Notes under the pieces: model-generated
Told to the model about the DNA's origin: nothing
What the model saw: only the letters and a program-made list of their open reading frames with translations
Databases searched by the model: none
In this document: positions 1 to 64,000 of the stretch, one piece after another
Numbering within the stretch: position 1 is the stretch's first letter
Layout of the letters: each line of letters starts with the position of its first letter
Source of the DNA: Nitrospirota bacterium
GTDB taxonomy: Bacteria; Nitrospirota; UBA9217
Direction: 5' to 3'
NCBI GenBank assembly: GCA_963751455.1
Contig: CAVVUN010000003.1
Coordinates: 256,001 to 320,000 of the forward strand
Length of the DNA stretch: 64,000 nt
Program-made: the position numbers and the translations under genes

Positions 1-48
1 GCCTTATGGTTGGAAGAACTTGGAATGCCCATGAAGAAAGCTGCGTGA
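1..48 (+). CDS. 3' end of a gene entering the window (…ALWLEELGMPMKKAA*)
   Basis: Frame 1 is open to TGA at 46-48 and is followed immediately by a terminator hairpin. Confidence 0.4.
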   Translation, partial: ALWLEELGMPMKKAA

Positions 49-60
49 TTTAACCATCGA

Positions 61-99
61 AAAGAACCCTGAGCAATTTCTTAATGCTCAGGGTTCTTT
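61..99. terminator. Intrinsic terminator, likely bidirectional
   Basis: Perfect 15-bp inverted repeat AAAGAACCCTGAGCA / TGCTCAGGGTTCTTT. Confidence 0.75.
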
Positions 100-414
100 G
101 CTATCGTTCCTTTTTAGGCACTTCCCTTCCTGGCACATTCCTGATCTAACTTAAACCAATTATAAAGTACCCACACCAAACCCTGAAGCCCCCTTTTAAA
201 AATATCTCAGTTTCAGATTCATACTCTTGGACTTTTTACTTAAACTTCCGCTAAACTCCCCCTCAATCCCATGTTTCCAGCAGCTCCGTACCTTGCAAAT
301 AATTATTGTTGTTGCTGCACTTTTTTCGTCTCCGCACATGGCCCAAACCTTTTACTTTTTGTAACAGATTTATCAACAGGTAAATAGAGATTTCCTCATG
401 CTCGGAATTACAGT

Positions 415-443
415 TTGACAGGCCCCTGATTGCGCGCTATAAA
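415..443 (+). promoter_or_regulatory. Sigma70-type promoter
   Basis: TTGACA-17 bp-TATAAA. Confidence 0.55.
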
Positions 444-538
444 TTCCTTTAATGAATCAAGGTTAAAGGAAACCGGTAACTTACAGTTCATAGTCAGAGT
501 TCATTGGGCGCAGACTTTATACAGGAAGGGAGGTAACG

Positions 539-616
539 ATGAAGTGTTGTGAGGAGCTCATGGAAGCGATCAGGTTGGATCTTGCAGATTTCTATGGATT
601 GGAAGTTACGTGGTGA
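539..616 (+). CDS. Candidate 25-aa small protein MKCCEELMEAIRLDLADFYGLEVTW
   Basis: Strong SD (GGGAGGT) just upstream of the ATG; lies downstream of the promoter; below the ORF-track cutoff. Confidence 0.4.
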   Translation: MKCCEELMEAIRLDLADFYGLEVTW

Positions 617-857
617 ATTAGAGGTTAAGGCGGATTTTAAACTCAAGCCTCTTAGAGTCAACCATTAAGGGCAGTAACATGTTAGGGCTCTTAAATGATT
701 GACTCCTTTTTTTTGCAAGTCACATCAGCACGTCTTCAGGCGCGGTCTGAACAGAATTTCTTTTAGTGACCCGTAGTGTAGAAGTCTTCTCTGTGAAGAC
801 GAAGGGTGACCGTTGCTTTATTTGCCGCCTTCAACGTATAATATGCTTAGGTGGTGA

Positions 858-1091
858 GTGGAAGTGTTTGATGTGGAACCGGTCAACAGCACGTGTCCTT
901 ATTGCGGTGAGCCTATTGAGCTCCTCGTCGATAGCTCCGTAAGAAAGCAGAATTATATTGAAGACTGTCAAGTTTGCTGCAGACCGATTTCTGTTGCTAA
1001 TTTCATACCAGTTGATAGTGACACCCAGTATCATCTTAACTCACTGCACGCCGCGCTGTTACTATATGTTCTGCATTTTTTCACCGGATAG
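858..1091 (+). CDS. CPXCG-motif cysteine-rich small zinc-ribbon protein
   Basis: CPYCGE…[11 protein letters not shown] motifs; C-terminus overlaps the convergent gene and may be aberrant. Confidence 0.75.
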
Positions 1092-1895
1092 CACCACGTA
1101 GCTGAAATAATCGATATTCCCCGAAAAATGGGACCATATTTCCGACATCCTCGTAATGTTTGCTCTGCACGAAAGTACTTTCCGTGCAATCTGCAGGCTG
1201 TTTATCAAACCCTCGTCGCGCAGAAAACCGCGAATGCTGAGCAGGCCGAAGGGATGCTCCTCACCCTTCACACGAATGAAACCCGCCTGGCGCAGCTTCT
1301 CGATCCATTCCTGATTTGAATGGAAGTTGAGTGTCTTGCAGCCGCAGATAGCATTCGTTTTTTCCCGCACGTCAGCGGGCGGATTTTTCGTCCAGCAGAA
1401 CTCGAGCCCGCTGAATACCCCTCCGCTTTTCAGCACCCTGCTGACTTCAGCCAAAGCCCTCTCCTGGTCTACAAACATCATTACAGCCTGGCAGATAACG
1501 GCATGAAACATTCCATCATTGAAATTTAAATTGTGGACATCGCCGACCAGGCTCTCCACTCTGCCCGAAAGGCCTTCCTGTGCTATTTGCTTCCTTGCCT
1601 CTTCAACGGACCGTTCTGAAATGTCAATGCTCGTTATCCGGCATTGGTATTTTTTCGCAATATGGCAGGCCGCATGTCCGCTTCCGCCGCCTATTTCAAG
1701 CACGCGATCGCCGGGTGCGAGTTTGAGTCTGTCCAGGATCTGGTCCCTGCCCTGGACACCCCCCGGATTTATAACACGCTTACCCAGGTACGCCATAAAA
1801 TCATATGTATTTAAATGAATGATGTCGCGATGCGAAAGGTTGTTCCAATCGATTGTTCTGCAGATTCCTGAAGATGGGACATGATCGTTCGCCAC
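1062..1895 (-). CDS. Class I SAM-dependent methyltransferase
   Basis: VLEIGGGSG motif I, GDVHNL, RVLKSGG. Confidence 0.9.
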
Positions 1896-2094
1896 TGTTT
1901 TTCTCCTTTGAAGGAAAAGATCTGCGTATTTGATTCCTGTGTATTTAAAGTATAATCAGATTTTTGTTGCTGTCAATTTTCTAAGCCTTTTCGCCTTATC
2001 GATTTTGTGCGTGTCCGAAACATTTGAAATATTCTGCTTGAACCGGAAAAATGTCTCATCCTTAATTCGTAGTTTAATGAAGGGATCATCTCAG

Positions 2095-2112
2095 CATCTT
2101 AGGGGTTCACCT
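2095..2112 (+). repeat. Left-half (X) copy of the GGTCACC dyad repeat
   Basis: CATCTTAGGGGTTCACCT resembles the copies at 9118, 14551, 19071, 20691 and 20818. Confidence 0.5.
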
Positions 2113-2183
2113 TCTTGTGGCTTGACATGAACGCGACATATCAGGGTCAGGTTGTTCCGGGCTTTTGAAGAATTCTTTTGAGT

Positions 2184-2279
2184 GGTTCGACAGGACTTCG
2201 ACGAGCTCAGTCGAGTCGCTCACCACGAACGGATGAAAGTAAATAATTCCAACGATCCTTCCGTTCACCCGTCGAAGGG
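2184..2279. repeat. REP-like intergenic palindromic element (TTCGACxxGCTCAG…ACGAACGG…CCGTTC…GTCGAAGGG type)
   Basis: Nested inverted repeats; related fragment CCCTTCAACAAGCTCAGG near 14687. Confidence 0.5.
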
Positions 2280-2362
2280 TTTCATTTTGACATTTCCCTT
2301 TTTCTCTGCTACTGTCTTGCCAAAATGTCCTGATGCTGACGATGGATTGCAAGGAGGGTACA

Positions 2363-2803
2363 ATGCGCAACGTATATACCGCCGGGTTGTTCGTGATCTT
2401 GTTGATCGTGTCCGTGGTCGCTTACGCGGCAACGGCAACACCGACGTCCTGTTCTGTCTGCGGTGCGAAAATCACCGAGGCTGACATGCGGTTTTCTCTA
2501 TATATTACTGAAGGCATGGAGGCCCATGCCTTTGACGATATCGGCTGCGCAGTGATCTTTTACGCTGATTTATGTGCCTCGCGTTCAATGGCTTTCGATA
2601 ATTTTGCCATGGTTCGCGACTATGGATCCGGTGAAGATGTTCCCGTGGACAAGGCCTTTTATGTACGCGGTGCGAACATTAAAACGCCGAGAGGATACGG
2701 CATCGTCGCATTTAAGACCATGGAAGCAGCGAAATCGTTCGCATCGGGGCAGGGGGCAACTCTGCTGAAGTATTCGGAGTTTTCATCTTTGAAATTGAAA
2801 TAA
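2363..2803 (+). CDS. NosL-family secreted metal (Cu) chaperone-like protein
   Basis: Signal peptide, CSVCG, FDDIGC, TPRGYGIVAF motifs; SD AAGGAGG. Confidence 0.8.
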   Translation: MRNVYTAGLFVILLIVSVVAYAATATPTSCSVCGAKITEADMRFSLYITEGMEAHAFDDIGCAVIFYADLCASRSMAFDNFAMVRDYGSGEDVPVDKAFYVRGANIKTPRGYGIVAFKTMEAAKSFASGQGATLLKYSEFSSLKLK

Positions 2804-2808
2804 CGAAA

Positions 2809-2892
2809 AGGGTCACCTCAACGTGATACAGTTTATGGTTTTTAGTTCTTAGTTTCTTGTTCAAATCCGAAAACTCTCCTGCCGAGCCTTTC
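2809..2892 (+). repeat. Right-half + heptamer tract (Y) repeat, copy 1
   Basis: GGTCACCTCAACGTGATACAGTTTATGGTTTTTAGTTCTTAGTTTCTTGTTCAAATCCGAAAACTCTCC…GAGCCTTTC. Confidence 0.75.
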
Positions 2893-3080
2893 TTACTTTC
2901 CCGCCATTTCTGTTCTTGACTTCACGCACAGCTTCCTTATTATAGTTGAGCATTATAATCCGGAGTAAATAGGGACAGGGTCCGGGTGCAGGGTCCAGGG
3001 TCCGGGGACCGGGGTCGAAAGGTGTTATGACTTACAATGATATATTGCGAAGGTTCCGCTATGCTTTGAATATCAATGAT

Positions 3081-4704
3081 CCTAAAAACGGCAGTTGAGT
3101 CTATTTTCACATTGGCTGAGGCAGCAAAGCTGGCGTCGAGAGGGGTTTCCCCTTCAGGATTTTGTTGAATGCACGGCTTAAGATCAACCTCCAACGTTCC
3201 GCCTGCGTCAACTGCTCCGCAGTTTCCCGGAGTCTTCTCAGAAACAGGGCGATCTCATTGAGCGTGCCCTGTATTTTCTCCGTCTTTGCGTGAGCGCTTG
3301 TAATGGTCACGGTAGTCTGGCTCTGGTGATATGTTTGTTTGGCGACCGCATGAAGAAGCAACGGCCGGCTCGTAACAGCCTCCAGATGCTTGTCCGGTCG
3401 GGCGAGCCGCACAAAGAGGGACCACCAGTTGTAGATCAACGCCACGATCCGGGCCATATAGCCACAGCGTTTCAGATCTTTGGTCGTATAGCCTCCCCAC
3501 CCCCACTGATTTTTCAGTTCATCGAAATTGTTCTCAGCATCGGCCCGATCCCGGTAGTGCTGCGCGATGGTAAGGACTTCGCCCGGAATGGTTGTGGCCA
3601 GCACTGCGTATTCATACCGCTTTGCGGTTCCATTCGTCTCGACGAAACCAAGCTCCATCTGATCCTTGTCTTTCTCACTGATGACGACATCGCCCTTGAG
3701 CGCCCGTCGAAGTACGATGACGCGCCGCTTTATCTTCCACCCCATAAGCTGAAGTTCTTCTTCCACACCTTCCCATCCCTGACCGGCTTGCTGCCAACCA
3801 TTCCGCTGAAATGTCTTTTCGATGAGCTTCCGCACGTTTTTGGTGAGGCGGAGCTTGACCAGATAGGGCAGGCCTTTTGTTTCCGCCTGGGACATGAAGA
3901 CGTCATTTCCCCAGCCTGAATCGCCCCGAAAAAACGCGGGCCAGTGACGTTTTGGAATGGAGCCCAGCAACTCCCACAAGCCCGGCGTGCTATAGCAGGT
4001 TGCGGTTTTGTTGCCCGCCTGTACCTCGACATCCAGCACGAGCCGGGTGTTGGCCATCAGATAGCTGTGGTAGGTATGAGACGGCCTGCCAGGCTTGTGA
4101 GGATTATAGCCGACCACTGCGCCTTCCTGTTTCCCGTACAGCGGTTTTACCGTGGTGTCGCCATCCATGATCCAGGACACAGAAAGCAGCGCGTCATAAC
4201 AACGCCTGACATGTTCCTTGAGCCAATGCACCCCCTGAGTTTCATCTATCTGGCGCAGGGCTTTTCGCACCGAGTCCTCACTCACGACGGCGGTCATGCC
4301 GAGCAGGCCGGGATTGACGTTGTCGCACCGAACGTTCGTAATATGCGAGTAGCGATGGTGGCCGGCCAGAACAGACAATAACACCGTGCCCAGCACATCT
4401 CGCTTTTCCGGTGCATTGGGGCTTGTGTAGTGAAGCGGACAATCAGCAACCCAGGGATCGTAGAGACCGCCGGTCTTCAGAAAATCGATGAAAAATGCCA
4501 TCTGTCCCAGTGGCGTAACGGCTGCAGTCGGATCCCATTCTACGTGGATACGACCGCTGAACGTATCGACCGCAACTCCCTCTGGTTTCCGTGCAGACAA
4601 CGATCTATTTGGTTCACCCATTGGGCGAGTCCTCCTCTTCGGGTTAATTGCTGCAATATCCATCAATTAACTTCGTTTGACAAGGACCAACTGCTCTTTT
4701 AAGG
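3081..4704 (-). mobile_element. Complete IS1380-family insertion sequence (1624 bp)
   Basis: IRs CCTAAAAACGGCAGTTG / CCTTAAAAGAGCAGTTG (14/17); 5-bp TSD ATGAT at 3076-3080 and 4705-4709. Confidence 0.9.
3107..4621 (-). CDS. DDE transposase (IS1380-like)
   Basis: MDGDTT, FRGDSG and YRDRADAENNFDELK motifs; probable start MGEP after SD AGGAGG. Confidence 0.9.
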   Translation of the reverse strand: MGEPNRSLSARKPEGVAVDTFSGRIHVEWDPTAAVTPLGQMAFFIDFLKTGGLYDPWVADCPLHYTSPNAPEKRDVLGTVLLSVLAGHHRYSHITNVRCDNVNPGLLGMTAVVSEDSVRKALRQIDETQGVHWLKEHVRRCYDALLSVSWIMDGDTTVKPLYGKQEGAVVGYNPHKPGRPSHTYHSYLMANTRLVLDVEVQAGNKTATCYSTPGLWELLGSIPKRHWPAFFRGDSGWGNDVFMSQAETKGLPYLVKLRLTKNVRKLIEKTFQRNGWQQAGQGWEGVEEELQLMGWKIKRRVIVLRRALKGDVVISEKDKDQMELGFVETNGTAKRYEYAVLATTIPGEVLTIAQHYRDRADAENNFDELKNQWGWGGYTTKDLKRCGYMARIVALIYNWWSLFVRLARPDKHLEAVTSRPLLLHAVAKQTYHQSQTTVTITSAHAKTEKIQGTLNEIALFLRRLRETAEQLTQAERWRLILSRAFNKILKGKPLSTPALLPQPM

Positions 4705-5125
4705 ATGATCGAAGCATGCTCGATATTTTCCGGCTTGGTGAGCATCCGATGGATCTAGCCGGCCTGAAAGACCTGCTGAAAAAAGAGGGCGAGCAAGGCT
4801 ATGTTGTGTGCAGCAGTAAGGTCCTGGGTTCTTTTTTGGACGGGTTCATTATTTACAAACGGGGCAGGCAGGAACCGAAGGCAGGGGAGATCAAACGCCC
4901 TGATCCTGAGTTGACGAACAATGTTATTTTGAGGAAAATTCGGATCGCCCTTGAATTAAAAGAGGACGATATGCTCGGCATATTGAAGCTTGCGAAGGTT
5001 ACTATCTCGAAATCCGAATTAAGCGCTTTTTTCAGGGCTACGGAACATAAAAATTTCAAGTCATGCGGGGACCAGATTTTGAGGAACTTTTTAACCGGGC
5101 TTGCTCTTCGGTATCGGCCTGGGGA

Positions 5126-5166
5126 CGGTTTTTAGTTTCGAGTTATTAGTTTTTAGTAATTATCCG
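5126..5166 (+). repeat. Y repeat copy 2 (heptamer tract only)
   Basis: CGGTTTTTAGTTTCGAGTTATTAGTTTTTAGTAATTATCCG; overlaps the yehS stop codon. Confidence 0.6.
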
Positions 5167-5252
5167 CACCTGAACACTCAGCACGTCGGCCAGTTCTCTA
5201 CTCTACCTCCTGGTTCTTCTCGTGGTTCCTCCTGGTTCCTGTGGTTCCCGAA

Positions 5253-6431
5253 TCATGCAAGCGGCAGCGTGAAAGTTAACGTGCTTCCCTTTCCTTTTGT
5301 GCTTGCTGCCCATATTCTTCCGCCGTGGCGCTCCACGATCTGGCGCGTAATGGAGAGACCGAGTCCCGTGCCTTCGATCGCGTTGCCTGATCCCTGATGG
5401 GCGCGATGAAACTTCTCGAAGACGCGCTCAAGATCGTCCTCGGATATGCCGATGCCGCTGTCGGAAATCTCGACCACGGCATAGCGTGCGGGAGAGCCTT
5501 CCAGGCGGACAGCGACATGTATCCGGCCTGCTTCTGGCGTAAATTTTACAGCGTTGGAGAAAATATTCGTAACAACCTGTACGAGGCGGTCGTGGTCTCC
5601 CGGGACCCGGGGCAGCGCTGCGAAATCCGTCGTGACAGTAAGCTTTTTGTTCTCGAACAGCGGCGCCATGCCGGCGAGCACATCGCGAATCAGCTGTTCG
5701 ATGAAAATCTCGCTCGCCCGCCATTTCATGGACCCGGCTTCAATCCTGGCCAGATCGAGCAGGTCCGCGACAAGGCGGGCCAGGCGGTCGGTTTCCGAGT
5801 TAATCGTCTTCTTCAGCTTCAGTTTCCGCTCTTCCGTCATGCCCTGCTTCACAAGAAGCAGTTCGACGAACGCCTTGATCGTCGTAAGCGGCGTCCGCAG
5901 CTCATGCGAGACCGTGGAAATGAAGTTCGATTTCATGGTGTCGAGCGACTTGAGCTTCTCGTTCGCCTCCTGGAGCCGGCCGATCAGCTGCTCCCGCTCC
6001 TCCTCGGAGCGCTTTCTGGCGGTGATGTCGTTCACGATGCAGACGAAGGCAAGCGGCTCGCCGCTGCCGTTCCGCATTGCGGAAATGGAAAGGCTCACCG
6101 TCCGCCGTATGTTTTTTTCGGGCTGAAATTCCAGTTCGACATTCGAGCCCGAGCCGCTCAGGATCGCGGATTCGAGCTTTTGAGCAAAAGCGGGCTGGTT
6201 GACGATACTGTCCGTAAGCCGTTTGCCCACAACGTCCTCTTCCCGCCAGTCAAACAGGCCGCATGTCGCAGTGTTTACCAGGACGACAATGCCGTCATCC
6301 GGATCAAGCACAATCAGTTTCTCGTTCATGGTCTCGATAATCTGTCCGGAAGCGAACGCGGGCGTGATCGAAAGGAACCGGTAGCGCAGGATTGCGTAGC
6401 CGGCGATGAGAGTGAAGAGAAAGACCGCTAC
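5253..6431 (-). pseudogene. 5'-truncated PAS-HisKA-HATPase sensor kinase (membrane sensor region lost)
   Basis: SHELRTPL, N/G boxes; frame extends upstream of Met 6329 through AVFLFTLIAGYAILRYRFLSITP and ends at a stop with no start codon. Confidence 0.7.
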
Positions 6432-6620
6432 CTACCCTGCACGCGTCGACCGTGAGCACCAGGTCAAAGCGTGCGACTTATCTCAAGAGCGCGGATTTGG
6501 CTCGCCGGGTGATGATCGAGGAGTTTTTTGCCGGAGCACAATGAAGATAGCATAATACATTTTAAAAATAAAGATACTTATCTTTCTTATCAACAGGAAC
6601 AAAATATCCCATCACGATTC

Positions 6621-6648
6621 TTGACATTTAACCGTAGGCGATTATAAT
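6621..6648 (+). promoter_or_regulatory. Sigma70 promoter
   Basis: TTGACA-16 bp-TATAAT. Confidence 0.65.
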
Positions 6649-6728
6649 CATCGCATTGGAAAATATTTTCCTTATGGCACGCGTGTTCCATGCTATTTGC
6701 CGCAAATCCTTCTTATCGGGAGATATTC

Positions 6729-7289
6729 ATGCGATCTAAAAAAACAGTTGCAGTTGCGTTTGCAGCGGTCCTGACCGTGGCGGCATGTGCTTCAGGGCCG
6801 CCGAAGGTGATCCATGTCGACCAGATGAAGGACCCGGGTCTGGGGATGATCTACGGACAGGTACGCCTGCCCCAGCCCGACTGGCTCCTGAACCTGGTAA
6901 TGATCCAGCACGTCGGGAAGGTGTATGTCGGCAGACTGGGCGAGAAGGTCCAGGTCACGCGAGACGGACGGTTCGCCGCTTCGAATCTGAAACCGGGGAA
7001 ATATATGCTTGCCGGGTTTGCGATAGGGCAGACACGGAGCATGCTCGGGAAAGAAGCCCTCAAATACACGGTGGAAGTAAAGCCGGGCGGGGTCCATTTC
7101 ATCGGCATCTATAACTATATCGAAGGCAGAGCCGGGAATATGGTCAGGCCGGGAAGCTTCGATCTGCAGGCTGACCATCGGAAGTCATCTCATGTGGAGC
7201 TCCTGAACTGGGCGGAGGAAGCTACCCGCGAGACCAAATGGCATGGAGGTATAAAAAGAAAACTGGCCGAAATCCAGAAGGGCCAGTAG
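6729..7289 (+). CDS. Hypothetical lipoprotein
   Basis: Signal peptide with lipobox VAAC. Confidence 0.75.
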   Translation: MRSKKTVAVAFAAVLTVAACASGPPKVIHVDQMKDPGLGMIYGQVRLPQPDWLLNLVMIQHVGKVYVGRLGEKVQVTRDGRFAASNLKPGKYMLAGFAIGQTRSMLGKEALKYTVEVKPGGVHFIGIYNYIEGRAGNMVRPGSFDLQADHRKSSHVELLNWAEEATRETKWHGGIKRKLAEIQKGQ

Positions 7290-7371
7290 GCGGGGGAATA
7301 GAGAACCTCTCAGGGTAAGGTTTTTAATGTTTGACTTCCGCTGACCACTTCATCAGAGGAGCACTCTTAGT

Positions 7372-7701
7372 GTGACGAACAAGGAATTTGGAACCGATTC
7401 TTTCTGCGCCTGGGAGGGCGACACGCTGGTACTGAACATTCTCGGGAAACCCGGCTCAAACCGGGACGCGATCGGCAAGATAAAAGGCAACCAACTCAAG
7501 GTGAGTGTGACTGCGTCGCCGGTGGCGGGCAGAGCAACCGATCACATGATCCGGTTTCTTGCAGAAGAATTTGGCGTGTCGCTCAAGGATATTCAGGTTG
7601 TGTTTGGCAGATTCAATGTCAACAAGCAGCTTCGGATCAGGTCGCCGAAAAAACTGCCATCCGTGATCAGCAAACATTTATCCCAGATACGCCTGATATA
7701 G
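7372..7701 (+). CDS. DUF167/YggU family protein
   Basis: LKVSVTASPVAGRA…FLAEEFGV…IQVVFG…K motif pattern. Confidence 0.85.
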   Translation: MTNKEFGTDSFCAWEGDTLVLNILGKPGSNRDAIGKIKGNQLKVSVTASPVAGRATDHMIRFLAEEFGVSLKDIQVVFGRFNVNKQLRIRSPKKLPSVISKHLSQIRLI

Positions 7702-7977
7702 ACACAACTTCTCGCCGCCGAATTCTTTCTGCTATCTTCATCATTGTCATTTCCTCCGCTAGGAGTCTGTCGGACTTAACAAGCCGATCGAAGACAGTTT
7801 TGTTACATTTCGCTGATCCTCAGCGTTTGATTGGTCCGTCGCTGATCAAAATAGATGGTAACTTGTTTTTTCTTATCGCTATCAACTCAAGGCATGCAAC
7901 CTTTTCAGGTTCCAAGCGATGCAGACCAGGTCCCATTCGCCTTGTACAGAGGCAAATCCTGGTGCTAACGTCGATGT

Positions 7978-9114
7978 TTGATGCCAATGCAGTCAAAAAC
8001 CAAAAAAAGACTTAGCGTCGTACTCGTCGTTCTTGCCCTGCTTCTTCTCGTACCCGCAGGGTTCGCGTATCGGCTCGGCATCATTCCCCGGATAGACCGT
8101 ATCCAGACCTTTCACGCGCCGGTCTTCGGACCGGACGGCCGGGAGGTCTATTACCTGACGAGGAACGCCTGGGGCGTCTCCTGGGGTCCCGGCATAGAAT
8201 TCTTTACCCCGCCCACTGCCGTGATCGTGCTGAGCGACCGCTTTTCCCTTCAGCGGACAAGCCGCGAAACAGAAAAAACAAGGACGGTCCATACCTGGCG
8301 GGCGCAGCATGCGCTCAAGCCGAAAACGCAGTACCGCAATTATCTCTTCGGCTTCCCCGACTGCGAGCTTAAGTGGAACGGCCGCACGCTTCATTACAAG
8401 ATAGGCCTTGACTTCCTTCCCAATGACCCGTCTTACCTTTCAATCAATGAATGGACTATCGGTTCATGGAACGCGGATACCGCGAACCTTTTTGAAACAA
8501 ATACGTGGAAGTCCGGCTATCAGACGACTGACCGCTGGACCGAGCAGATCCTCTCCGGCCCCTTCGAGCTCGTGGATTATAAAAGCCAGGCGCTCATCCT
8601 GTACGATTCGGTTCTGCAGACGCGAACGCCGCTCCGTGTTTCCAGTTCCGGCACAGCGCAGCTGCGGGAGGAGATTGCGACAGCGGAGCTGAAGGATTAT
8701 ACGCATCGGGCGCAATTGGAGCGGAGCAGGGCGATCCGTGAAGCCTACGCGGAAACGGTAGCAGTTTTTCAGGCGCAGGGACCTCCCGAAGGCGAAGCAA
8801 TGCTGCGGGCCAGTGATGAGATGGAAAAGAAGGGATATTATCCCAAAACGCCCAAACTCGAAGCGAAAAAAATCGAAAGCATCCCGCAGGGCGTAAAGGT
8901 CTTCTCGATCACGAACGACGAGTTCCGGTTCGGCCTGTTTCAGGATATCGAGGAAGCAATCGCAAAACCGGGCAAAGAGGCCCGTTTTTCAGGAAAGTAC
9001 ATTACGCATCGGGATTTCGATACGAGCCGGAAACTGAACGAGTATCTTGAGGCAGGGAACAAAGCGTTTATCGTGAAGACCGACAAGGGGATGTTTCTTT
9101 TGTCCGTCCTGTAG
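7978..9114 (+). CDS. Hypothetical exported/membrane-anchored protein
   Basis: 378-aa ORF with an N-terminal hydrophobic segment. Confidence 0.75.
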   Translation: MMPMQSKTKKRLSVVLVVLALLLLVPAGFAYRLGIIPRIDRIQTFHAPVFGPDGREVYYLTRNAWGVSWGPGIEFFTPPTAVIVLSDRFSLQRTSRETEKTRTVHTWRAQHALKPKTQYRNYLFGFPDCELKWNGRTLHYKIGLDFLPNDPSYLSINEWTIGSWNADTANLFETNTWKSGYQTTDRWTEQILSGPFELVDYKSQALILYDSVLQTRTPLRVSSSGTAQLREEIATAELKDYTHRAQLERSRAIREAYAETVAVFQAQGPPEGEAMLRASDEMEKKGYYPKTPKLEAKKIESIPQGVKVFSITNDEFRFGLFQDIEEAIAKPGKEARFSGKYITHRDFDTSRKLNEYLEAGNKAFIVKTDKGMFLLSVL

Positions 9115-9117
9115 AAA

Positions 9118-9200
9118 CATCTTGAGGTCCCCTATGAAGGCTCTCCGTCAAGCATTCGATAAATCCGTTTCGAGTTTTTAGTTATGAGTTTAAATCGAAA
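9118..9200 (+). repeat. X half-site plus Y heptamer tract (copy 3)
   Basis: CATCTTGAGGTCCCCTATGAAG then GTTTCGAGTTTTTAGTTATGAGTTTAAATCGAAA. Confidence 0.65.
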
Positions 9201-9447
9201 CAACCTATGTTGAAGCAGTCCCAACCTCTCCGGAAGCCGGCCATTCTTAATGCGCGCCTGTTCGGTGCAACTTTTAGAAACTTCTAATCCCTATACCCCA
9301 TAAATACCCCGCACAGGGTATTGCCAGCAACTCACAATTTCCCTATATTGATACCAGCAAAAATTAGTTTTAACAAAATTAAATAGTCAATAGCGAAAGA
9401 GGTGCAGCATGCTTAAAAGCGGATGCTTTTGCGAGCCCGAGCAAATA

Positions 9448-9957
9448 ATGGAGAAGAATGATTGCGGACAGAAAGCAATAATTATCAGCGATGACAGGTT
9501 CCTCATGAAGCTTCTGCGATATGCTCTGAGCTCCTCCGAGATTGAAGCAAGGTGCTTCAGCAAGTGGAGCCCCCTCCGGCAGGAGCCGGAGGCTCCCTTG
9601 AACAACGCGACCTCCCGGGACTGCGCACTCGCGCTTACGCGACTCGCAAGTGCGAGTAAGCGCTTTCCACCCCCGGCGGAGCCGGGGGATGCCAAGTCGC
9701 GGGATAGAATGAACCACTGTCTTCCGACGATCGGGGAATTCGATACGATTATCGTCGATTACGACACCGATGGCCTCTCCAGTCCTGAATTTATACAAAG
9801 GCTTCGCGCGCTGTATCCCCGCGCCATAATCATAGTGGTGAGCCAATGGGACGTTGGAATAGCCAGCCTTCGCGCCGGCGCGAACGACTTTCTCCGGAAA
9901 CCGTTCGTACCCTACAGGCTCGCGATGATGATACACGGCGGGGATATTCTGTCCTGA
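9448..9957 (+). CDS. Single-domain response regulator carrying a 48-aa in-frame repeat insertion
   Basis: IISDD, IIVD, VVS and FLRKPF receiver motifs; removing 9562-9705 restores canonical spacing. Confidence 0.75.
   Translation: MEKNDCGQKAIIISDDRFLMKLLRYALSSSEIEARCFSKWSPLRQEPEAPLNNATSRDCALALTRLASASKRFPPPAEPGDAKSRDRMNHCLPTIGEFDTIIVDYDTDGLSSPEFIQRLRALYPRAIIIVVSQWDVGIASLRAGANDFLRKPFVPYRLAMMIHGGDILS
9562..9705 (+). mobile_element. Palindromic MITE/REP-like element, copy A (144 bp)
   Basis: Shares both ends (AAGTGGAGCCCCCTCCGGCAGGAGCCGGAGGCTCCC … CCACCCCCGGCGGAGCCGGGGGATGCCAAGxCGCGGGAT) with the copy at 50860-51054. Confidence 0.85.
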
Positions 9958-10037
9958 AGCGCACGCCATGTTCGATCGAAAGGCGTGGAATCCCGGAGCG
10001 CGGACAGGGGTTCCTCTTGCAATACGCGGGGTTAAAC

Positions 10038-10772
10038 ATGCATCAGAACACAAGATCAATTCTCATTGTCGACAGCAGCTCGGCTTCTATTTTCTATGCA
10101 TCAACGCTGCTCAGAAAACTACGGTATGCCGTCCGTAGCGTGCGAAACGCTGAAGATGCGCTCAATGCGATAGCGGACTCAACGCCGGCGCTTGTGATAA
10201 CGGACGTTGTTCTCCCCAAGATGAGTGGGATTGTTTTTCTGAAAAAGATCAAAAACAACGCCGGCCTCCGGTTCCTTCCGGTAATAATCCATACCTCTGA
10301 TGAAAAGGCCGGCCTGAGGGAAGATTGCATACACGCGGGCTGTGCCGCTTATTTCCTGAAACCCGTGGCCCCCGAGACCATCTACCCCGCAATTCAGTCC
10401 GCCATAGAATCTACACCCAGGGAAAATATCCGGATCAATGCCGCACTAAAAGTCCAAATCGGTCCGGAAGCTGCTGACCCGCGGTTCAGGATCGAAAACG
10501 TGTTAAACATTTCCGAAGGCGGCGTCTACGTGAAGACATCCGCGCCCGAACCGGTCAAGGCGCTTGTTTCGCTTTCGCTTTTCATGGGCAAGCATACGAT
10601 CAATGCTACTGCACTCGTCGTGCACAGTTCGTCCAAGGCAGACGGGGTTCACTCAGTACCCGGGATGGCGATGCAATTTACAAAAATAAGCGCAGGAGAC
10701 GTCAATCTGATCCGGGAATTTGTAAGGACCGAGGTGATGCGGGGCCCTTGTAGCCTCTTAAAAAGTCATTGA
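10038..10772 (+). CDS. Response regulator with C-terminal PilZ domain
   Basis: REC domain (ITD, FLKP) plus RxxxR and NISEGG PilZ motifs; paralog at 55974. Confidence 0.85.
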   Translation: MHQNTRSILIVDSSSASIFYASTLLRKLRYAVRSVRNAEDALNAIADSTPALVITDVVLPKMSGIVFLKKIKNNAGLRFLPVIIHTSDEKAGLREDCIHAGCAAYFLKPVAPETIYPAIQSAIESTPRENIRINAALKVQIGPEAADPRFRIENVLNISEGGVYVKTSAPEPVKALVSLSLFMGKHTINATALVVHSSSKADGVHSVPGMAMQFTKISAGDVNLIREFVRTEVMRGPCSLLKSH

Positions 10773-10896
10773 TTCGGAAGTCAAACGTCTATTTCCCTTT
10801 CTCCGCATCGGGTCTTCGAACAGCATCCTGCCCACCTCTTATCTCGTTTCCCGCTATTGCGGGAGGAATGCCGCATTTCTCCGGATACGGATGTCG

Positions 10897-10910
10897 CTCA
10901 CCTCAAGATC
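10897..10910 (+). repeat. Right-half of the dyad repeat (no heptamer tract)
   Basis: CTCACCTCAAGATC; ACCTCAAGAT is the reverse complement of the X arm ATCTTGAGGT. Confidence 0.4.
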
Positions 10911-10937
10911 AAACCTTTGAACCTAAAAAGAGCGATT

Positions 10938-11064
10938 GGGACGCAGATAAGATCGGATAAACGCGGATAAAAACTGGATAAAAAAATACTTCTGAAACTG
11001 AAAAAAGCTCACCCTTGTGGTGAAGCTACTTTACACCTGAATGTCCGGTTTTATCTGCGTCCAA
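10938..11064. repeat. Short-period repeat / inverted-arm intergenic element
   Basis: GGACGCAGATAAGATCGGATAAACGCGGATAAAAACTGGATA … TCCGGTTTTATCTGCGTCC. Confidence 0.55.
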
Positions 11065-11283
11065 CTGCCGTTTTCAGGTTGAACGAAGCAGGTTCTTTTT
11101 ATCGACACCAGCCGATGTGATTCGAAAGTTAAATCAAACAACAGCGATATCGTTTTCCGGGGAGCATGAGAAAACCGCACGATTTGACAACCCGGACGAC
11201 GATGCTATATTTTGTTTATCCTCTAATAGTGAGAGTAGAAAAACATACAAAAAAGCTAAGTACTACGGTGAAAGGAGAACATC

Positions 11284-11805
11284 ATGAAAAAGGTCTCTAC
11301 TTTTTTTTCTGCGCTCCTTGCAGCTGCTGCGCTATTGCTTGCAGTAGCGATAATCGCGGCGGCAGCAGATAGGCCCGCAGTTACCGGCGACATTAACAAA
11401 TTGAACGCCGAAATTTCACAGATCAACAAAGATGCAAAGGTGCCTCAAGGTGAACGTATCGTAGCAAAAAAAATAGCGGATGATTTTAATGTAAGCATCG
11501 ACAGGATCAACGTATTGCTCGGCGGCATGATGCAGTACGGTGATGCGGCTGCGGTCCTCGCGTTTGCAGAGAAATTGCCGGGCGGCATCAGTAATCAGAA
11601 TGTGAACAAGGTCATGGACATGAGAAGCAAGGCAGCATGGGACAAGGTCGCACAGAACCTTCGCATCGATCCAGGGAGCGTTGCCGGCAGATTAAGCAGC
11701 GTCGAGGACGGAATTCAGACCGCTCTCGCTGAATCATATGACCGGGGCCGCGCTGCGGGAGGAGTCGACCAGTCGAGCGAAGAGCCAGGGAGCCAAAAAT
11801 ATTAA
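11284..11805 (+). CDS. Hypothetical secreted protein
   Basis: SD AAGGAG, signal peptide, upstream TTGACA promoter-like box. Confidence 0.8.
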   Translation: MKKVSTFFSALLAAAALLLAVAIIAAAADRPAVTGDINKLNAEISQINKDAKVPQGERIVAKKIADDFNVSIDRINVLLGGMMQYGDAAAVLAFAEKLPGGISNQNVNKVMDMRSKAAWDKVAQNLRIDPGSVAGRLSSVEDGIQTALAESYDRGRAAGGVDQSSEEPGSQKY

Positions 11806-11869
11806 GAGCCCGCATGAGCAGCCGGAGCCAATCGGCTGCTTTTTTACTGCCCTGAGGGGAGGCATTCAA

Positions 11870-12316
11870 ATGACTCTACTTAGGAAAGCACGCCTTGCCC
11901 TTATTTCGCTTGTATTCCTTACCCTCCTTTTTCACCCCGTTGCCTTCTCCGGCGATTACGACGGGCTCACCGTAAGTCCGGTGAAGAAAACGACAACCAC
12001 CTCGAACGGCCGGAAAATAGTCTATCCCAGGACCGATTCAGCCGAAGTCACGGTGGCCATTGTGGATATTCCGCCCGGCGAGGAGACCGGCTGGCACCAG
12101 CATCAGATCCCGGTCTATGCGTATGTACTTGCCGGTGACCTAATTGTCGAAATTGAAGGTGGAAAGCAAAATTTCTTCAGAGAAGGAGATGCCATCATCG
12201 AGGTCGTAAACACACCCCATAACGGCAGAAACGCGGGCAAAGTTCCGGTGAAGCTTGTTGTGTTTTATACAGGAATTGAAGGAAGACCGAATACCATCAA
12301 GGTGCAGCATAAATAA
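11870..12316 (+). CDS. Secreted cupin-domain protein
   Basis: GWHQHQIPVYAYVLAG…GDAIIE…PHNG cupin motifs; signal peptide. Confidence 0.9.
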   Translation: MTLLRKARLALISLVFLTLLFHPVAFSGDYDGLTVSPVKKTTTTSNGRKIVYPRTDSAEVTVAIVDIPPGEETGWHQHQIPVYAYVLAGDLIVEIEGGKQNFFREGDAIIEVVNTPHNGRNAGKVPVKLVVFYTGIEGRPNTIKVQHK

Positions 12317-12545
12317 GAGCGTGCTCCACGGCCTGGCACGGATACTTTCCCGCGTTTCATACCTCTTTGGTCCAATTTTATTTTCGTTTACATCGCGCTA
12401 TTGTCATAAAAAAGCTGAAGAGACGACGGAGAAAAACATGACCGGGAACCATTTTTTTCTGAAACTGTTTTTAGTAATCGCTATGGGCTCTTTTTTCGCG
12501 GGCACAAGCTATCCCGAGCAGCAGACGAAACAAGGAGGTTCACCC

Positions 12546-12842
12546 ATGAATACCTACGTGATCTTTTTTAATTTTACTCAGCAGGGCATGCAGAATATCA
12601 AGGATAGTCCTAAACGTGTGCAGGACGCAAAAGAAGTTGTTAAATCGATGGGCGGCGAGTTTAAGGAGTTCTACGCGCTGCTTGGCAGCAAATATGACAC
12701 GATGTTCATCGTGCAGGCGGCAAACGATGAAGCCATTGCGAGGATGGTTCTCGCCATTGCAAAGAAGGGCAGCGTAACTACAGACAGTCACCGGCTGTTT
12801 ACAGAGGCAGAATACAGTAAAGTGATCAGTTCATTACCGTGA
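12546..12842 (+). CDS. GYD-domain protein (possible upstream in-frame start at 12438 with signal peptide)
   Basis: FTQQGMQNIKDSPKR…LGSKYD pattern; SD AAGGAGG. Confidence 0.85.
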   Translation: MNTYVIFFNFTQQGMQNIKDSPKRVQDAKEVVKSMGGEFKEFYALLGSKYDTMFIVQAANDEAIARMVLAIAKKGSVTTDSHRLFTEAEYSKVISSLP

Positions 12843-13272
12843 ACAGGATGTACGTTTCCTTACGGCTCATCTCAATCGAGGGAACGGTCTTTTTTTCTTT
12901 CCCTCGCTGCTGTCCTCGCCTTCTCGTATAAGGATATAATCACGTCTATTTCCATAATATTTCCTTTTCTCTGCTACTCATCTGATGCTACCTCTCGGTA
13001 AGAAAGTATGCCGACGCAATTTCGGCCTTATTTTCCTCGTCCCTTTTTGCAAAAATGTGATACTATTTGCTGAGTGCCTGGGTCGCTCATTTATTGGTCT
13101 TTAATACAAGCATAATGACCTGTAACAAATATTTCTCTTTGCCCCTCTTGCTTTTTTGGTTAATGTATACTATTGTAACTTTTAGCAATATGCTGGTCAG
13201 GCCGCCCCGGCTTCCCGACCGGCTTAAAGCGTGAATATCATAGACGTGACCCCTGCGGCCCGCAAGTGTTCT

Positions 13273-14601
13273 ATGAAGCTCTTCAATTTGATCATATCCT
13301 TGATAATCGTCGTCGCATCGGTTTTCCTGTGCGGGCGGTATATTTCCCATTCTTTCTCCAACCAGAAGGACAAGGCCGACCATGCAGTGCTGAATCATGC
13401 CAAATACGGCCTGTTCAGCGTCGAGGAATGGAAAAAACAGCTCTCCGCGATCGCTGCCGGGGAGATCAGCATGCTGAACCTGAATAAATCGGCCGAGCGG
13501 GAAGTTCGGAAGCGTCTTGAGGGTCTCCTCGTCATTTTTATCGACAAGGTTTACGAGCGGATCACGGAAGCAAACTCAAAAACCGCGGGGGGCCGGTTCA
13601 AGCAAACCTTCATCAATATGTTCGTCAATCTGGATGAGGTCAAGAAGGGCGTCCCGGGATATGCTAAAGCCATCATGCATGAGTTGACGCAAGCGAAGAC
13701 GAAAAAGCAGGTCAAGGCCGTGCTGCACGAGCAGCTTGAACGCTATATCGAGGAAACGTTTGATGTAGAAGAAGACTTGCGGATCGGCGCCATTCTCGAG
13801 AGGACCGGGTCTCCGGATGTCGAGAGCGCGGGCGCCAGGCTCTACAAGGACATCTCTGCACGGCGGGTCCTGATCAGGAATGAGGCTGTCCTGCTGGTAA
13901 TTCTGCCGATCGTCCTGTTCTCATGGATTGCTCTGAACAGACGCACGGTGACCGTTACCCAGTATGTCCTCCTCATCCTGTCCCTTCTCATTCTGCTCAC
14001 CGCCGGCGTGACCACACCCATGATCGACATGGAAGCAAAGATCTCGCGGATGGGCTTTGTGCTGCTGGGGCACCCCATCCAATTCCAGAACCAGGTGCTG
14101 TTTTTTCAGAGCAAAAGCATACTGGATGTGTTCTGGATCCTGATCACGGACAAGGACCTCCAGATGAAATTTGTAGGGGTCCTGCTCATAACTTTCAGCA
14201 TCCTGTTCCCTCTGTTGAAACTGGCTTCGCTGCCTGCCTATTATTACGATTACCGGGGTGCGCGAAAGAGCCGGGTGATCGAGTTCTTTGCCGTGAAGTC
14301 CGGGAAGTGGTCCATGGCCGATGTGATGGTGCTCGCCATATTCATGGCCTATATCGGGTTCAACGGGGTCATAACCAGCCAGTTCAGCCAATTGAGCGCG
14401 GCAAGCCAGGGACTGGAGCTGATGACCACGAACGGCACGTCTCTTCAGCCCGGGTATTACCTCTTCGTGACGTATATCCTCCTGGCGATGATCTTTTCAG
14501 GGGTGCTGACAGGAGAGGCTCGGGAGCGAGCCGCGCAGGGATCGCACGATCATCTTGAGGTCACCCATGGGCGCCATCAATCGAAAACAGCTATCTTGTG
14601 A
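13273..14601 (+). CDS. Paraquat-inducible protein A (PqiA-like) membrane protein
   Basis: FSILFPLLKL…GKWSMADVMVLA motif. Confidence 0.8.
   Translation: MKLFNLIISLIIVVASVFLCGRYISHSFSNQKDKADHAVLNHAKYGLFSVEEWKKQLSAIAAGEISMLNLNKSAEREVRKRLEGLLVIFIDKVYERITEANSKTAGGRFKQTFINMFVNLDEVKKGVPGYAKAIMHELTQAKTKKQVKAVLHEQLERYIEETFDVEEDLRIGAILERTGSPDVESAGARLYKDISARRVLIRNEAVLLVILPIVLFSWIALNRRTVTVTQYVLLILSLLILLTAGVTTPMIDMEAKISRMGFVLLGHPIQFQNQVLFFQSKSILDVFWILITDKDLQMKFVGVLLITFSILFPLLKLASLPAYYYDYRGARKSRVIEFFAVKSGKWSMADVMVLAIFMAYIGFNGVITSQFSQLSAASQGLELMTTNGTSLQPGYYLFVTYILLAMIFSGVLTGEARERAAQGSHDHLEVTHGRHQSKTAIL
14551..14568 (+). repeat. X half-site of the dyad repeat, inside the pqiA-like 3' end
   Basis: CATCTTGAGGTCACCCAT. 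Confidence 0.6.
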
Positions 14602-15097
14602 CGAGAAACGGAACGTTTTTCGTCGAGCTTCTCAGTTATCCTCATCAGTACCATTGCCGCAGTTTCATTACTTTTCGATGTCAGTTCCCTTCAACAAGCT
14701 CAGGAAAGCCTTCACTGCACCTGTCACCGAGGAGTAAGACCACGGTGAATCGTTATCGCTGGTCCTTTCCGTCTTCGGCGGACCAGAAATCTTCGGTTCC
14801 ATGCCGTGTCAAAATATTTGTATAAGTCTTATGGTTGATATCCAGTCCTAGGATAGCTCGCGTATAATCCGACCCTAAACAGTGCGACGCTTATCAGTTT
14901 TTCTCTTCAATTAAGTTTTAAAACCAGGCAATAACGAAGTTTATTAATACTTTTGGTTGATTGCCTTTTTCCTCAAATTCGTGCTACATTCATATTATAA
15001 TATGCATCCTTTCGCTTTATCTATTTCGCCCCTGGCTCGTCACCCCGCTAGGGCCTAATAAATTACCTTTTCAATAACACCGTTTATTGGGGGCTTT

Positions 15098-18000
15098 ATG
15101 TCTACTTCTTTCAACAGAAATCTCGTATTAGTAGTGGTTATGCTTTCAGCCGCGTCAGCGCTAATGAGCTGCAGCGGTAACAAAGATAGCGGTCGAGCAA
15201 CATCAGAAACAACCGAAAGTGAATCAAAGGTAATAGCACCCGATGGGCTTAATACATCCAAGCTCATTATCAGCTCGCCAGGTTCCGAACAAATAACACC
15301 ATCAGAATCCGGAAGCTTTACCTCTTCAAGAAATGGAGTATCTGGTTTTAGCACCGCGATTGCCACAGATGTCACAGGAAGTATCGTCATGTTTTCAGCT
15401 GTTACAAATTCAATCATCCCACTCGACGTATATTCGACTGCGGCAACTATTGTGGTTAGTTGTCTTAACAGCTTTGGATTTCAGGGAGAATCATACGAGG
15501 AGCAGATGCCGATACTCCGGACGATTCCCGAGGTTCGGGCGCTAGGTGATTATATCAACAATAATGTAAAATCGATGAGTGAAAAACTATATTCAATCGA
15601 TAATGAAAAATTTATGGCCCTTGTATCTACTGCTGTTACCGCAGCGATACACACCATGCAATACCCCACCAGTTCTGATCAATTTTTATTGCCAGACTGG
15701 GCACAGCCCTCGGTTCCCGTAAATAACGTTCTCACAAGCCGAGCAGCAAGCAAGTTCCAAAGACCAACCTCGGAGGTAACTGAATATTCATGGTGGCCAG
15801 AAGGTACAGATAGTGAATGGGCAATGCTGACTTTCGATTTTGAGCAGGAGAAGGCAAACTTTTTACAGGTGATGATCCACAATTATTGGTTACGAGATGT
15901 ATATGTGTATCTTGTACCATCCAGAGCATTTAGTGCATCGAACATACACAGCGGTCACTATCTTGGCAGTATAGATCCTGCACCTTCCGCTCTGACTTTG
16001 GACGGGATTAGATCAATGTTCGATGGTGACTTATATTTAAATTCTACAACCTTTGTCGATATTCCGCTCAGTGAATTCGAACTAGATAACGAGGCATTAC
16101 TGGCTTTCGTTGGTCCTGGTACAAAAAATAGAGGGTATTTGAGCTGGGATACGAATCGAGATATATTGTTGCGACTAATGATTAGATCTGTTTTAGTAAG
16201 AGTAATTGCTCCTAGTTTCTCATTAGCTTCTAAATTGCCGGCAAACGAAATTGGTAAAGCGCTCGCCGACGACATTGATCTAGTTGATAAAATATTCGAT
16301 GCCGTTGAGGCAGGTGAAACAGGTAAGAAAGCCATAACTGCTTTTCGAGAAGGCAGATACGTTGATGGGTTCTTCAATCTCGTCTCAATTGCAAATAGCT
16401 TTGTTTTTAACGACCCGGGCGATGGTCGAACGAATAGGGCATTAAGGATTTATAGACAGCTGCAGGGAATATCAATTGTCGGCGCGAGGTCCTCTGCAGA
16501 AAATTATATGCTGAACCTTTGCAGTCGTTTAGCCCTGATCGACGGCTTTAATTCTTCATGGAATCTTGTAGGATTTGGTACGACGATTAATAGAGCATCG
16601 GAGTTGGCAATTTATTCGATAACCCGCAAACCTTTAGTCTGCGATACCCCGTCGACCATTACGGTTCCAAGGACTTCGCTTACCGGTAACTATACAGTCA
16701 GCTGGAGCGGTTCGGATACTACTGGAGTAATCTACAAACTGGAAGAATCATCAACTTCGGATTTCTTAAGTTCATCCGAAGTTTACAGCAGCACAGCAAC
16801 CAGTGCGATCATTTTAGGTAAAAAGGAAGGAATTTTCTTTTACAGAGTTAAAGCAACAAAAAACGGTTATGTTAACAGCGAGTGGCGAAAGGGCGATAAT
16901 GGGTGTACTGTAGCTATTGGTACCACCTGGTATCGTGATTCAGACGGCGATGGTTACGGTAATCCCAGCATCGGCGTGTCCTCTGCCACAAAGCCATCTG
17001 GATACGTTGCTGACAACACGGATTGTAACGATGCTTCCTCTAGTATTCATCCCGGCGCTACTGACGTCTGCGAGAATACTGTTGACGAAGACTGCAGCGG
17101 AAGTGCTGCTGTCTGTCCTACCACCTGGTATCGTGATTCTGACGGCGATGGTTACGGTAATCCCAGCATCGGCGTGTCCTCTGCCACGAAACCATCTGGC
17201 TACGTTGCTGACAACACGGATTGTAACGATGCTTCCTCTAGTATTCATCCCGGCGCTACTGACGTCTGCGAGAATACCGTTGACGAAGACTGCAGCGGAA
17301 GTGCTGCTATCTGTCCTACCACCTGGTATCGTGATTCTGACGGCGATGGTTACGGTAATCCCAGCATCGGCGTGTCATCTGCCACGAAGCCATCCGGCTA
17401 CGTAGCTGACAAAAGCGACTGTGACGATTCCTCCTCTAATATCCACACGGGTGCCACTGACAGTTGTGATAACAATGTGGATGAGGACTGCAGCGGAAGC
17501 GCGGCGACATGTCCTACTACTGAATGGTATCGTGATGCAGACGGCGATAGTTACGGCAATCCAAACATCGGCGTGTCCTCTGCCACGAAACCATCTGGCT
17601 ACGTTGCTGACAACACGGATTGTAACGATGCTTCCTCTAGTATTCATCCCGGCGCTACTGACGTCTGCGAGAATACCGTTGACGAAGACTGCAGCGGAAG
17701 TGCTGCTGTCTGTCCTACCACCTGGTATCGTGATTCTGACGGCGATGGTTACGGTAATCCCAGCATCGGCGTGTCCTCTGCCACAAAGCCATCTGGCTAT
17801 GTTGCTGACAACACGGATTGTAACGATGCTTCCTCTAGTATTCATCCCGGCGCTACTGACGTCTGCGAGAATACTGTTGACGAAGACTGCAGCGGAAGTG
17901 CTGCTGTCTGTCCTACCACCTGGTATCGTGATTCTGACGGCGATGGTTACGGTAATCCCAGCATCGGCGTGTCCTCTGCCACAAAGCCATCTGGCTATGT

Positions 18001-19051
18001 TGCTGACAACACGGATTGTAACGATGCTTCCTCTAGTATTCATCCCGGCGCTACTGACGTCTGCGAGAATACTGTTGACGAAGACTGCAGCGGAAGTGCT
18101 GCTGTCTGTCCTACCACCTGGTATCGTGATTCTGACGGCGATGGTTACGGTAATCCAAACATCGGCATGTCCTCTGCCACGAAACCATCTGGTTACGTAG
18201 CCGACAATACCGACTGTGACGACGTGTTCTCTAATATTCATCCCGGTGCTAATGATGTCTGTGACGATGGATTGGATGCCGACTGCAGCGGAAGCGACAC
18301 TATCTGTCCTAAAACTTGGTATCGTGATGCAGACGGCGACAGCTATGGCGATCCCAGCATCAGTAAGTCCTCCGTCGCCAAGCCATCTGGTTATGTATCT
18401 GACAAGACCGACTGTAACGATTCCTCCTCTAATATCCACCCGGATGCCACTGACAGTTGTGATAACAATGTGGATGAGGACTGCAGCGGAAGCGCGGCGA
18501 CATGTCCTACTACTGAATGGTACCGTGATGCAGACGGCGATGGCTATGGTGATCCTTATATAGGAATGTCCTCAGCCACTAAACCATCTGGTTACGTTGC
18601 CGACAATACCGACTGTGACGACGTGTTCTCTAATATTCATCCCGGTGCCAATGATGTCTGTGGCGATGGATTGGATGCTGACTGCAGCGGAAGCGACGCT
18701 TGTCCGCCTCCTGACGATCATGGCGATACATGCACCTCAGCTACGGCAATCGCTCGAAACCAATGTAATGAATTAGGCAATATCGGGTCACAAGATGATG
18801 ACGATTATTTTAAAGTATCTCTACCGTCGTCGGGAAATTGGACTGTATATACAGAGGGAAGCACAGATACGTACGGAACGATATTTAATTCGAATTGTAC
18901 TTCGTTAAAATCTAATGATGATACCGGAGATGGCTCTAATTTCAAAATCACTTACTCCGTTACATCGGCTGGCTCTTACTACATCCGAGTTCGTGGAAAA
19001 AACGACACTACGGGAGGATATTCCTTATTTTCATCTTTCTCATCTAACTAG
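15098..19051 (+). CDS. Large lipoprotein with FN3-like domain, nine MopE-type (putative metal-binding) Cys/Asp repeats and a C-terminal PPC-like domain
   Basis: Lipobox LMSC; repeats WYRDxDGDGYG…DCND…IHPGA..C…DEDC; C-terminal DDHGD…DDDYF…YYIRV; AT-richer than the flanks. Confidence 0.85.
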   Translation: MSTSFNRNLVLVVVMLSAASALMSCSGNKDSGRATSETTESESKVIAPDGLNTSKLIISSPGSEQITPSESGSFTSSRNGVSGFSTAIATDVTGSIVMFSAVTNSIIPLDVYSTAATIVVSCLNSFGFQGESYEEQMPILRTIPEVRALGDYINNNVKSMSEKLYSIDNEKFMALVSTAVTAAIHTMQYPTSSDQFLLPDWAQPSVPVNNVLTSRAASKFQRPTSEVTEYSWWPEGTDSEWAMLTFDFEQEKANFLQVMIHNYWLRDVYVYLVPSRAFSASNIHSGHYLGSIDPAPSALTLDGIRSMFDGDLYLNSTTFVDIPLSEFELDNEALLAFVGPGTKNRGYLSWDTNRDILLRLMIRSVLVRVIAPSFSLASKLPANEIGKALADDIDLVDKIFDAVEAGETGKKAITAFREGRYVDGFFNLVSIANSFVFNDPGDGRTNRALRIYRQLQGISIVGARSSAENYMLNLCSRLALIDGFNSSWNLVGFGTTINRASELAIYSITRKPLVCDTPSTITVPRTSLTGNYTVSWSGSDTTGVIYKLEESSTSDFLSSSEVYSSTATSAIILGKKEGIFFYRVKATKNGYVNSEWRKGDNGCTVAIGTTWYRDSDGDGYGNPSIGVSSATKPSGYVADNTDCNDASSSIHPGATDVCENTVDEDCSGSAAVCPTTWYRDSDGDGYGNPSIGVSSATKPSGYVADNTDCNDASSSIHPGATDVCENTVDEDCSGSAAICPTTWYRDSDGDGYGNPSIGVSSATKPSGYVADKSDCDDSSSNIHTGATDSCDNNVDEDCSGSAATCPTTEWYRDADGDSYGNPNIGVSSATKPSGYVADNTDCNDASSSIHPGATDVCENTVDEDCSGSAAVCPTTWYRDSDGDGYGNPSIGVSSATKPSGYVADNTDCNDASSSIHPGATDVCENTVDEDCSGSAAVCPTTWYRDSDGDGYGNPSIGVSSATKPSGYVADNTDCNDASSSIHPGATDVCENTVDEDCSGSAAVCPTTWYRDSDGDGYGNPNIGMSSATKPSGYVADNTDCDDVFSNIHPGANDVCDDGLDADCSGSDTICPKTWYRDADGDSYGDPSISKSSVAKPSGYVSDKTDCNDSSSNIHPDATDSCDNNVDEDCSGSAATCPTTEWYRDADGDGYGDPYIGMSSATKPSGYVADNTDCDDVFSNIHPGANDVCGDGLDADCSGSDACPPPDDHGDTCTSATAIARNQCNELGNIGSQDDDDYFKVSLPSSGNWTVYTEGSTDTYGTIFNSNCTSLKSNDDTGDGSNFKITYSVTSAGSYYIRVRGKNDTTGGYSLFSSFSSN
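16920..18705 (+). repeat. Intragenic tandem array, 9 x about 198 bp
   Basis: Near-identical units beginning ACCACCTGGTATCGTGAT. Confidence 0.95.
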
Positions 19052-19070
19052 AAACAGTTTTTGCGGAACA

Positions 19071-19119
19071 CATTTGGGGTCACCCAATTTAAATAGCACC
19101 GTCAATGTGAGACAGTTTA
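19071..19119 (+). repeat. X half-site and 5' part of Y copy 4 (split by the IS)
   Basis: CATTTGGGGTCACCCAA … CACCGTCAATGTGAGACAGTTTA; continues after the IS at 20638. Confidence 0.7.
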
Positions 19120-20637
19120 CCTTGTAGTTGCATAAACATTTCTTGAAAATATGCAGAAACCTCTGGAAACAGGCTTCATTATTGGATATAGTGCTCCTGC
19201 GATATCATTATTTCACTCAAGCAGGAGGCCACTGAAAGTGAAGTCCAGTAAAGCACAGGTTCTAAGCCGCGTTCACAAAATACCGGAACTGAAGTTCGAG
19301 GATCAACAGCTCACTTCCTACGCGGGCCTTGCTATCATTCAGGCATTCTTCACGAAGCTGAATCTGAAAGCCCGCTTGAAAAGCTGCTTTGATCATCTAC
19401 CGTCGAGCGCCATCTTCGGCAATCACGTCATTACGCTCGTGCTGATCGTGCATCTGATGCTGGGTTATCGGAAACTCCGCGACATCGAATACTATCAGGA
19501 CGACCTTATGGCGCTTCGTCTTCTGGGCCTCCGAAAAATGCCGGACGTTTCCACGATCAGCCGGGCATTGATGACGGTCGACGCAAAGGACATTTTGAAT
19601 CTTCGTCGGTTCTGCCGGGAAATGTCGCTCTCCCGCATACAGGGTTTGAAGCTTCGTCGCGTGACGCTTGATTTCGACGGCTCTGTGCTCTCGACCTCCC
19701 GATGGGCTGAGGGTGCCGCCGTAGGCTTCAACAAAAAGAAAAAAGGGCAGAGAAGCTATTATCCGCTTTTCTGCATGATCGCTCAGTTGGGCATGGTCCT
19801 TGACGTCCTGCCCCGTTCGGGTAACGTACATGATTCCAACGGCGCCCGGGCGTTCATCCTTGCGTGCATCGAACAGGTGCGTGCAACCTGTTCGGATATC
19901 GTCATCGAAGTGCGCATGGACAGCGCTTTCTTCAGCGATGAAATCGTCGGCGCGCTGGAGCGCGACGGAATTGAGTTCACCATCTCGGTCCCCTTTGAGC
20001 GGTTCTCCGAACTCAAACACATGATCGAAGCCAAAAAACGCTGGAGGCGTTACGATTCCGTTGTTTCCTATTTCGACACACCCTGGAAGCCGAAAAGCTG
20101 GGACAGCCGGTTCCGCTTTCTTTTTATTCGTCAAAAAGCCAAAAAGCAGTCAAAAGAGCCGGTGCAGCTTGATATGTTCACGCCGCACGAATACGGGTTT
20201 GACTTCAAGGTGATCGTTACAAACAAAACAACGACGGTGAAGAAAGTCCTGAACTTCCATCAGGGCCGCGGTTCTCAGGAAAACATCCTTGGAGAGCTAA
20301 AGTCCCAGTGCAATATGGATTACGTGGCTGTGAGAAGATTGCACGGAAATCAGCTATACATGATGTCGGCGATCATCTCGCACAATCTCCTGAAGGAACT
20401 TCACATGGTCGCGCATGAACCCGACCGGGGCACCACCGAAAAACGGGCCGCTCTTTGGGAGTTCACGGAGCCCAATACCCTGCGAAGAACACTTATACAG
20501 CGTGCCGGCCGCCTGACACAGCCCGGCGGCAAGCTAACTCTGACAATGAACGCCAATCCACGAGTCAAAAAGGGGTTGTTGCATTATCTCGACCGATTGC
20601 AACGGGCCGCATAGCGATTTTTTATGCAACGTTAAGG
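19120..20637 (+). mobile_element. Complete IS1380-family insertion sequence (1518 bp)
   Basis: IRs CCTTGTAGTTGCATAAA / CCTTAACGTTGCATAAA (14/17); TSD TTTA at 19116-19119 and 20638-20641. Confidence 0.9.
19238..20614 (+). CDS. IS1380-family DDE transposase
   Basis: TLDFDGS, VRMDSAF, HQGRGSQENILGELK; probable GTG start after SD AGGAGG. Confidence 0.9.
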   Translation: MKSSKAQVLSRVHKIPELKFEDQQLTSYAGLAIIQAFFTKLNLKARLKSCFDHLPSSAIFGNHVITLVLIVHLMLGYRKLRDIEYYQDDLMALRLLGLRKMPDVSTISRALMTVDAKDILNLRRFCREMSLSRIQGLKLRRVTLDFDGSVLSTSRWAEGAAVGFNKKKKGQRSYYPLFCMIAQLGMVLDVLPRSGNVHDSNGARAFILACIEQVRATCSDIVIEVRMDSAFFSDEIVGALERDGIEFTISVPFERFSELKHMIEAKKRWRRYDSVVSYFDTPWKPKSWDSRFRFLFIRQKAKKQSKEPVQLDMFTPHEYGFDFKVIVTNKTTTVKKVLNFHQGRGSQENILGELKSQCNMDYVAVRRLHGNQLYMMSAIISHNLLKELHMVAHEPDRGTTEKRAALWEFTEPNTLRRTLIQRAGRLTQPGGKLTLTMNANPRVKKGLLHYLDRLQRAA

Positions 20638-20834
20638 TTTATAGTTTATAGTTTTTAGTTGGTAGTTTCTTGATCACACCAGAACCTCTTAGGGTCACCC
20701 ATATGAAGAGTCCGCCAGTACTCTACCACATTACTTCCCGCCGCGACGAGGGGAAGCTCGTTTTAAAGCGATCGAACCCGTATGGATTTCCTCACCCTCC
20801 AGCACATCAAACATCTGAGGGTCACCCATATGAA
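20638..20834 (+). repeat. 3' part of Y copy 4 followed by two direct X copies
   Basis: TTTATAGTTTATAGTTTTTAGTTGGTAGTTTCTTG; AGGGTCACCCATATGAA at 20691 and 20818. Confidence 0.75.
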
Positions 20835-21102
20835 TTATTAGTTGGATGTCAAAGAACAAAAACTGAAGCTCTTCCTGGATACGACCCAGGTCGAAGAATA
20901 CAAGTATCAACTGCGATGATTTGATCGGATATTTATCACGACATCGCGGCTTCAGCGAATTGAGTCCACGATGTCGTGAGCATTATTTTTGTCCACATGT
21001 CCTGGACGTTGTCAATTAGTCTTTAATGATTGCCGGACTTACCCTGCAACTTTGTGTATTGCTTAATTGCTGAAGAACGAGTATTAAATAAAAAAAGGGA
21101 GG

Positions 21103-21562
21103 ATACGACCTTTGCCGTATTTACAGCAGCAAGATCGTGAAATGGAAGGATCTCGGCGGGAAGGACGAAAAGATCCTGGCTCTTACCAAGGTGGAAACGG
21201 ACACCGTAAAAGCGACGATCCGAAAGACCGTTCCCTGCTTCAAGGATCTGAAGGAGGCGGCGTCGATCGCAGTCGTTCCTGCTTCGCCGGAGACAGCCGA
21301 GATGTTGAAGTTTTCGCGGTCGATCGGCTTTACCGACATGATTTATGTCCAGGCCTCTCAGGGGAAGATCGCGGCCTTGTCGTTCGATGGAGTCCAGCCG
21401 ACAATCGAAAATATCATGAAGAACAGATACAAGCTTGTGCAGACCTTCGGTCTGGTGACGAAGCAGAATGCCGCCGGACCGGTTAAGGATTTTATCAAGT
21501 TCATACGCGGGCCGAAGGGGTCCGCACTGATCAAGTCGCATTTCGCAATACCGGCATCTTAG
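21103..21562 (+). pseudogene. C-terminal fragment of a PstS-like substrate-binding protein
   Basis: IYSSKIVKWKDLGG…LSFDGVQPTIENI…Y…DFIKFIRGPKG; no N-terminal half. Confidence 0.75.
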
Positions 21563-21594
21563 GACTGAAAAAGTATTTTGCGTGGTTCGACAAG

Positions 21595-21674
21595 AGGGCA
21601 CCGTCATCTTGAAGCGGTTTCCGGTTTTTAATTCTTAGTTTCAGATTCGAAAAAGCTCTCCTCGCGGGCCTTTC
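21595..21674 (+). repeat. Y repeat copy 5
   Basis: GGGCACCGTCATCTTGAAGCGGTTTCCGGTTTTTAATTCTTAGTTTCAGATTCGAAAAAGCTCTCCTCGCGGGCCTTTC. Confidence 0.7.
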
Positions 21675-21971
21675 AGCTCTTCCTTTCAGCTCTTATTGTA
21701 AAAGCAAATCTCTTGTAATACCTGAATAATCCCGCTTCCACTCCTAATACTTGCAAAAAATTGATTCTTGTTGTAGTATTCTACGGGGTTGTTGAACACA
21801 TCCTTTCTGGCCATACATCTCACCTCATTCAGAAAACAATCAAGATCATCAGGTTCGAGAGCAATAAATAGAAACCCTGTTTATGGCGCGATCGAAAACC
21901 CGCTTTGCGCAGCCCGCTCATGATCCGGAATCCGCGCACACAAGGGGACCTTTGATCAGGATGAGTCAGTA

Positions 21972-24900
21972 TTGAAATTCATTCCACTGCTGTTGTTTGG
22001 TCTGCTTTCTGTTCTCCCTGTCCATGCGGCTGAAATGTCGGATCTCGAGGTCCGGACCGCGCACGATTGGGTGACTAATTCCTTCGAAATCCCGGGACAA
22101 GAGCCGTTTTCATTCAACTACAACGGGAGGACCTCCTCTCGATTTCTGGGTTCGTGGAGGGTCTCGCAATCGAAAACCACGCTCGACTCCCGGCGCGTCC
22201 GGCACGACATTCGGTATCGGGATGCGGCAAGCGGCCTGGAAATCCTGGTCGAAGCTGTCGAATATAGAGACTTCGCCGCCGTCGAGTGGGTGCTCAGGTT
22301 CAGGAATACCGGCTCAAAAGACACTTCGATCCTCCGTAATATCTGGCCGATCGACACATCGATGGGCGCTGCCGCGGGCCCGGGAGACTATCTTCTCGGC
22401 TATGCTGCCGGAAGCGCCGCCAAAGAGAGCGACTTTCAGCCGAAAAACGCGCTTATCGCGCCCGGTAGTTCAATAACCTTGAAGCCGTTCGGCGGACGTT
22501 CCTCGGGCGGCGGAACCACGCGCGGACCGCAAGAGGGCGTCCTTCCGTTCTTCAACATCGCATACCCGGGCGGAGACGGGTTCGCCGCAGCTATCGGGTG
22601 GACAGGACAGTGGAACGCAACATTCTCGCGTGCCGCTGGTCCCGCCCTCCGGGTGAATGCCGGAATGGAACGTGTGAATCTGCGGCTGCATCCGGGAGAG
22701 GAAATACGCACTCCCTCCGTGCTTTTGCTATTCTGGACCGGCAACGACAGCACGCGCGGCCGGACATTCCTCCGCCGCCTGCTGCTGGCGCACTATACTC
22801 CCCGGACAGGAGGCGAACTGCAAGCCGCTCCCGTGGCTGCTTCACCGAACGGAACCATCCCGATGGAAGCAGTGAGTGAAACAAACATGAAGCAGGCGAT
22901 TGCAAATATCGCGGCTCATCCGCTGCCGCTCGACACGTGGTGGGTGGATGCCGGGTGGTATGCCGGGAAAAATATTCCCTGGTGCGACCCGGCCCATCTG
23001 GGCTCCGCGGATTTCAACGGCGATGGCACGCTTGATCTCCTTTGCAGCACCGAGGACGGTAAACATCTCGTCGCCCTTTCCGGGGGCGACGGCAGCTTTG
23101 CAGCAATACAACCGTGGCCGGCTGCAGGCGCCTGGTGCGATCCGGCGCATCTTTCCACGGGTGACTTCAACGCTGACGGCAGAGCCGACCTGATCTGCAG
23201 CGGCGAGGACGGCATGCATGCTATTGCCTTCTCGGAGGGCAACGGCGCGTTTTCGTCGCCGGGGTGGTGGCAGCAGGCGTGGTGCGAACCGCGGAGCCTG
23301 GACATGGCCGACTTCAACGGCGATCGCAAGCTTGACCTCATTTGCAACGCGGACGGCGGCATACACTTCGTCGCCCTTTCCAAGGGCGACGGCAGCTTTG
23401 CGCCAATGCCGGCGTGGCCTGCCGGCGGCGCATGGTGCGATCCAAAGCATCTCGCGATGGGTGACTTCAACGGCGACAATAAAGCCGACCTGATCTGCAG
23501 CGCTGAAGACGGCAGGCACATTATTGCCTTCTCGGACGGAAACGGCGCGTTTTCCTCGCCGGGTTGGTGGCAGCAGGCGTGGTGCGAACCGCGGAGCCTG
23601 GACATGGCCGACTTCAACGGCGATCGCAAGCTTGACCTCATTTGCAATGCCGACGACGGCAAACACCTCGTCGCCCTTTCTCAAGGCGACGGCAGCTTTG
23701 CGCCGATGCCGGCGTGGCCTGCGAGGAGCGCCTGGTGCGATCCAAAGCATCTCGCGACGGGTGACTTTAACGGCGACCATAAAACAGACCTGATCTGCAG
23801 CGCCGAAGACGGCAGGCACATTATTGCCTTCTCGGAAGGCAACGGCTCGTTTTCCTCTTCGGAATGGTCGCATGACGCCTGGTGCGATCCGGCACATCTC
23901 AGAATAGGCGATTACAGCGGAGCGGGAAAAACCGGATTAAGTTGCCACTCGGACGACGGAAGGCACATCGTGGCATTCTCGAACGGGCTCGGCGGCTTTA
24001 TTTCGCCGGGCTGGTGGACCAACTCGAACTGGGCTGAAAATGTCGGGAACTTCGATCCCGACCCGGTCAGGTTCCCGCATGGGCTGAAACCCGTGGCAGA
24101 CGCAGCGCACGCAAAAGGGCTCAAGTTCCTTTTATGGTTTGAGCCGGAGCGCGCCATGCCGGGCACCTGGATGTACGACAATCATTTCGACTGGCTTATC
24201 CCTCCTCCCGGCAACTTGCCCGATGACGTAAACTACTTGTACAGGGACGGATTTCACCTGGTAAATTTAGGACTGCCTGAGGCGCGTGAGCTGCTGCGCC
24301 GGAAGGTGTCGGCCATGATCGCCGACATAGGGATCGACATCTATCGTCACGATTTCAATATGTATCCGCTCTATTACTGGCGCAGTCAGGATGAGCGCGA
24401 CCGGCAGGGCATGACGGAAATACGGTATGTCACGGGACCCTATGCGTTTCTCGACGGGCTCAGGCAGGATCATCCGGACCTCGTGATCGACAACTGCGCC
24501 TCGGGAGGGCGCAGGATTGATTTCGAAATGCTGCGGAGAGGGTTTGTGCTGACGAGGAGCGACTACTTGTGGGAGCCTGCGGGGCAGCAGAACCATACGT
24601 ACGGGCTTTCCGAATGGGTACCCATATCAGGAATCGGAGCGGCGAGCAACGACGCATACAGCGTGCGGAGCGGAATGGGCTACCATGGAGTCTTCGCATT
24701 CGACTACTTCTCCGTTGATCCCTCGTATTGGCTGCAAAGCAACAGGGTCTTGACCGAGATGACTTCCATGCGGGACCTTTTCCTGGGGGATTTCACGCCC
24801 CTTACGCCGACGGACAATGACAATTCCCGCTGCATTGCCTGGCAGTTCCATCGGCAGGATTCGGGCCGCGGATTGGTGCAGGCATTTCGGCGTGAGGGAT

Positions 24901-25094
24901 GCCTGACAGGAGCGATGACGGTCCGTTTGACCGGGTTGTTGCGATCGCGTGAGTACCAGGTAATCGATCTGGATGATGACATGCCGCGGCAGATGAGCGG
25001 CGACGAACTGATGGACCAGGGTCTGACGATCCCGTTTCCGTTGACAGGCGGGACCGCGGCCAGGGTCATTACTTTCACGCTGCAGAAACACTAG
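21972..25094 (+). CDS. Secreted GH36-type alpha-galactosidase with an inserted FG-GAP/VCBS repeat block
   Basis: WVDAGWY, RFPHGLKP, LWFEPE, YRHDFN, IDNCASGGRRID motifs; seven DFNGDxxxDL-type repeats; signal peptide. Confidence 0.85.
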   Translation: MKFIPLLLFGLLSVLPVHAAEMSDLEVRTAHDWVTNSFEIPGQEPFSFNYNGRTSSRFLGSWRVSQSKTTLDSRRVRHDIRYRDAASGLEILVEAVEYRDFAAVEWVLRFRNTGSKDTSILRNIWPIDTSMGAAAGPGDYLLGYAAGSAAKESDFQPKNALIAPGSSITLKPFGGRSSGGGTTRGPQEGVLPFFNIAYPGGDGFAAAIGWTGQWNATFSRAAGPALRVNAGMERVNLRLHPGEEIRTPSVLLLFWTGNDSTRGRTFLRRLLLAHYTPRTGGELQAAPVAASPNGTIPMEAVSETNMKQAIANIAAHPLPLDTWWVDAGWYAGKNIPWCDPAHLGSADFNGDGTLDLLCSTEDGKHLVALSGGDGSFAAIQPWPAAGAWCDPAHLSTGDFNADGRADLICSGEDGMHAIAFSEGNGAFSSPGWWQQAWCEPRSLDMADFNGDRKLDLICNADGGIHFVALSKGDGSFAPMPAWPAGGAWCDPKHLAMGDFNGDNKADLICSAEDGRHIIAFSDGNGAFSSPGWWQQAWCEPRSLDMADFNGDRKLDLICNADDGKHLVALSQGDGSFAPMPAWPARSAWCDPKHLATGDFNGDHKTDLICSAEDGRHIIAFSEGNGSFSSSEWSHDAWCDPAHLRIGDYSGAGKTGLSCHSDDGRHIVAFSNGLGGFISPGWWTNSNWAENVGNFDPDPVRFPHGLKPVADAAHAKGLKFLLWFEPERAMPGTWMYDNHFDWLIPPPGNLPDDVNYLYRDGFHLVNLGLPEARELLRRKVSAMIADIGIDIYRHDFNMYPLYYWRSQDERDRQGMTEIRYVTGPYAFLDGLRQDHPDLVIDNCASGGRRIDFEMLRRGFVLTRSDYLWEPAGQQNHTYGLSEWVPISGIGAASNDAYSVRSGMGYHGVFAFDYFSVDPSYWLQSNRVLTEMTSMRDLFLGDFTPLTPTDNDNSRCIAWQFHRQDSGRGLVQAFRREGCLTGAMTVRLTGLLRSREYQVIDLDDDMPRQMSGDELMDQGLTIPFPLTGGTAARVITFTLQKH

Positions 25095-25355
25095 GTCAAA
25101 ATAAATTAAGAAGTGAAAATTAGGAAGTAAAAAACTGATTCGTAATTCTTCCTTAGTTCCTTCTCCTTGTTTTTAGCTTGATCTTGTTATTGCCTTTCCA
25201 GAACCCCTGCATCCCGCCTGCACCCAACGACTTCCATTGCTGATTTCGGATTGCGGATTTAGCACAGCTGTCGCAGCCGAGCTGCCCGGGGGGTTGGGAA
25301 AACCTCAAGCCACAGCAGATGCAAAGCTGCATCTCACAATACGATAGAACTTCGT

Positions 25356-25388
25356 AAAAAAGGCCCGGGAACCAATCCCGGGCCTTTT
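25356..25388. terminator. Intrinsic terminator between convergent genes
   Basis: AAAAAAGGCCCGGGA-ACCAA-TCCCGGGCCTTTT. Confidence 0.8.
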
Positions 25389-25419
25389 ATCATGCATGCA
25401 TTCCTTCTGACTTTTAGAA

Positions 25420-26967
25420 TCAATTGTAGTGGAAGAAATACCCGAAGCCGCCGGTTTCATAGAAGCCCATAAGACCGGTATTGGTCTCCGGGTGAGAGGG
25501 ATTCTGATAGTACCAGTCCTTATTCTGAGGATCGGCCTGGCAACTCGATGCGAACCTCGGGTCTGCCGGGTTAAAGCTGGTCTCTACGGTCGGATCGATG
25601 TACATATCACAGGTGCGGCGTGAACCATTGTACGTGACATCGAACTTCGCTTCTATACTCTGAACAAAGTGTTTCAAGACCTTCAGGTCCGCTGTTGCCA
25701 GCGGGGTATAGACGCCGTTGTCATAGAAAAACCATGCGACATCGACTGACGTGATCTTATTGCCGGCGTCTTTGTTGATCCTGTATGCCGGTACGAATCC
25801 CTTGAGCTGGCCTGTCGGGGTGATCGGCGGATTGATGTTCGCGACGTCGAACGCGGCCTTGACGACCCCGTTTTCCTTCCATTCCCAGAAGCCGGACGGA
25901 ATTGTTCCTGAAGTGAATGAGGCCAGCACGCTGTAGGTGATATGATCATAGCCGTTGCTGGCATAAAGGTCCGAGCCGGTTGTTTCCTGGCCGTTGTTCA
26001 CGGGATTGCATCCGGCGCCGCTGTTCTTGATCGGATTCGCATAGCTGTAGGTATTCATACCCATGGTTATGGTACCGGCTGACGCGGGCGGGTGCAGCGC
26101 TACGATGCCCGCATTGTAGCAGATTTGTGCCATGGTCACGCTGTCAACGTTCTGGTCGAGCTGGAAATTCATGCCCGTATAGGTAAGGGAAGGGGCCACA
26201 GTGAGTGCTCCAGCGCCCACAAGCGCTGAGAGGCTGCCGGTCCATGCAAAGTCAGGCCGGAGCTGGTACCATTTGCCTGCGCCGTTGTTGAACTGCCCAT
26301 AGTTGTTCACGATGTTCATCGCGTTCCGGAAGAACTTGTCCGTCTTCGCCATTGCCGTGATCTGCGTTGCCGAAAGGCTGAAATCCGCGGTGCCCACTGT
26401 TCTGCTGGTGAGCGCGTCGGTGGTCGTGGCAGACGGCCGGGAAATTGTGCCGAGGTCGATCGTTGCCAATGTAGAATCCGTGGCCGGGAAATTCAGCAGA
26501 TTGTTGGACGAGCCCGCGTTAAGGGCAAGGGAACCCACGAAGCGGCCGGTGCCGGTCGCGCTTGAATCGATCAGCATGAGGAGCCAGTCGCTGTCCTTGG
26601 CCAGGGAAAGATTGAATGTCCCGGCCGAGGGGTCAATTGTCGCGGATTGGCTTAATGCCATGGAATCGGCCCTGAGCGACCCGCTATTGATCGGAATCGC
26701 CGTCACTTTGTCGATTGTGGGGTCTCCCGAGGCCGCAACGGCCGGAGAAGCAAAGCCCAGGTAGGTAAATAAGCGAGCATAAAAAAGCGAAGAGGGTTTC
26801 GCGGCGATCTGGTAATTTCCCGATGAAGAACTGATCGTGCCGGAGAGCTGAACGTTACCCGCATTGCTGGTGCCGCCGTTGCCTCCTCCCCCTCCACCAC
26901 CACTGCAGGCGCCAATGAGCAACGATAAACTGATAACGATCATTGCAAATTTTTTCATACCTTTCAT
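25420..26967 (-). CDS. Hypothetical lipoprotein
   Basis: Lipobox IGAC, poly-Gly linker, SD AAGGAGG. Confidence 0.85.
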   Translation of the reverse strand: MKGMKKFAMIVISLSLLIGACSGGGGGGGNGGTSNAGNVQLSGTISSSSGNYQIAAKPSSLFYARLFTYLGFASPAVAASGDPTIDKVTAIPINSGSLRADSMALSQSATIDPSAGTFNLSLAKDSDWLLMLIDSSATGTGRFVGSLALNAGSSNNLLNFPATDSTLATIDLGTISRPSATTTDALTSRTVGTADFSLSATQITAMAKTDKFFRNAMNIVNNYGQFNNGAGKWYQLRPDFAWTGSLSALVGAGALTVAPSLTYTGMNFQLDQNVDSVTMAQICYNAGIVALHPPASAGTITMGMNTYSYANPIKNSGAGCNPVNNGQETTGSDLYASNGYDHITYSVLASFTSGTIPSGFWEWKENGVVKAAFDVANINPPITPTGQLKGFVPAYRINKDAGNKITSVDVAWFFYDNGVYTPLATADLKVLKHFVQSIEAKFDVTYNGSRRTCDMYIDPTVETSFNPADPRFASSCQADPQNKDWYYQNPSHPETNTGLMGFYETGGFGYFFHYN

Positions 26968-27241
26968 AACTTCCTCCTTATTGTCATCGCCAGGCTTCTT
27001 TGCTTATGAGTGCCCGGAGCCCTTCTTGAACATATTGCCTGTATTATACATCTGAAGTATTACCACTTGGAAGAACAAATAGCAAGGGGGCAACAAGGAC
27101 ATTATCGAGACACTATTGAAATCTTCTTATTTAGTCTTGGCCTAATAAATACGGCGGACTCTCATCCGCCGTATTTAGCCATTGAAGCAAGCTGTAAACT
27201 GTATGTCCCCGCTGCAGATATTTTACTTTGAAAGCTGAGCG

Positions 27242-27911
27242 TTAAAAGAGAATCCCGGTCACTATAGTGTCTAGAATCGGAGTGCCGCTTGTGCTTAAGC
27301 TGCCGACCGCGGCATCACCTGCTTCCAAGAGGTACGTGGTATAAGACACATTGGCAATTTCAGCAGAGAGCAATGAAGCGTCGGCCGGGAGTTCCGGAAT
27401 AAGCTCAGCGGGAACGAGCGACTTCATGCTTGACCAATTATAGCCTGTTATTTTGCCCTTCGGATTAAGGCGTCCGTTCGTTACGGTCGGTTCTGTTACC
27501 GCGGTCATTCCTTCTGAACCGTTGAAAATATGGGTGACGGTTACCGTGGTCGACTTGCCTTTCCAGAGAGCACTATTCTGGCTCGCATTATCACATTTTT
27601 TCTTATTATTTATATAATAGGTGTTGTCGGTACAGGCGCCGGGCTCATTCAACCTCCGTTGTTTCCGTCGTTGAGTACTGATATGCGACAGTGTAAGTTA
27701 TTTCTACGACAACCTGCTTGCCGCTTCGGATCGCGCCGTGATTGACCGTGCCTGCTACCGCGGCATCACCCCCATCTGCAGTGCCGGGGTTTAAATACGT
27801 AGCGCTTACGACTTTGAAATCTCCGGTCACATCTGCGAACACCGGGCTTGCTATTGCTGTGAATGACAGAACTAAACCGATTAAGCCCAGTACCAATGCA
27901 AAGTTCTTCAT
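27242..27911 (-). pseudogene. Secreted hypothetical protein, apparently split by a frameshift near 27650
   Basis: 27645-27911 has an SD and signal peptide; the overlapping 27242-27652 ORF has no properly spaced SD and similar composition. Confidence 0.5.
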
Positions 27912-28251
27912 TTTATAGCCTCCTTTTCGGTTATAAAGAGTATCAGAAAGTTTTTATTCCGTTTAAACTATGAATGCTTTTATTCAACGTATATACATTC
28001 TCTGCGGGCCGATCACCTCCCTAACCCGGAATCTCGCTCGCTTGATCCGTTGGTTTTTTTTCGAAGATCTCTTTTAAGAAAGCAAAATAAATACCATTTC
28101 CAGCATTTTGAAATTGCGGCAATTTTGGGCACATAATTGTCGCGGCTGCTGTTCCGTAAGCAAAATTGGCGTAGAAAAGTGTTACGGATGTTTCTTTTGG
28201 ATACAACTTTGATGTGAAAGGAACGACTCTGGGACAGCTCTTTCTTTACCC

Positions 28252-28279
28252 TTGACAAACCCTCTCTCCGGCATATAAT
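28252..28279 (+). promoter_or_regulatory. Sigma70 promoter, probably giving a near-leaderless mRNA
   Basis: TTGACA-16 bp-TATAAT ending 8 nt before ATG 28288. Confidence 0.65.
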
Positions 28280-28287
28280 CCCTCACC

Positions 28288-29841
28288 ATGTCCCAACCCG
28301 TTCCAGATGCAGTCATATCCTCCCGCGAGATCCGGACCGTATTCGGCGGCCTGATGCTCGCCCTAGCACTGGCCTCGCTGGACCAGAATATCGTCGGAAT
28401 TGCGCTGCCTGTGATCGTCTCGGACCTGGGCGGCCTTGGCCACCTCTCCTGGGTGGTCACCGCCTTTCTCGTCACCTCAACGGCAACGACGCCGCTCTAC
28501 GGCAAGCTCTCCGATATGTACGGCCGGAAGCCTCTCTTCATCGCCGCAATCCTGATCTTTCTTGCGGGCTCCAGCTTCTGCGGACTGTCAACGTCTATGA
28601 CGCAGCTGATCGTTTTTCGCGGGATCCAGGGGCTTGGCGCAGGGGGCCTGATCACGCTGGCCCAGACAACCATTGCGGACCTCGTCCCGCCCCGGGAACG
28701 CGGCCGCTACCAGGGACTCTTCGGCGCGGTCTTCGGCTTCTCAAGCGTGGCAGGTCCGCTGCTCGGCGGCTTCATCACGGATATCCTGTCCTGGAGATGG
28801 ATCTTCTATATCAACCTGCCCGTGGGAATGCTCGCACTGGCGCTCATATGGTTCGGGTTCCACCGGCCGCATCACGTTGTGACGCACTCGATCGATTATG
28901 CCGGCGCGTTCCTGCTGACCTCGGCGACGGTCTGCATGCTCATGGTACTGACCTGGGGCGGCGTGCACTACGGCTGGACGTCGCCGGTCATCGCGGGGCT
29001 TTCCACGACAGTATGCGTGCTGATCGTCCTTCTCGTGGTGGTGGAGCGCCGCTCTCCGGAACCGGTGCTCTCTCCGCATATTTTTCACAACAAGGTGTTC
29101 GTGATTTCAACAGGCGTCATGAGCCTTACCTTCATGGGGATCTTCAGCGCGTCCCTGTTCCTTCCGCTCTTTTTTCAGCTGGTCCTCGGCATGGCGCCCG
29201 CGAAGGCAGGGCTTATGCTGGCGCCGATGACAGGCGGCATGATCCTCACTTCCTTCCTCGGCGGAAGGCAGGTCTCGCGGACAGGGAAATATAAGATCTA
29301 TCCCGTTGCAGGCCTGGCAGCGGCAGCCTTGTCCTTCCTTGCGCTCATGGCGCTGGCCCTGGGCGGGGGCGGCATTGTTCTCATCGAAGTATCGCTTATC
29401 GTGCTCGGATGCGGCTTTGGCCTTGTCATGCCGAACCTTGTGGTAGCGCTTCAGAACGCGGTCAGTTCCCGGGAACAGGGCGCAGCCACCGCAACAGGGG
29501 CCTTCTTTCGCTCTCTGGGCGGGACCTTCGGCGCGGCCCTTGCCGGGGCCATCATGACATGGCAGTTGAACGCGCATGCAGGAAAGTGGTCCGGAAGGGA
29601 AATGTTGTCTCTGGCCGAGCAGGGCCTCCGGCAAGTCGCGGCTCTCCCGCAGGAACAGCATGAAGCGGTGCTCGGGGCGTACCGGCATGCGATAAGCATG
29701 ACGTTTTTAACAGGAGCTCTCATAACCCTTGCTGCATTCGTGCTCGTGCTCTTTCTTCCTGAACACCCGCTCAAGACAGCGCACGCCCGGGAAGGCAGAC
29801 GCGGAAATGAGAGGCGACAGGTTGACGGCGAGTCGGAGTGA
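28288..29841 (+). CDS. MFS drug:H+ antiporter (DHA2, EmrB/QacA-like)
   Basis: GKLSDMYGRK motif A, WRWIFYINLP, about 14 TM segments. Confidence 0.95.
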   Translation: MSQPVPDAVISSREIRTVFGGLMLALALASLDQNIVGIALPVIVSDLGGLGHLSWVVTAFLVTSTATTPLYGKLSDMYGRKPLFIAAILIFLAGSSFCGLSTSMTQLIVFRGIQGLGAGGLITLAQTTIADLVPPRERGRYQGLFGAVFGFSSVAGPLLGGFITDILSWRWIFYINLPVGMLALALIWFGFHRPHHVVTHSIDYAGAFLLTSATVCMLMVLTWGGVHYGWTSPVIAGLSTTVCVLIVLLVVVERRSPEPVLSPHIFHNKVFVISTGVMSLTFMGIFSASLFLPLFFQLVLGMAPAKAGLMLAPMTGGMILTSFLGGRQVSRTGKYKIYPVAGLAAAALSFLALMALALGGGGIVLIEVSLIVLGCGFGLVMPNLVVALQNAVSSREQGAATATGAFFRSLGGTFGAALAGAIMTWQLNAHAGKWSGREMLSLAEQGLRQVAALPQEQHEAVLGAYRHAISMTFLTGALITLAAFVLVLFLPEHPLKTAHAREGRRGNERRQVDGESE

Positions 29842-30026
29842 AAAACATCTGATTTCGATATCCGATTCAGCCGATATTTTTCCCGCCGGACCTTTCAGCT
29901 ATCCCCATCATTACTACAGGTCTTATCCGGCCTCGGCACGTACGCTTGCCTTTCATTCAACCTTTTCCGATTACAGTTGTCTCATAAACAAGGAAGATTT
30001 CATTCATACCAAGGAGGAATACTACA

Positions 30027-30368
30027 ATGAGAGTTTTTGTAAACACGTTCCTGGCCACATTGTTTCTCGCAGCACTTATTCAGACCGGCTTTGCCCAAAC
30101 CTATCCAGACAGCGGATTGGGCCCCGCAATACAGGAAGGCGGCGGAAAAGAGATCACCCCGCAGCAGTTCAGCGAGATGAAGACGCGAATCCTTACAATG
30201 ATCGAGGAACGAAGGAAGAGACTCGACCAGGAAAAGTCCTGCGTGGAAGCGGCAACGAACGCGGACGAGCTGAGAAAATGCAGGCAAGAGCGTCCGATGG
30301 GAGGGCAATTCCAGGGCGGTCCCGGCCAACAGCGGCCTCCGAGGGGCGGCATGGGCGAGGGTCGGTAG
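30027..30368 (+). CDS. Hypothetical secreted protein
   Basis: SD AAGGAGG, signal peptide, helical Cys pair. Confidence 0.75.
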   Translation: MRVFVNTFLATLFLAALIQTGFAQTYPDSGLGPAIQEGGGKEITPQQFSEMKTRILTMIEERRKRLDQEKSCVEAATNADELRKCRQERPMGGQFQGGPGQQRPPRGGMGEGR

Positions 30369-30380
30369 TCATCTTCAATC

Positions 30381-30412
30381 AAAAAAGCCGGCAGATGATT
30401 CTGCCGGCTTTT
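30381..30412 (+). terminator. Intrinsic terminator
   Basis: AAAAGCCGGCAGA-TGAT-TCTGCCGGCTTTT. Confidence 0.8.
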
Positions 30413-30433
30413 GCATTCCAAGATCATCCATTT

Positions 30434-30565
30434 ACAGGCTGTTGAAAAAGGTCTCAAAACGTCAAAACGCACCCTAAAGGGTGCGGCTACCAATTATAAA
30501 ATCAATGCGTTACGATTTGGTAGTCGCAGGCTTTAGCCTGCGTAATTAGTTTTTCAACAGCCTGT
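30434..30565. mobile_element. MITE with 15-bp TIRs enclosing an inverted pair of GTAG-type REP hairpins
   Basis: ACAGGCTGTTGAAAA / TTTTCAACAGCCTGT; internal CGCACCCTAAAGGGTGCGGCTAC and GTAGTCGCAGGCTTTAGCCTGCG. Confidence 0.75.
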
Positions 30566-30569
30566 TTTA

Positions 30570-30646
30570 AAGGTCACCTCAAGGTACATGATACAGTTTG
30601 AAGTTTTTAGTTGTTAGTTCAAAACACGAAAATTTTTCCCCGAGCC
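30570..30646 (+). repeat. Y repeat copy 6
   Basis: AGGTCACCTCAAGGTACATGATACAGTTTGAAGTTTTTAGTTGTTAGTTCAAAACACGAAAA…CGAGCC. Confidence 0.75.
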
Positions 30647-30892
30647 GGTCTGCTATCTTCACTCAATGGGTGTACAAGACAATTCCCTCGGCATAAGTCG
30701 CCCCTCGCTATGATTGTAAAAATGCAAAAAATAACCATCTCGTAACTTTCTACCCTGTCATCTCAACTCATTTTCTAATTCTAAAGATTGAAAATTTATC
30801 GCGGAGTTGAAATTTAATTTATTCGCGTTATCTTTCAGTAATAGGTACGTGAAAACTCAGACACGAATGCAGCTCTTAAAGGAGAACTGCTT

Positions 30893-30988
30893 ATGGACCC
30901 CCTCAAAGAAGCACGAGGAATGATACATGGAATCCTGCTCGGGGCAATGGCCTGGGGCATTATTTTCCTAATAGCGTCGCTCTTTTGA
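30893..30988 (+). CDS. 31-aa single-TM small protein MDPLKEARGMIHGILLGAMAWGIIFLIASLF
   Basis: SD AAAGGAGA; hydrophobic helix; not in the ORF track. Confidence 0.6.
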   Translation: MDPLKEARGMIHGILLGAMAWGIIFLIASLF

Positions 30989-31028
30989 ACCGCCGGTGAT
31001 GCGTGACACGGATCAGCGTTATCGCTCC

Positions 31029-31070
31029 TGGTTTTTAGTTTCAAATCCGAAAACTTTCCGCGAGTCTTTT
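31029..31070 (+). repeat. Y repeat copy 7 (3' part)
   Basis: GGTTTTTAGTTTCAAATCCGAAAACTTTCCGCGAGTCTTT. Confidence 0.7.
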
Positions 31071-31285
31071 ATCCCCGTCATTACCATTCCCGATGTTTTC
31101 ATGTGGTTTCGATAGCAGTCTTTATCAGCCTTGATGGGATCTCCCATCTGGATTAAGTCACTGATTATGCACGGTCACGAGCCCGTAACCCCTGCGTCTG
31201 ATATTTCTTGACAATAAAGAGTTTCAGTCCAATAATAGACGCACCTTTTTTGATTTCGTCGATATTTCAGAATGAGAGGGCTCCA

Positions 31286-32275
31286 ATGCTTTTACGAAAT
31301 AGTTCCCGGGATCAAAAACGAACACTTCATACGGCCAGGCGCCGCGCGGCCATGGCCTTTTCACTCCTTCTGCTGGCAGCAGTTATAGGCTGGAGCGGTT
31401 GTAAAGGCAGTAACAGCTTGCAGATTGCTTTTAAAGATCCCAGCTCGGAACCGATCAAGGCGGTGGTAAGGACTACCGTGCCTCTTGCCTATGCGGCTTC
31501 CGTTGCGATGTCAGCGGTAACAGGCTCCGTGCCGCCGAACGCAGAAATCCTTGTAAATACGTGCACAACAAGTCCTAAGGAGTGCTCCGCTGTAATCAGG
31601 ATCACCGACGATGATTCGAGCGCGCCTTTGCGCATTGCATCCGCGGGACCGGGGACGATGATGGTCTACGGATACTGGTCTACCCCTGACCAGGCGATTC
31701 TTACCGTCGCTTTCTCCGGAAATGCAGGAACCACTCTTTTCCCGATTCACAATGTTTCGGTGTTTCCTGTTTTGAAGAGCGGCAGCAGTTTGAAAATTGT
31801 GTATGCGGTCATCGATATTAATGCGACGACAGCCAAAGATCCTGCCACCCTGACCTCCACAGAAATGGACGCCGCTTTTGTGAAGATTAATATCACTGCG
31901 TCAAACGAAGCTTCCGCGAACCTCGACATGGATGCGTGGCTGATAGACAGGAATGACCGGGGCACCGAGGATGTTTCGGATGACACGTACACCATCAGCG
32001 GAGGAGGCCAGTATATCGAGGCAGGCTCCGGCTCCTCTTCTGTTCTTCAGTTCGGGATGGCTAATGCCGTGATGGGTTCGGATTGTGTGCTTAACCCGAA
32101 TGCCGGGTATGCTGCGCTCAATGAAATCGCAAGCTCTACCTCGGATATGGTGCTTGCAACCGCGCTTATTTTCTTCCATTCCTCTTGCGACGGCACTGCA
32201 AAAGTTTCGGCAGCCGCGGGCAATTATTACCGGGCTAACGGCGAGTCGATCCCTCTGAATTTGAACGGTCCGTAA
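31286..32275 (+). CDS. Hypothetical lipoprotein
   Basis: Hydrophobic segment ending in WSGC; start uncertain. Confidence 0.75.
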   Translation: MLLRNSSRDQKRTLHTARRRAAMAFSLLLLAAVIGWSGCKGSNSLQIAFKDPSSEPIKAVVRTTVPLAYAASVAMSAVTGSVPPNAEILVNTCTTSPKECSAVIRITDDDSSAPLRIASAGPGTMMVYGYWSTPDQAILTVAFSGNAGTTLFPIHNVSVFPVLKSGSSLKIVYAVIDINATTAKDPATLTSTEMDAAFVKINITASNEASANLDMDAWLIDRNDRGTEDVSDDTYTISGGGQYIEAGSGSSSVLQFGMANAVMGSDCVLNPNAGYAALNEIASSTSDMVLATALIFFHSSCDGTAKVSAAAGNYYRANGESIPLNLNGP

Positions 32276-32329
32276 GTCCGGATATCTTAACGTTCGTGGT
32301 GAAAGGGCGATCTGAAAGGTTTGCTCTGA

Positions 32330-33382
32330 TCATTCGAAGTAATTGAGGTAATCCAGCGCATCGCCGGACCCGGCAGCAAGGCAGGTAAGGGGGTCGCTGA
32401 CTTTACGGAAGGGGAACATCAGTTCTTGTTCAAGACGCAGGTCGAGGTTGGGCAACAACACGCCGCCGCCCGCAAGAGCGATCCCGCTATCGAGTATGTC
32501 CACGCTTTCCCGGGGGGACAGGGCCTGGAGAAACGCCTTGATTGACGTTATTATAAGTCGGATCTTCTTTGAAAGGACCTCTCGGATCTCCTCGCCGGAA
32601 ACCTGCGCCGAGCCGCGCGTTCGATCTGCAATGTCGTATCCCTCCACCCGGATGCTCTTGTTCAGTTTGACCGGATAGGCATCGCCTATGCTGATCTTGA
32701 CCCGTTCCGCAGCATGATCGCCGATATTGAGGTTGTAGCGTTCCCTGAGATAGCCTGCTATGGCCCGGTCCATGTGTTCGCCGCCTATGGGCAGTGAACA
32801 GGCGCGGACGACTTTTCCGCCGGCAAGGACCGCCATTTCGGTGGTATCTCCGCCGATATCAACGACCATGTTGGCTCTTTCGTCCGACAAGTCCAACCCG
32901 GCGCCGATCGCAAGGGCATGCGGCTCTTCCATCAAGTAGACTTCTTTCGCACCCGCTGACTCGAGCAGTTTACGGATCGTAGCTTTTTGCTGATCAGAAG
33001 CCGTGCAAGGCACATTTGCGAGCACCCTGAGCGACCTTGGAAACCATGGCCTTATTGGTTCAAGGTACTGCATCAGCATTTCCCTGGCAGCCTCGAAATC
33101 TACAATCGCGCCGTGCCGGACGGGCTTTTGCAGCGTGACCTGGCCGAAATACGGTTCGAGCAGCAGCTTTTTGACAGCTGAACCGGTAAGGACATGGCTC
33201 GTACCGTAAAGCGTTCGCTTAACGGCAATCACGGAAGGTTCATTAACGACGATGCCGCTTCCTTTCCTGAATATGACCGTATTCGTGCTTCCGAGGTCTA
33301 TCGCAAGATCATAAGCAAATTTTTTGGTGATTTTATGCAGAAAAGGCGGCATGTTTTTTTTTGAACACTGAAATTGTGACAT
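32330..33382 (-). CDS. MreB-like actin-family protein (divergent, stand-alone paralog)
   Basis: DLAIDLGSTNT, VVNEPSVIAV, VDIGGDTTE, LAGGGVLL motifs; no mreC/mreD adjacent. Confidence 0.85.
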   Translation of the reverse strand: MSQFQCSKKNMPPFLHKITKKFAYDLAIDLGSTNTVIFRKGSGIVVNEPSVIAVKRTLYGTSHVLTGSAVKKLLLEPYFGQVTLQKPVRHGAIVDFEAAREMLMQYLEPIRPWFPRSLRVLANVPCTASDQQKATIRKLLESAGAKEVYLMEEPHALAIGAGLDLSDERANMVVDIGGDTTEMAVLAGGKVVRACSLPIGGEHMDRAIAGYLRERYNLNIGDHAAERVKISIGDAYPVKLNKSIRVEGYDIADRTRGSAQVSGEEIREVLSKKIRLIITSIKAFLQALSPRESVDILDSGIALAGGGVLLPNLDLRLEQELMFPFRKVSDPLTCLAAGSGDALDYLNYFE

Positions 33383-33667
33383 ACATTATCCGTCACCATG
33401 CTTCGATTTGCAAATAAAACTTCGCGCGGCGCTCCCTCGTCGTCTCTCAGTCGCTTCTCTGCCTGCATCCCGCGTTTAGCGAGATGGTACGACATACCAT
33501 TCCGCACATTCATTGGTTTCGCTCTTTTTCTTCCAATCCTTTATAGTAGGAGGTCTACCACATTAATCGGTATTGACACTAAACGGTTGCCGTGATAATT
33601 TAGGGCCGTTATAGGCTTTCAAACTATCCGGCTGAGTATCGCGCTGATTCGAAGCAAGGGAATTACC

Positions 33668-35029
33668 ATGACCATGGAATGCTATAAGACGATCCGGGCG
33701 AACCTGTACGGAGGGCACTGGCAAAACCCGTTCTCACAGCTTCTGGAAGACCGTGCAGGAATACGCGGGCCGGTTCAAGGCACCCCTGAGGAATTCTCAC
33801 AGATATTATATGAATTGACGCAGGGCGAATTGAACAGGAAAAGCGCGAAAGTCACCTGCGAAGCCGTGGCAAATGGAAAAAAGAACATATTGAAGTTTAT
33901 GGACGGCTGTCTTTTCAACGTCATCAAGACAAAAGGCGGACTTGCCCAGGCGTTGATCGTCATTACGCCGTATGCGCCTTCGAGAGTCGATCTTTTCGAT
34001 TCTCATGAAATACCGCTTGCTCATCTGGTTTTTGAGGGCCTCAGAATAAACGAGGCGTACACGCAGGTTGCCTCCGAATACAGAAGAGAAGAACGAAAAC
34101 TGGAAGCGGAAAAAGCCGCTGAGGAGAGAAGGCTAAGCCGCGAGAGCAGCCTCGACAGGACGCTTACGACGATAGAAAAGGCCAAAAGCGGAGAAACGAT
34201 AATGATCCGGGGCATGCACAACATTGAGGCGCTTGCCGGGCTCGGCTTTGTCCGCAGCCTGGTGGACAATCCGGATAATTGGATCGATGCGGAGGACTTC
34301 CCCGGCATGCGGTACCGTCATGCAAAAAGCGGAATTGAAATGCTCCTGACAGGGCGCGAGAAGTTTCGGCCGATCGAGGAGCTCAACCGGCTTGAACTGT
34401 TCTTTTTCGTAAATAGAAGCGACGACGATCCTGCCTCATTCGTGAAGATGCAAAATAAATTCCGGGAAACAAACAGGGATGGGTCGCTGTATTCGGCCAA
34501 AGAGTTCCATGACGATCTGATAGCCATGGCAAAATATCCGGAAGAGCTCAAGGGCAGAACCGAAGCCGACCTGGGGCTTATGGCAGACGAGGTCGGAGTT
34601 GTTATTGACAGACGGCAGGAGCTGGACAAGGGGATTCTGCCGTATGACGCCGTTTTCAATCGGGACACACAGAGAATAATAGATTATATCTTGAAAAACA
34701 AGACCCCGGCTGCTGAAATAAGAAAGGCGCTTGACTACTTCGAATACACCGGTATGATCGACTCGCCGTACAAGGAAACACTGGATCAACGGATAAAAGC
34801 AGCGCTTGCCGCGGGGGCCGGGGGCAATACGAGTATTGAATCCCTGCTGTACGACAAGAGGGTAAAGGAGATTGTCGCCACAGTGCTGAAAAAATTAGCA
34901 GGGGAACAATTAACCCTGAAAATCGTAACCGTGGCGTTGGCGCCCTATGTAAATGAACTGGGATTCGGGAAACTCGTCAAGATCCGCGAGAGGATATTGC
35001 AGTTAAAGGAACTCGTTCGTACCCAATAA
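33668..35029 (+). CDS. Hypothetical cytoplasmic protein
   Basis: 453-aa ORF with SD; no recognised motif. Confidence 0.75.
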   Translation: MTMECYKTIRANLYGGHWQNPFSQLLEDRAGIRGPVQGTPEEFSQILYELTQGELNRKSAKVTCEAVANGKKNILKFMDGCLFNVIKTKGGLAQALIVITPYAPSRVDLFDSHEIPLAHLVFEGLRINEAYTQVASEYRREERKLEAEKAAEERRLSRESSLDRTLTTIEKAKSGETIMIRGMHNIEALAGLGFVRSLVDNPDNWIDAEDFPGMRYRHAKSGIEMLLTGREKFRPIEELNRLELFFFVNRSDDDPASFVKMQNKFRETNRDGSLYSAKEFHDDLIAMAKYPEELKGRTEADLGLMADEVGVVIDRRQELDKGILPYDAVFNRDTQRIIDYILKNKTPAAEIRKALDYFEYTGMIDSPYKETLDQRIKAALAAGAGGNTSIESLLYDKRVKEIVATVLKKLAGEQLTLKIVTVALAPYVNELGFGKLVKIRERILQLKELVRTQ

Positions 35030-35246
35030 ATATAATCGGCCCTGCCGCCCCTCTTTTTAATGCTTCCCGGCGCTCCGGAAACGATTGCGGATCTTTTTTC
35101 AGTGATTTCCCGGATTAACAATTCTCTTCTTCCATTTAAAATGCCCTTTCGTTATAAACACCAAGCATCATAGGCCCGGCTCTTTTATGTTTCCTGATGC
35201 AAACGCCCTTTCTCAACAATGGCTGCTTCAATAATCCGACTGCCGC

Positions 35247-35648
35247 CTATGCCGCCTTTTTCTTCTTATCTCCGGTCCATTTGCGTATCGAGGCCATGAC
35301 CTTCGCCCGCATTTCGTGGGTAAAATCTTTGATCCCGTGCTTTTCCCTGGCATGCGCCGCTGCTCCCTCCGAGATCAGATCCTCGCTCATGGCTATATAC
35401 CGCCAGGTGCATTCCGCTCCCATATCGCAGTTGTATTCCCTCATCACGAGATCTGCTGCCCCCGCAGCGGCGTCTTTCGTGGGATAGGTGAACAGATTTT
35501 TAATCTTTCCGACCGTCTCGTTGTCAAGTGCCTGCACGCCGTGGACGTCACGTAAATGCAACGCGACCATATCGGCAAGCAGTTCCTCGGTAGCTATATG
35601 CTTCCAGGAACACTGGTAACCAAGGCTGGAACATTTGAATTCTCTCAT
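35247..35648 (-). CDS. Tandem DUF1059 small metal-binding protein
   Basis: Two Cx4-5C…H…H units; SD AGGAGG. Confidence 0.85.
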   Translation of the reverse strand: MREFKCSSLGYQCSWKHIATEELLADMVALHLRDVHGVQALDNETVGKIKNLFTYPTKDAAAGAADLVMREYNCDMGAECTWRYIAMSEDLISEGAAAHAREKHGIKDFTHEMRAKVMASIRKWTGDKKKKAA

Positions 35649-35772
35649 TTCGCACCTCCTCGGGCGTCCTTTGTAATATAAAGGATGCACACCATCCTGT
35701 TTATAGTATAGCATTCAGGATTCTTTCAGGCTTTGGTACACTGGAGGGAAGTCAACATCCCGGGGCCTTGGG

Positions 35773-35895
35773 CTCGCGCAGAGTCGCGGAGACAGGCTTA
35801 AAATCATATGATGTTTCTAAAAAGTACTTAGTCTTAAACAAAGATAAAATATTGTCTTTTCGCTTTACCCTCCGGGCCTCCGCGTCTCCGCGTGA
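35773..35895. repeat. Short-period repeat / inverted-arm element
   Basis: CGCGCAGAGTCGCGGAGA … CTCCGCGTCTCCGCGTG. Confidence 0.55.
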
Positions 35896-35984
35896 AATAG
35901 ATCCGGCTTTTTAGAGGAAACGTGATAACCATCGGCGGCCTTGAAAAAAAGGTTTCGGAGACTGAACGAGCATGAAGCAAAACG

Positions 35985-36014
35985 GAAAAGGCGGTGATCG
36001 CTCACCGCCTTTTC
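35985..36014 (-). terminator. Intrinsic terminator
   Basis: GAAAAGGCGGTGA-TCGC-TCACCGCCTTTTC. Confidence 0.8.
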
Positions 36015-36046
36015 TGTTTCCATCACTTCGGACTACCCATTCCTTC

Positions 36047-36364
36047 TTACGCGGTCTCTCCAGCTTGTTTCCTCTGCCTGAGCGCGGACGGGAGCGATAC
36101 TACATAACCAATTGCCGTACCTCCCAGAGAGCCTACCACGATGCTCACCGCGGCTGCGCAGGTAATCCCGACGCCGATTCCCATTACGATCGCGGCCCTC
36201 ACGAAGAGAGTCGGTTCTACGGTTCCGCCCATCAGTTTCTGGAGCAGTATCAAGGTCCCGAAGCTGCCGAAGTAGAATCCCGGTACGATTCCCGCTATTA
36301 CGAATACCAGCCCGCCTGCTATTGCACCGATCTTCATTCCTGCTTTTATTGTCTCGTTTTTCAT
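36047..36364 (-). CDS. Gly-rich hydrophobic small protein (paralog 2)
   Basis: GxxxG-rich helices, PG..FG motif; SD AAGGAG. Confidence 0.8.
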   Translation of the reverse strand: MKNETIKAGMKIGAIAGGLVFVIAGIVPGFYFGSFGTLILLQKLMGGTVEPTLFVRAAIVMGIGVGITCAAAVSIVVGSLGGTAIGYVVSLPSALRQRKQAGETA

Positions 36365-36421
36365 GGCGATCTCCTTTTTAGATCAAATTTTATTAATAGC
36401 GAATTGCGGTTTTTATCGAAT

Positions 36422-36742
36422 TCATCTGCTCCCTGCAAGCATCTTATTGTCGTGGGTCACCTGCACCAGGGCATCTGCAGCATATCCCATGAGCCAGCCG
36501 GCAGTTGACGCCGCTGTAAGGATCGCGATTCCTGATACCAGAACTCCCGCGAGCATGGACACTAGTACGATACCGCGCGCGATAAGGCCGGACTCAAGAG
36601 GAAGGCCGAACAGCATACCGGAAAAACTTAATCCCGCTGCGCCTCCGAGCAAGCTGCCCGGCAAAAGTCCGAAGAGTGTGAACGCCACCAACCCTGCACC
36701 TGCTCCCATGTATGCCGCTTTTCTTGTCATTGTGGTCTTCAT
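36422..36742 (-). CDS. Gly-rich hydrophobic small protein (paralog 1)
   Basis: GAGAGL…GLLPGSLLGG; SD AAGGAG. Confidence 0.8.
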   Translation of the reverse strand: MKTTMTRKAAYMGAGAGLVAFTLFGLLPGSLLGGAAGLSFSGMLFGLPLESGLIARGIVLVSMLAGVLVSGIAILTAASTAGWLMGYAADALVQVTHDNKMLAGSR

Positions 36743-36780
36743 TGTAGTTCTCCTTTGCGTTCGTTCTTTGCGTGGTATAT

Positions 36781-36796
36781 TGCATCGCGCATGCCA
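36781..36796 (-). promoter_or_regulatory. Sigma54 -24/-12 promoter
   Basis: TGGCATGCGCGATGCA (GG-N10-GC) about 40 nt before the first ATG. Confidence 0.65.
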
Positions 36797-37059
36797 AAGT
36801 CTAAGTTCTTGATTTTGCGGAGCTGCGGCTGGTTACGGCGTTTGCAAGAGTGAGAAACAAGGTCGTGATGTTACAGGAATGCAAAGAAACGTCCGCAGGT
36901 ATGCTGATACGGGATCAGGATACAGGAATACGGATATACCAAACCATAAGTACCTTTTTTCTGTGCACCATTCCCGCCGATAAAAAGAAAATAGCCGACT
37001 TATTCACGAAACAAGTCACCGGGCTCGCACATCAAGTAATAGGGTCTGCTTCCTGGTTT

Positions 37060-37345
37060 TCAGTTCAGCAGGTCTTTTACCATGCCGCTTACCAGCCGTG
37101 CGATTGCCGGAGCAGCAGTAAGGCCCGGGGATTCGATGCCGATGAGATTGATCAGGCCCGGAATGTTGTTTCTGGTTTCGTCCGTGATCACGAAATCTCT
37201 CACCGGCTCCCCGGGCCCCTGGAGCTTCGGCCTGACACGGCCATTTCAGGCCGGAAGGCATCCTTTTCGAGTCCTCTGATGATCCTGTTGGCAGCCTCGA
37301 AAAAAAGGTTCCCTTTGGCGGGGTCCACTGAATACGCGATAGCGT
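37060..37345 (-). pseudogene. C-terminal fragment of an LhgO-like FAD-dependent oxidoreductase, frameshifted
   Basis: YSVDP…/VRPKLQGPGEPVRDFVI…GLINLIGIESPGLTAAPAIA across two frames. Confidence 0.75.
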
Positions 37346-37698
37346 CTGCCCCGTTGCGTTGCATAACCGTGCACGGCAGCCATTTTTTTTGTACTGTCCA
37401 TTTTTAGACTGTTTATCCGTTAATAGCAGGTTTTCCGACACCACAGCGGACATCAAATTGCGCAACTACCTGTATTACAAGAAGTTCAGTTATGGAACAA
37501 AATTTGCTAGATAAAGAATATATTTTATAAAAAAAACATATACATACCCTGAAAATACCCCGGCACGGCGGTCGAGCACTCGGGTATTATTGAACTGCTT
37601 CATGGGGCAGTTCGGAATTGTCAGTGGCTCATTCCCCATAGCAAGCTGCGGCGAAGTCGACTTTACTTGCCGGGCGTGCGTATAAGGAGGAACAGAAA

Positions 37699-39738
37699 AT
37701 GACCAGCGCGAAGAGGACCCGGAAGGTAAAATCGAGCGGTTGCGCGGAGCTGAAAAAAAGACTTGCTGAGATGGAGGCGCGGGCAAAACGCGCGGAGGCT
37801 GTCCTCACGTTCAGCGCTGCTCCAACGCTGCTGGTGGATAAGGAGCTGACCATCACTGCCATAAACGATACGGCCCTCCACGCAATGGGGTTCAATCGCG
37901 ACGAAGTCGTCGGCAAAATGAACTGCTCGGATTTTGCGAAGACTCCCTTATGCGGAACGGAGAACTGCACGCTCAGAAACTGCATTCGTTCCGGCCGGAC
38001 GATCACAGCAGAGACGATCGCCGAGACCAGGGAGGGCCGGAAGTTTCCTATCAAGGCAGCGTGTTCTCCCCTCAGGGACGAACAGGGCAACATTTATGGA
38101 GGCATGGAGGTGATCATCGATCAAACGGACGTTGTCCGCGCACAGCGGCAGATAGAAAATATCCTCAAATCGATTGCCGCTCCCATGTTCGTTACCGACG
38201 CGGATTTGACCATTACCTCCATAAATGAGGCTGCGCTCAAAGCCATGGGATACCGGAGGGAAGAGGTTCTCGGCAAAATGACCTGTGCCGATTTTTGCAG
38301 AACTCCGCTGTGCGGGACAGACAAATGCACCATTAAAAACTGTTTTCGAACCGGGCAAGCCATCATCGGCGAGACCGTTGCAGAGGCAAAGGACGGCCGG
38401 AAAATTCCTATACAGGCTGCCTGTTCCTCGCTATTCGACGAGCACGGCAAACCCTACGGCGGTATGGAAGTCATCATCGACATTACCGAAGTAAAACGTC
38501 TGCAGCGCGAAGCGGATGAACAGCGAACCTACCTGGAGCGCCAGGTCGGCATACTGGTTGAAAAGCTCGAGGCCTTCAGCAAGGGCGATCTCTCCATGGA
38601 AATTGTGGCGGAACGCAAGGACGAGATGGGCCGGATCGTCGACAGCCTGAACCATGTTCTTCAGAACCTGAGAGGTCTTGCCCGGGCCGCAGAAATAATC
38701 AGCCGCGGAGATTTGACAGGCAACGTCAGCGTGCTTTCGGACAAGGACACGCTCGGGAAATCCCTCTCGGCCATGATCGAAAAACTCCGGACGGTCGTTT
38801 CAGATGTGAAATATGCGGCGGATAATGTTGCTGCCGGCAGCGAGCAGATGAATGCCGGGTCCGAGCAGCTGTCCCAGGGCGCCACAGAACAGGCGGCATC
38901 CGCGGAGGAGGCGTCGGCCTCAATAGAAGAGATGCATGCGACAATACGGCAAAACGCGGACAATGCGCAGCAAACGGAAAAGATCGCGCTTAAATCAGCG
39001 GTCTACGCCGAGGAGAGCGGAAAGGCGGTCTCGGAAGCAGTTGTGGCAATGAAGGACATCGTCGGGAAAATATCGATTATCGAAGAAATTGCCCGTCAGA
39101 CGAATTTGCTTGCGCTCAATGCCGCTATCGAAGCGGCCCGGGCCGGCGAGCATGGGAAGGGCTTTGCCGTTGTGGCCGCGGAAGTGAGAAAACTTGCAGA
39201 GCGGAGCCAGACGGCCTCGGGGGAGATCAGCACGTTATCGTTATCCAGCGTCCAGGTCGCCGAACGCGCCGGGACGATGCTTACACGGCTGGTACCCGAT
39301 ATTCAGAAGACGGCCGAACTGGTGCAGGAAATCAACGCTGCCAGCAAGGAACAGTCGAACGGAGCAGCCCAGATCAGTGAAGCAGTCGTGCAATTGAACC
39401 AGGTGATCCAGCAGAATGCCGGCGCTGCGGAAGAGATGTCCACGACCGCGGAACAGCTTTCCTCCCAGGCTGAACAACTTCTGGACACGGTATCATTCTT
39501 TACAACGGTTGAAAACGAACATGAATCTCCGGATAACAGGCCGCGGTTATTAAATGATAACACTATCCGGTACGGGAAAACGCCTGAAAGTCCGCGCCGG
39601 CTTTCGCAAAAAAAACCCATCAAGCCGCTTCAGCCCGCTCCCTCTCGCCGTACAGCAGGCGTTTCCCTGCGCATGGCTGATGACAGCGACTCCAATGGAA
39701 ATGGTGATAAAAAAGACCCTGATTACGAGCGGTATTAA
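37699..39738 (+). CDS. Soluble methyl-accepting chemotaxis protein (2 Cys-rich PAS + HAMP + MA)
   Basis: [40 protein letters not shown]; no TM segment. Confidence 0.95.
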
Positions 39739-40057
39739 AACTGCTGAAACAAAAATCTAACGACAGATCTTTACTGTGTTACGTCGTGACCATCTCACCT
39801 GCGGGAAGCTCTTTTCGTTCTACGCTCCATCCCGGTAATTGGGTGCCGCGTCCAAGCTCCGTCATCCCCCTTACGTGCGTTTCTTTACGCCTGAGATAAC
39901 GCTCAACCCGTTATCCTTGCGGGGCAGAACGGGAACTCCGGCAGCTCACAGCTGCAATGCAGGGCATTCCGAATTAAACAGCTCATATGGCAGCATCAAT
40001 ACTTGACACATCACCAGATACACGGCATACTAAGCGAAGAAGCATACGGAGGACCCT

Positions 40058-40531
40058 ATGCAACGTATCATGGCAACCGCGCTGTTCATTCTGGCAATGT
40101 CGGCTCAGACCGTACAAGCCGGAGAAATCCGCGAAATAGAACTGAACGACGGCAGCATTATTACCGGAGAGGTGCTGTCATTGACCAACGGTATATACAC
40201 GATAAAATCCCAGACTCTGGGTACGGTGCGCATCGAGGAAGCGAAGATACGGGCACTCCGGTCACGGACGCCGGCTTCCCCCGGTCCTCAGTCGAACAGC
40301 GGCGCATCAACGCAGCCGGGACCGCTCATGGATAAAATGATGAGCAGCGCAGAGATCATGACCCTGATCCGGGGGCTGCAGGACGATCCGGACTTCACGA
40401 AAATCCTCGCGGACCCGGACATCATGCAGGCGGTCAAAAATAATGATGTCGCGACACTGCTATCCAAACCTGAATTCATGAAACTCCTGGACAAATCCTC
40501 TGTTCGAAATATCCAGGATAAGGTCAAATAG
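40058..40531 (+). CDS. Hypothetical secreted protein
   Basis: Signal peptide; IELNDGSIITGEV; STI1-like DP-rich C-terminus. Confidence 0.8.
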   Translation: MQRIMATALFILAMSAQTVQAGEIREIELNDGSIITGEVLSLTNGIYTIKSQTLGTVRIEEAKIRALRSRTPASPGPQSNSGASTQPGPLMDKMMSSAEIMTLIRGLQDDPDFTKILADPDIMQAVKNNDVATLLSKPEFMKLLDKSSVRNIQDKVK

Positions 40532-40549
40532 GGAACCTCTTTCCGGCAG

Positions 40550-40960
40550 ATGCAATTACGAAAACTACAATTCAAAGCCGTTCTTTTGGGAGTTCTTACT
40601 GATACGATCGGCACGCTGGCCATTGCAACCGTGTTAATCTTTGCGATGGCGGCAGCCGGGCTTCCGGGGGATGAAATTACCGCTCGCATGCGGGGCTTCA
40701 GCGGTCTTATGCTGATGCTGATCTTCGGCCTGGGCTTTACGCTCACTGGCGGCTATGTCGCCGGACGTATTGCCCGGCAATCCGAGATCCTGCACGGAGC
40801 GGCCGTTGCGGGAATAGGTCTGGTCCTGGGTCTTTTATTCCGGGAAACGGGCCTGCCTCTCTGGTATGAAATAATCAGCTTCGCTGCAATGGTCCCGATC
40901 GGCATGGCGGGCGGTTATATTGCACGAGAAGGAAACGTGAAAAGTTCAAGTATGAAGTAA
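40550..40960 (+). CDS. Small 4-TM membrane protein
   Basis: GGYVAGRIA…LHG pattern. Confidence 0.8.
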   Translation: MQLRKLQFKAVLLGVLTDTIGTLAIATVLIFAMAAAGLPGDEITARMRGFSGLMLMLIFGLGFTLTGGYVAGRIARQSEILHGAAVAGIGLVLGLLFRETGLPLWYEIISFAAMVPIGMAGGYIAREGNVKSSSMK

Positions 40961-41025
40961 GAAGTTTGAACATGAAACATGAGCATCTTTTTCCTAATTT
41001 CTACATTCTGCCTTCCTACTTCTAC
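40945..41025. repeat. Heptamer-repeat inverted element
   Basis: AAGTATG AAGTAAG AAGTTTG … TTCCTAA TTTCTAC ATTCTGC CTTCCTA CTTCTAC; similar element at about 25105-25170. Confidence 0.5.
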
Positions 41026-41058
41026 CCTGTTTCCCACGAGCTTTTCTGCTGATCCTGC

Positions 41059-41583
41059 TCAGCGTGCATATACGAGCTGCACTAAACCTCTTTCAAACCG
41101 TTTTACATCCTGAAGCGAGAAGGAAAGCCGTGTCTGCATATTGTCGAACAGACGAATGCCCTGGCCCAAAAGCACCGGGACCAGCGTAAGAAAGATTTCG
41201 TCGACAAGTCCCCGATTGATAAACTGCTGCGCAACGTTTGCGCCTCCTTCTATCCATACGTCCTTTCGTCCCGCTTTGTCTTTTGCCGATTTGAGCACCT
41301 CTGCAATATCACCGCGGGTGAATACCGCATCCGGACGCGCCGGTTTTCGGGCCGGAAGATCTTTGGACATGATAAACAGAGGCACCGGATGGGCATTTTC
41401 CCAGCCGCTTTTGATTTCAATGTCGTAGGTTCTTCTTCCCTCGATGATGGCCCCTATTTTCGAAAAAAAAGCATCATAGCCATAATCGACGTTCTGATAA
41501 GGGTCCAACCAGGAGAGGTCGTCTTCTTTTCCGGCTATATACCCGTCAAGCGATATCGCGATATAAAGAATCGTTTTCTGCAC
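41059..41583 (-). CDS. Dihydrofolate reductase/RibD C-terminal family protein
   Basis: AISLDGYIA, GRRTY, WIEGG, VPVLLGQGIRLF. Confidence 0.9.
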   Translation of the reverse strand: MQKTILYIAISLDGYIAGKEDDLSWLDPYQNVDYGYDAFFSKIGAIIEGRRTYDIEIKSGWENAHPVPLFIMSKDLPARKPARPDAVFTRGDIAEVLKSAKDKAGRKDVWIEGGANVAQQFINRGLVDEIFLTLVPVLLGQGIRLFDNMQTRLSFSLQDVKRFERGLVQLVYAR

Positions 41584-41640
41584 AGGTTTATTTTCCTGGA
41601 ATAAAGGCGCACCGGGCCGGTGCAGCCTTGCTGCTGGATG

Positions 41641-42300
41641 TTAATCGAAATCTGACCAGTCGTGCGGACTCTGCCGCAGTTGTTTGAGTTTTTCGAGCTG
41701 CTCCTTGTTCAGCACATCTCGCGCGCGGTTCATTGCGTCCAGCTTTGCTTCGATCATCTGTCTTCGCACATCGAAGATCTTGGCATAGACTGCCCCGATT
41801 TTTTTCGGGTCCGGCCTGTCTGCCGAGTAGAGATCATTCAACTGCGATTCGGCATCGAACGTATTACCTTTCAACGTCCAGAGCTGCTTACGTAAATCGA
41901 GCTCTATCTTGTAGATCCGTGTCCGCTGGTCAACGTTCAGGTCGAGCATCCGCAGCGGACCCGGGAACATCATTCCGTCTCCTCCTCCGTGCCCGCCCAT
42001 CATGCCCTTTCCATGATGTTCCATACAGCTTCCGTCCTGACCGCCTCCCATGCCTTTTCCATGGGATTCCATGCAGCATCCGTGCACAGCGCCGCCCGTC
42101 CCCATACCCGTATCGCCCCCCATGCCCTGCTCCTGCATCATGTCCATATGATGAGGATCCACAGGCTCCTGAGGGCTTTGCTGCTGCGCCGATACAGACA
42201 GCGGCAGGACAGCAAGAATCAGCGCCGCTGCCATGCTTAATGCCAGGGTATGCATAAGAAACCTCCTTCTGCTTGCTCGTTGTTGAAATATTTCTTTCAC
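41641..42300 (-). CDS. Spy/CpxP-family periplasmic protein with a His/Met/Cys-rich linker
   Basis: LDLNVDQ and VLNKEQ LTxxQ motifs; SRRRFL Tat-like signal. Confidence 0.8.
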   Translation of the reverse strand: MKEIFQQRASRRRFLMHTLALSMAAALILAVLPLSVSAQQQSPQEPVDPHHMDMMQEQGMGGDTGMGTGGAVHGCCMESHGKGMGGGQDGSCMEHHGKGMMGGHGGGDGMMFPGPLRMLDLNVDQRTRIYKIELDLRKQLWTLKGNTFDAESQLNDLYSADRPDPKKIGAVYAKIFDVRRQMIEAKLDAMNRARDVLNKEQLEKLKQLRQSPHDWSDFD

Positions 42301-42469
42301 TGTCGCAATTCAGCACCTGTTTTAAATATAGTGGGACGTTCCCGGTTGTCAACCAGCGGGCCTGGCGAGAAAGGATTACGCCCCCAAAAAACTTGCATTA
42401 GCAGCTGACCTGTTGTAAGCTTGCTGCTCAGAACGAGCGGTTTTTCGAAGGAACTGCGGGCAGATTGAC

Positions 42470-43795
42470 ATGACGATCAGGAACCATACTCTTGAAGACG
42501 GCGCGAATATCGCGGTCATTGGCGGCGGCCCCTCGGGCTCGTTCTTCAGCATCTTTGCGCTCAAGATGGCGCGAATGCTCGGGAAAGAGCTGAAGGTCAC
42601 GATCTTCGAGCCAAAGGATTTCACCAAAACCGGTCCGGCCGGCTGCAACCACTGCGGCGGCATTATTTCGGAACTGCTGCTGCAAACCCTGGCCGTCGAG
42701 GGCATCAACCTTCCTGAAACGGTTGTCCGCAAAGGCATTGACTCCTACAAGCTCCACACAAACCACGGAAGTGTGTTCATCACCACACCCGCCTTTGATA
42801 AGACCATTGCGACGGTGTCGCGCGGCGGCGGCCCGAAAGGGGTCATGGTCGAGGGGAAGGAAAGCTTCGATCAGTTTCTGCTGAGCGCTGCCGAACAGGA
42901 AGGCGCGGTGCGCAAGCCGCTGATGGTCGACCATCTCGAATTCCGAGAGGGGTTGCCGCGCCTGTTCTCAAACAAGCAGGAGGTCATGACAGCCGATGTG
43001 GTGGTGGGTGCTTTCGGTGTAAATGGCCGGACGACGAAGCTCGTTGAGAACATGGGGTTCGGCTATCAGGAGCCGCCCGTAGTCACGGCCGCCATTGCCG
43101 AACTCGGCATGAGCCCGGACGCCATCGCCGAACGCTTCGGAAATTCCATTCATCTGTTCCTTATCCCGGACAAAGGCGTCAAGTTCGCGGCAATGATTCC
43201 CAAAGGCTCGTATGTAACCCTCTGCATCCTCGGGAACGCCGTCAATTCCAAGACCGTCGCGGATTTTCTGGAAAAGCCGGTTGCGCAGGCGCTGCTGAAG
43301 GACATTGATTACCGGCTGGAGTGCCGGTGTCTCCCGAAGATGAACGTGGGCGCGCCAAAAATACCTTTTGCCGACCGGATGGTCATGTGCGGCGACGCGG
43401 GCTCCACACGGTTGTTCAAGGACGGTTTGGGGGCAGCGTACCTCATGGGCAAGGCGGCGGCAAAGACCGTGGTGTTTCACGGCGTGAGCCGCGAGGATTT
43501 CAAACAAGGGTACCATCCCGTCTATAAAAGCATTATCACCGACAACTACTACGGGCGCTACCTCTATACCATCACGGATATTTACCGGAAGAACGGCTTC
43601 CTCACCAGGGGAATGCTGAACGTGGTCCGGACGGAACAGCGCCGGTCCGGGAACGACCGGATCCTGAGCTCGATCCTCTGGGACATGTTCACCGGCAATG
43701 AACGGTATAAGGCCATTCTGCCGCGGGCGTTGAGCGTCAGGATGCATCTCGATCTCTGGCGCACCTTTGCCGGGCAGTTGGTGGGGCTCTCGTAA
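42470..43795 (+). CDS. FAD-dependent oxidoreductase, geranylgeranyl-reductase-like
   Basis: VIGGGPSG, CNHCGG, GDAGS…DGLG. Confidence 0.85.
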   Translation: MTIRNHTLEDGANIAVIGGGPSGSFFSIFALKMARMLGKELKVTIFEPKDFTKTGPAGCNHCGGIISELLLQTLAVEGINLPETVVRKGIDSYKLHTNHGSVFITTPAFDKTIATVSRGGGPKGVMVEGKESFDQFLLSAAEQEGAVRKPLMVDHLEFREGLPRLFSNKQEVMTADVVVGAFGVNGRTTKLVENMGFGYQEPPVVTAAIAELGMSPDAIAERFGNSIHLFLIPDKGVKFAAMIPKGSYVTLCILGNAVNSKTVADFLEKPVAQALLKDIDYRLECRCLPKMNVGAPKIPFADRMVMCGDAGSTRLFKDGLGAAYLMGKAAAKTVVFHGVSREDFKQGYHPVYKSIITDNYYGRYLYTITDIYRKNGFLTRGMLNVVRTEQRRSGNDRILSSILWDMFTGNERYKAILPRALSVRMHLDLWRTFAGQLVGLS

Positions 43796-43861
43796 AAAAC
43801 GGGATGAAAACATTCCAGCACCGTTAGACTAAAAAATCTCCGCACTGCGGAGAAGGATTCT

Positions 43862-43954
43862 ACCGCGAAGACGCGAAGGTCGCGAAGGAAATCCTGAAGT
43901 TTTGAATTAAAGTAAAAACCCAGTATTTTGTTGTCCTCGCGTACTTCGCGGTTC
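43862..43954. repeat. Nonamer-repeat inverted element
   Basis: CGCGAAGACGCGAAGGTCGCGAAGG … CCTCGCGTACTTCGCGGTT. Confidence 0.6.
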
Positions 43955-44033
43955 CAATGTTATGGTTTCAGCTGCCTGGTCTTTTCTTACTTGTGACCTG
44001 CAGAACATTGAAATATTTTCCAGGAGGCGCCTT

Positions 44034-44429
44034 ATGAGAGACGGAGAGCTTGGAAGAGTTTACAAGGACGGCGAGCCCATATGCACTGAGGGCGATCAAG
44101 GCGACGTGATGTACGTTATCCAGACCGGGAAAGTGGCGATCACCAAGCATGCTCCGGCCGGAGAGATGACGCTCGCTACGCTCCAGGGCGGAGATATCTT
44201 CGGAGAGATGGCGCTGTTCGACAAAATGCCGCGTTCCGCAACGGCAAGGGCGATCGGCGAGGCGCGCGTGCTGAGCATCGACAAGAAAAAGCTTTTTCTC
44301 ACGATCAGCCATGACCCGACGCTGGTATTCAAGATGCTCGACACCATGAGCCGGCGGATACGCACACTGAACGAGAACCTGGCCGGCCAATCGGAAGCAA
44401 GAACGGAAATACAGAAGTTATTCTACTAA
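44034..44429 (+). CDS. Stand-alone cyclic-nucleotide-binding domain protein
   Basis: FGEMALFDKMPRSATARA; SD AGGAGG. Confidence 0.9.
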   Translation: MRDGELGRVYKDGEPICTEGDQGDVMYVIQTGKVAITKHAPAGEMTLATLQGGDIFGEMALFDKMPRSATARAIGEARVLSIDKKKLFLTISHDPTLVFKMLDTMSRRIRTLNENLAGQSEARTEIQKLFY

Positions 44430-44477
44430 TCCGGGTTCCCAATCCGGGAAAAGCATTTAGCTCAGGAATTTTCTTAA

Positions 44478-44506
44478 AAGGGGAGGGACGTGATGTCCCT
44501 CCCCTT
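44478..44506. terminator. Hairpin terminator
   Basis: AAGGGGAGGGAC-GTGAT-GTCCCTCCCCTT. Confidence 0.6.
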
Positions 44507-44784
44507 GCTTTGTGATATTCTGCACTCGAGTCACACCAAGAAATCTTACCTCATTATAGTTATTGACATTCGCAACAAATTACCTTACTCTTTGTTGAAT
44601 TTGTGGCCACAAAAGGCACATAACGCACATAAAAAGCCAAATAAACCTTTTGTGAATTTTGCGGCATAAAAACAGGGGAGAGAGACGGAGACACCTTCTG
44701 GAATTTCAACAAAGTTCTCCGGGTTCGCTTGGCGTCTGTGCCAAAAATATTTATCGTTGCGACTTTGATCAAAAGGAGAGCTCA

Positions 44785-45537
44785 ATGAAAAGAATCTTCA
44801 AACAAACGGCAGGTATTTTCGCTGTGTTTCTTCTGGTTTCCTGCGGCAGCGGCCAGCAGTCTTCCCGACAGGAAGAGAATGCGAAAAGCGGCGCTTCCCA
44901 GAGTGAAAGCGCGAATACTGAGGACGGCATCGGCAATAACGCCTATCAACAAAACAGCATCACGACCGCCGGCACCGGGACCTCACCGCGTTTGATCACG
45001 GACCTGACCGGTTCGACGATGATCCCGGTCTGCAGTGGAAGGACCGGAACTGCCGGACCCGCGGGAACCATGGGACCCGGCGGAAGAACGGAATCCGCCG
45101 GCATGAGGGGCAGCATGGGACGGACAGGAACCACCGGAAGGACGGGGTCCATGAGAGGCACAGTAACCACCGAACCGTCTATTGTCCAGGTCACGATTGA
45201 CATCAGGCCAGGCGGAGCTCCGAACAGCATCAATCCGGGGAGTCAGGGTGTGACGCCGGCCGCGATCTTATCATCGCCGGGCTTCGACGCCTCAGCGGCA
45301 GTGGATCCTGCATCGCTCACCTTCGGCGCTACAGGAGATGAGCCGAGTCTTGCATTCTGCGATAGCGGGTACGAGGACGTTAATAATGACGGTTTATCCG
45401 ATCTGGTCTGCCACTTTACCACCCAATTGACGGGTTTCAAAAGCGGAGATGCAGTGGGCATCTTAAAAGGACGGACGACCGATGATGCAGCTTTTGAGGG
45501 ATCAGATTCAGTACGTATTGTGTCTTCCGCAGAATAG
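44785..45537 (+). CDS. Lipoprotein with Gly-X-X collagen-like linker and C-terminal IDIxPG…NSINP domain
   Basis: Lipobox LVSC; (G-x-x)n tract; DVNNDGLSDL EF-hand-like loop. Confidence 0.8.
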   Translation: MKRIFKQTAGIFAVFLLVSCGSGQQSSRQEENAKSGASQSESANTEDGIGNNAYQQNSITTAGTGTSPRLITDLTGSTMIPVCSGRTGTAGPAGTMGPGGRTESAGMRGSMGRTGTTGRTGSMRGTVTTEPSIVQVTIDIRPGGAPNSINPGSQGVTPAAILSSPGFDASAAVDPASLTFGATGDEPSLAFCDSGYEDVNNDGLSDLVCHFTTQLTGFKSGDAVGILKGRTTDDAAFEGSDSVRIVSSAE

Positions 45538-45559
45538 AAGCATGACGTAGTTGTAGTAA

Positions 45560-45751
45560 TTAACATCCATTGTGGTGCACGCTGGCGAAGGTGGGAACGT
45601 CCCTGACTTTTCCGAAGCCTCGGGCCTTCGAGGATTTGTATCTAAGCACACAAAACTTAACCGGATGACCCGGCTGGATCGCATAGGCAGGACCTGCCGT
45701 GAATGCTGCTGACACGGCGAGTAAAAGGAACAACTTCAAAAAACGCATCAT
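45560..45751 (-). pseudogene. Signal-peptide stub of a secreted protein, probably truncated
   Basis: MMRFLKLFLLLAVSAAFTAGPAYA-IQPGHP followed by unrecognisable sequence. Confidence 0.5.
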
Positions 45752-45774
45752 GTGGCCTGCTTACTAAATAGTAA

Positions 45775-45853
45775 GCAGGCTGGTTGCGCCACTGGCTCCA
45801 CCACCTACCCTGGCGCCCAAATCGGCCGGGTGGTTTCATAGCCGCCCTCTGGT
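45775..45853 (-). ncRNA. Cyclic di-GMP-II riboswitch, GCG-variant-like
   Basis: GGCGGCUAUGA-AACCACC…UUUGGGCGCC…GGUGGU-GGAGCCAGUGGCGCAACCAGCC fits the class II layout (UGA/GA k-turn, GCGCC:GGCGC pseudoknot), with GCG in place of GAA. Confidence 0.8.
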
Positions 45854-46054
45854 TAATAAAAAGTAGCCTTCGGGAACACCTAAGAACGTTCACCCCCTCT
45901 CTCGTTTTAATCAATATCCCATATAAGTAAAACATAAAAACGATAAAGCGTGTGTGATCTGAATTACAAATCGTTATATAGTTATTCCCTCATGAAATGG
46001 TTTTGATATGCAGTAAACTGATCGGCGCAAGGGGGATATTGCGGCGGTCACAAA

Positions 46055-47302
46055 TTACCAGGCTCCGCCGTTTGAGAGGACAAAGATATCGGCAACGGGA
46101 GTTCCGTCGGCATTCACAAACCTGCCGTGGATATCGCCGTATTTCTGCTGATCAGGATAATTGTTTCCAATCAGCCCGTAACCCCATGCCGCAAAATACC
46201 GATGATTAACGCTGTCATAGGCAAGCGTCGGATGGCGGTCCCCATGGTAATCGGAATGTGACAGCATGAGATTGGCGCTCGATACGGCATTGTCTGCAGT
46301 CCCGTCTGCGGCAAGCGCCTGGCCGTATATGCGTTCATTGCCCAGGGTGTTGTCGCCATATATAATGAAGTATTTTTGGCCGGCGGGGTCATATGCGGAT
46401 CGGTGATATAAAACATTGCGTTCACCGGTTGAGATCGTAAGGAAGGTGCTGAACGGACCTCCCGCTGAATTCAGAACTTGTCCTTTGAGGGAATAGACTC
46501 CGGTGTCCGGATCGGATTCTTCCCATGTGACCAGAAATCTTGAATTGATCGTGTCACGGGCTGCAGACGGCCGATATTGCAAGCCGCTCGCTGCAGATAT
46601 CAGGAATTCCGGAACAGCAAACGAACCATCCGGGTTGATGATGCAGCCTCGTATCCCGTGGCCGCCGCTTTCCCAGGCACAGAAGAACCTATTATTGATG
46701 CCGTCGTATATTAGCGCAGGAGAGACGCCTGCTGCTGCGGTCTCGGAGACTATTATTTGACGTCCGGCAAGCACGCCGTCCGCGGTTATACCTTGAGCGC
46801 TCAAACTGTCAATGTTCGAGAAATGTCTTTCTCCCCATACGACCAGAAACGAGCCCTGGGCATCATCATAGGCCGCTGACGAACACCCGGGGAACGATGC
46901 ATTTCCGGACACGGAAAAGGATGGCCCGTACAGGGTTCCGTCTCCGTTTATAAGCTGTCCGTAAACGGCATTTGATCCGGTCCAGACGACAAGGAATTTC
47001 TGATGAAGCCCGTCATAGGCTGCTGAGGGGCAGAAATATTGGGAATCGGCTTCGGAAATCGTGAGCTCAGCGCCGGTCGGTGCTCCCTCATTGCCGACGA
47101 ACCTCCCCGAAATACGCCCTTCATTCTTTTTCCCGAATCTCTGTTTCACATATACTGCAAAAAACCTGTTGGCTGTGTCATCGTAGACAGCGGCCGGAGC
47201 AGATGCGCCGCCTGTATCCGACGTTCCTCCCGGACACGCGTTGAGCGTGAGGCACAAACAGAACAGTACCCCGATAGAGACTATTTTTGTTTTTGTCGGC
47301 AT
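46055..47302 (-). CDS. Lipoprotein with repeated AYD…FLVVW…G units (beta-propeller-like)
   Basis: Lipobox LNAC; about 7 repeats of roughly 55 aa. Confidence 0.8.
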   Translation of the reverse strand: MPTKTKIVSIGVLFCLCLTLNACPGGTSDTGGASAPAAVYDDTANRFFAVYVKQRFGKKNEGRISGRFVGNEGAPTGAELTISEADSQYFCPSAAYDGLHQKFLVVWTGSNAVYGQLINGDGTLYGPSFSVSGNASFPGCSSAAYDDAQGSFLVVWGERHFSNIDSLSAQGITADGVLAGRQIIVSETAAAGVSPALIYDGINNRFFCAWESGGHGIRGCIINPDGSFAVPEFLISAASGLQYRPSAARDTINSRFLVTWEESDPDTGVYSLKGQVLNSAGGPFSTFLTISTGERNVLYHRSAYDPAGQKYFIIYGDNTLGNERIYGQALAADGTADNAVSSANLMLSHSDYHGDRHPTLAYDSVNHRYFAAWGYGLIGNNYPDQQKYGDIHGRFVNADGTPVADIFVLSNGGAW

Positions 47303-47416
47303 CGTTGATGCCTCCTCGGTATTTCTATTTTTTCTCTGTGTCTGCGGTGCGCTCTGCGGCACAGTGTTCCACTATATTGGATCTCTGCGGGCGCAGCAGT
47401 TCCGTCCCCGGTAAAG

Positions 47417-48511
47417 CTACCACAGAATTCCCGCCATCACACCAGCCGTGATAGTCTGCCCGAGCTGCCCGAACGCGCCGGGAGTGCCTTTTCTGTCATA
47501 AGAAGCAACCTGCAGCGAGGGATCCACGTAGAAATTATACGGACCAAAAAGCATTTTATAACCCGTATGAATATTCGCTTCGGTCAGGAAAGTTTTCCCT
47601 TTCCCTGTTGTTACAAACGGTGTCCCAAGGTCGTCTTTCCAGGTGCCCTCAACCCACCAGCGGCCGACACCGAGGCCCATATACCAACCCTGTTGCGCGC
47701 GCCCGCCGGGATAGAAGCGGGCCCCGATTTCCGCGCCCATCCCGCGCGCTGTTTCAGCATACGATTCGGTGTCGCATCGATAGGCCACGTACCCGATTTT
47801 CGCGTACGCAGCCATGAAGCGGAAGACGGTTATTTCGGGGGATAGTGAGAAGGTATATCCGAAGTCATCATACGCATCCGTCATAAAGCCCGATACTCCG
47901 AAGCCAAGGGTATTCTTCCCGGCCAATGCATTCTTCGGTTCCTTCTCAACGGGTTGTTGGACTGACTTTCTGCCTGCACGGGCTGCGGTCTCGCTGGTTG
48001 CTCCGGCTCCACTGTTCACGACGCCGCCCGATATCGTATTTGCTATCTTATCTGTAATTTCGTCGCTTATCCCGTTTATACATCTTTTCCAGCTTCTTTT
48101 TGACCTTTCCGCAATCTGTCCGGATGCAATCGTCTCACTGCTTTTTTCGAGGACATAATCGACGGATACCTTTGCACTCCGGCCAAACGGATGTAAAAAA
48201 CCGAATTTCAAGTAAACGAGATTATAAGCAAGAACATAACGATCAGGTTGCTTCTTCTGGTCTTCATCATCGGAAGTGACAACGTTAAAGCCGCGCGCAT
48301 TCAGCTTTTGAGCGATGGATCTTTTCAGCCTTGCATCGATCGCGCGTTGCTGGTCCCGGTGCGAGCCCTCGGTCTGCGCGGTTATAGTGCTTCTCGAAAC
48401 GAGCAGGATCGTCTCGTCCTGCGAAGGCCCTCCGTTTTCGCCGGCACGGGAAATTCCCTCTAAAAAAAGAAGGGACGAAAGCATAACAACCGAAAGAAAA
48501 AGTTTCATCAT
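47417..48511 (-). CDS. Exported protein with a C-terminal outer-membrane beta-barrel-like domain
   Basis: Signal peptide; amphipathic strands (GARFYP, GWYMGLG); terminal aromatic residue. Confidence 0.75.
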   Translation of the reverse strand: MMKLFLSVVMLSSLLFLEGISRAGENGGPSQDETILLVSRSTITAQTEGSHRDQQRAIDARLKRSIAQKLNARGFNVVTSDDEDQKKQPDRYVLAYNLVYLKFGFLHPFGRSAKVSVDYVLEKSSETIASGQIAERSKRSWKRCINGISDEITDKIANTISGGVVNSGAGATSETAARAGRKSVQQPVEKEPKNALAGKNTLGFGVSGFMTDAYDDFGYTFSLSPEITVFRFMAAYAKIGYVAYRCDTESYAETARGMGAEIGARFYPGGRAQQGWYMGLGVGRWWVEGTWKDDLGTPFVTTGKGKTFLTEANIHTGYKMLFGPYNFYVDPSLQVASYDRKGTPGAFGQLGQTITAGVMAGILW

Positions 48512-48551
48512 GATTCGCGACCCCCCCTCGCGAATGCCTATGCATATCCCT

Positions 48552-49028
48552 TCAGGCAGCTACTGTTTTAAATACGGCCGTGGAACCGGCGGTAAGATAT
48601 ATTTTTTGTCCAACGACATTCTCTGCGTCATCGCCCATGCGCAGTGTGTACTCCTTGTCCGGCTCCAGATCGGATGAGGGAGTCACCGTTATTGTACGCG
48701 GCGTATCCCACGTTTTGACGAAGATCACTGGAACATAGCTTGAATCCGCCAAAAAAACAGTTGCAGGCGCGGATGTATTCATGTCATCGGTAAATTCGAT
48801 CGTAAATTTTGTATGGAGAGGAATATTTTGATTTATTGGATTCTTCTGAAGCAGCATTGTCCGTGATTGATCATCGAGAAAATACATCCCGCTGACCATG
48901 GGACCGACCAAAACCGACCCCGGTCCGTATTCGCCGCACGCGATCGGGGTCCCGAGAAGAAGGGACGCGGAAGAGAGGGTTGCAAAGCGTATTAAAAATT
49001 CCCGCCGTGAATAATCGTGAGGATTCAT
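48552..49028 (-). CDS. Tat-signal lipoprotein with EYGP motif and SbsA/Big_5-like Ig domain (putative rSAM substrate 2)
   Basis: SRREFL, PIAC-GEYGP, IEFTDDMN…PSSDLEPDKEYTL. Confidence 0.85.
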   Translation of the reverse strand: MNPHDYSRREFLIRFATLSSASLLLGTPIACGEYGPGSVLVGPMVSGMYFLDDQSRTMLLQKNPINQNIPLHTKFTIEFTDDMNTSAPATVFLADSSYVPVIFVKTWDTPRTITVTPSSDLEPDKEYTLRMGDDAENVVGQKIYLTAGSTAVFKTVAA

Positions 49029-49051
49029 ATGACGCCGCCTTTGGAAGACCC

Positions 49052-49522
49052 TTATACGGTTACCGTTTTAAAAACGGCTGTCGCGCTCTCGGTCAGCCAC
49101 AGATTGTAGCCTCTCGCGTCTTTGGTGTCATCACCAAGACGCAGCGTATATTCAGTATCAGGCGCCAGATTCTCTGCGGGGACCACCGTTAACAGACGGA
49201 CCGTCTCCCAGACTTTATTGTCGCATCCGACAGAGGTATTGGCAGGACCGGTCAGAGAAACCGAGGCCGGCGTCGCGGTATTCATGTCGTCGGTGAACTC
49301 GATCGTAAATTTTGTCTGCAAAGGCACGTTTTGAATGTTCTGAAGCAGCATGTTGCGCCCCTCGGCGTCGAGAAAATAGATGCCGCTCACCATGGGATAC
49401 TCCTGTTGGGAGCCCATCGGGCCGTAACAGGCCGTCGTGGTCACGCTGAGCATCAGCGCACCGGACGAAAGATAAGCGAACTTCTTTAGAAATTCCCTGC
49501 GCGAATAATCATCGTTCATCAT
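49052..49522 (-). CDS. Tat-signal lipoprotein with CYGP motif and SbsA/Big_5-like Ig domain (putative rSAM substrate 1)
   Basis: SRREFLK, TTAC-YGP, IEFTDDMN…PAENLAPDTEYTL; overlaps the rSAM stop. Confidence 0.85.
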   Translation of the reverse strand: MMNDDYSRREFLKKFAYLSSGALMLSVTTTACYGPMGSQQEYPMVSGIYFLDAEGRNMLLQNIQNVPLQTKFTIEFTDDMNTATPASVSLTGPANTSVGCDNKVWETVRLLTVVPAENLAPDTEYTLRLGDDTKDARGYNLWLTESATAVFKTVTV

Positions 49523-50627
49523 GGATTCCATCCTCCTGACCGATTTTATCGAGGCAGCAGAAGCCGGCGGGGCTGCTGTCCTGGTCCAATAAGTGGAAGC
49601 CGCCGCCTTCGCAAAGGACCCAGTGCTCGCAGTCTCCGCACTGATGAGAAAACGTCTTCCTTCTGTCGGCGCGGTACCGTGAAAAACCGTTTTTCCAGAT
49701 ATCGATAAAGGGCGTTTCGCTGATATTCCCCTCTATGAATTTTCGCGAGACGCTCGGGCAGCCCGTTACCTTGCCGTCATGCAGTATGCTCCCGATAAGT
49801 ATCCCCGAACCGCAATAATGGAATTCATCCCGGACAACGCACTCCCATTGCGGCCCCCAATAGCCTTCCTCGCTGAGATATACACTGATGTCGGTCTGCG
49901 TTGCCCGCTGTTTTGCGATAAAGCCGAGCATCTTTACGTAATCGGCCTTATCAAGCGAAAGCTCTCCGTTGCGTGAAGCCCTGCCTCTTGAAAAAACCGG
50001 CGTGAAACGGACCGCGGGCGCCTCGAGTCGGATCAGCTCCTCGAGGAAGGCATCGAGATGGTCGATGTTGATACGGTTTACGCAGCAAATCACGTCGAAC
50101 TTATTAAAAAAACGGTCTTCGAGCAAATGACGAACAGCGGAGGTGACGATCCTGTAGGAACCTTTGCAATTTCTCAGCTTTTCATGGTCCGCCTCTATGC
50201 CGTCCAGGCTGACCGAGATCGTCTTCAACTGCGCGTTTTTCAAACGCGCGATCATGGGCCCGTCCAGCAGCATCCCGTTCGTGGTAATCCCCCAGTTGTA
50301 GCCAAGACCCGCGGAAAACGCGCCGACGTCGATGATGTCCGGCCGGAGCAGCGGTTCGCCGCCGATAATCGCAAAAGTGCATTTTTCGGCAGGATAATAT
50401 TTCGCTATGGAGCGGAGTTCCCGCCTGATCACGCCTCCGTCGATTTCGTTTGCCAGTGTGGAATCATTTCGAACGCAGTCGCTGCCGCAGTGGAGACAGG
50501 CAAGGTTGCACCGGAGGGTCGCTTCCCAAAAGAGATATTGCAACGGGGTGGAGCGCTTCAGCTGCTCCTTGCGCTCGATAAAAGCTTCAAGCGCTTTAAC
50601 TTTTTGTTCAATGGAGTTCACGGACAT
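49509..50627 (-). CDS. Radical SAM/SPASM enzyme, rSAM-lipoprotein system (TIGR04133-like, splicease-type)
   Basis: LFWEATLRCNLACLHCGSDC, GGEPL, CGSG…GCPS…EGNI, CGDCEHWVLCEGGGFHL. Confidence 0.9.
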   Translation of the reverse strand: MSVNSIEQKVKALEAFIERKEQLKRSTPLQYLFWEATLRCNLACLHCGSDCVRNDSTLANEIDGGVIRRELRSIAKYYPAEKCTFAIIGGEPLLRPDIIDVGAFSAGLGYNWGITTNGMLLDGPMIARLKNAQLKTISVSLDGIEADHEKLRNCKGSYRIVTSAVRHLLEDRFFNKFDVICCVNRINIDHLDAFLEELIRLEAPAVRFTPVFSRGRASRNGELSLDKADYVKMLGFIAKQRATQTDISVYLSEEGYWGPQWECVVRDEFHYCGSGILIGSILHDGKVTGCPSVSRKFIEGNISETPFIDIWKNGFSRYRADRRKTFSHQCGDCEHWVLCEGGGFHLLDQDSSPAGFCCLDKIGQEDGIHDER

Positions 50628-50859
50628 CGTGTCTCTCTCTCCCGCTTGCGATAAGAGCACATTCAATTTTTCATATCCGCAAAGCCCGGCCCTTCACCGT
50701 TGTTCAATTATAATGGAAATTACAGATTAAATAAAGAAGATAAAAATGAAAAAGCCGCGCCTCTGCGTCGTCATGGAAAATTGCCTTGTACCGATCCCGG
50801 TCGGCGCCTCATTCGTTGCTGTTTGACTTTAAGCGCATTCCTTGTTAATGTGTCGTTAT

Positions 50860-51054
50860 AAGTGGAGCCCCCTCCGGCAGGAGCCGGAGGCTCCCCTCAA
50901 TAACGCGACCTTCCGCCTGCACCAAGCGTTTACGAGTGCGCTTAGCGCGAGTGCATGGCGGAACTGCTAACTCGCGTTTGCACGGCGCTTCATGCCGGCG
51001 CGAGTTAGCGCTTTCCACCCCCGGCGGGAGCCGGGGGATGCCAAGGCGCGGGAT
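50860..51054 (+). mobile_element. Palindromic MITE/REP-like element, copy B (195 bp, intergenic)
   Basis: Same termini as 9562-9705 with a longer internal palindromic segment; related internal fragment at about 51995-52040. Confidence 0.85.
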
Positions 51055-51088
51055 TGCGTTCTACAGGGAACAGGAAAGAGGCTATAGC

Positions 51089-51937
51089 ATGGATCAGGCT
51101 CGCATAGTATTTACCCGATTCCACGGAGACGGCAAGAACATGTTCAACGACATTTTTGCCATCGACCCGGACGGAAAGAATGAGACCCGGCTCACAATGA
51201 GCCCGGGCGCGAACGGAGAATACGTCGATAATGCAGCGCCCCGGTATAACAGGGACAGGACGATGATCGCCTTCGTAAGCACGAAAAACAACTCCAGGAA
51301 GTTGTTCAATATATTCTTCATGGATCTTGCCACCCGGAAAACCGCCCAGATCACGTCCGGAGATCTCGATATCAGCAGCGTTGACTGGGCGCCCGATGAC
51401 AGCCGGCTTGTCTTTTCCGGTTTTGACGAAAACAGGCTCCAGCAGGTGCGCGTGGTCAATATGGACAGTACGGGATTCACCAAACTGACCACCGGGCCGT
51501 CGGAGCACATGAACCCGCTGTGGTCGCCACGAGGCGATCTGATCGCGTTCGTCGAGTTTCCGCCCGGCACCGGCTCTTCCCATATATGGGTCATGGACCC
51601 CGCCGGGGGGAATCAGAGGAGGCTCACGACGGACGATGCGCCGCATTCGAATCCTTCATGGTCGCCTGACGGGTCCTGGCTCATTTACCGCTGCGATCTG
51701 GGCACACCTCATCTGCGCAGGATCAACGTAGATACCGGGGAGATCGTTCTGTTCGAGCCTCCTGCGCGGGGAGTTGATTCGTCTCCCATCTGGTCCGGGA
51801 AGGAAATCGTTTTTTCAGGCAACTGCGATTGGGAAGAAGCTGAGTCGATATTCAATCTCTACCGGATGTCCGAAACAGGAGAAAACATTCAGCGCTTGAC
51901 AACGGCGCAGACTTTTGACTATTGCGGGGACTGGTGA
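51089..51937 (+). CDS. TolB-like PD40 beta-propeller protein (no signal peptide)
   Basis: WAPDD, WSPRG, PSWSPDG repeats. Confidence 0.85.
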   Translation: MDQARIVFTRFHGDGKNMFNDIFAIDPDGKNETRLTMSPGANGEYVDNAAPRYNRDRTMIAFVSTKNNSRKLFNIFFMDLATRKTAQITSGDLDISSVDWAPDDSRLVFSGFDENRLQQVRVVNMDSTGFTKLTTGPSEHMNPLWSPRGDLIAFVEFPPGTGSSHIWVMDPAGGNQRRLTTDDAPHSNPSWSPDGSWLIYRCDLGTPHLRRINVDTGEIVLFEPPARGVDSSPIWSGKEIVFSGNCDWEEAESIFNLYRMSETGENIQRLTTAQTFDYCGDW

Positions 51938-52062
51938 AGACTGACGGGGAGACTAAGGGAGTTTTACTTTAAGGGTGCGGAAACTTGTGAAATCTGCCTG
52001 CACCCGGCGCTTACGAGTGGCCCCGCGAGTGCAGGGCGCGTAATCTTTGGATAGCAAAAACC

Positions 52063-52800
52063 ATGAGACAATTACCTGTCCTCTACCAGGACGAATATCT
52101 CGTTGCCGTGAATAAGCCATCTGGTCTTCTGGTTCACCGGAGCGACATAGCCCGCCATGAAACGGAAAACGCCATGAAGACCGTCCGGAACCAGCTGCGG
52201 CAATGGGTCTATCCGTTCCATCGCCTCGACAGGTCCACGTCAGGCGTCCTGTTGTTCGGATTGGACCAGGAGACGGCCCGGCGCATGACGCAGTTTTTCA
52301 CCGACGATAAAATTTCAAAAAGTTATCTTGCCGTCGTACGTGGGTACACCAGGGAGGAAGAGCGGATCGATCATCCCTTGAAGGAACGGCGGGACAGGAT
52401 GGCCGATCAAAAGGCGGACAAGGACAAGCCCGCGCAGCAGGCCATTACCGCCTATAGGCGGCTGGCGACCGTTGAACTGCCCCAGCCCGTCGGGCGTTAT
52501 GCCACGGCACGTTATTCCCTTGTACAGGTGAAGCCACAGACGGGCCGCAACCACCAGATACGGCGTCACATGAAGCACATATTTCACCCGGTGGTCGGCG
52601 ATACCACCTACGGAGACGGCAAACAGAACGATTTTTTCCGGAAGAATTTCAACTGCGATCGCCTGCTGCTGCATGCCGGCAGGATCGAGTTCACGCATCC
52701 CTTTACCTGCGGGCGGATTGTTATTCAAGCCGCCCTCGATGAAAAATTCAGAACGCTTCTTAAAGCCCTGGACTGGGGTACGATCGCGGTCTCCTCGTGA
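52063..52800 (+). CDS. truC: tRNA pseudouridine(65) synthase TruC-like (RluA family)
   Basis: NKPSGLLVHRS, HRLDRSTSGVLLF, TGRNHQIRRHMKHIFHP. Confidence 0.85.
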   Translation: MRQLPVLYQDEYLVAVNKPSGLLVHRSDIARHETENAMKTVRNQLRQWVYPFHRLDRSTSGVLLFGLDQETARRMTQFFTDDKISKSYLAVVRGYTREEERIDHPLKERRDRMADQKADKDKPAQQAITAYRRLATVELPQPVGRYATARYSLVQVKPQTGRNHQIRRHMKHIFHPVVGDTTYGDGKQNDFFRKNFNCDRLLLHAGRIEFTHPFTCGRIVIQAALDEKFRTLLKALDWGTIAVSS

Positions 52801-52913
52801 AGCCGGAATAACCGGCAGGGAAAAGCAGAGAGAATTGAGAAGAAATCATTAATGTCCCTGCGTATCGCTTCGCGGACTCCGCGTCTCCTCGTGAGCAAAA
52901 AAATTTAAAGCCT

Positions 52914-53546
52914 ATGCGATCGTACGATCCCAAAAATCGCGGTCACAAGCGGCCGTCTCAGCATCAGCGCAGCAGCGTGGATATTGACATCGAGTCGCTC
53001 CTTCAGCTCGAGAACCGCTGCAACGGGTGCGCGAAGGGCGATAAGTGCTGCTGCTCATCGTACGAGGTCTGTGTTACCGCTGCGGAGATAAAGAGGATAA
53101 TCAGGGTCCTTCCCGAAGCTGCCAAGCTCTGCCCCCGTCTGCTGACTGCGCGGGGATATGACAATGTGTTCGAGGAAGAGGAGCCGGGCCTTTTTTCCAT
53201 CGACACGAACGAGGACGGCCTCTGTGTCTTCGCCTATTGGTCCAATGGCCGGACACACTGCTCCCTGCACACCGTCGCCATGACGCTCGGCCTGCCCCTG
53301 GAGCAGGTGAAGCCGAAAGTTTGCCTTCTCTGGCCAATGCACTTCTCTGATGGCGAAGAGGTCCTCGCCACGATCAACGATGCATTTCTGTTCAAATGCA
53401 ATGTCCGGAAAGCGCCTGGTTCGCGCAGACTGGACGAGGGGTTTGTCGAAACAATCGAGCGCGTGTACGGCGAGGGATGCGGGGCCCAGGTGATGCAGGC
53501 GGCAGAGAACGGGGACCGCCGGACGCTGCTGATAGTACGGCGCTGA
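52914..53546 (+). CDS. Cys-rich DUF3109/YkgJ-like protein
   Basis: CxxC…CCC, CVFA, CSLH, KPKVCLLWP. Confidence 0.7.
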   Translation: MRSYDPKNRGHKRPSQHQRSSVDIDIESLLQLENRCNGCAKGDKCCCSSYEVCVTAAEIKRIIRVLPEAAKLCPRLLTARGYDNVFEEEEPGLFSIDTNEDGLCVFAYWSNGRTHCSLHTVAMTLGLPLEQVKPKVCLLWPMHFSDGEEVLATINDAFLFKCNVRKAPGSRRLDEGFVETIERVYGEGCGAQVMQAAENGDRRTLLIVRR

Positions 53547-53754
53547 GAGTCAGGCTCACGCAGGACCGTAACCGCCTGCCGTTGCCATGACCAGGCAAGC
53601 ACTCTTTGCGGCTTGGCGGTTTTGTGTGAGAACAAATCAAATCGTGGTTTCCCAAAAGGCAACGGTCACAAATTAGGAATTAAAATGCTTGGTTACCCAT
53701 TCGCACACTGCTAAGGTGTGGACTTTTTGGTCCAAGCCTGCTATCCTTTCCTGC

Positions 53755-55824
53755 ATGGTCGCCACCATCCGCATACGGAACTTCTCCACAGCTCTTAAGT
53801 TTATCCTCGTATTTTTTTTGATCTCCTTCACCATGGCCCACGCGGGCATTCGTCCGGCATTCGCTGACTCAGCGGCGGAGCAGAACATGCCGATGAAGGC
53901 GGTTGCAGTGTTCCATTGCGACTACTCACCGGTCTCTTTCTGGGACAAAAATACAAACAGACCTTCAGGATTTTTTGTCGATGTTATGGACAGCATTGCC
54001 GGTCCTGCGGGTCTGGATGTGAAATATATCTGCAAGGACGGCTGGCCGGAAATAATAGCCGCAATCCAGGGCGGTGAGGCGGACTTCGGCGTCCTGATGA
54101 AAAGCGAAGAGCGTGAGAAAATCATGCTGTTCAGCTCCCCGATCGAAGCGAGCTACCTTTCCTTTTTCGCCCGTTCTCAAGGACGTGTCGACCCGGACAG
54201 AATACCCGACGGACACACGGTGGGCGTTGTAAGAGGCAGTATGTCCTATGAGCAGTTGAAAAAGCGCACCGGGTTCAATCTGCAGACAGAAGGCACGTAC
54301 CAGGAAGGCATTTTCAGGCTGCTGGCCGGCAAGATCGATTTGTTCGCGGGCGAAGATTCCATGATATTGAAAACCGCCAGGGATGCGGGCCTGGATGACC
54401 GCATAGCAAAAGTCGGCAAACCTTTTCTTGAACGGGTAAGATGCCTGGCCGTAGGCAAGAACAATGATCGAATGCTTGCACGGCTGAACAAAGCCCTGCA
54501 GGGGTTTACCGGAAGTTCGGAATATCAGCGGATTTACCTCAAATGGTACGGCGCGCCTGCTCCGTACTGGACGGCCAGGAAAATACTCTTCTCAAGCGGG
54601 CTTTTTCTGATCATCGCCGTTTGCGGAATGGCAGTATGGCGATACATCTCTATTTGGAAAATCAACCAAGAGCTGACTGTCAACATCGCCGAGCGCAAAC
54701 AAGTGGAAAAGCAGCTGACTACGGCGGTTATCAGTTCCGATCAGGAAAAAGCAAAAACCGAGGCAGTCATTGCCGCGATAGGCGACGGACTCGTTATTGT
54801 GGACAGGGACTTTAAAATCCTCTATCTCAACGAAGTTATGAAGAAAATGCTCGGAGACCTCGCGGGCGAAGTGTGCTACAAGGCCGGCGAGGGAAGAGAA
54901 ACCATCTGCGAAAACTGCCCTGTCGACCTTTCTCTCAGGGACGGTCAGATCCACCGCGTTGAGAGGACCCGGACCGCCGGGACGACAATTACTCACATGG
55001 ACATTACCTCGTCTCCTTTGCGGAATGCGTCAGGGGAGATCATTGCGGTTATCGAAATGGTCCGGGACATTACCGGGCGGAAGCGGGCGGAGGAAGTGCT
55101 GAGCAGGTCCCGATACGAGCTTGAGGTCCTTGTGGGGGAACGAACCGCGGAACTGACGAGGATCAACGACCAGCTCAGAAATCTTTCCGTACATCTTCAG
55201 AATGCACGGGAAAACGAGCGTACGAGGATCGCGCGTGAAATTCATGACGACCTGGGCCAGTCTCTCACGGCTCTCAAAATGGAGATCTCTCTTCTGAGGA
55301 AAAATCCGGTAAAAGACCGGAAAACCATGATCGAAAAGGCACAATCCATGACCGCTCTCGTGGAAGCGACGATCGAGAGTGTGAAAAGGATTTCAACGGA
55401 CCTGAGGCCGGGAATACTTGACCATCTCGGTCTTACTTCGGCCATAGAGTGGCAGGCCGAAGAGTTCGAAAAGAGGACCGGCATTTCCTGCATGGTAAAC
55501 TGTGATCCGGAGCAAATGCATCTTGACAGGGACCGGTCAACGACCGTGTTTCGCATCGTTCAGGAAACACTTACAAACACGGCACGCCACGCGAATGCCA
55601 CGAAAATCCGCATTCACCTGAAGCTGCAGGACGAATACCTGACACTCCGGGTCGAAGATAACGGCAGGGGCATTGCCGAAAGCGAGATATCAGACCCGAA
55701 GTCACTTGGCCTTATCGGCATCAGGGAACGGGTTAATAACTGGGGAGGATCGCTGGGGATAACAGGGAGCAGAAAAACTGGAACCATCGTAACTGTGCGG
55801 ATCCCCCTCGATTCCGCGGGTTGA
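53755..55824 (+). CDS. Sensor histidine kinase (periplasmic SBP family 3, PAS, HisKA_3, HATPase)
   Basis: ERTRIAREIHDDLGQ, QETLTN, DNGRG; start uncertain. Confidence 0.9.
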   Translation: MVATIRIRNFSTALKFILVFFLISFTMAHAGIRPAFADSAAEQNMPMKAVAVFHCDYSPVSFWDKNTNRPSGFFVDVMDSIAGPAGLDVKYICKDGWPEIIAAIQGGEADFGVLMKSEEREKIMLFSSPIEASYLSFFARSQGRVDPDRIPDGHTVGVVRGSMSYEQLKKRTGFNLQTEGTYQEGIFRLLAGKIDLFAGEDSMILKTARDAGLDDRIAKVGKPFLERVRCLAVGKNNDRMLARLNKALQGFTGSSEYQRIYLKWYGAPAPYWTARKILFSSGLFLIIAVCGMAVWRYISIWKINQELTVNIAERKQVEKQLTTAVISSDQEKAKTEAVIAAIGDGLVIVDRDFKILYLNEVMKKMLGDLAGEVCYKAGEGRETICENCPVDLSLRDGQIHRVERTRTAGTTITHMDITSSPLRNASGEIIAVIEMVRDITGRKRAEEVLSRSRYELEVLVGERTAELTRINDQLRNLSVHLQNARENERTRIAREIHDDLGQSLTALKMEISLLRKNPVKDRKTMIEKAQSMTALVEATIESVKRISTDLRPGILDHLGLTSAIEWQAEEFEKRTGISCMVNCDPEQMHLDRDRSTTVFRIVQETLTNTARHANATKIRIHLKLQDEYLTLRVEDNGRGIAESEISDPKSLGLIGIRERVNNWGGSLGITGSRKTGTIVTVRIPLDSAG

Positions 55825-55973
55825 TAAGTAAAGCTCCGGGCTGGGGCGGGCCAGGCGGCCCTTAGCTGCACTGGAACGGCCGGAATCATATACGCGGTTC
55901 ACTCAGGAAGACGTACCTGGATTTCACAGGCATAGGCGGAACTGTGGAGAACGCAGAAGGACGCGTAACAAAA

Positions 55974-56705
55974 ATGCAGCGAAAAAAATCCTCGATTCTA
56001 GTTGTCGACAGCAGCGCCTCCTATATTTTTTATGTTGCAATGCTGCTCAAGAAATTCCAATATGACGTTCAGATAGCTTCCACCGCAGAAGACGCCATCA
56101 GGCTTATTGCGCGCTCAGCTCCAAGCGTTGTAATCACCGATACTACCCTTCCGAAAATGAGCGGCGTTGATCTGCTGAAACAGTTGAAGAAAAATTCCAG
56201 TCTCAGCTTTATCCCGGTGATGATCCATACAGCAGACCCGAATCCGGCAATCAAGGCTGTGTGCATGGATGCACGTTGTGCCGGCTATTTTATAAAGCCA
56301 GTGGAACCGGATGCGCTGTACCGAACGATCCAGGCGGCAACAGAAGCCACGCCCAGACAGACAATCCGGATCAGGGTCACTCTCAAAGCACGGATCACCG
56401 GTGCGGGAGCCGGACCGGCCAACAGAGTCGAGGACGTTACCAGTCTCTCCGACGGCGGGCTTTACATCAAAACCTCAGTGCCCGAACCCGTCAATGTCCT
56501 TGTTCCTCTCAAACTGTTGATCCGCAAACGCGAGCTCGCGCTGACGGCCGTTGTGCTTTACAGCTCCGTCAAAATCGGCGGTCCGCATTCTGAGCCGGGT
56601 ATGGGGCTGAAGTTTGTGACTATAGAACCGGAAGACCGCAACTTTATCCGCGAATACATCCGGGAGCAGGTTATGACTACTATGGGGACCGAACCCCGGA
56701 AGTGA
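55974..56705 (+). CDS. Response regulator with PilZ domain
   Basis: Paralog of 10038-10772; RQTIR and SLSDGG. Confidence 0.85.
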   Translation: MQRKKSSILVVDSSASYIFYVAMLLKKFQYDVQIASTAEDAIRLIARSAPSVVITDTTLPKMSGVDLLKQLKKNSSLSFIPVMIHTADPNPAIKAVCMDARCAGYFIKPVEPDALYRTIQAATEATPRQTIRIRVTLKARITGAGAGPANRVEDVTSLSDGGLYIKTSVPEPVNVLVPLKLLIRKRELALTAVVLYSSVKIGGPHSEPGMGLKFVTIEPEDRNFIREYIREQVMTTMGTEPRK

Positions 56706-56806
56706 CGAAAAGCTGTCGGCTTCGGGAATCACCCGTTTCTTCGAAAACCTAAGTGTTGCCTCTTCTTGGCGCGAGGAGTAAAATGTAACTGTAGAGGAAG
56801 AAGGGA

Positions 56807-57001
56807 ATGACTAGAATGACTACACGCTCAAATACCAATACGGGCGGGCCCGGAAAAGAGACAAAAGAGAGGGCGTCGCTTCCGGTCGCGGCTAAAGAGG
56901 GCTCGTGCAGGTGCAAGGAAACTTCCGAAATGAAGCCCCGGCAGCTTCTGAAGCTCATGTTGAGCGACCTGGCTTTCTGGAAAAAAACGAAAAGGGGATA
57001 A
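56807..57001 (+). CDS. Small basic hypothetical protein
   Basis: Purine-rich SD; ends DLAFWKK. Confidence 0.5.
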   Translation: MTRMTTRSNTNTGGPGKETKERASLPVAAKEGSCRCKETSEMKPRQLLKLMLSDLAFWKKTKRG

Positions 57002-57150
57002 TACAGAACCTCAAGAAGGGGCTTGCTCGGATTAACACGGACTTTGAGACGCAACGGATAGGTTCTCAGCTTAATTTATTAAGTTTATCGAGGATTATTC
57101 GTGCCGTGGCGAAACCTGGGTTTTCAGTTTTTTTGGAGGAGAAATCATTT

Positions 57151-57756
57151 ATGGGTGAAAGACAGGTATTCCAGCCTCTCACGAGGGAAGAGAAAATAAC
57201 GGTTGTGCTCTACCGTGCCGGTATAGCGCTAGCTGCGGTCATTATGAGCGGCTTGGCATATCTACTGGTAATAGCATCTTCCAACACCGATGCCGCAGTC
57301 ATAGGCCGATCAGCGGATGTCCTTGCCTATGGCCTTTATGTGTCCGTCGGCATGAGCGTATTCTTTATTCATTTGTATATAGGCAAGTTCAAAGTCTACC
57401 TGAAAAACCTGTACTTCATCAGCCTCGGCTGTCTGGTCCTGCTCCTCTTCCTCGGAAATGGCTCCGTATCCGGCGTGGTTGCGCAGAAAGCTTACGGCTC
57501 GCTGCTCCTGCTGCCCCTTTCCGGATGCCTGGGATTCGTTGCCGCAAAGGAAGCCTTCTGCTTTCAGCTTTTCGAGGGCTACTTCCTTGCCATGATCATG
57601 CCGGCCTACCTGGTTCTCGTCTCAAGCTCTGCTCTCACCGGCAGGGGAGCGTCCTATGGCCTGGTCCTGATCGCCGCTATGCTGATTATCTTCACACTGC
57701 GAAAAGTATTTATGCCCGTCGCATACGATATCGGCGACAAAACGGCCTATCGGTAA
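57151..57756 (+). CDS. DUF2301-like integral membrane protein
   Basis: IHLY, KEAFCF, DIGDKTAY motifs; SD GGAGGA. Confidence 0.85.
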   Translation: MGERQVFQPLTREEKITVVLYRAGIALAAVIMSGLAYLLVIASSNTDAAVIGRSADVLAYGLYVSVGMSVFFIHLYIGKFKVYLKNLYFISLGCLVLLLFLGNGSVSGVVAQKAYGSLLLLPLSGCLGFVAAKEAFCFQLFEGYFLAMIMPAYLVLVSSSALTGRGASYGLVLIAAMLIIFTLRKVFMPVAYDIGDKTAYR

Positions 57757-57762
57757 ACCCTT

Positions 57763-58356
57763 ATGCCCATCCTCATGCGCGTCTTTTCAGACTATATCTG
57801 ACCCTTCTGCTATATCGGCGAAGGTATCGTCGAAAAGCTGAAGCAGGAATTCGACCTGAGCGTCGAATGGCAAGGGATGGAGATCCATCCTGAGACACCG
57901 CCGGAAGGTATGCCGATGACGGCCCGGTTCAAAAAGGAGGACATCACCCGCGTTATGCAGCATCTGCGGACAGCGGGCGCGCCGTACGGGATCACATTTG
58001 CTGACCGCCCGTTTCTTTCGAACTCCCACTTGGCGCTTCAAGCTGCTGAATTCGCCCGCGATCACGGCAAATTTCGGGAACTCCACACCTCTCTCTTCAC
58101 AACTTATTTTTCCGTCGGCCTCGACATCGGCAATATCGACATACTGACTGAACTGGCTGAGGATGCCGGCCTTGATGCCGGAGCGATGAGGAACGCCCTG
58201 CAGGATGGGACGTACTTGCCCCGGCTCGAAGAAGCGAAGCAGGAGGCTGCTCTTCGGAACGTAACCAGCGTGCCTACGTTTTTTTTAGGCGACAAAAAGA
58301 CCATCGTCGGCGCGCAGCCGCTGGACGTATTCAGGAAGACCCTGCGCTCACTGTAA
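57763..58356 (+). CDS. DsbA/FrnE-family selenoprotein (UPFC active site)
   Basis: MPILMRVFSDYI-UGA-PFCYIG in frame with the 57877 ORF; SECIS-like hairpin follows; cis-Pro loop SVPTF. Confidence 0.85.
57804..57843 (+). promoter_or_regulatory. Bacterial SECIS-like stem-loop
   Basis: Upper stem TCGGCGA/TCGTCGA with loop AGGTA; lower stem CTTC-TGCT/AGC-TGAAG directly after the UGA. Confidence 0.65.
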
Positions 58357-58424
58357 CCGGCAAAGGTCAGTGATCGTCGTGCCGGAAGGCGCTCTCTTAA
58401 GCGAGAGGTCGCAAAAGGAGACAA

Positions 58425-59039
58425 GTGGCTATTATACAGTACAGTACAAAACGGCATTTACCGGGTGTTCTTATTGCAGGAATCCTCATGCTTCAGAGCT
58501 GCAGTTACACGGCATTGCCGCGCAGCGTGCCGATCATCAGGGAAATGGAGGGGGATTCATTTCAAGGGATCTCGGTGCTGGTGACGAACGCGGAGCCCGA
58601 CGCGGCGGAAAGGCCTATCCCGGCAGAAACGAAGAAGAGCTCAGCTTTTAAAGCGAATAAACGCGCATGGTCCCAGAAACTGGTCGAGTCCCTTGCCGGA
58701 GAGCTTGCCCGGCGCGGCGCCGACATTCGCGTTTCAGCCCCCGTGATTATGAGTGTAGCGGTGCCGGAGATCGTTATTATTGAGACCCGGGAGCTTCTCG
58801 GGCTAAAGGCCAAGGCTGCAGTCACTGTGACATCAGGCTGGACAAAAGAGTTCGAAGGCGCGGCAAAAACGGAAACAGCCGGTGTTTCTTCCGCGTCCGC
58901 GGAGATGGACCGGCTGGCAGGCCGGGCTCTTTCGGAGATCATCAAGCAGATCATCTCGGATGCTGAACTTTTAGAGCAGTTGAGGGCACCTCACTCAAAA
59001 AAGGACATGGAGAAAGATGAAAAAGAGTCGACGCGGTGA
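58425..59039 (+). CDS. Hypothetical lipoprotein
   Basis: Lipobox LQSC; SD AAGGAG. Confidence 0.75.
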   Translation: MAIIQYSTKRHLPGVLIAGILMLQSCSYTALPRSVPIIREMEGDSFQGISVLVTNAEPDAAERPIPAETKKSSAFKANKRAWSQKLVESLAGELARRGADIRVSAPVIMSVAVPEIVIIETRELLGLKAKAAVTVTSGWTKEFEGAAKTETAGVSSASAEMDRLAGRALSEIIKQIISDAELLEQLRAPHSKKDMEKDEKESTR

Positions 59040-59141
59040 CTCATTCCGCAGCAGGACCTTGACAGGGCGTCTGCACGATCTCAAGCTCGCAACTTGTGCG
59101 ACAACTTCCCTAGTACCTCGCTCGATTCGAGCTGCATAAAA

Positions 59142-59642
59142 TTAAGCTGCCTTCTTAAACTGCTCTTTCTGCACCTGTACTTCTCTCTTGGCCGGCTGCT
59201 GCACTCCCTCAATTGTCTGCACAGCGCTCTCTTCCGCTAATAGCAGGGTCGTGTCCGTTTCTTTCTTCATTTTCTTCTTATTCTGGTCCTGCCAAACTGC
59301 TGCAATAAGCGCTCCCAGCTCGAACGCTATAATGCGTGCGGCAACAGGATCGTCCTTCACAAACTGCAGGACACGGTTTGTCGCTTTCGAGGCGCTGTCC
59401 TGAGCAGCCAGTCCGATCCTCGACGCGGAATCCTTGGCCCTGCCTGCAAGCTGTTTTCCCCGTGAGGCTGCGCTCAGTGCTTTGCTCCTCACTTTTTCCT
59501 TCATTACCCACTTCCAGTGGCCGACAGACAATCTTTCCTCGATTTGGCTTATCGTTTCGGTTATTTCTCCTCTGACTTTCGCTATATCGCGCTCGATTAT
59601 ATCAGGAGGCATGTCTTTTGTTATGCTTTTATTCTCAGCCAT
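59142..59642 (-). CDS. DUF3618-like protein
   Basis: PDIIERDIAKVRGEITETISQIEERLS. Confidence 0.7.
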   Translation of the reverse strand: MAENKSITKDMPPDIIERDIAKVRGEITETISQIEERLSVGHWKWVMKEKVRSKALSAASRGKQLAGRAKDSASRIGLAAQDSASKATNRVLQFVKDDPVAARIIAFELGALIAAVWQDQNKKKMKKETDTTLLLAEESAVQTIEGVQQPAKREVQVQKEQFKKAA

Positions 59643-59915
59643 TCTGTGTCTCCCTTCAAAGGTTGATATTGATTTAATCGCTTTTGAAATCAACAAATGC
59701 TCTTCTGATCCGGGGGACTTACTTAAAACTATTTTAAGATTATCGCTGTTCACAACGCCTGTCAAATCAGGAGAAAAGCAGTCGGCTTTTTTCTTTGAAC
59801 CCGGGATTCCCTATCTTTCATGAGACGATATACTTAATGAGAGGATTAAAGCGGATGAGTGCGTTGCCTGCGATTCTATTTATTTTATTGATTTTTAGTC
59901 GAGCGTCTCTGCGGT

Positions 59916-60941
59916 TCAGCACGAAACATCGTGCCTATGGTGCCGCCGGTACCGAAGGTATTCCACCAGACCGAAAAGGGATGCGAGAGCCATGGAAAGG
60001 AACCAAAGGAAGGATATGGATGTGCTGACAGAAGCCGGAATGCCGACAAGGCTGAAGAGCAGAACAAATGCACTCTCCCGTATGCCGAAACCGGAGATTG
60101 AAAGAGGAATAATCATTGCTGTAAGAATGACCGGAACGAGAATAAAGAGGGCGGTGAAGGACAGTTTCTCGCCCATGCCCATCGCTATCACAGCGATCAT
60201 CAAAATAAGCAGGGCCTGGCCCACTGCCGACAGCGCCGCCAGTTCCAGCAGTATGCTTTTTTTCTTGAGGACATCCGCGGTATAATCGTAAAAAGCCGAA
60301 AGCGTTGATATGCTTTTCCCAATCCGCAGCTTGAAAAAAACAAGACTGATCAATAAAAACACCGTGAAGAAAAGAGGAATCGCCGTGTGCATTCCAATCG
60401 TCTTCAGCTCCTTAAAAGCGGCTAATCCGGCAATCAGGCCCATTGACAGTCGTACAAAAACACCCATGTAGCGGTCGAGGAACACCGATCCAAAACTCAT
60501 TCCTCCGTTTCGGGTCTCTCCGTACAGATAATACACCTTTACTACGTCACCGCCGATTGCGCCGGGCAGAATATTATTGAAGAAGCTGCCGATCAGCTGG
60601 AGGGAAAAGAGTTTTCCAACAGGATACTGTTTGTTAAGCAGCAGCCGCAGTCTGAGTGAAGCAAGGAGCGCAATTACGAGATAAATAAGGGAGGCAAGCA
60701 GAAAATACCAGGGACTCATTGAGCGAAGGTGCTCGAGCACATTGCGGGGCCCGGCCTTTTTTAAGACAGCATACAGAAGTAATGCGCTGACGAAGACCTT
60801 GATTGACAGCAACACCATTCTTTTTTTCGGGCTGGATGAGTTACTCAAGCCCTTGTACGCGGCTTGGATCGCCGTAATTTTTTCGAGTAGAAATTCCATT
60901 ACAATGAGTGATGAAAAGAAGCTTCCCGCTACGCTCGGCAT
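59916..60941 (-). CDS. Lysylphosphatidylglycerol-synthase TM / flippase-like (UPF0104) protein
   Basis: FFNNILPGAIGGD, PLSISGFGIRE; real start probably 60899 or 60818. Confidence 0.9.
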   Translation of the reverse strand: MPSVAGSFFSSLIVMEFLLEKITAIQAAYKGLSNSSSPKKRMVLLSIKVFVSALLLYAVLKKAGPRNVLEHLRSMSPWYFLLASLIYLVIALLASLRLRLLLNKQYPVGKLFSLQLIGSFFNNILPGAIGGDVVKVYYLYGETRNGGMSFGSVFLDRYMGVFVRLSMGLIAGLAAFKELKTIGMHTAIPLFFTVFLLISLVFFKLRIGKSISTLSAFYDYTADVLKKKSILLELAALSAVGQALLILMIAVIAMGMGEKLSFTALFILVPVILTAMIIPLSISGFGIRESAFVLLFSLVGIPASVSTSISFLWFLSMALASLFGLVEYLRYRRHHRHDVSC

Positions 60942-61080
60942 GACAAAGGTGTGGGGTTTCCGGCTTTTTACAAGTTCATCAAAATCATGTTCCTAAATCT
61001 GCTAATGCTGCACCTCTGGGGTTGTGCTTAAATGTAAGCGGTCAGTATACTACAATAAACGGAAAGAAAAGGGAAGAGGG

Positions 61081-61278
61081 GTGCAGCTTATAAAGCCGGC
61101 GCGGCCGGCGCTTGAAGCGGTATTGGCACTGAACAGCCTTGCCGGGAAACAGTTTAAGCACATCTCTCTGTCTCAGAGGAGGCAGTTTCTCTGGTGGATC
61201 GAGAGCGCAAAGCAGCAAGAGACGTAGACCAGGAGAATCGAGAAGACCGTGGAGCTTCTCTCGAATAAAAGTCGATGA
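61081..61278 (+). pseudogene. YdeI/OmpD-associated domain remnant with a premature TAG
   Basis: RRQFLWWIESAKQQET*TRRIEKTVELL. Confidence 0.7.
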
Positions 61279-61384
61279 ACGATTACTAGTGCACTGTAAA
61301 ACTAATTCTTGATTGTATTGCACCTTTAGCCGGGTCCAGTAGTCAGTTACAAATCGAATTCCTCTCAAAACGGCAGGAACATTT

Positions 61385-61474
61385 ACCGCGAAGTCGCGAG
61401 GAACGCGAGGAAAGCGAAATTCCCGGCCACAGGATAGTATTGCCTTCCTGGCGACCTTTGCGCCCTCGCGGTTC
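61385..61474. repeat. Nonamer-repeat inverted element
   Basis: CGCGAAGTCGCGAGGAACGCGAGG … CCTGGCGACCTTTGCGCCCTCGCGGTT. Confidence 0.6.
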
Positions 61475-61657
61475 AATCTTTTTAGTTCCGGCTTGTTGGC
61501 TTAAAGCACACCGTAATGACGTCGTGGAACTATTAACAACTAAGTTTACGTTGTACTAGTATAGCCCGCCAGGCGTCCATGGAAACGGTATGGCCGTGAA
61601 CGACGGCTGCTCGCGCTAGCCCTGAGCAGCGCTCACCGCGGCAAAAAACGCCGCTTA

Positions 61658-61798
61658 TTATCTTTTCTTTTTCTGATGTCCGGGCGTCAATTCCTTCTTG
61701 ATCTGACCGGGCGGCACATGCTTTTTTACAATGCACGCTGATGCCGTTCCCAGCACGAATACGCTGAGCATAAGCACTATAATGAATCTGTTTCTCAT
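61658..61798 (-). CDS. 46-aa lipoprotein with PPGQIKK motif
   Basis: Lipobox ASAC; PPGQIKK / PGHQKK; SD AAGGGG. Confidence 0.7.
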   Translation of the reverse strand: MRNRFIIVLMLSVFVLGTASACIVKKHVPPGQIKKELTPGHQKKKR

Positions 61799-61999
61799 GT
61801 CAAGCCCCCTTACCAGTAGAGAACATTTCTGCACCGGATTAAAAAATTTCGCTATGTTCCATGAATTTTTCGACGAAGTCAATAGTTTTCTATTGGGCCT
61901 GACAACGCAGTCCGCTGTTAACATAATCTCCTGCAAATTTTGATACAATAAGATATTAACACGGCCGCATTCTCTTGTATCCCTGATTAAGGAGTTTAA

Positions 62000-63562
62000 T
62001 TGAAACGTCTGCTTGTTATAATGACATGGTTGCTGGTCGCTGCATTCGCATTGCTTGCGCGTGCAATAGATGCGGAATCAGTCGAGGAGCTGGGACTGTC
62101 CCGCCGCGACAGTACTACTCTTTCTGCTCCCGTCACTACGGATGAAGGCAGCTGCCCTCCTGGGCCCGATGCCGGCATTTGTACGGACACGGGCGAAAAA
62201 CAGGTTGCACCGTTGCCGCAAAACAGGACCTCTCCTGATCAGGCCCAAAAGCAGCTTAAACAGAACCAGCCTGAAGCCGTGCCCTCGCCGAGGGCTGGAA
62301 GGAAAGCGCCGAAAGAGCCCGGAGAGCACGGCAGCTTCACTGTCTATTTCTTCTATGGAGAGGGGTGCCGGCATTGTTCGGATGAAAAACCGTTTCTGGA
62401 TGGACTCAGCAAGCGCTTTCCCGGCATGGAGGTCAAATCCTATGAAGTATGGCATGATCGTACCAACGCGGCCTTGATGTCCGCTTTTGCGCGGGCCTAT
62501 GATGTCGAGGCAGCCGGCGTTCCGATGACCTTCATCGACCGGAATGCTTTTATCGGCTTCACCTCCGCAACCGGCCGCGAGCTGGCGTCCGCTGCAAGAC
62601 GCTGCAGCGCGGGTACCTGTGCAGATCCAGCAGCTCTTGCATCAGGAAAGGGTGCGCTTGAAGCGACGCCGCGGATAGATGGCGCCGGACCGGATACTGT
62701 TTCATCAGAGCTGCAGGCTAAGAGAGGTGCCGACACCGCCCTTGATCTCCCGTTTTTCGGCAGGGTGGATGCCGCTGGCCGGTCCCTGCCGTTTTTGACG
62801 GTCATGATTGCGGGGATGGACAGCTTCAATCCCTGCGCTTTCTTCGTGCTCCTGTCCCTGCTGGGGCTCATGATCCATGCGCGGTCGCGAAGACGCATGC
62901 TCCTGGTCGGCGGAACTTTTGTTTTCTTCTCGGGGTTCCTGTATTTTATTTTCATGGCCGCATGGCTGAACGTGTTCCTCGTAATGGGGCAGGTTTCCAT
63001 GATAACGACAGTGGCCGGCGTATTGTCCCTGATCATCGCGCTTATTAATATCAAGGATTTTTTTCTGTTTAAAAAGGGCGTCTCCCTCACCATTCCGGAG
63101 AGTGCAAAGCCGAAGCTCTTCGAGCGGATGCGTGGTCTGCTCAGGACTTCATCGCTGCCTGCCCTTGTTTTGGGCACGTCCATCCTTGCCATTGCCGCCA
63201 ATGCCTACGAACTTCTGTGCACAGCCGGCTTCCCGATGGTCTACACGCGCATTCTGACCCTGCACACGCTTCCGGCTGTTTCCTATTACCTCTTCCTGGT
63301 TCTTTATAATGTGGTGTATGTAGTCCCGCTTCTCGTGATCGTCGGTGTTTTTGCGGCGACGCTCGGAAGGAAGCAGCTGACGGAACAGCAGGGCCGAGTG
63401 CTCAAACTGCTCTCGGGCATCATGATGCTCAGCCTTGCGCTGGTGCTGCTGATCAAGCCGGAGCTGCTCAACAATGTGCTGATTTCGTCCGTGATCCTTG
63501 TCGGGTCTGTGGGTGTATCGATTGTTATTGCTTCCATTACCCGAAGATTACGGTTTCAATAA
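62000..63562 (+). CDS. Thioredoxin/glutaredoxin domain fused to a DsbD-like membrane domain
   Basis: GCRHC, GVPMTF, DSFNPCA, ELLCTAGFP. Confidence 0.85.
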   Translation: MKRLLVIMTWLLVAAFALLARAIDAESVEELGLSRRDSTTLSAPVTTDEGSCPPGPDAGICTDTGEKQVAPLPQNRTSPDQAQKQLKQNQPEAVPSPRAGRKAPKEPGEHGSFTVYFFYGEGCRHCSDEKPFLDGLSKRFPGMEVKSYEVWHDRTNAALMSAFARAYDVEAAGVPMTFIDRNAFIGFTSATGRELASAARRCSAGTCADPAALASGKGALEATPRIDGAGPDTVSSELQAKRGADTALDLPFFGRVDAAGRSLPFLTVMIAGMDSFNPCAFFVLLSLLGLMIHARSRRRMLLVGGTFVFFSGFLYFIFMAAWLNVFLVMGQVSMITTVAGVLSLIIALINIKDFFLFKKGVSLTIPESAKPKLFERMRGLLRTSSLPALVLGTSILAIAANAYELLCTAGFPMVYTRILTLHTLPAVSYYLFLVLYNVVYVVPLLVIVGVFAATLGRKQLTEQQGRVLKLLSGIMMLSLALVLLIKPELLNNVLISSVILVGSVGVSIVIASITRRLRFQ

Positions 63563-63736
63563 GGAGGATTTTGTTGGTCCAAATACTCGGGACAATATTT
63601 TTTTCAGATACAGACATGGAGCGCTTTGAAAAACGGGGGCTTTTTATAGACAAGGATGACGGGAAAAAGAGCTTTTGAACGCAGGTCAAGGCAAAAGGGC
63701 CGGACTACTATCACTATTGACCGGGCTTGACGTTTT

Positions 63737-63967
63737 TCATGCCTTCCGGCCTTTTCTGATCCTCCCGATTATGCTCTTTACTCTTGCGAGCAATGTCCGG
63801 GCCCATATGAATTCTGTAGCGAGAATGGCAAGACCGGCAAGTATTATGAGCAGGCCGGGTCCGGGCAGTGCAATCATAACGATGCCCATTAAAACAATGC
63901 CCATACCGATGATGCCGACCATCATGGGTTTCGCCTGCTTCAATGCTTTACTCATAAAATCGATCAT
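63737..63967 (-). CDS. PGPGW-domain small membrane protein
   Basis: LPGPGLL…GLAILATEFIWA. Confidence 0.85.
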   Translation of the reverse strand: MIDFMSKALKQAKPMMVGIIGMGIVLMGIVMIALPGPGLLIILAGLAILATEFIWARTLLARVKSIIGRIRKGRKA

Positions 63968-64000
63968 ACCCGGAATTCCTTTGCCCTTACGATACGGTTT

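Follow-up and report, generated by a model that had tools for sequence, protein, structure and literature searches.

How has a receiver-domain gene come to hold an additional stretch that interrupts the domain and yet leaves the reading frame open, and what does this stretch do to the protein? The question arises in the window, the whole stretch of 64,000 nucleotides that was analysed, where the original prediction had placed a 144-bp palindromic insert that would generate protein loops in the manner of Rickettsia palindromic elements (RPEs). Our preferred reading, to which we give a probability of roughly 85%, is that the insert is a transposase-less palindrome-associated transposable element (PATE) of the IS200/IS605 type, 141 bases in length, which likely jumped only recently into an intact receiver-domain gene, the frame likely having been kept by chance. 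The reading rests on the boundaries of the element and its pair of hairpins, on the pairing of guides with targets, on strand bias, on an ortholog with an empty site, and on related autonomous IS200 elements that carry the same hairpin.

The insert, its ends and the receiver protein

The features at this locus, and the second copy of the element in the window, are as follows.

9409-9957, plus strand: receiver gene of the stand-alone response-regulator type, 182 aa with the insert and 135 aa without it
9564-9704, minus strand (active top strand): PATE, 141 nt, non-autonomous IS200/IS605, adding 47 residues after strand beta2
9705-9708, minus strand: host target tetranucleotide TCTA, adjoining the left end (sequence and family pairing rule)
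9689-9692, minus strand: GCAT, guide tetranucleotide of the left end, abutting the left hairpin on its 5' side (sequence and covariation)
9670-9688, minus strand: left subterminal hairpin with a 7-bp GC stem (sequence and fold)
9619-9662, no strand: internal hairpin module, variable between subfamilies, limits approximate (fold and family alignment)
9593-9596, minus strand: right-end guide tetranucleotide GGAG (family pairing with CCAC)
9573-9592, minus strand: right subterminal hairpin, almost the same as the 20-nt hairpin in the autonomous IS200-type elements L245 and L248
9564-9567, minus strand: right cleavage site CCAC, the last four bases of the element (right-end family rule)
50862-51053, minus strand: intergenic sister copy, 192 nt, with an extra nested hairpin repeat, guide GCAT and target GCAA

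The reading frame is open throughout, element included, and Pfam recognizes the receiver domain at residues 110-175 of the 182-aa product (PF00072, E 6.9e-08), which bears out the proposal that the insert lies in frame and without a stop inside such a domain. A homolog search gave 45 proteins. The empty-site ortholog P0002 has 135 aa, of which 115 are identical, and differs in length by a single gap of exactly 47 residues, reading CFS-N-RM at the insertion point; the segment is likewise absent from 44 of the 44 other rows of alignment A1 (P0002 and 43 more), so that the comparison with orthologs came out as the original prediction required. Since the gap in P0002 is exactly 47 residues, the insert is 141 nt long and splits an Asn codon. 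The predicted element is therefore real, but its length is 141 bp or 47 codons; the 144-bp, 48-codon boundary is ruled out by the family alignment together with P0002. A cut of 48 codons would delete an Asn that 74% of the remaining 43 family rows possess. The copies have AGTGG in common at the 5' end of the plus strand but not base 9562, which the receiver-gene copy shares with its sister by chance only; the final AT of the proposed 144-bp insert is host target sequence. The IS200 cleavage rule puts the element at 9704 down to 9564, to which 9563-9703 is sequence-equivalent. Even with the correct cut, the stretch between alpha1 and beta3 has one residue fewer than in distant orthologs, and the same is true of P0002. 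Compensating frameshifts 3' of the insert, considered as a cause of the odd alpha2 (frame 3 reads NEPLS), were rejected, as spacing and type of sequence are no different in P0002. The ortholog gap equals the length of the element, so that at the protein level there is no target duplication, as predicted, and a second such case is provided by the exact 49-residue gap that corresponds to a 147-nt copy. Empty-site ortholog DNA was sought in metagenome and genome contigs and none was found, the same-family genomes giving distant orthologs only.

The element folds strongly as multi-hairpin DNA (z -6.9, a value that none of 200 shuffles equalled); the sister copy, which had been placed at 50860-51054 and is indeed present there, does so too (z -5.7). 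Its ends, TCCCGCG and CCAC, are not complementary, and hence it has no terminal inverted repeats. A structured RNA family was considered and rejected, there being no Rfam match at the receiver-gene copy or the sister copy. By BLASTN the receiver-gene copy is 99.3% identical to two intergenic copies; the insertion is therefore young, and adaptation is not readable from this copy. At 50912-50960 of the window lies a second hairpin repeat of about 50 nt, which is commoner (85 BLASTN matches genome-wide) and is also nested inside some PATE copies.

The young element may have inactivated its host protein, leaving a pseudogene that stays open by accident. This alternative accepts the same PATE origin and concerns function only, so that it can hold together with the best explanation; we regard it as a real possibility, somewhat short of even odds. 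The insertion point is the C-terminal end of beta2, which we take to be the face of the receiver that bears the phosphorylation site. In the structural models helix alpha2 is shorter with the insert (residues 99-103, versus 52-57 in P0002) and is predicted with less confidence. Moreover, the gene is patchy, being found in 9 of 64 same-family genomes at E<=1e-20, and the 147-nt copy, although in frame, sits in a gene that is frameshifted on both sides. Against inactivation, the 182-aa protein keeps D28/D29, D117, S145 and K164-P165, among which D117 is presumably the phosphoacceptor position, residue roles being assumed here from receiver domains generally; the first acidic position is Ser in this protein and Thr in P0002. 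Among the 20 differences to P0002, the 182-aa protein is nearer to the family at 9 and P0002 at 4, and the gene therefore gives no sign of decay, although, with so young an insertion, decay would not yet be visible either way. A weak sigma70-like site upstream of the gene also speaks against a pseudogene. AlphaFold predicts that the receiver core is kept (core blocks at pLDDT of about 89-96) and places the insert, at 42-60, after beta2; the matches that Foldseek listed for this model are almost all receiver domains. The prediction for the 47 added residues is a disordered loop that follows beta2, and the enlarged receiver, if it is made, would most likely be neutral or mildly harmful.

Several other features of the window may be recorded here. 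The gene after the receiver gene encodes a receiver-PilZ protein (9846-10772, plus strand), and at 55970 there is a paralogous start. Short TAGTT-like units make up a dispersed T-rich repeat that occurs at 2821-2854, 5118-5151, 9157-9190, 20634-20667, 21607-21640 and 30586-30619, one copy lying upstream of the receiver gene. Tandem repeats at 16921-18609 (about 198 nt, 8 copies) and 22980-23879 (300 nt, 3 copies) probably belong to repeat-protein genes, and a match to the c-di-GMP-II-GAG riboswitch lies at 45769-45855 on the minus strand (43.4 bits, gathering threshold 40).

Copies of the element and insertions in genes

A BLASTN search of the own genome (5.72 Mb, 15 contigs) with the two copies gave 191 rows, from which end pairing produced 53 entries; 43 of these are complete, with both ends, and 10 with one end missing were dropped. 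The complete copies span 43-210 nt, including single-hairpin forms of 45 nt, and are thus too short to encode a transposase. Matches to the element turned up in 14 of 24 genomes of the same family, and in 0 of 16 from elsewhere in the phylum. A pattern scan of a species-genome collection found 101 stretches, and the 80 of them that were listed come from Nitrospirota, Syntrophaceae, Smithella and other deltaproteobacterial records. Together with a named TilS homolog, these matches suggest that the window too is of Nitrospirota origin. The other genomes contributed 87 complete copies, 12 of which passed the coding filter.

It could be argued that such elements are RPE-like after all, their lengths and open frames having been selected so that coding insertions add tolerated loops. 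We consider this unlikely. Coding calls combined a home-made gene model with open-frame scans and Pfam on the flanks; the model called 72% of the genome and 811 of 1500 random positions as coding, and missed the receiver gene in a strict test. As this detector is weak, the coding counts are lower bounds, and six mid-gene cases have little power. At least 6 of the 43 own copies are mid-gene and at least 4 lie at gene ends; about 10 of 43 copies are therefore in or at genes, compared with about 65% of the target 5-mers in called genes (p 2e-8), which indicates that copies are depleted from genes. Three of the six mid-gene copies are open in frame, namely those in the receiver gene, in tilS (45 nt) and in a 4Fe-4S membrane-protein gene (147 nt), whereas those in a RibD_C gene, in higB and in a tnpA relic disrupt the frame or carry a stop. 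The chance rate of being open in frame over all copies, strands and phases is 79 of 258 (0.31), and the genome-wide count with which the prediction was to be checked is thus not above chance (p 0.27); of the element's own six frames, three are open, against 2.3 in shuffles. Within L196-L201, copies disrupt the RibD_C gene and higB; glyoxalase, WD40, thiolase and hydrolase genes have copies at or close to their 3' ends.

The lengths send a mixed message: 25 of the 43 own copies are divisible by three (naive p 0.0014, the copies not being independent), in favor of selection, but the corresponding tally in other genomes is 34/29/24. The read-through cases themselves also speak for tolerated loops, among them the one in tilS.

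L194:421-1866, G000:C15:865149-865193: tilS gene and its 45-nt copy, in frame, with a single hairpin and a decayed right end

This tilS is the sole match in the genome, and its product is 15 residues longer than the modal ortholog, the comparison covering the relevant region of the protein in 29 orthologs. The motif of the insert was found in 0 of 57 other TilS matches, the best of which are 47-63% identical over the region, and the TilS loop that holds the 15-residue insert takes unrelated inserts in other species, which argues against selection for this one. The three best mid-gene cases outside the own genome are all read as passing through the element: a 111-nt copy is read through in a PIN-domain gene (L166, Pfam support on both sides), and copies of 105 nt in a DUF4185 gene (L155) and of 156 nt in a spermidine-synthase-like gene (L097) are probably read through, each with Pfam support on one side. 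However, the 4Fe-4S gene, which has the exact insert of 49 residues, carries frameshifts on either side of it, and so being in frame does not mean being functional. The insert peptides come from at least three different frames and both strands, and there is therefore no conserved peptide.

RPEs have 12-bp terminal inverted repeats (PMC2229807, Table 1), and the accessible text of two reviews (PMC10969869, PMC2229807) describes a conserved peptide and nearly half of the copies in ORFs. The present element resembles them, as far as these accounts go, in its size of about 150 bp, in its strong folding, and in being found not only in intergenic DNA but also in frame within conserved genes, one of them for a tRNA-modifying enzyme. 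It differs in having no terminal repeats, in using several frames, in having about a quarter of its copies in or at genes, and in having a definable HUH mechanism. The element behaves like an RPE in effect but is not one, and the original assignment to RPE-like, loop-generating elements is not supported, given that most copies lie outside genes, that the in-frame cases do not exceed chance, and that one of them is in a frameshifted gene.

Guides, targets and the transposase

In IS608, according to the portions of text available from PMC3201880 and PMC5934647, the cleavage tetranucleotides are picked by guides located 5' of each hairpin, whose first two bases pair crosswise; the A at position 3 stays unpaired, and one +1 base is preferred. 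The pairing was scored in 80 copies, 31 of the own genome and 49 of other genomes, whose left ends fit a strict pattern. Guide CAAT goes with target TGAA in 27 of 33 copies, GCAT with GCAA in 21 of 33 (GCNA in 25 of 33), and GAAT with TCAA in 5 of 8. The cross pairs are Watson-Crick in 139 of 160 instances (10,000 shuffles: mean 72, maximum 104), and flank bases farther out from the target are near uniform. As the guides fall into three main classes, this indicates target specificity over many insertions and not many independent guide changes. The receiver-gene copy, with guide GCAT, has target TCTA, the first base of which does not fit GCNA. On the right, the guide GGAG is accompanied by CCAC in 97 of the 104 copies scored (of 130), and its pairing, being invariant, is consistent rather than covarying; the +1 base after CCAC is T in 97 of 104, as is base 9563 on the minus strand in the receiver gene.

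With GC skew as a proxy for replication direction, the G-rich strand carries the top strand of 36 of the 43 copies when skew is taken over 50 and 100 kb (p 9e-6) and of 31 of 43 over 25 kb; all 9 IS200-type loci checked behave likewise. This bias fits insertion on the lagging-strand template (PMC6006769, in the part available). Compared with IS608, as described in the text available, the element shares a guide 5' of each hairpin, the g1:c2 and g2:c1 cross pairing (PMC3201880, PMC5934647), an A that is left unpaired at position 3, a preference for one +1 base and a replication strand bias. It differs in lacking tnpA and tnpB, in having its left cut and guide closer together (12 nt), and in its targets, which are TGAA, GCNA and TCAA with +1 T in place of TTAC with +1 C. 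An HUH (IS200/IS605) origin is therefore well supported: the hairpin ends of this type that had been predicted are accompanied by guide-target pairing, a right-end rule, strand bias and autonomous relatives with the same hairpin.

REP/REPIN sequences, which are mobilized by RAYTs, share with the element a hairpin with a 5' tetranucleotide, the Y1 HUH superfamily and many genomic copies (PMC8266576, text available in part), and intragenic REPs are known (PMC3733652, likewise in part); they differ from it in that the element has a tetranucleotide target with guide covariation, asymmetric ends and no adjacent RAYT found. An element of this type, read on the plus strand, is hardly credible here. 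In its favor, GTGG directly 5' of a hairpin recalls the GT(A/G)G REP signature, although it is also the complement of the right cleavage site CCAC, and many of the genome's Y1 matches (33 in all) are of RAYT length. Against it, the minus-strand target tracks the guide, the ends show IS-like left/right asymmetry, the copies show replication strand bias, the hairpin is common to IS200-type tnpA elements, and 10 Y1 queries found no Y1 gene in the 131 loci L051-L181. When 30 own Y1 loci were searched for element ends, only L005 had them, with an IS200-type gene about 1 kb away. At L004 and L018 (G000:C1:505331-506108), an IS200-type element apparently lies inside a longer, RAYT-like Y1 gene.

Which transposase could move the IS200/IS605-type PATE? 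Six intact IS200-type frames are among the 33 Y1 matches, and their hairpins differ from that of the element. Two remnants in the own genome are closer.

L213, G000:C11:40223-40611: tnpA relic with a copy of the element
C11:26360-26408: 42-nt single-hairpin miniature of the relic's IS family, 14 kb from the relic

The copy interrupts the HUH motif of the relic, whose own right hairpin is nearly that of the element. This relic and the miniature are all that was found of the matching hairpin family in the own genome, which thus yielded no intact transposase of that family. Relatives of the relic occur in 6 of 63 same-family genomes, and in five PATE-rich relatives nothing matched Y1 at E<=1e-15. 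Of 5 further carrier genomes, 2 have Y1 genes and 3 likewise gave no match. The same or nearly the same 20-nt hairpin stands beside a Y1 tnpA at L244, L245, L248 and L257-L265, and all of these except L244 are IS200-type elements with the same guide geometry as the element. In genome G082, 7 of 9 copies of the matching IS200 family carry an in-frame TAG. This helper family is a candidate. No autonomous element with the PATE's own outer ends was found in L051-L181, the nearest form being L263 of G082, in which an IS200 inside a decayed PATE gives the order PATE left end, tnpA, PATE right end. At L261 of the same genome another IS200 abuts a PATE half. It is possible that PATE and IS200 target each other via their common hairpin.

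A PATE family and what it may mean

PATEs have been described in Haloquadratum (PMC3119063) and Geobacillus stearothermophilus (10.1101/2023.03.14.532601), and the element has every PATE feature that we examined. To the extent covered by the accessible text, it shares with them the lack of a transposase and of terminal inverted repeats, near-terminal palindromes resembling IS200/IS605, the absence of target duplication, nesting with other small repeats, and core-deleted single-hairpin forms as in Haloquadratum (PMC3119063). It belongs to a different sequence family, found in Nitrospirota and in Syntrophaceae/Smithella records, and differs also in having three guide variants with three targets within one miniature family and in its in-frame coding copies. 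PATEs, natural guide-target covariation (ISGst1-5 of G. stearothermophilus, a species that also has PATE-like elements; 10.1101/2023.03.14.532601, text in part) and in-frame small repeats are thus already in print; a non-exhaustive search of open-access text found no literature on this PATE family.

The following sequence of events would account for the locus. A Y1 HUH transposase, supplied in trans, would bind the hairpins of the element on the single-stranded lagging-strand template and cut after tetranucleotides chosen through base pairing with both guides; the excised circle would then be pasted 3' of a matching target, without duplication. Most insertions in coding sequence would be purged, and the receiver-gene copy may have survived because its length is a multiple of three, the frame used is free of stops, and a disordered loop is predicted for the 47 residues.

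A bolder interpretation is that a single miniature HUH family, to which natural mutation of the guides has given three kinds of target, works as a reversible switch of protein loops through scarless TnpA excision. We think this very unlikely. If it were true, excision would toggle loops of 15-52 residues in working proteins, including a receiver domain and the only TilS, and RPE-like protein remodelling would gain a defined mechanism.

In summary, under the preferred reading of a recent PATE insertion, the receiver gene offers a clean natural case in which an RPE-like in-frame insertion can be traced, with exact ends, to a defined IS200/IS605 mechanism. The three guide-target variants, together with the candidate helper family, provide a test set for DNA-guided targeting, and the insertions in the receiver domain and in TilS provide a test set for loop tolerance.
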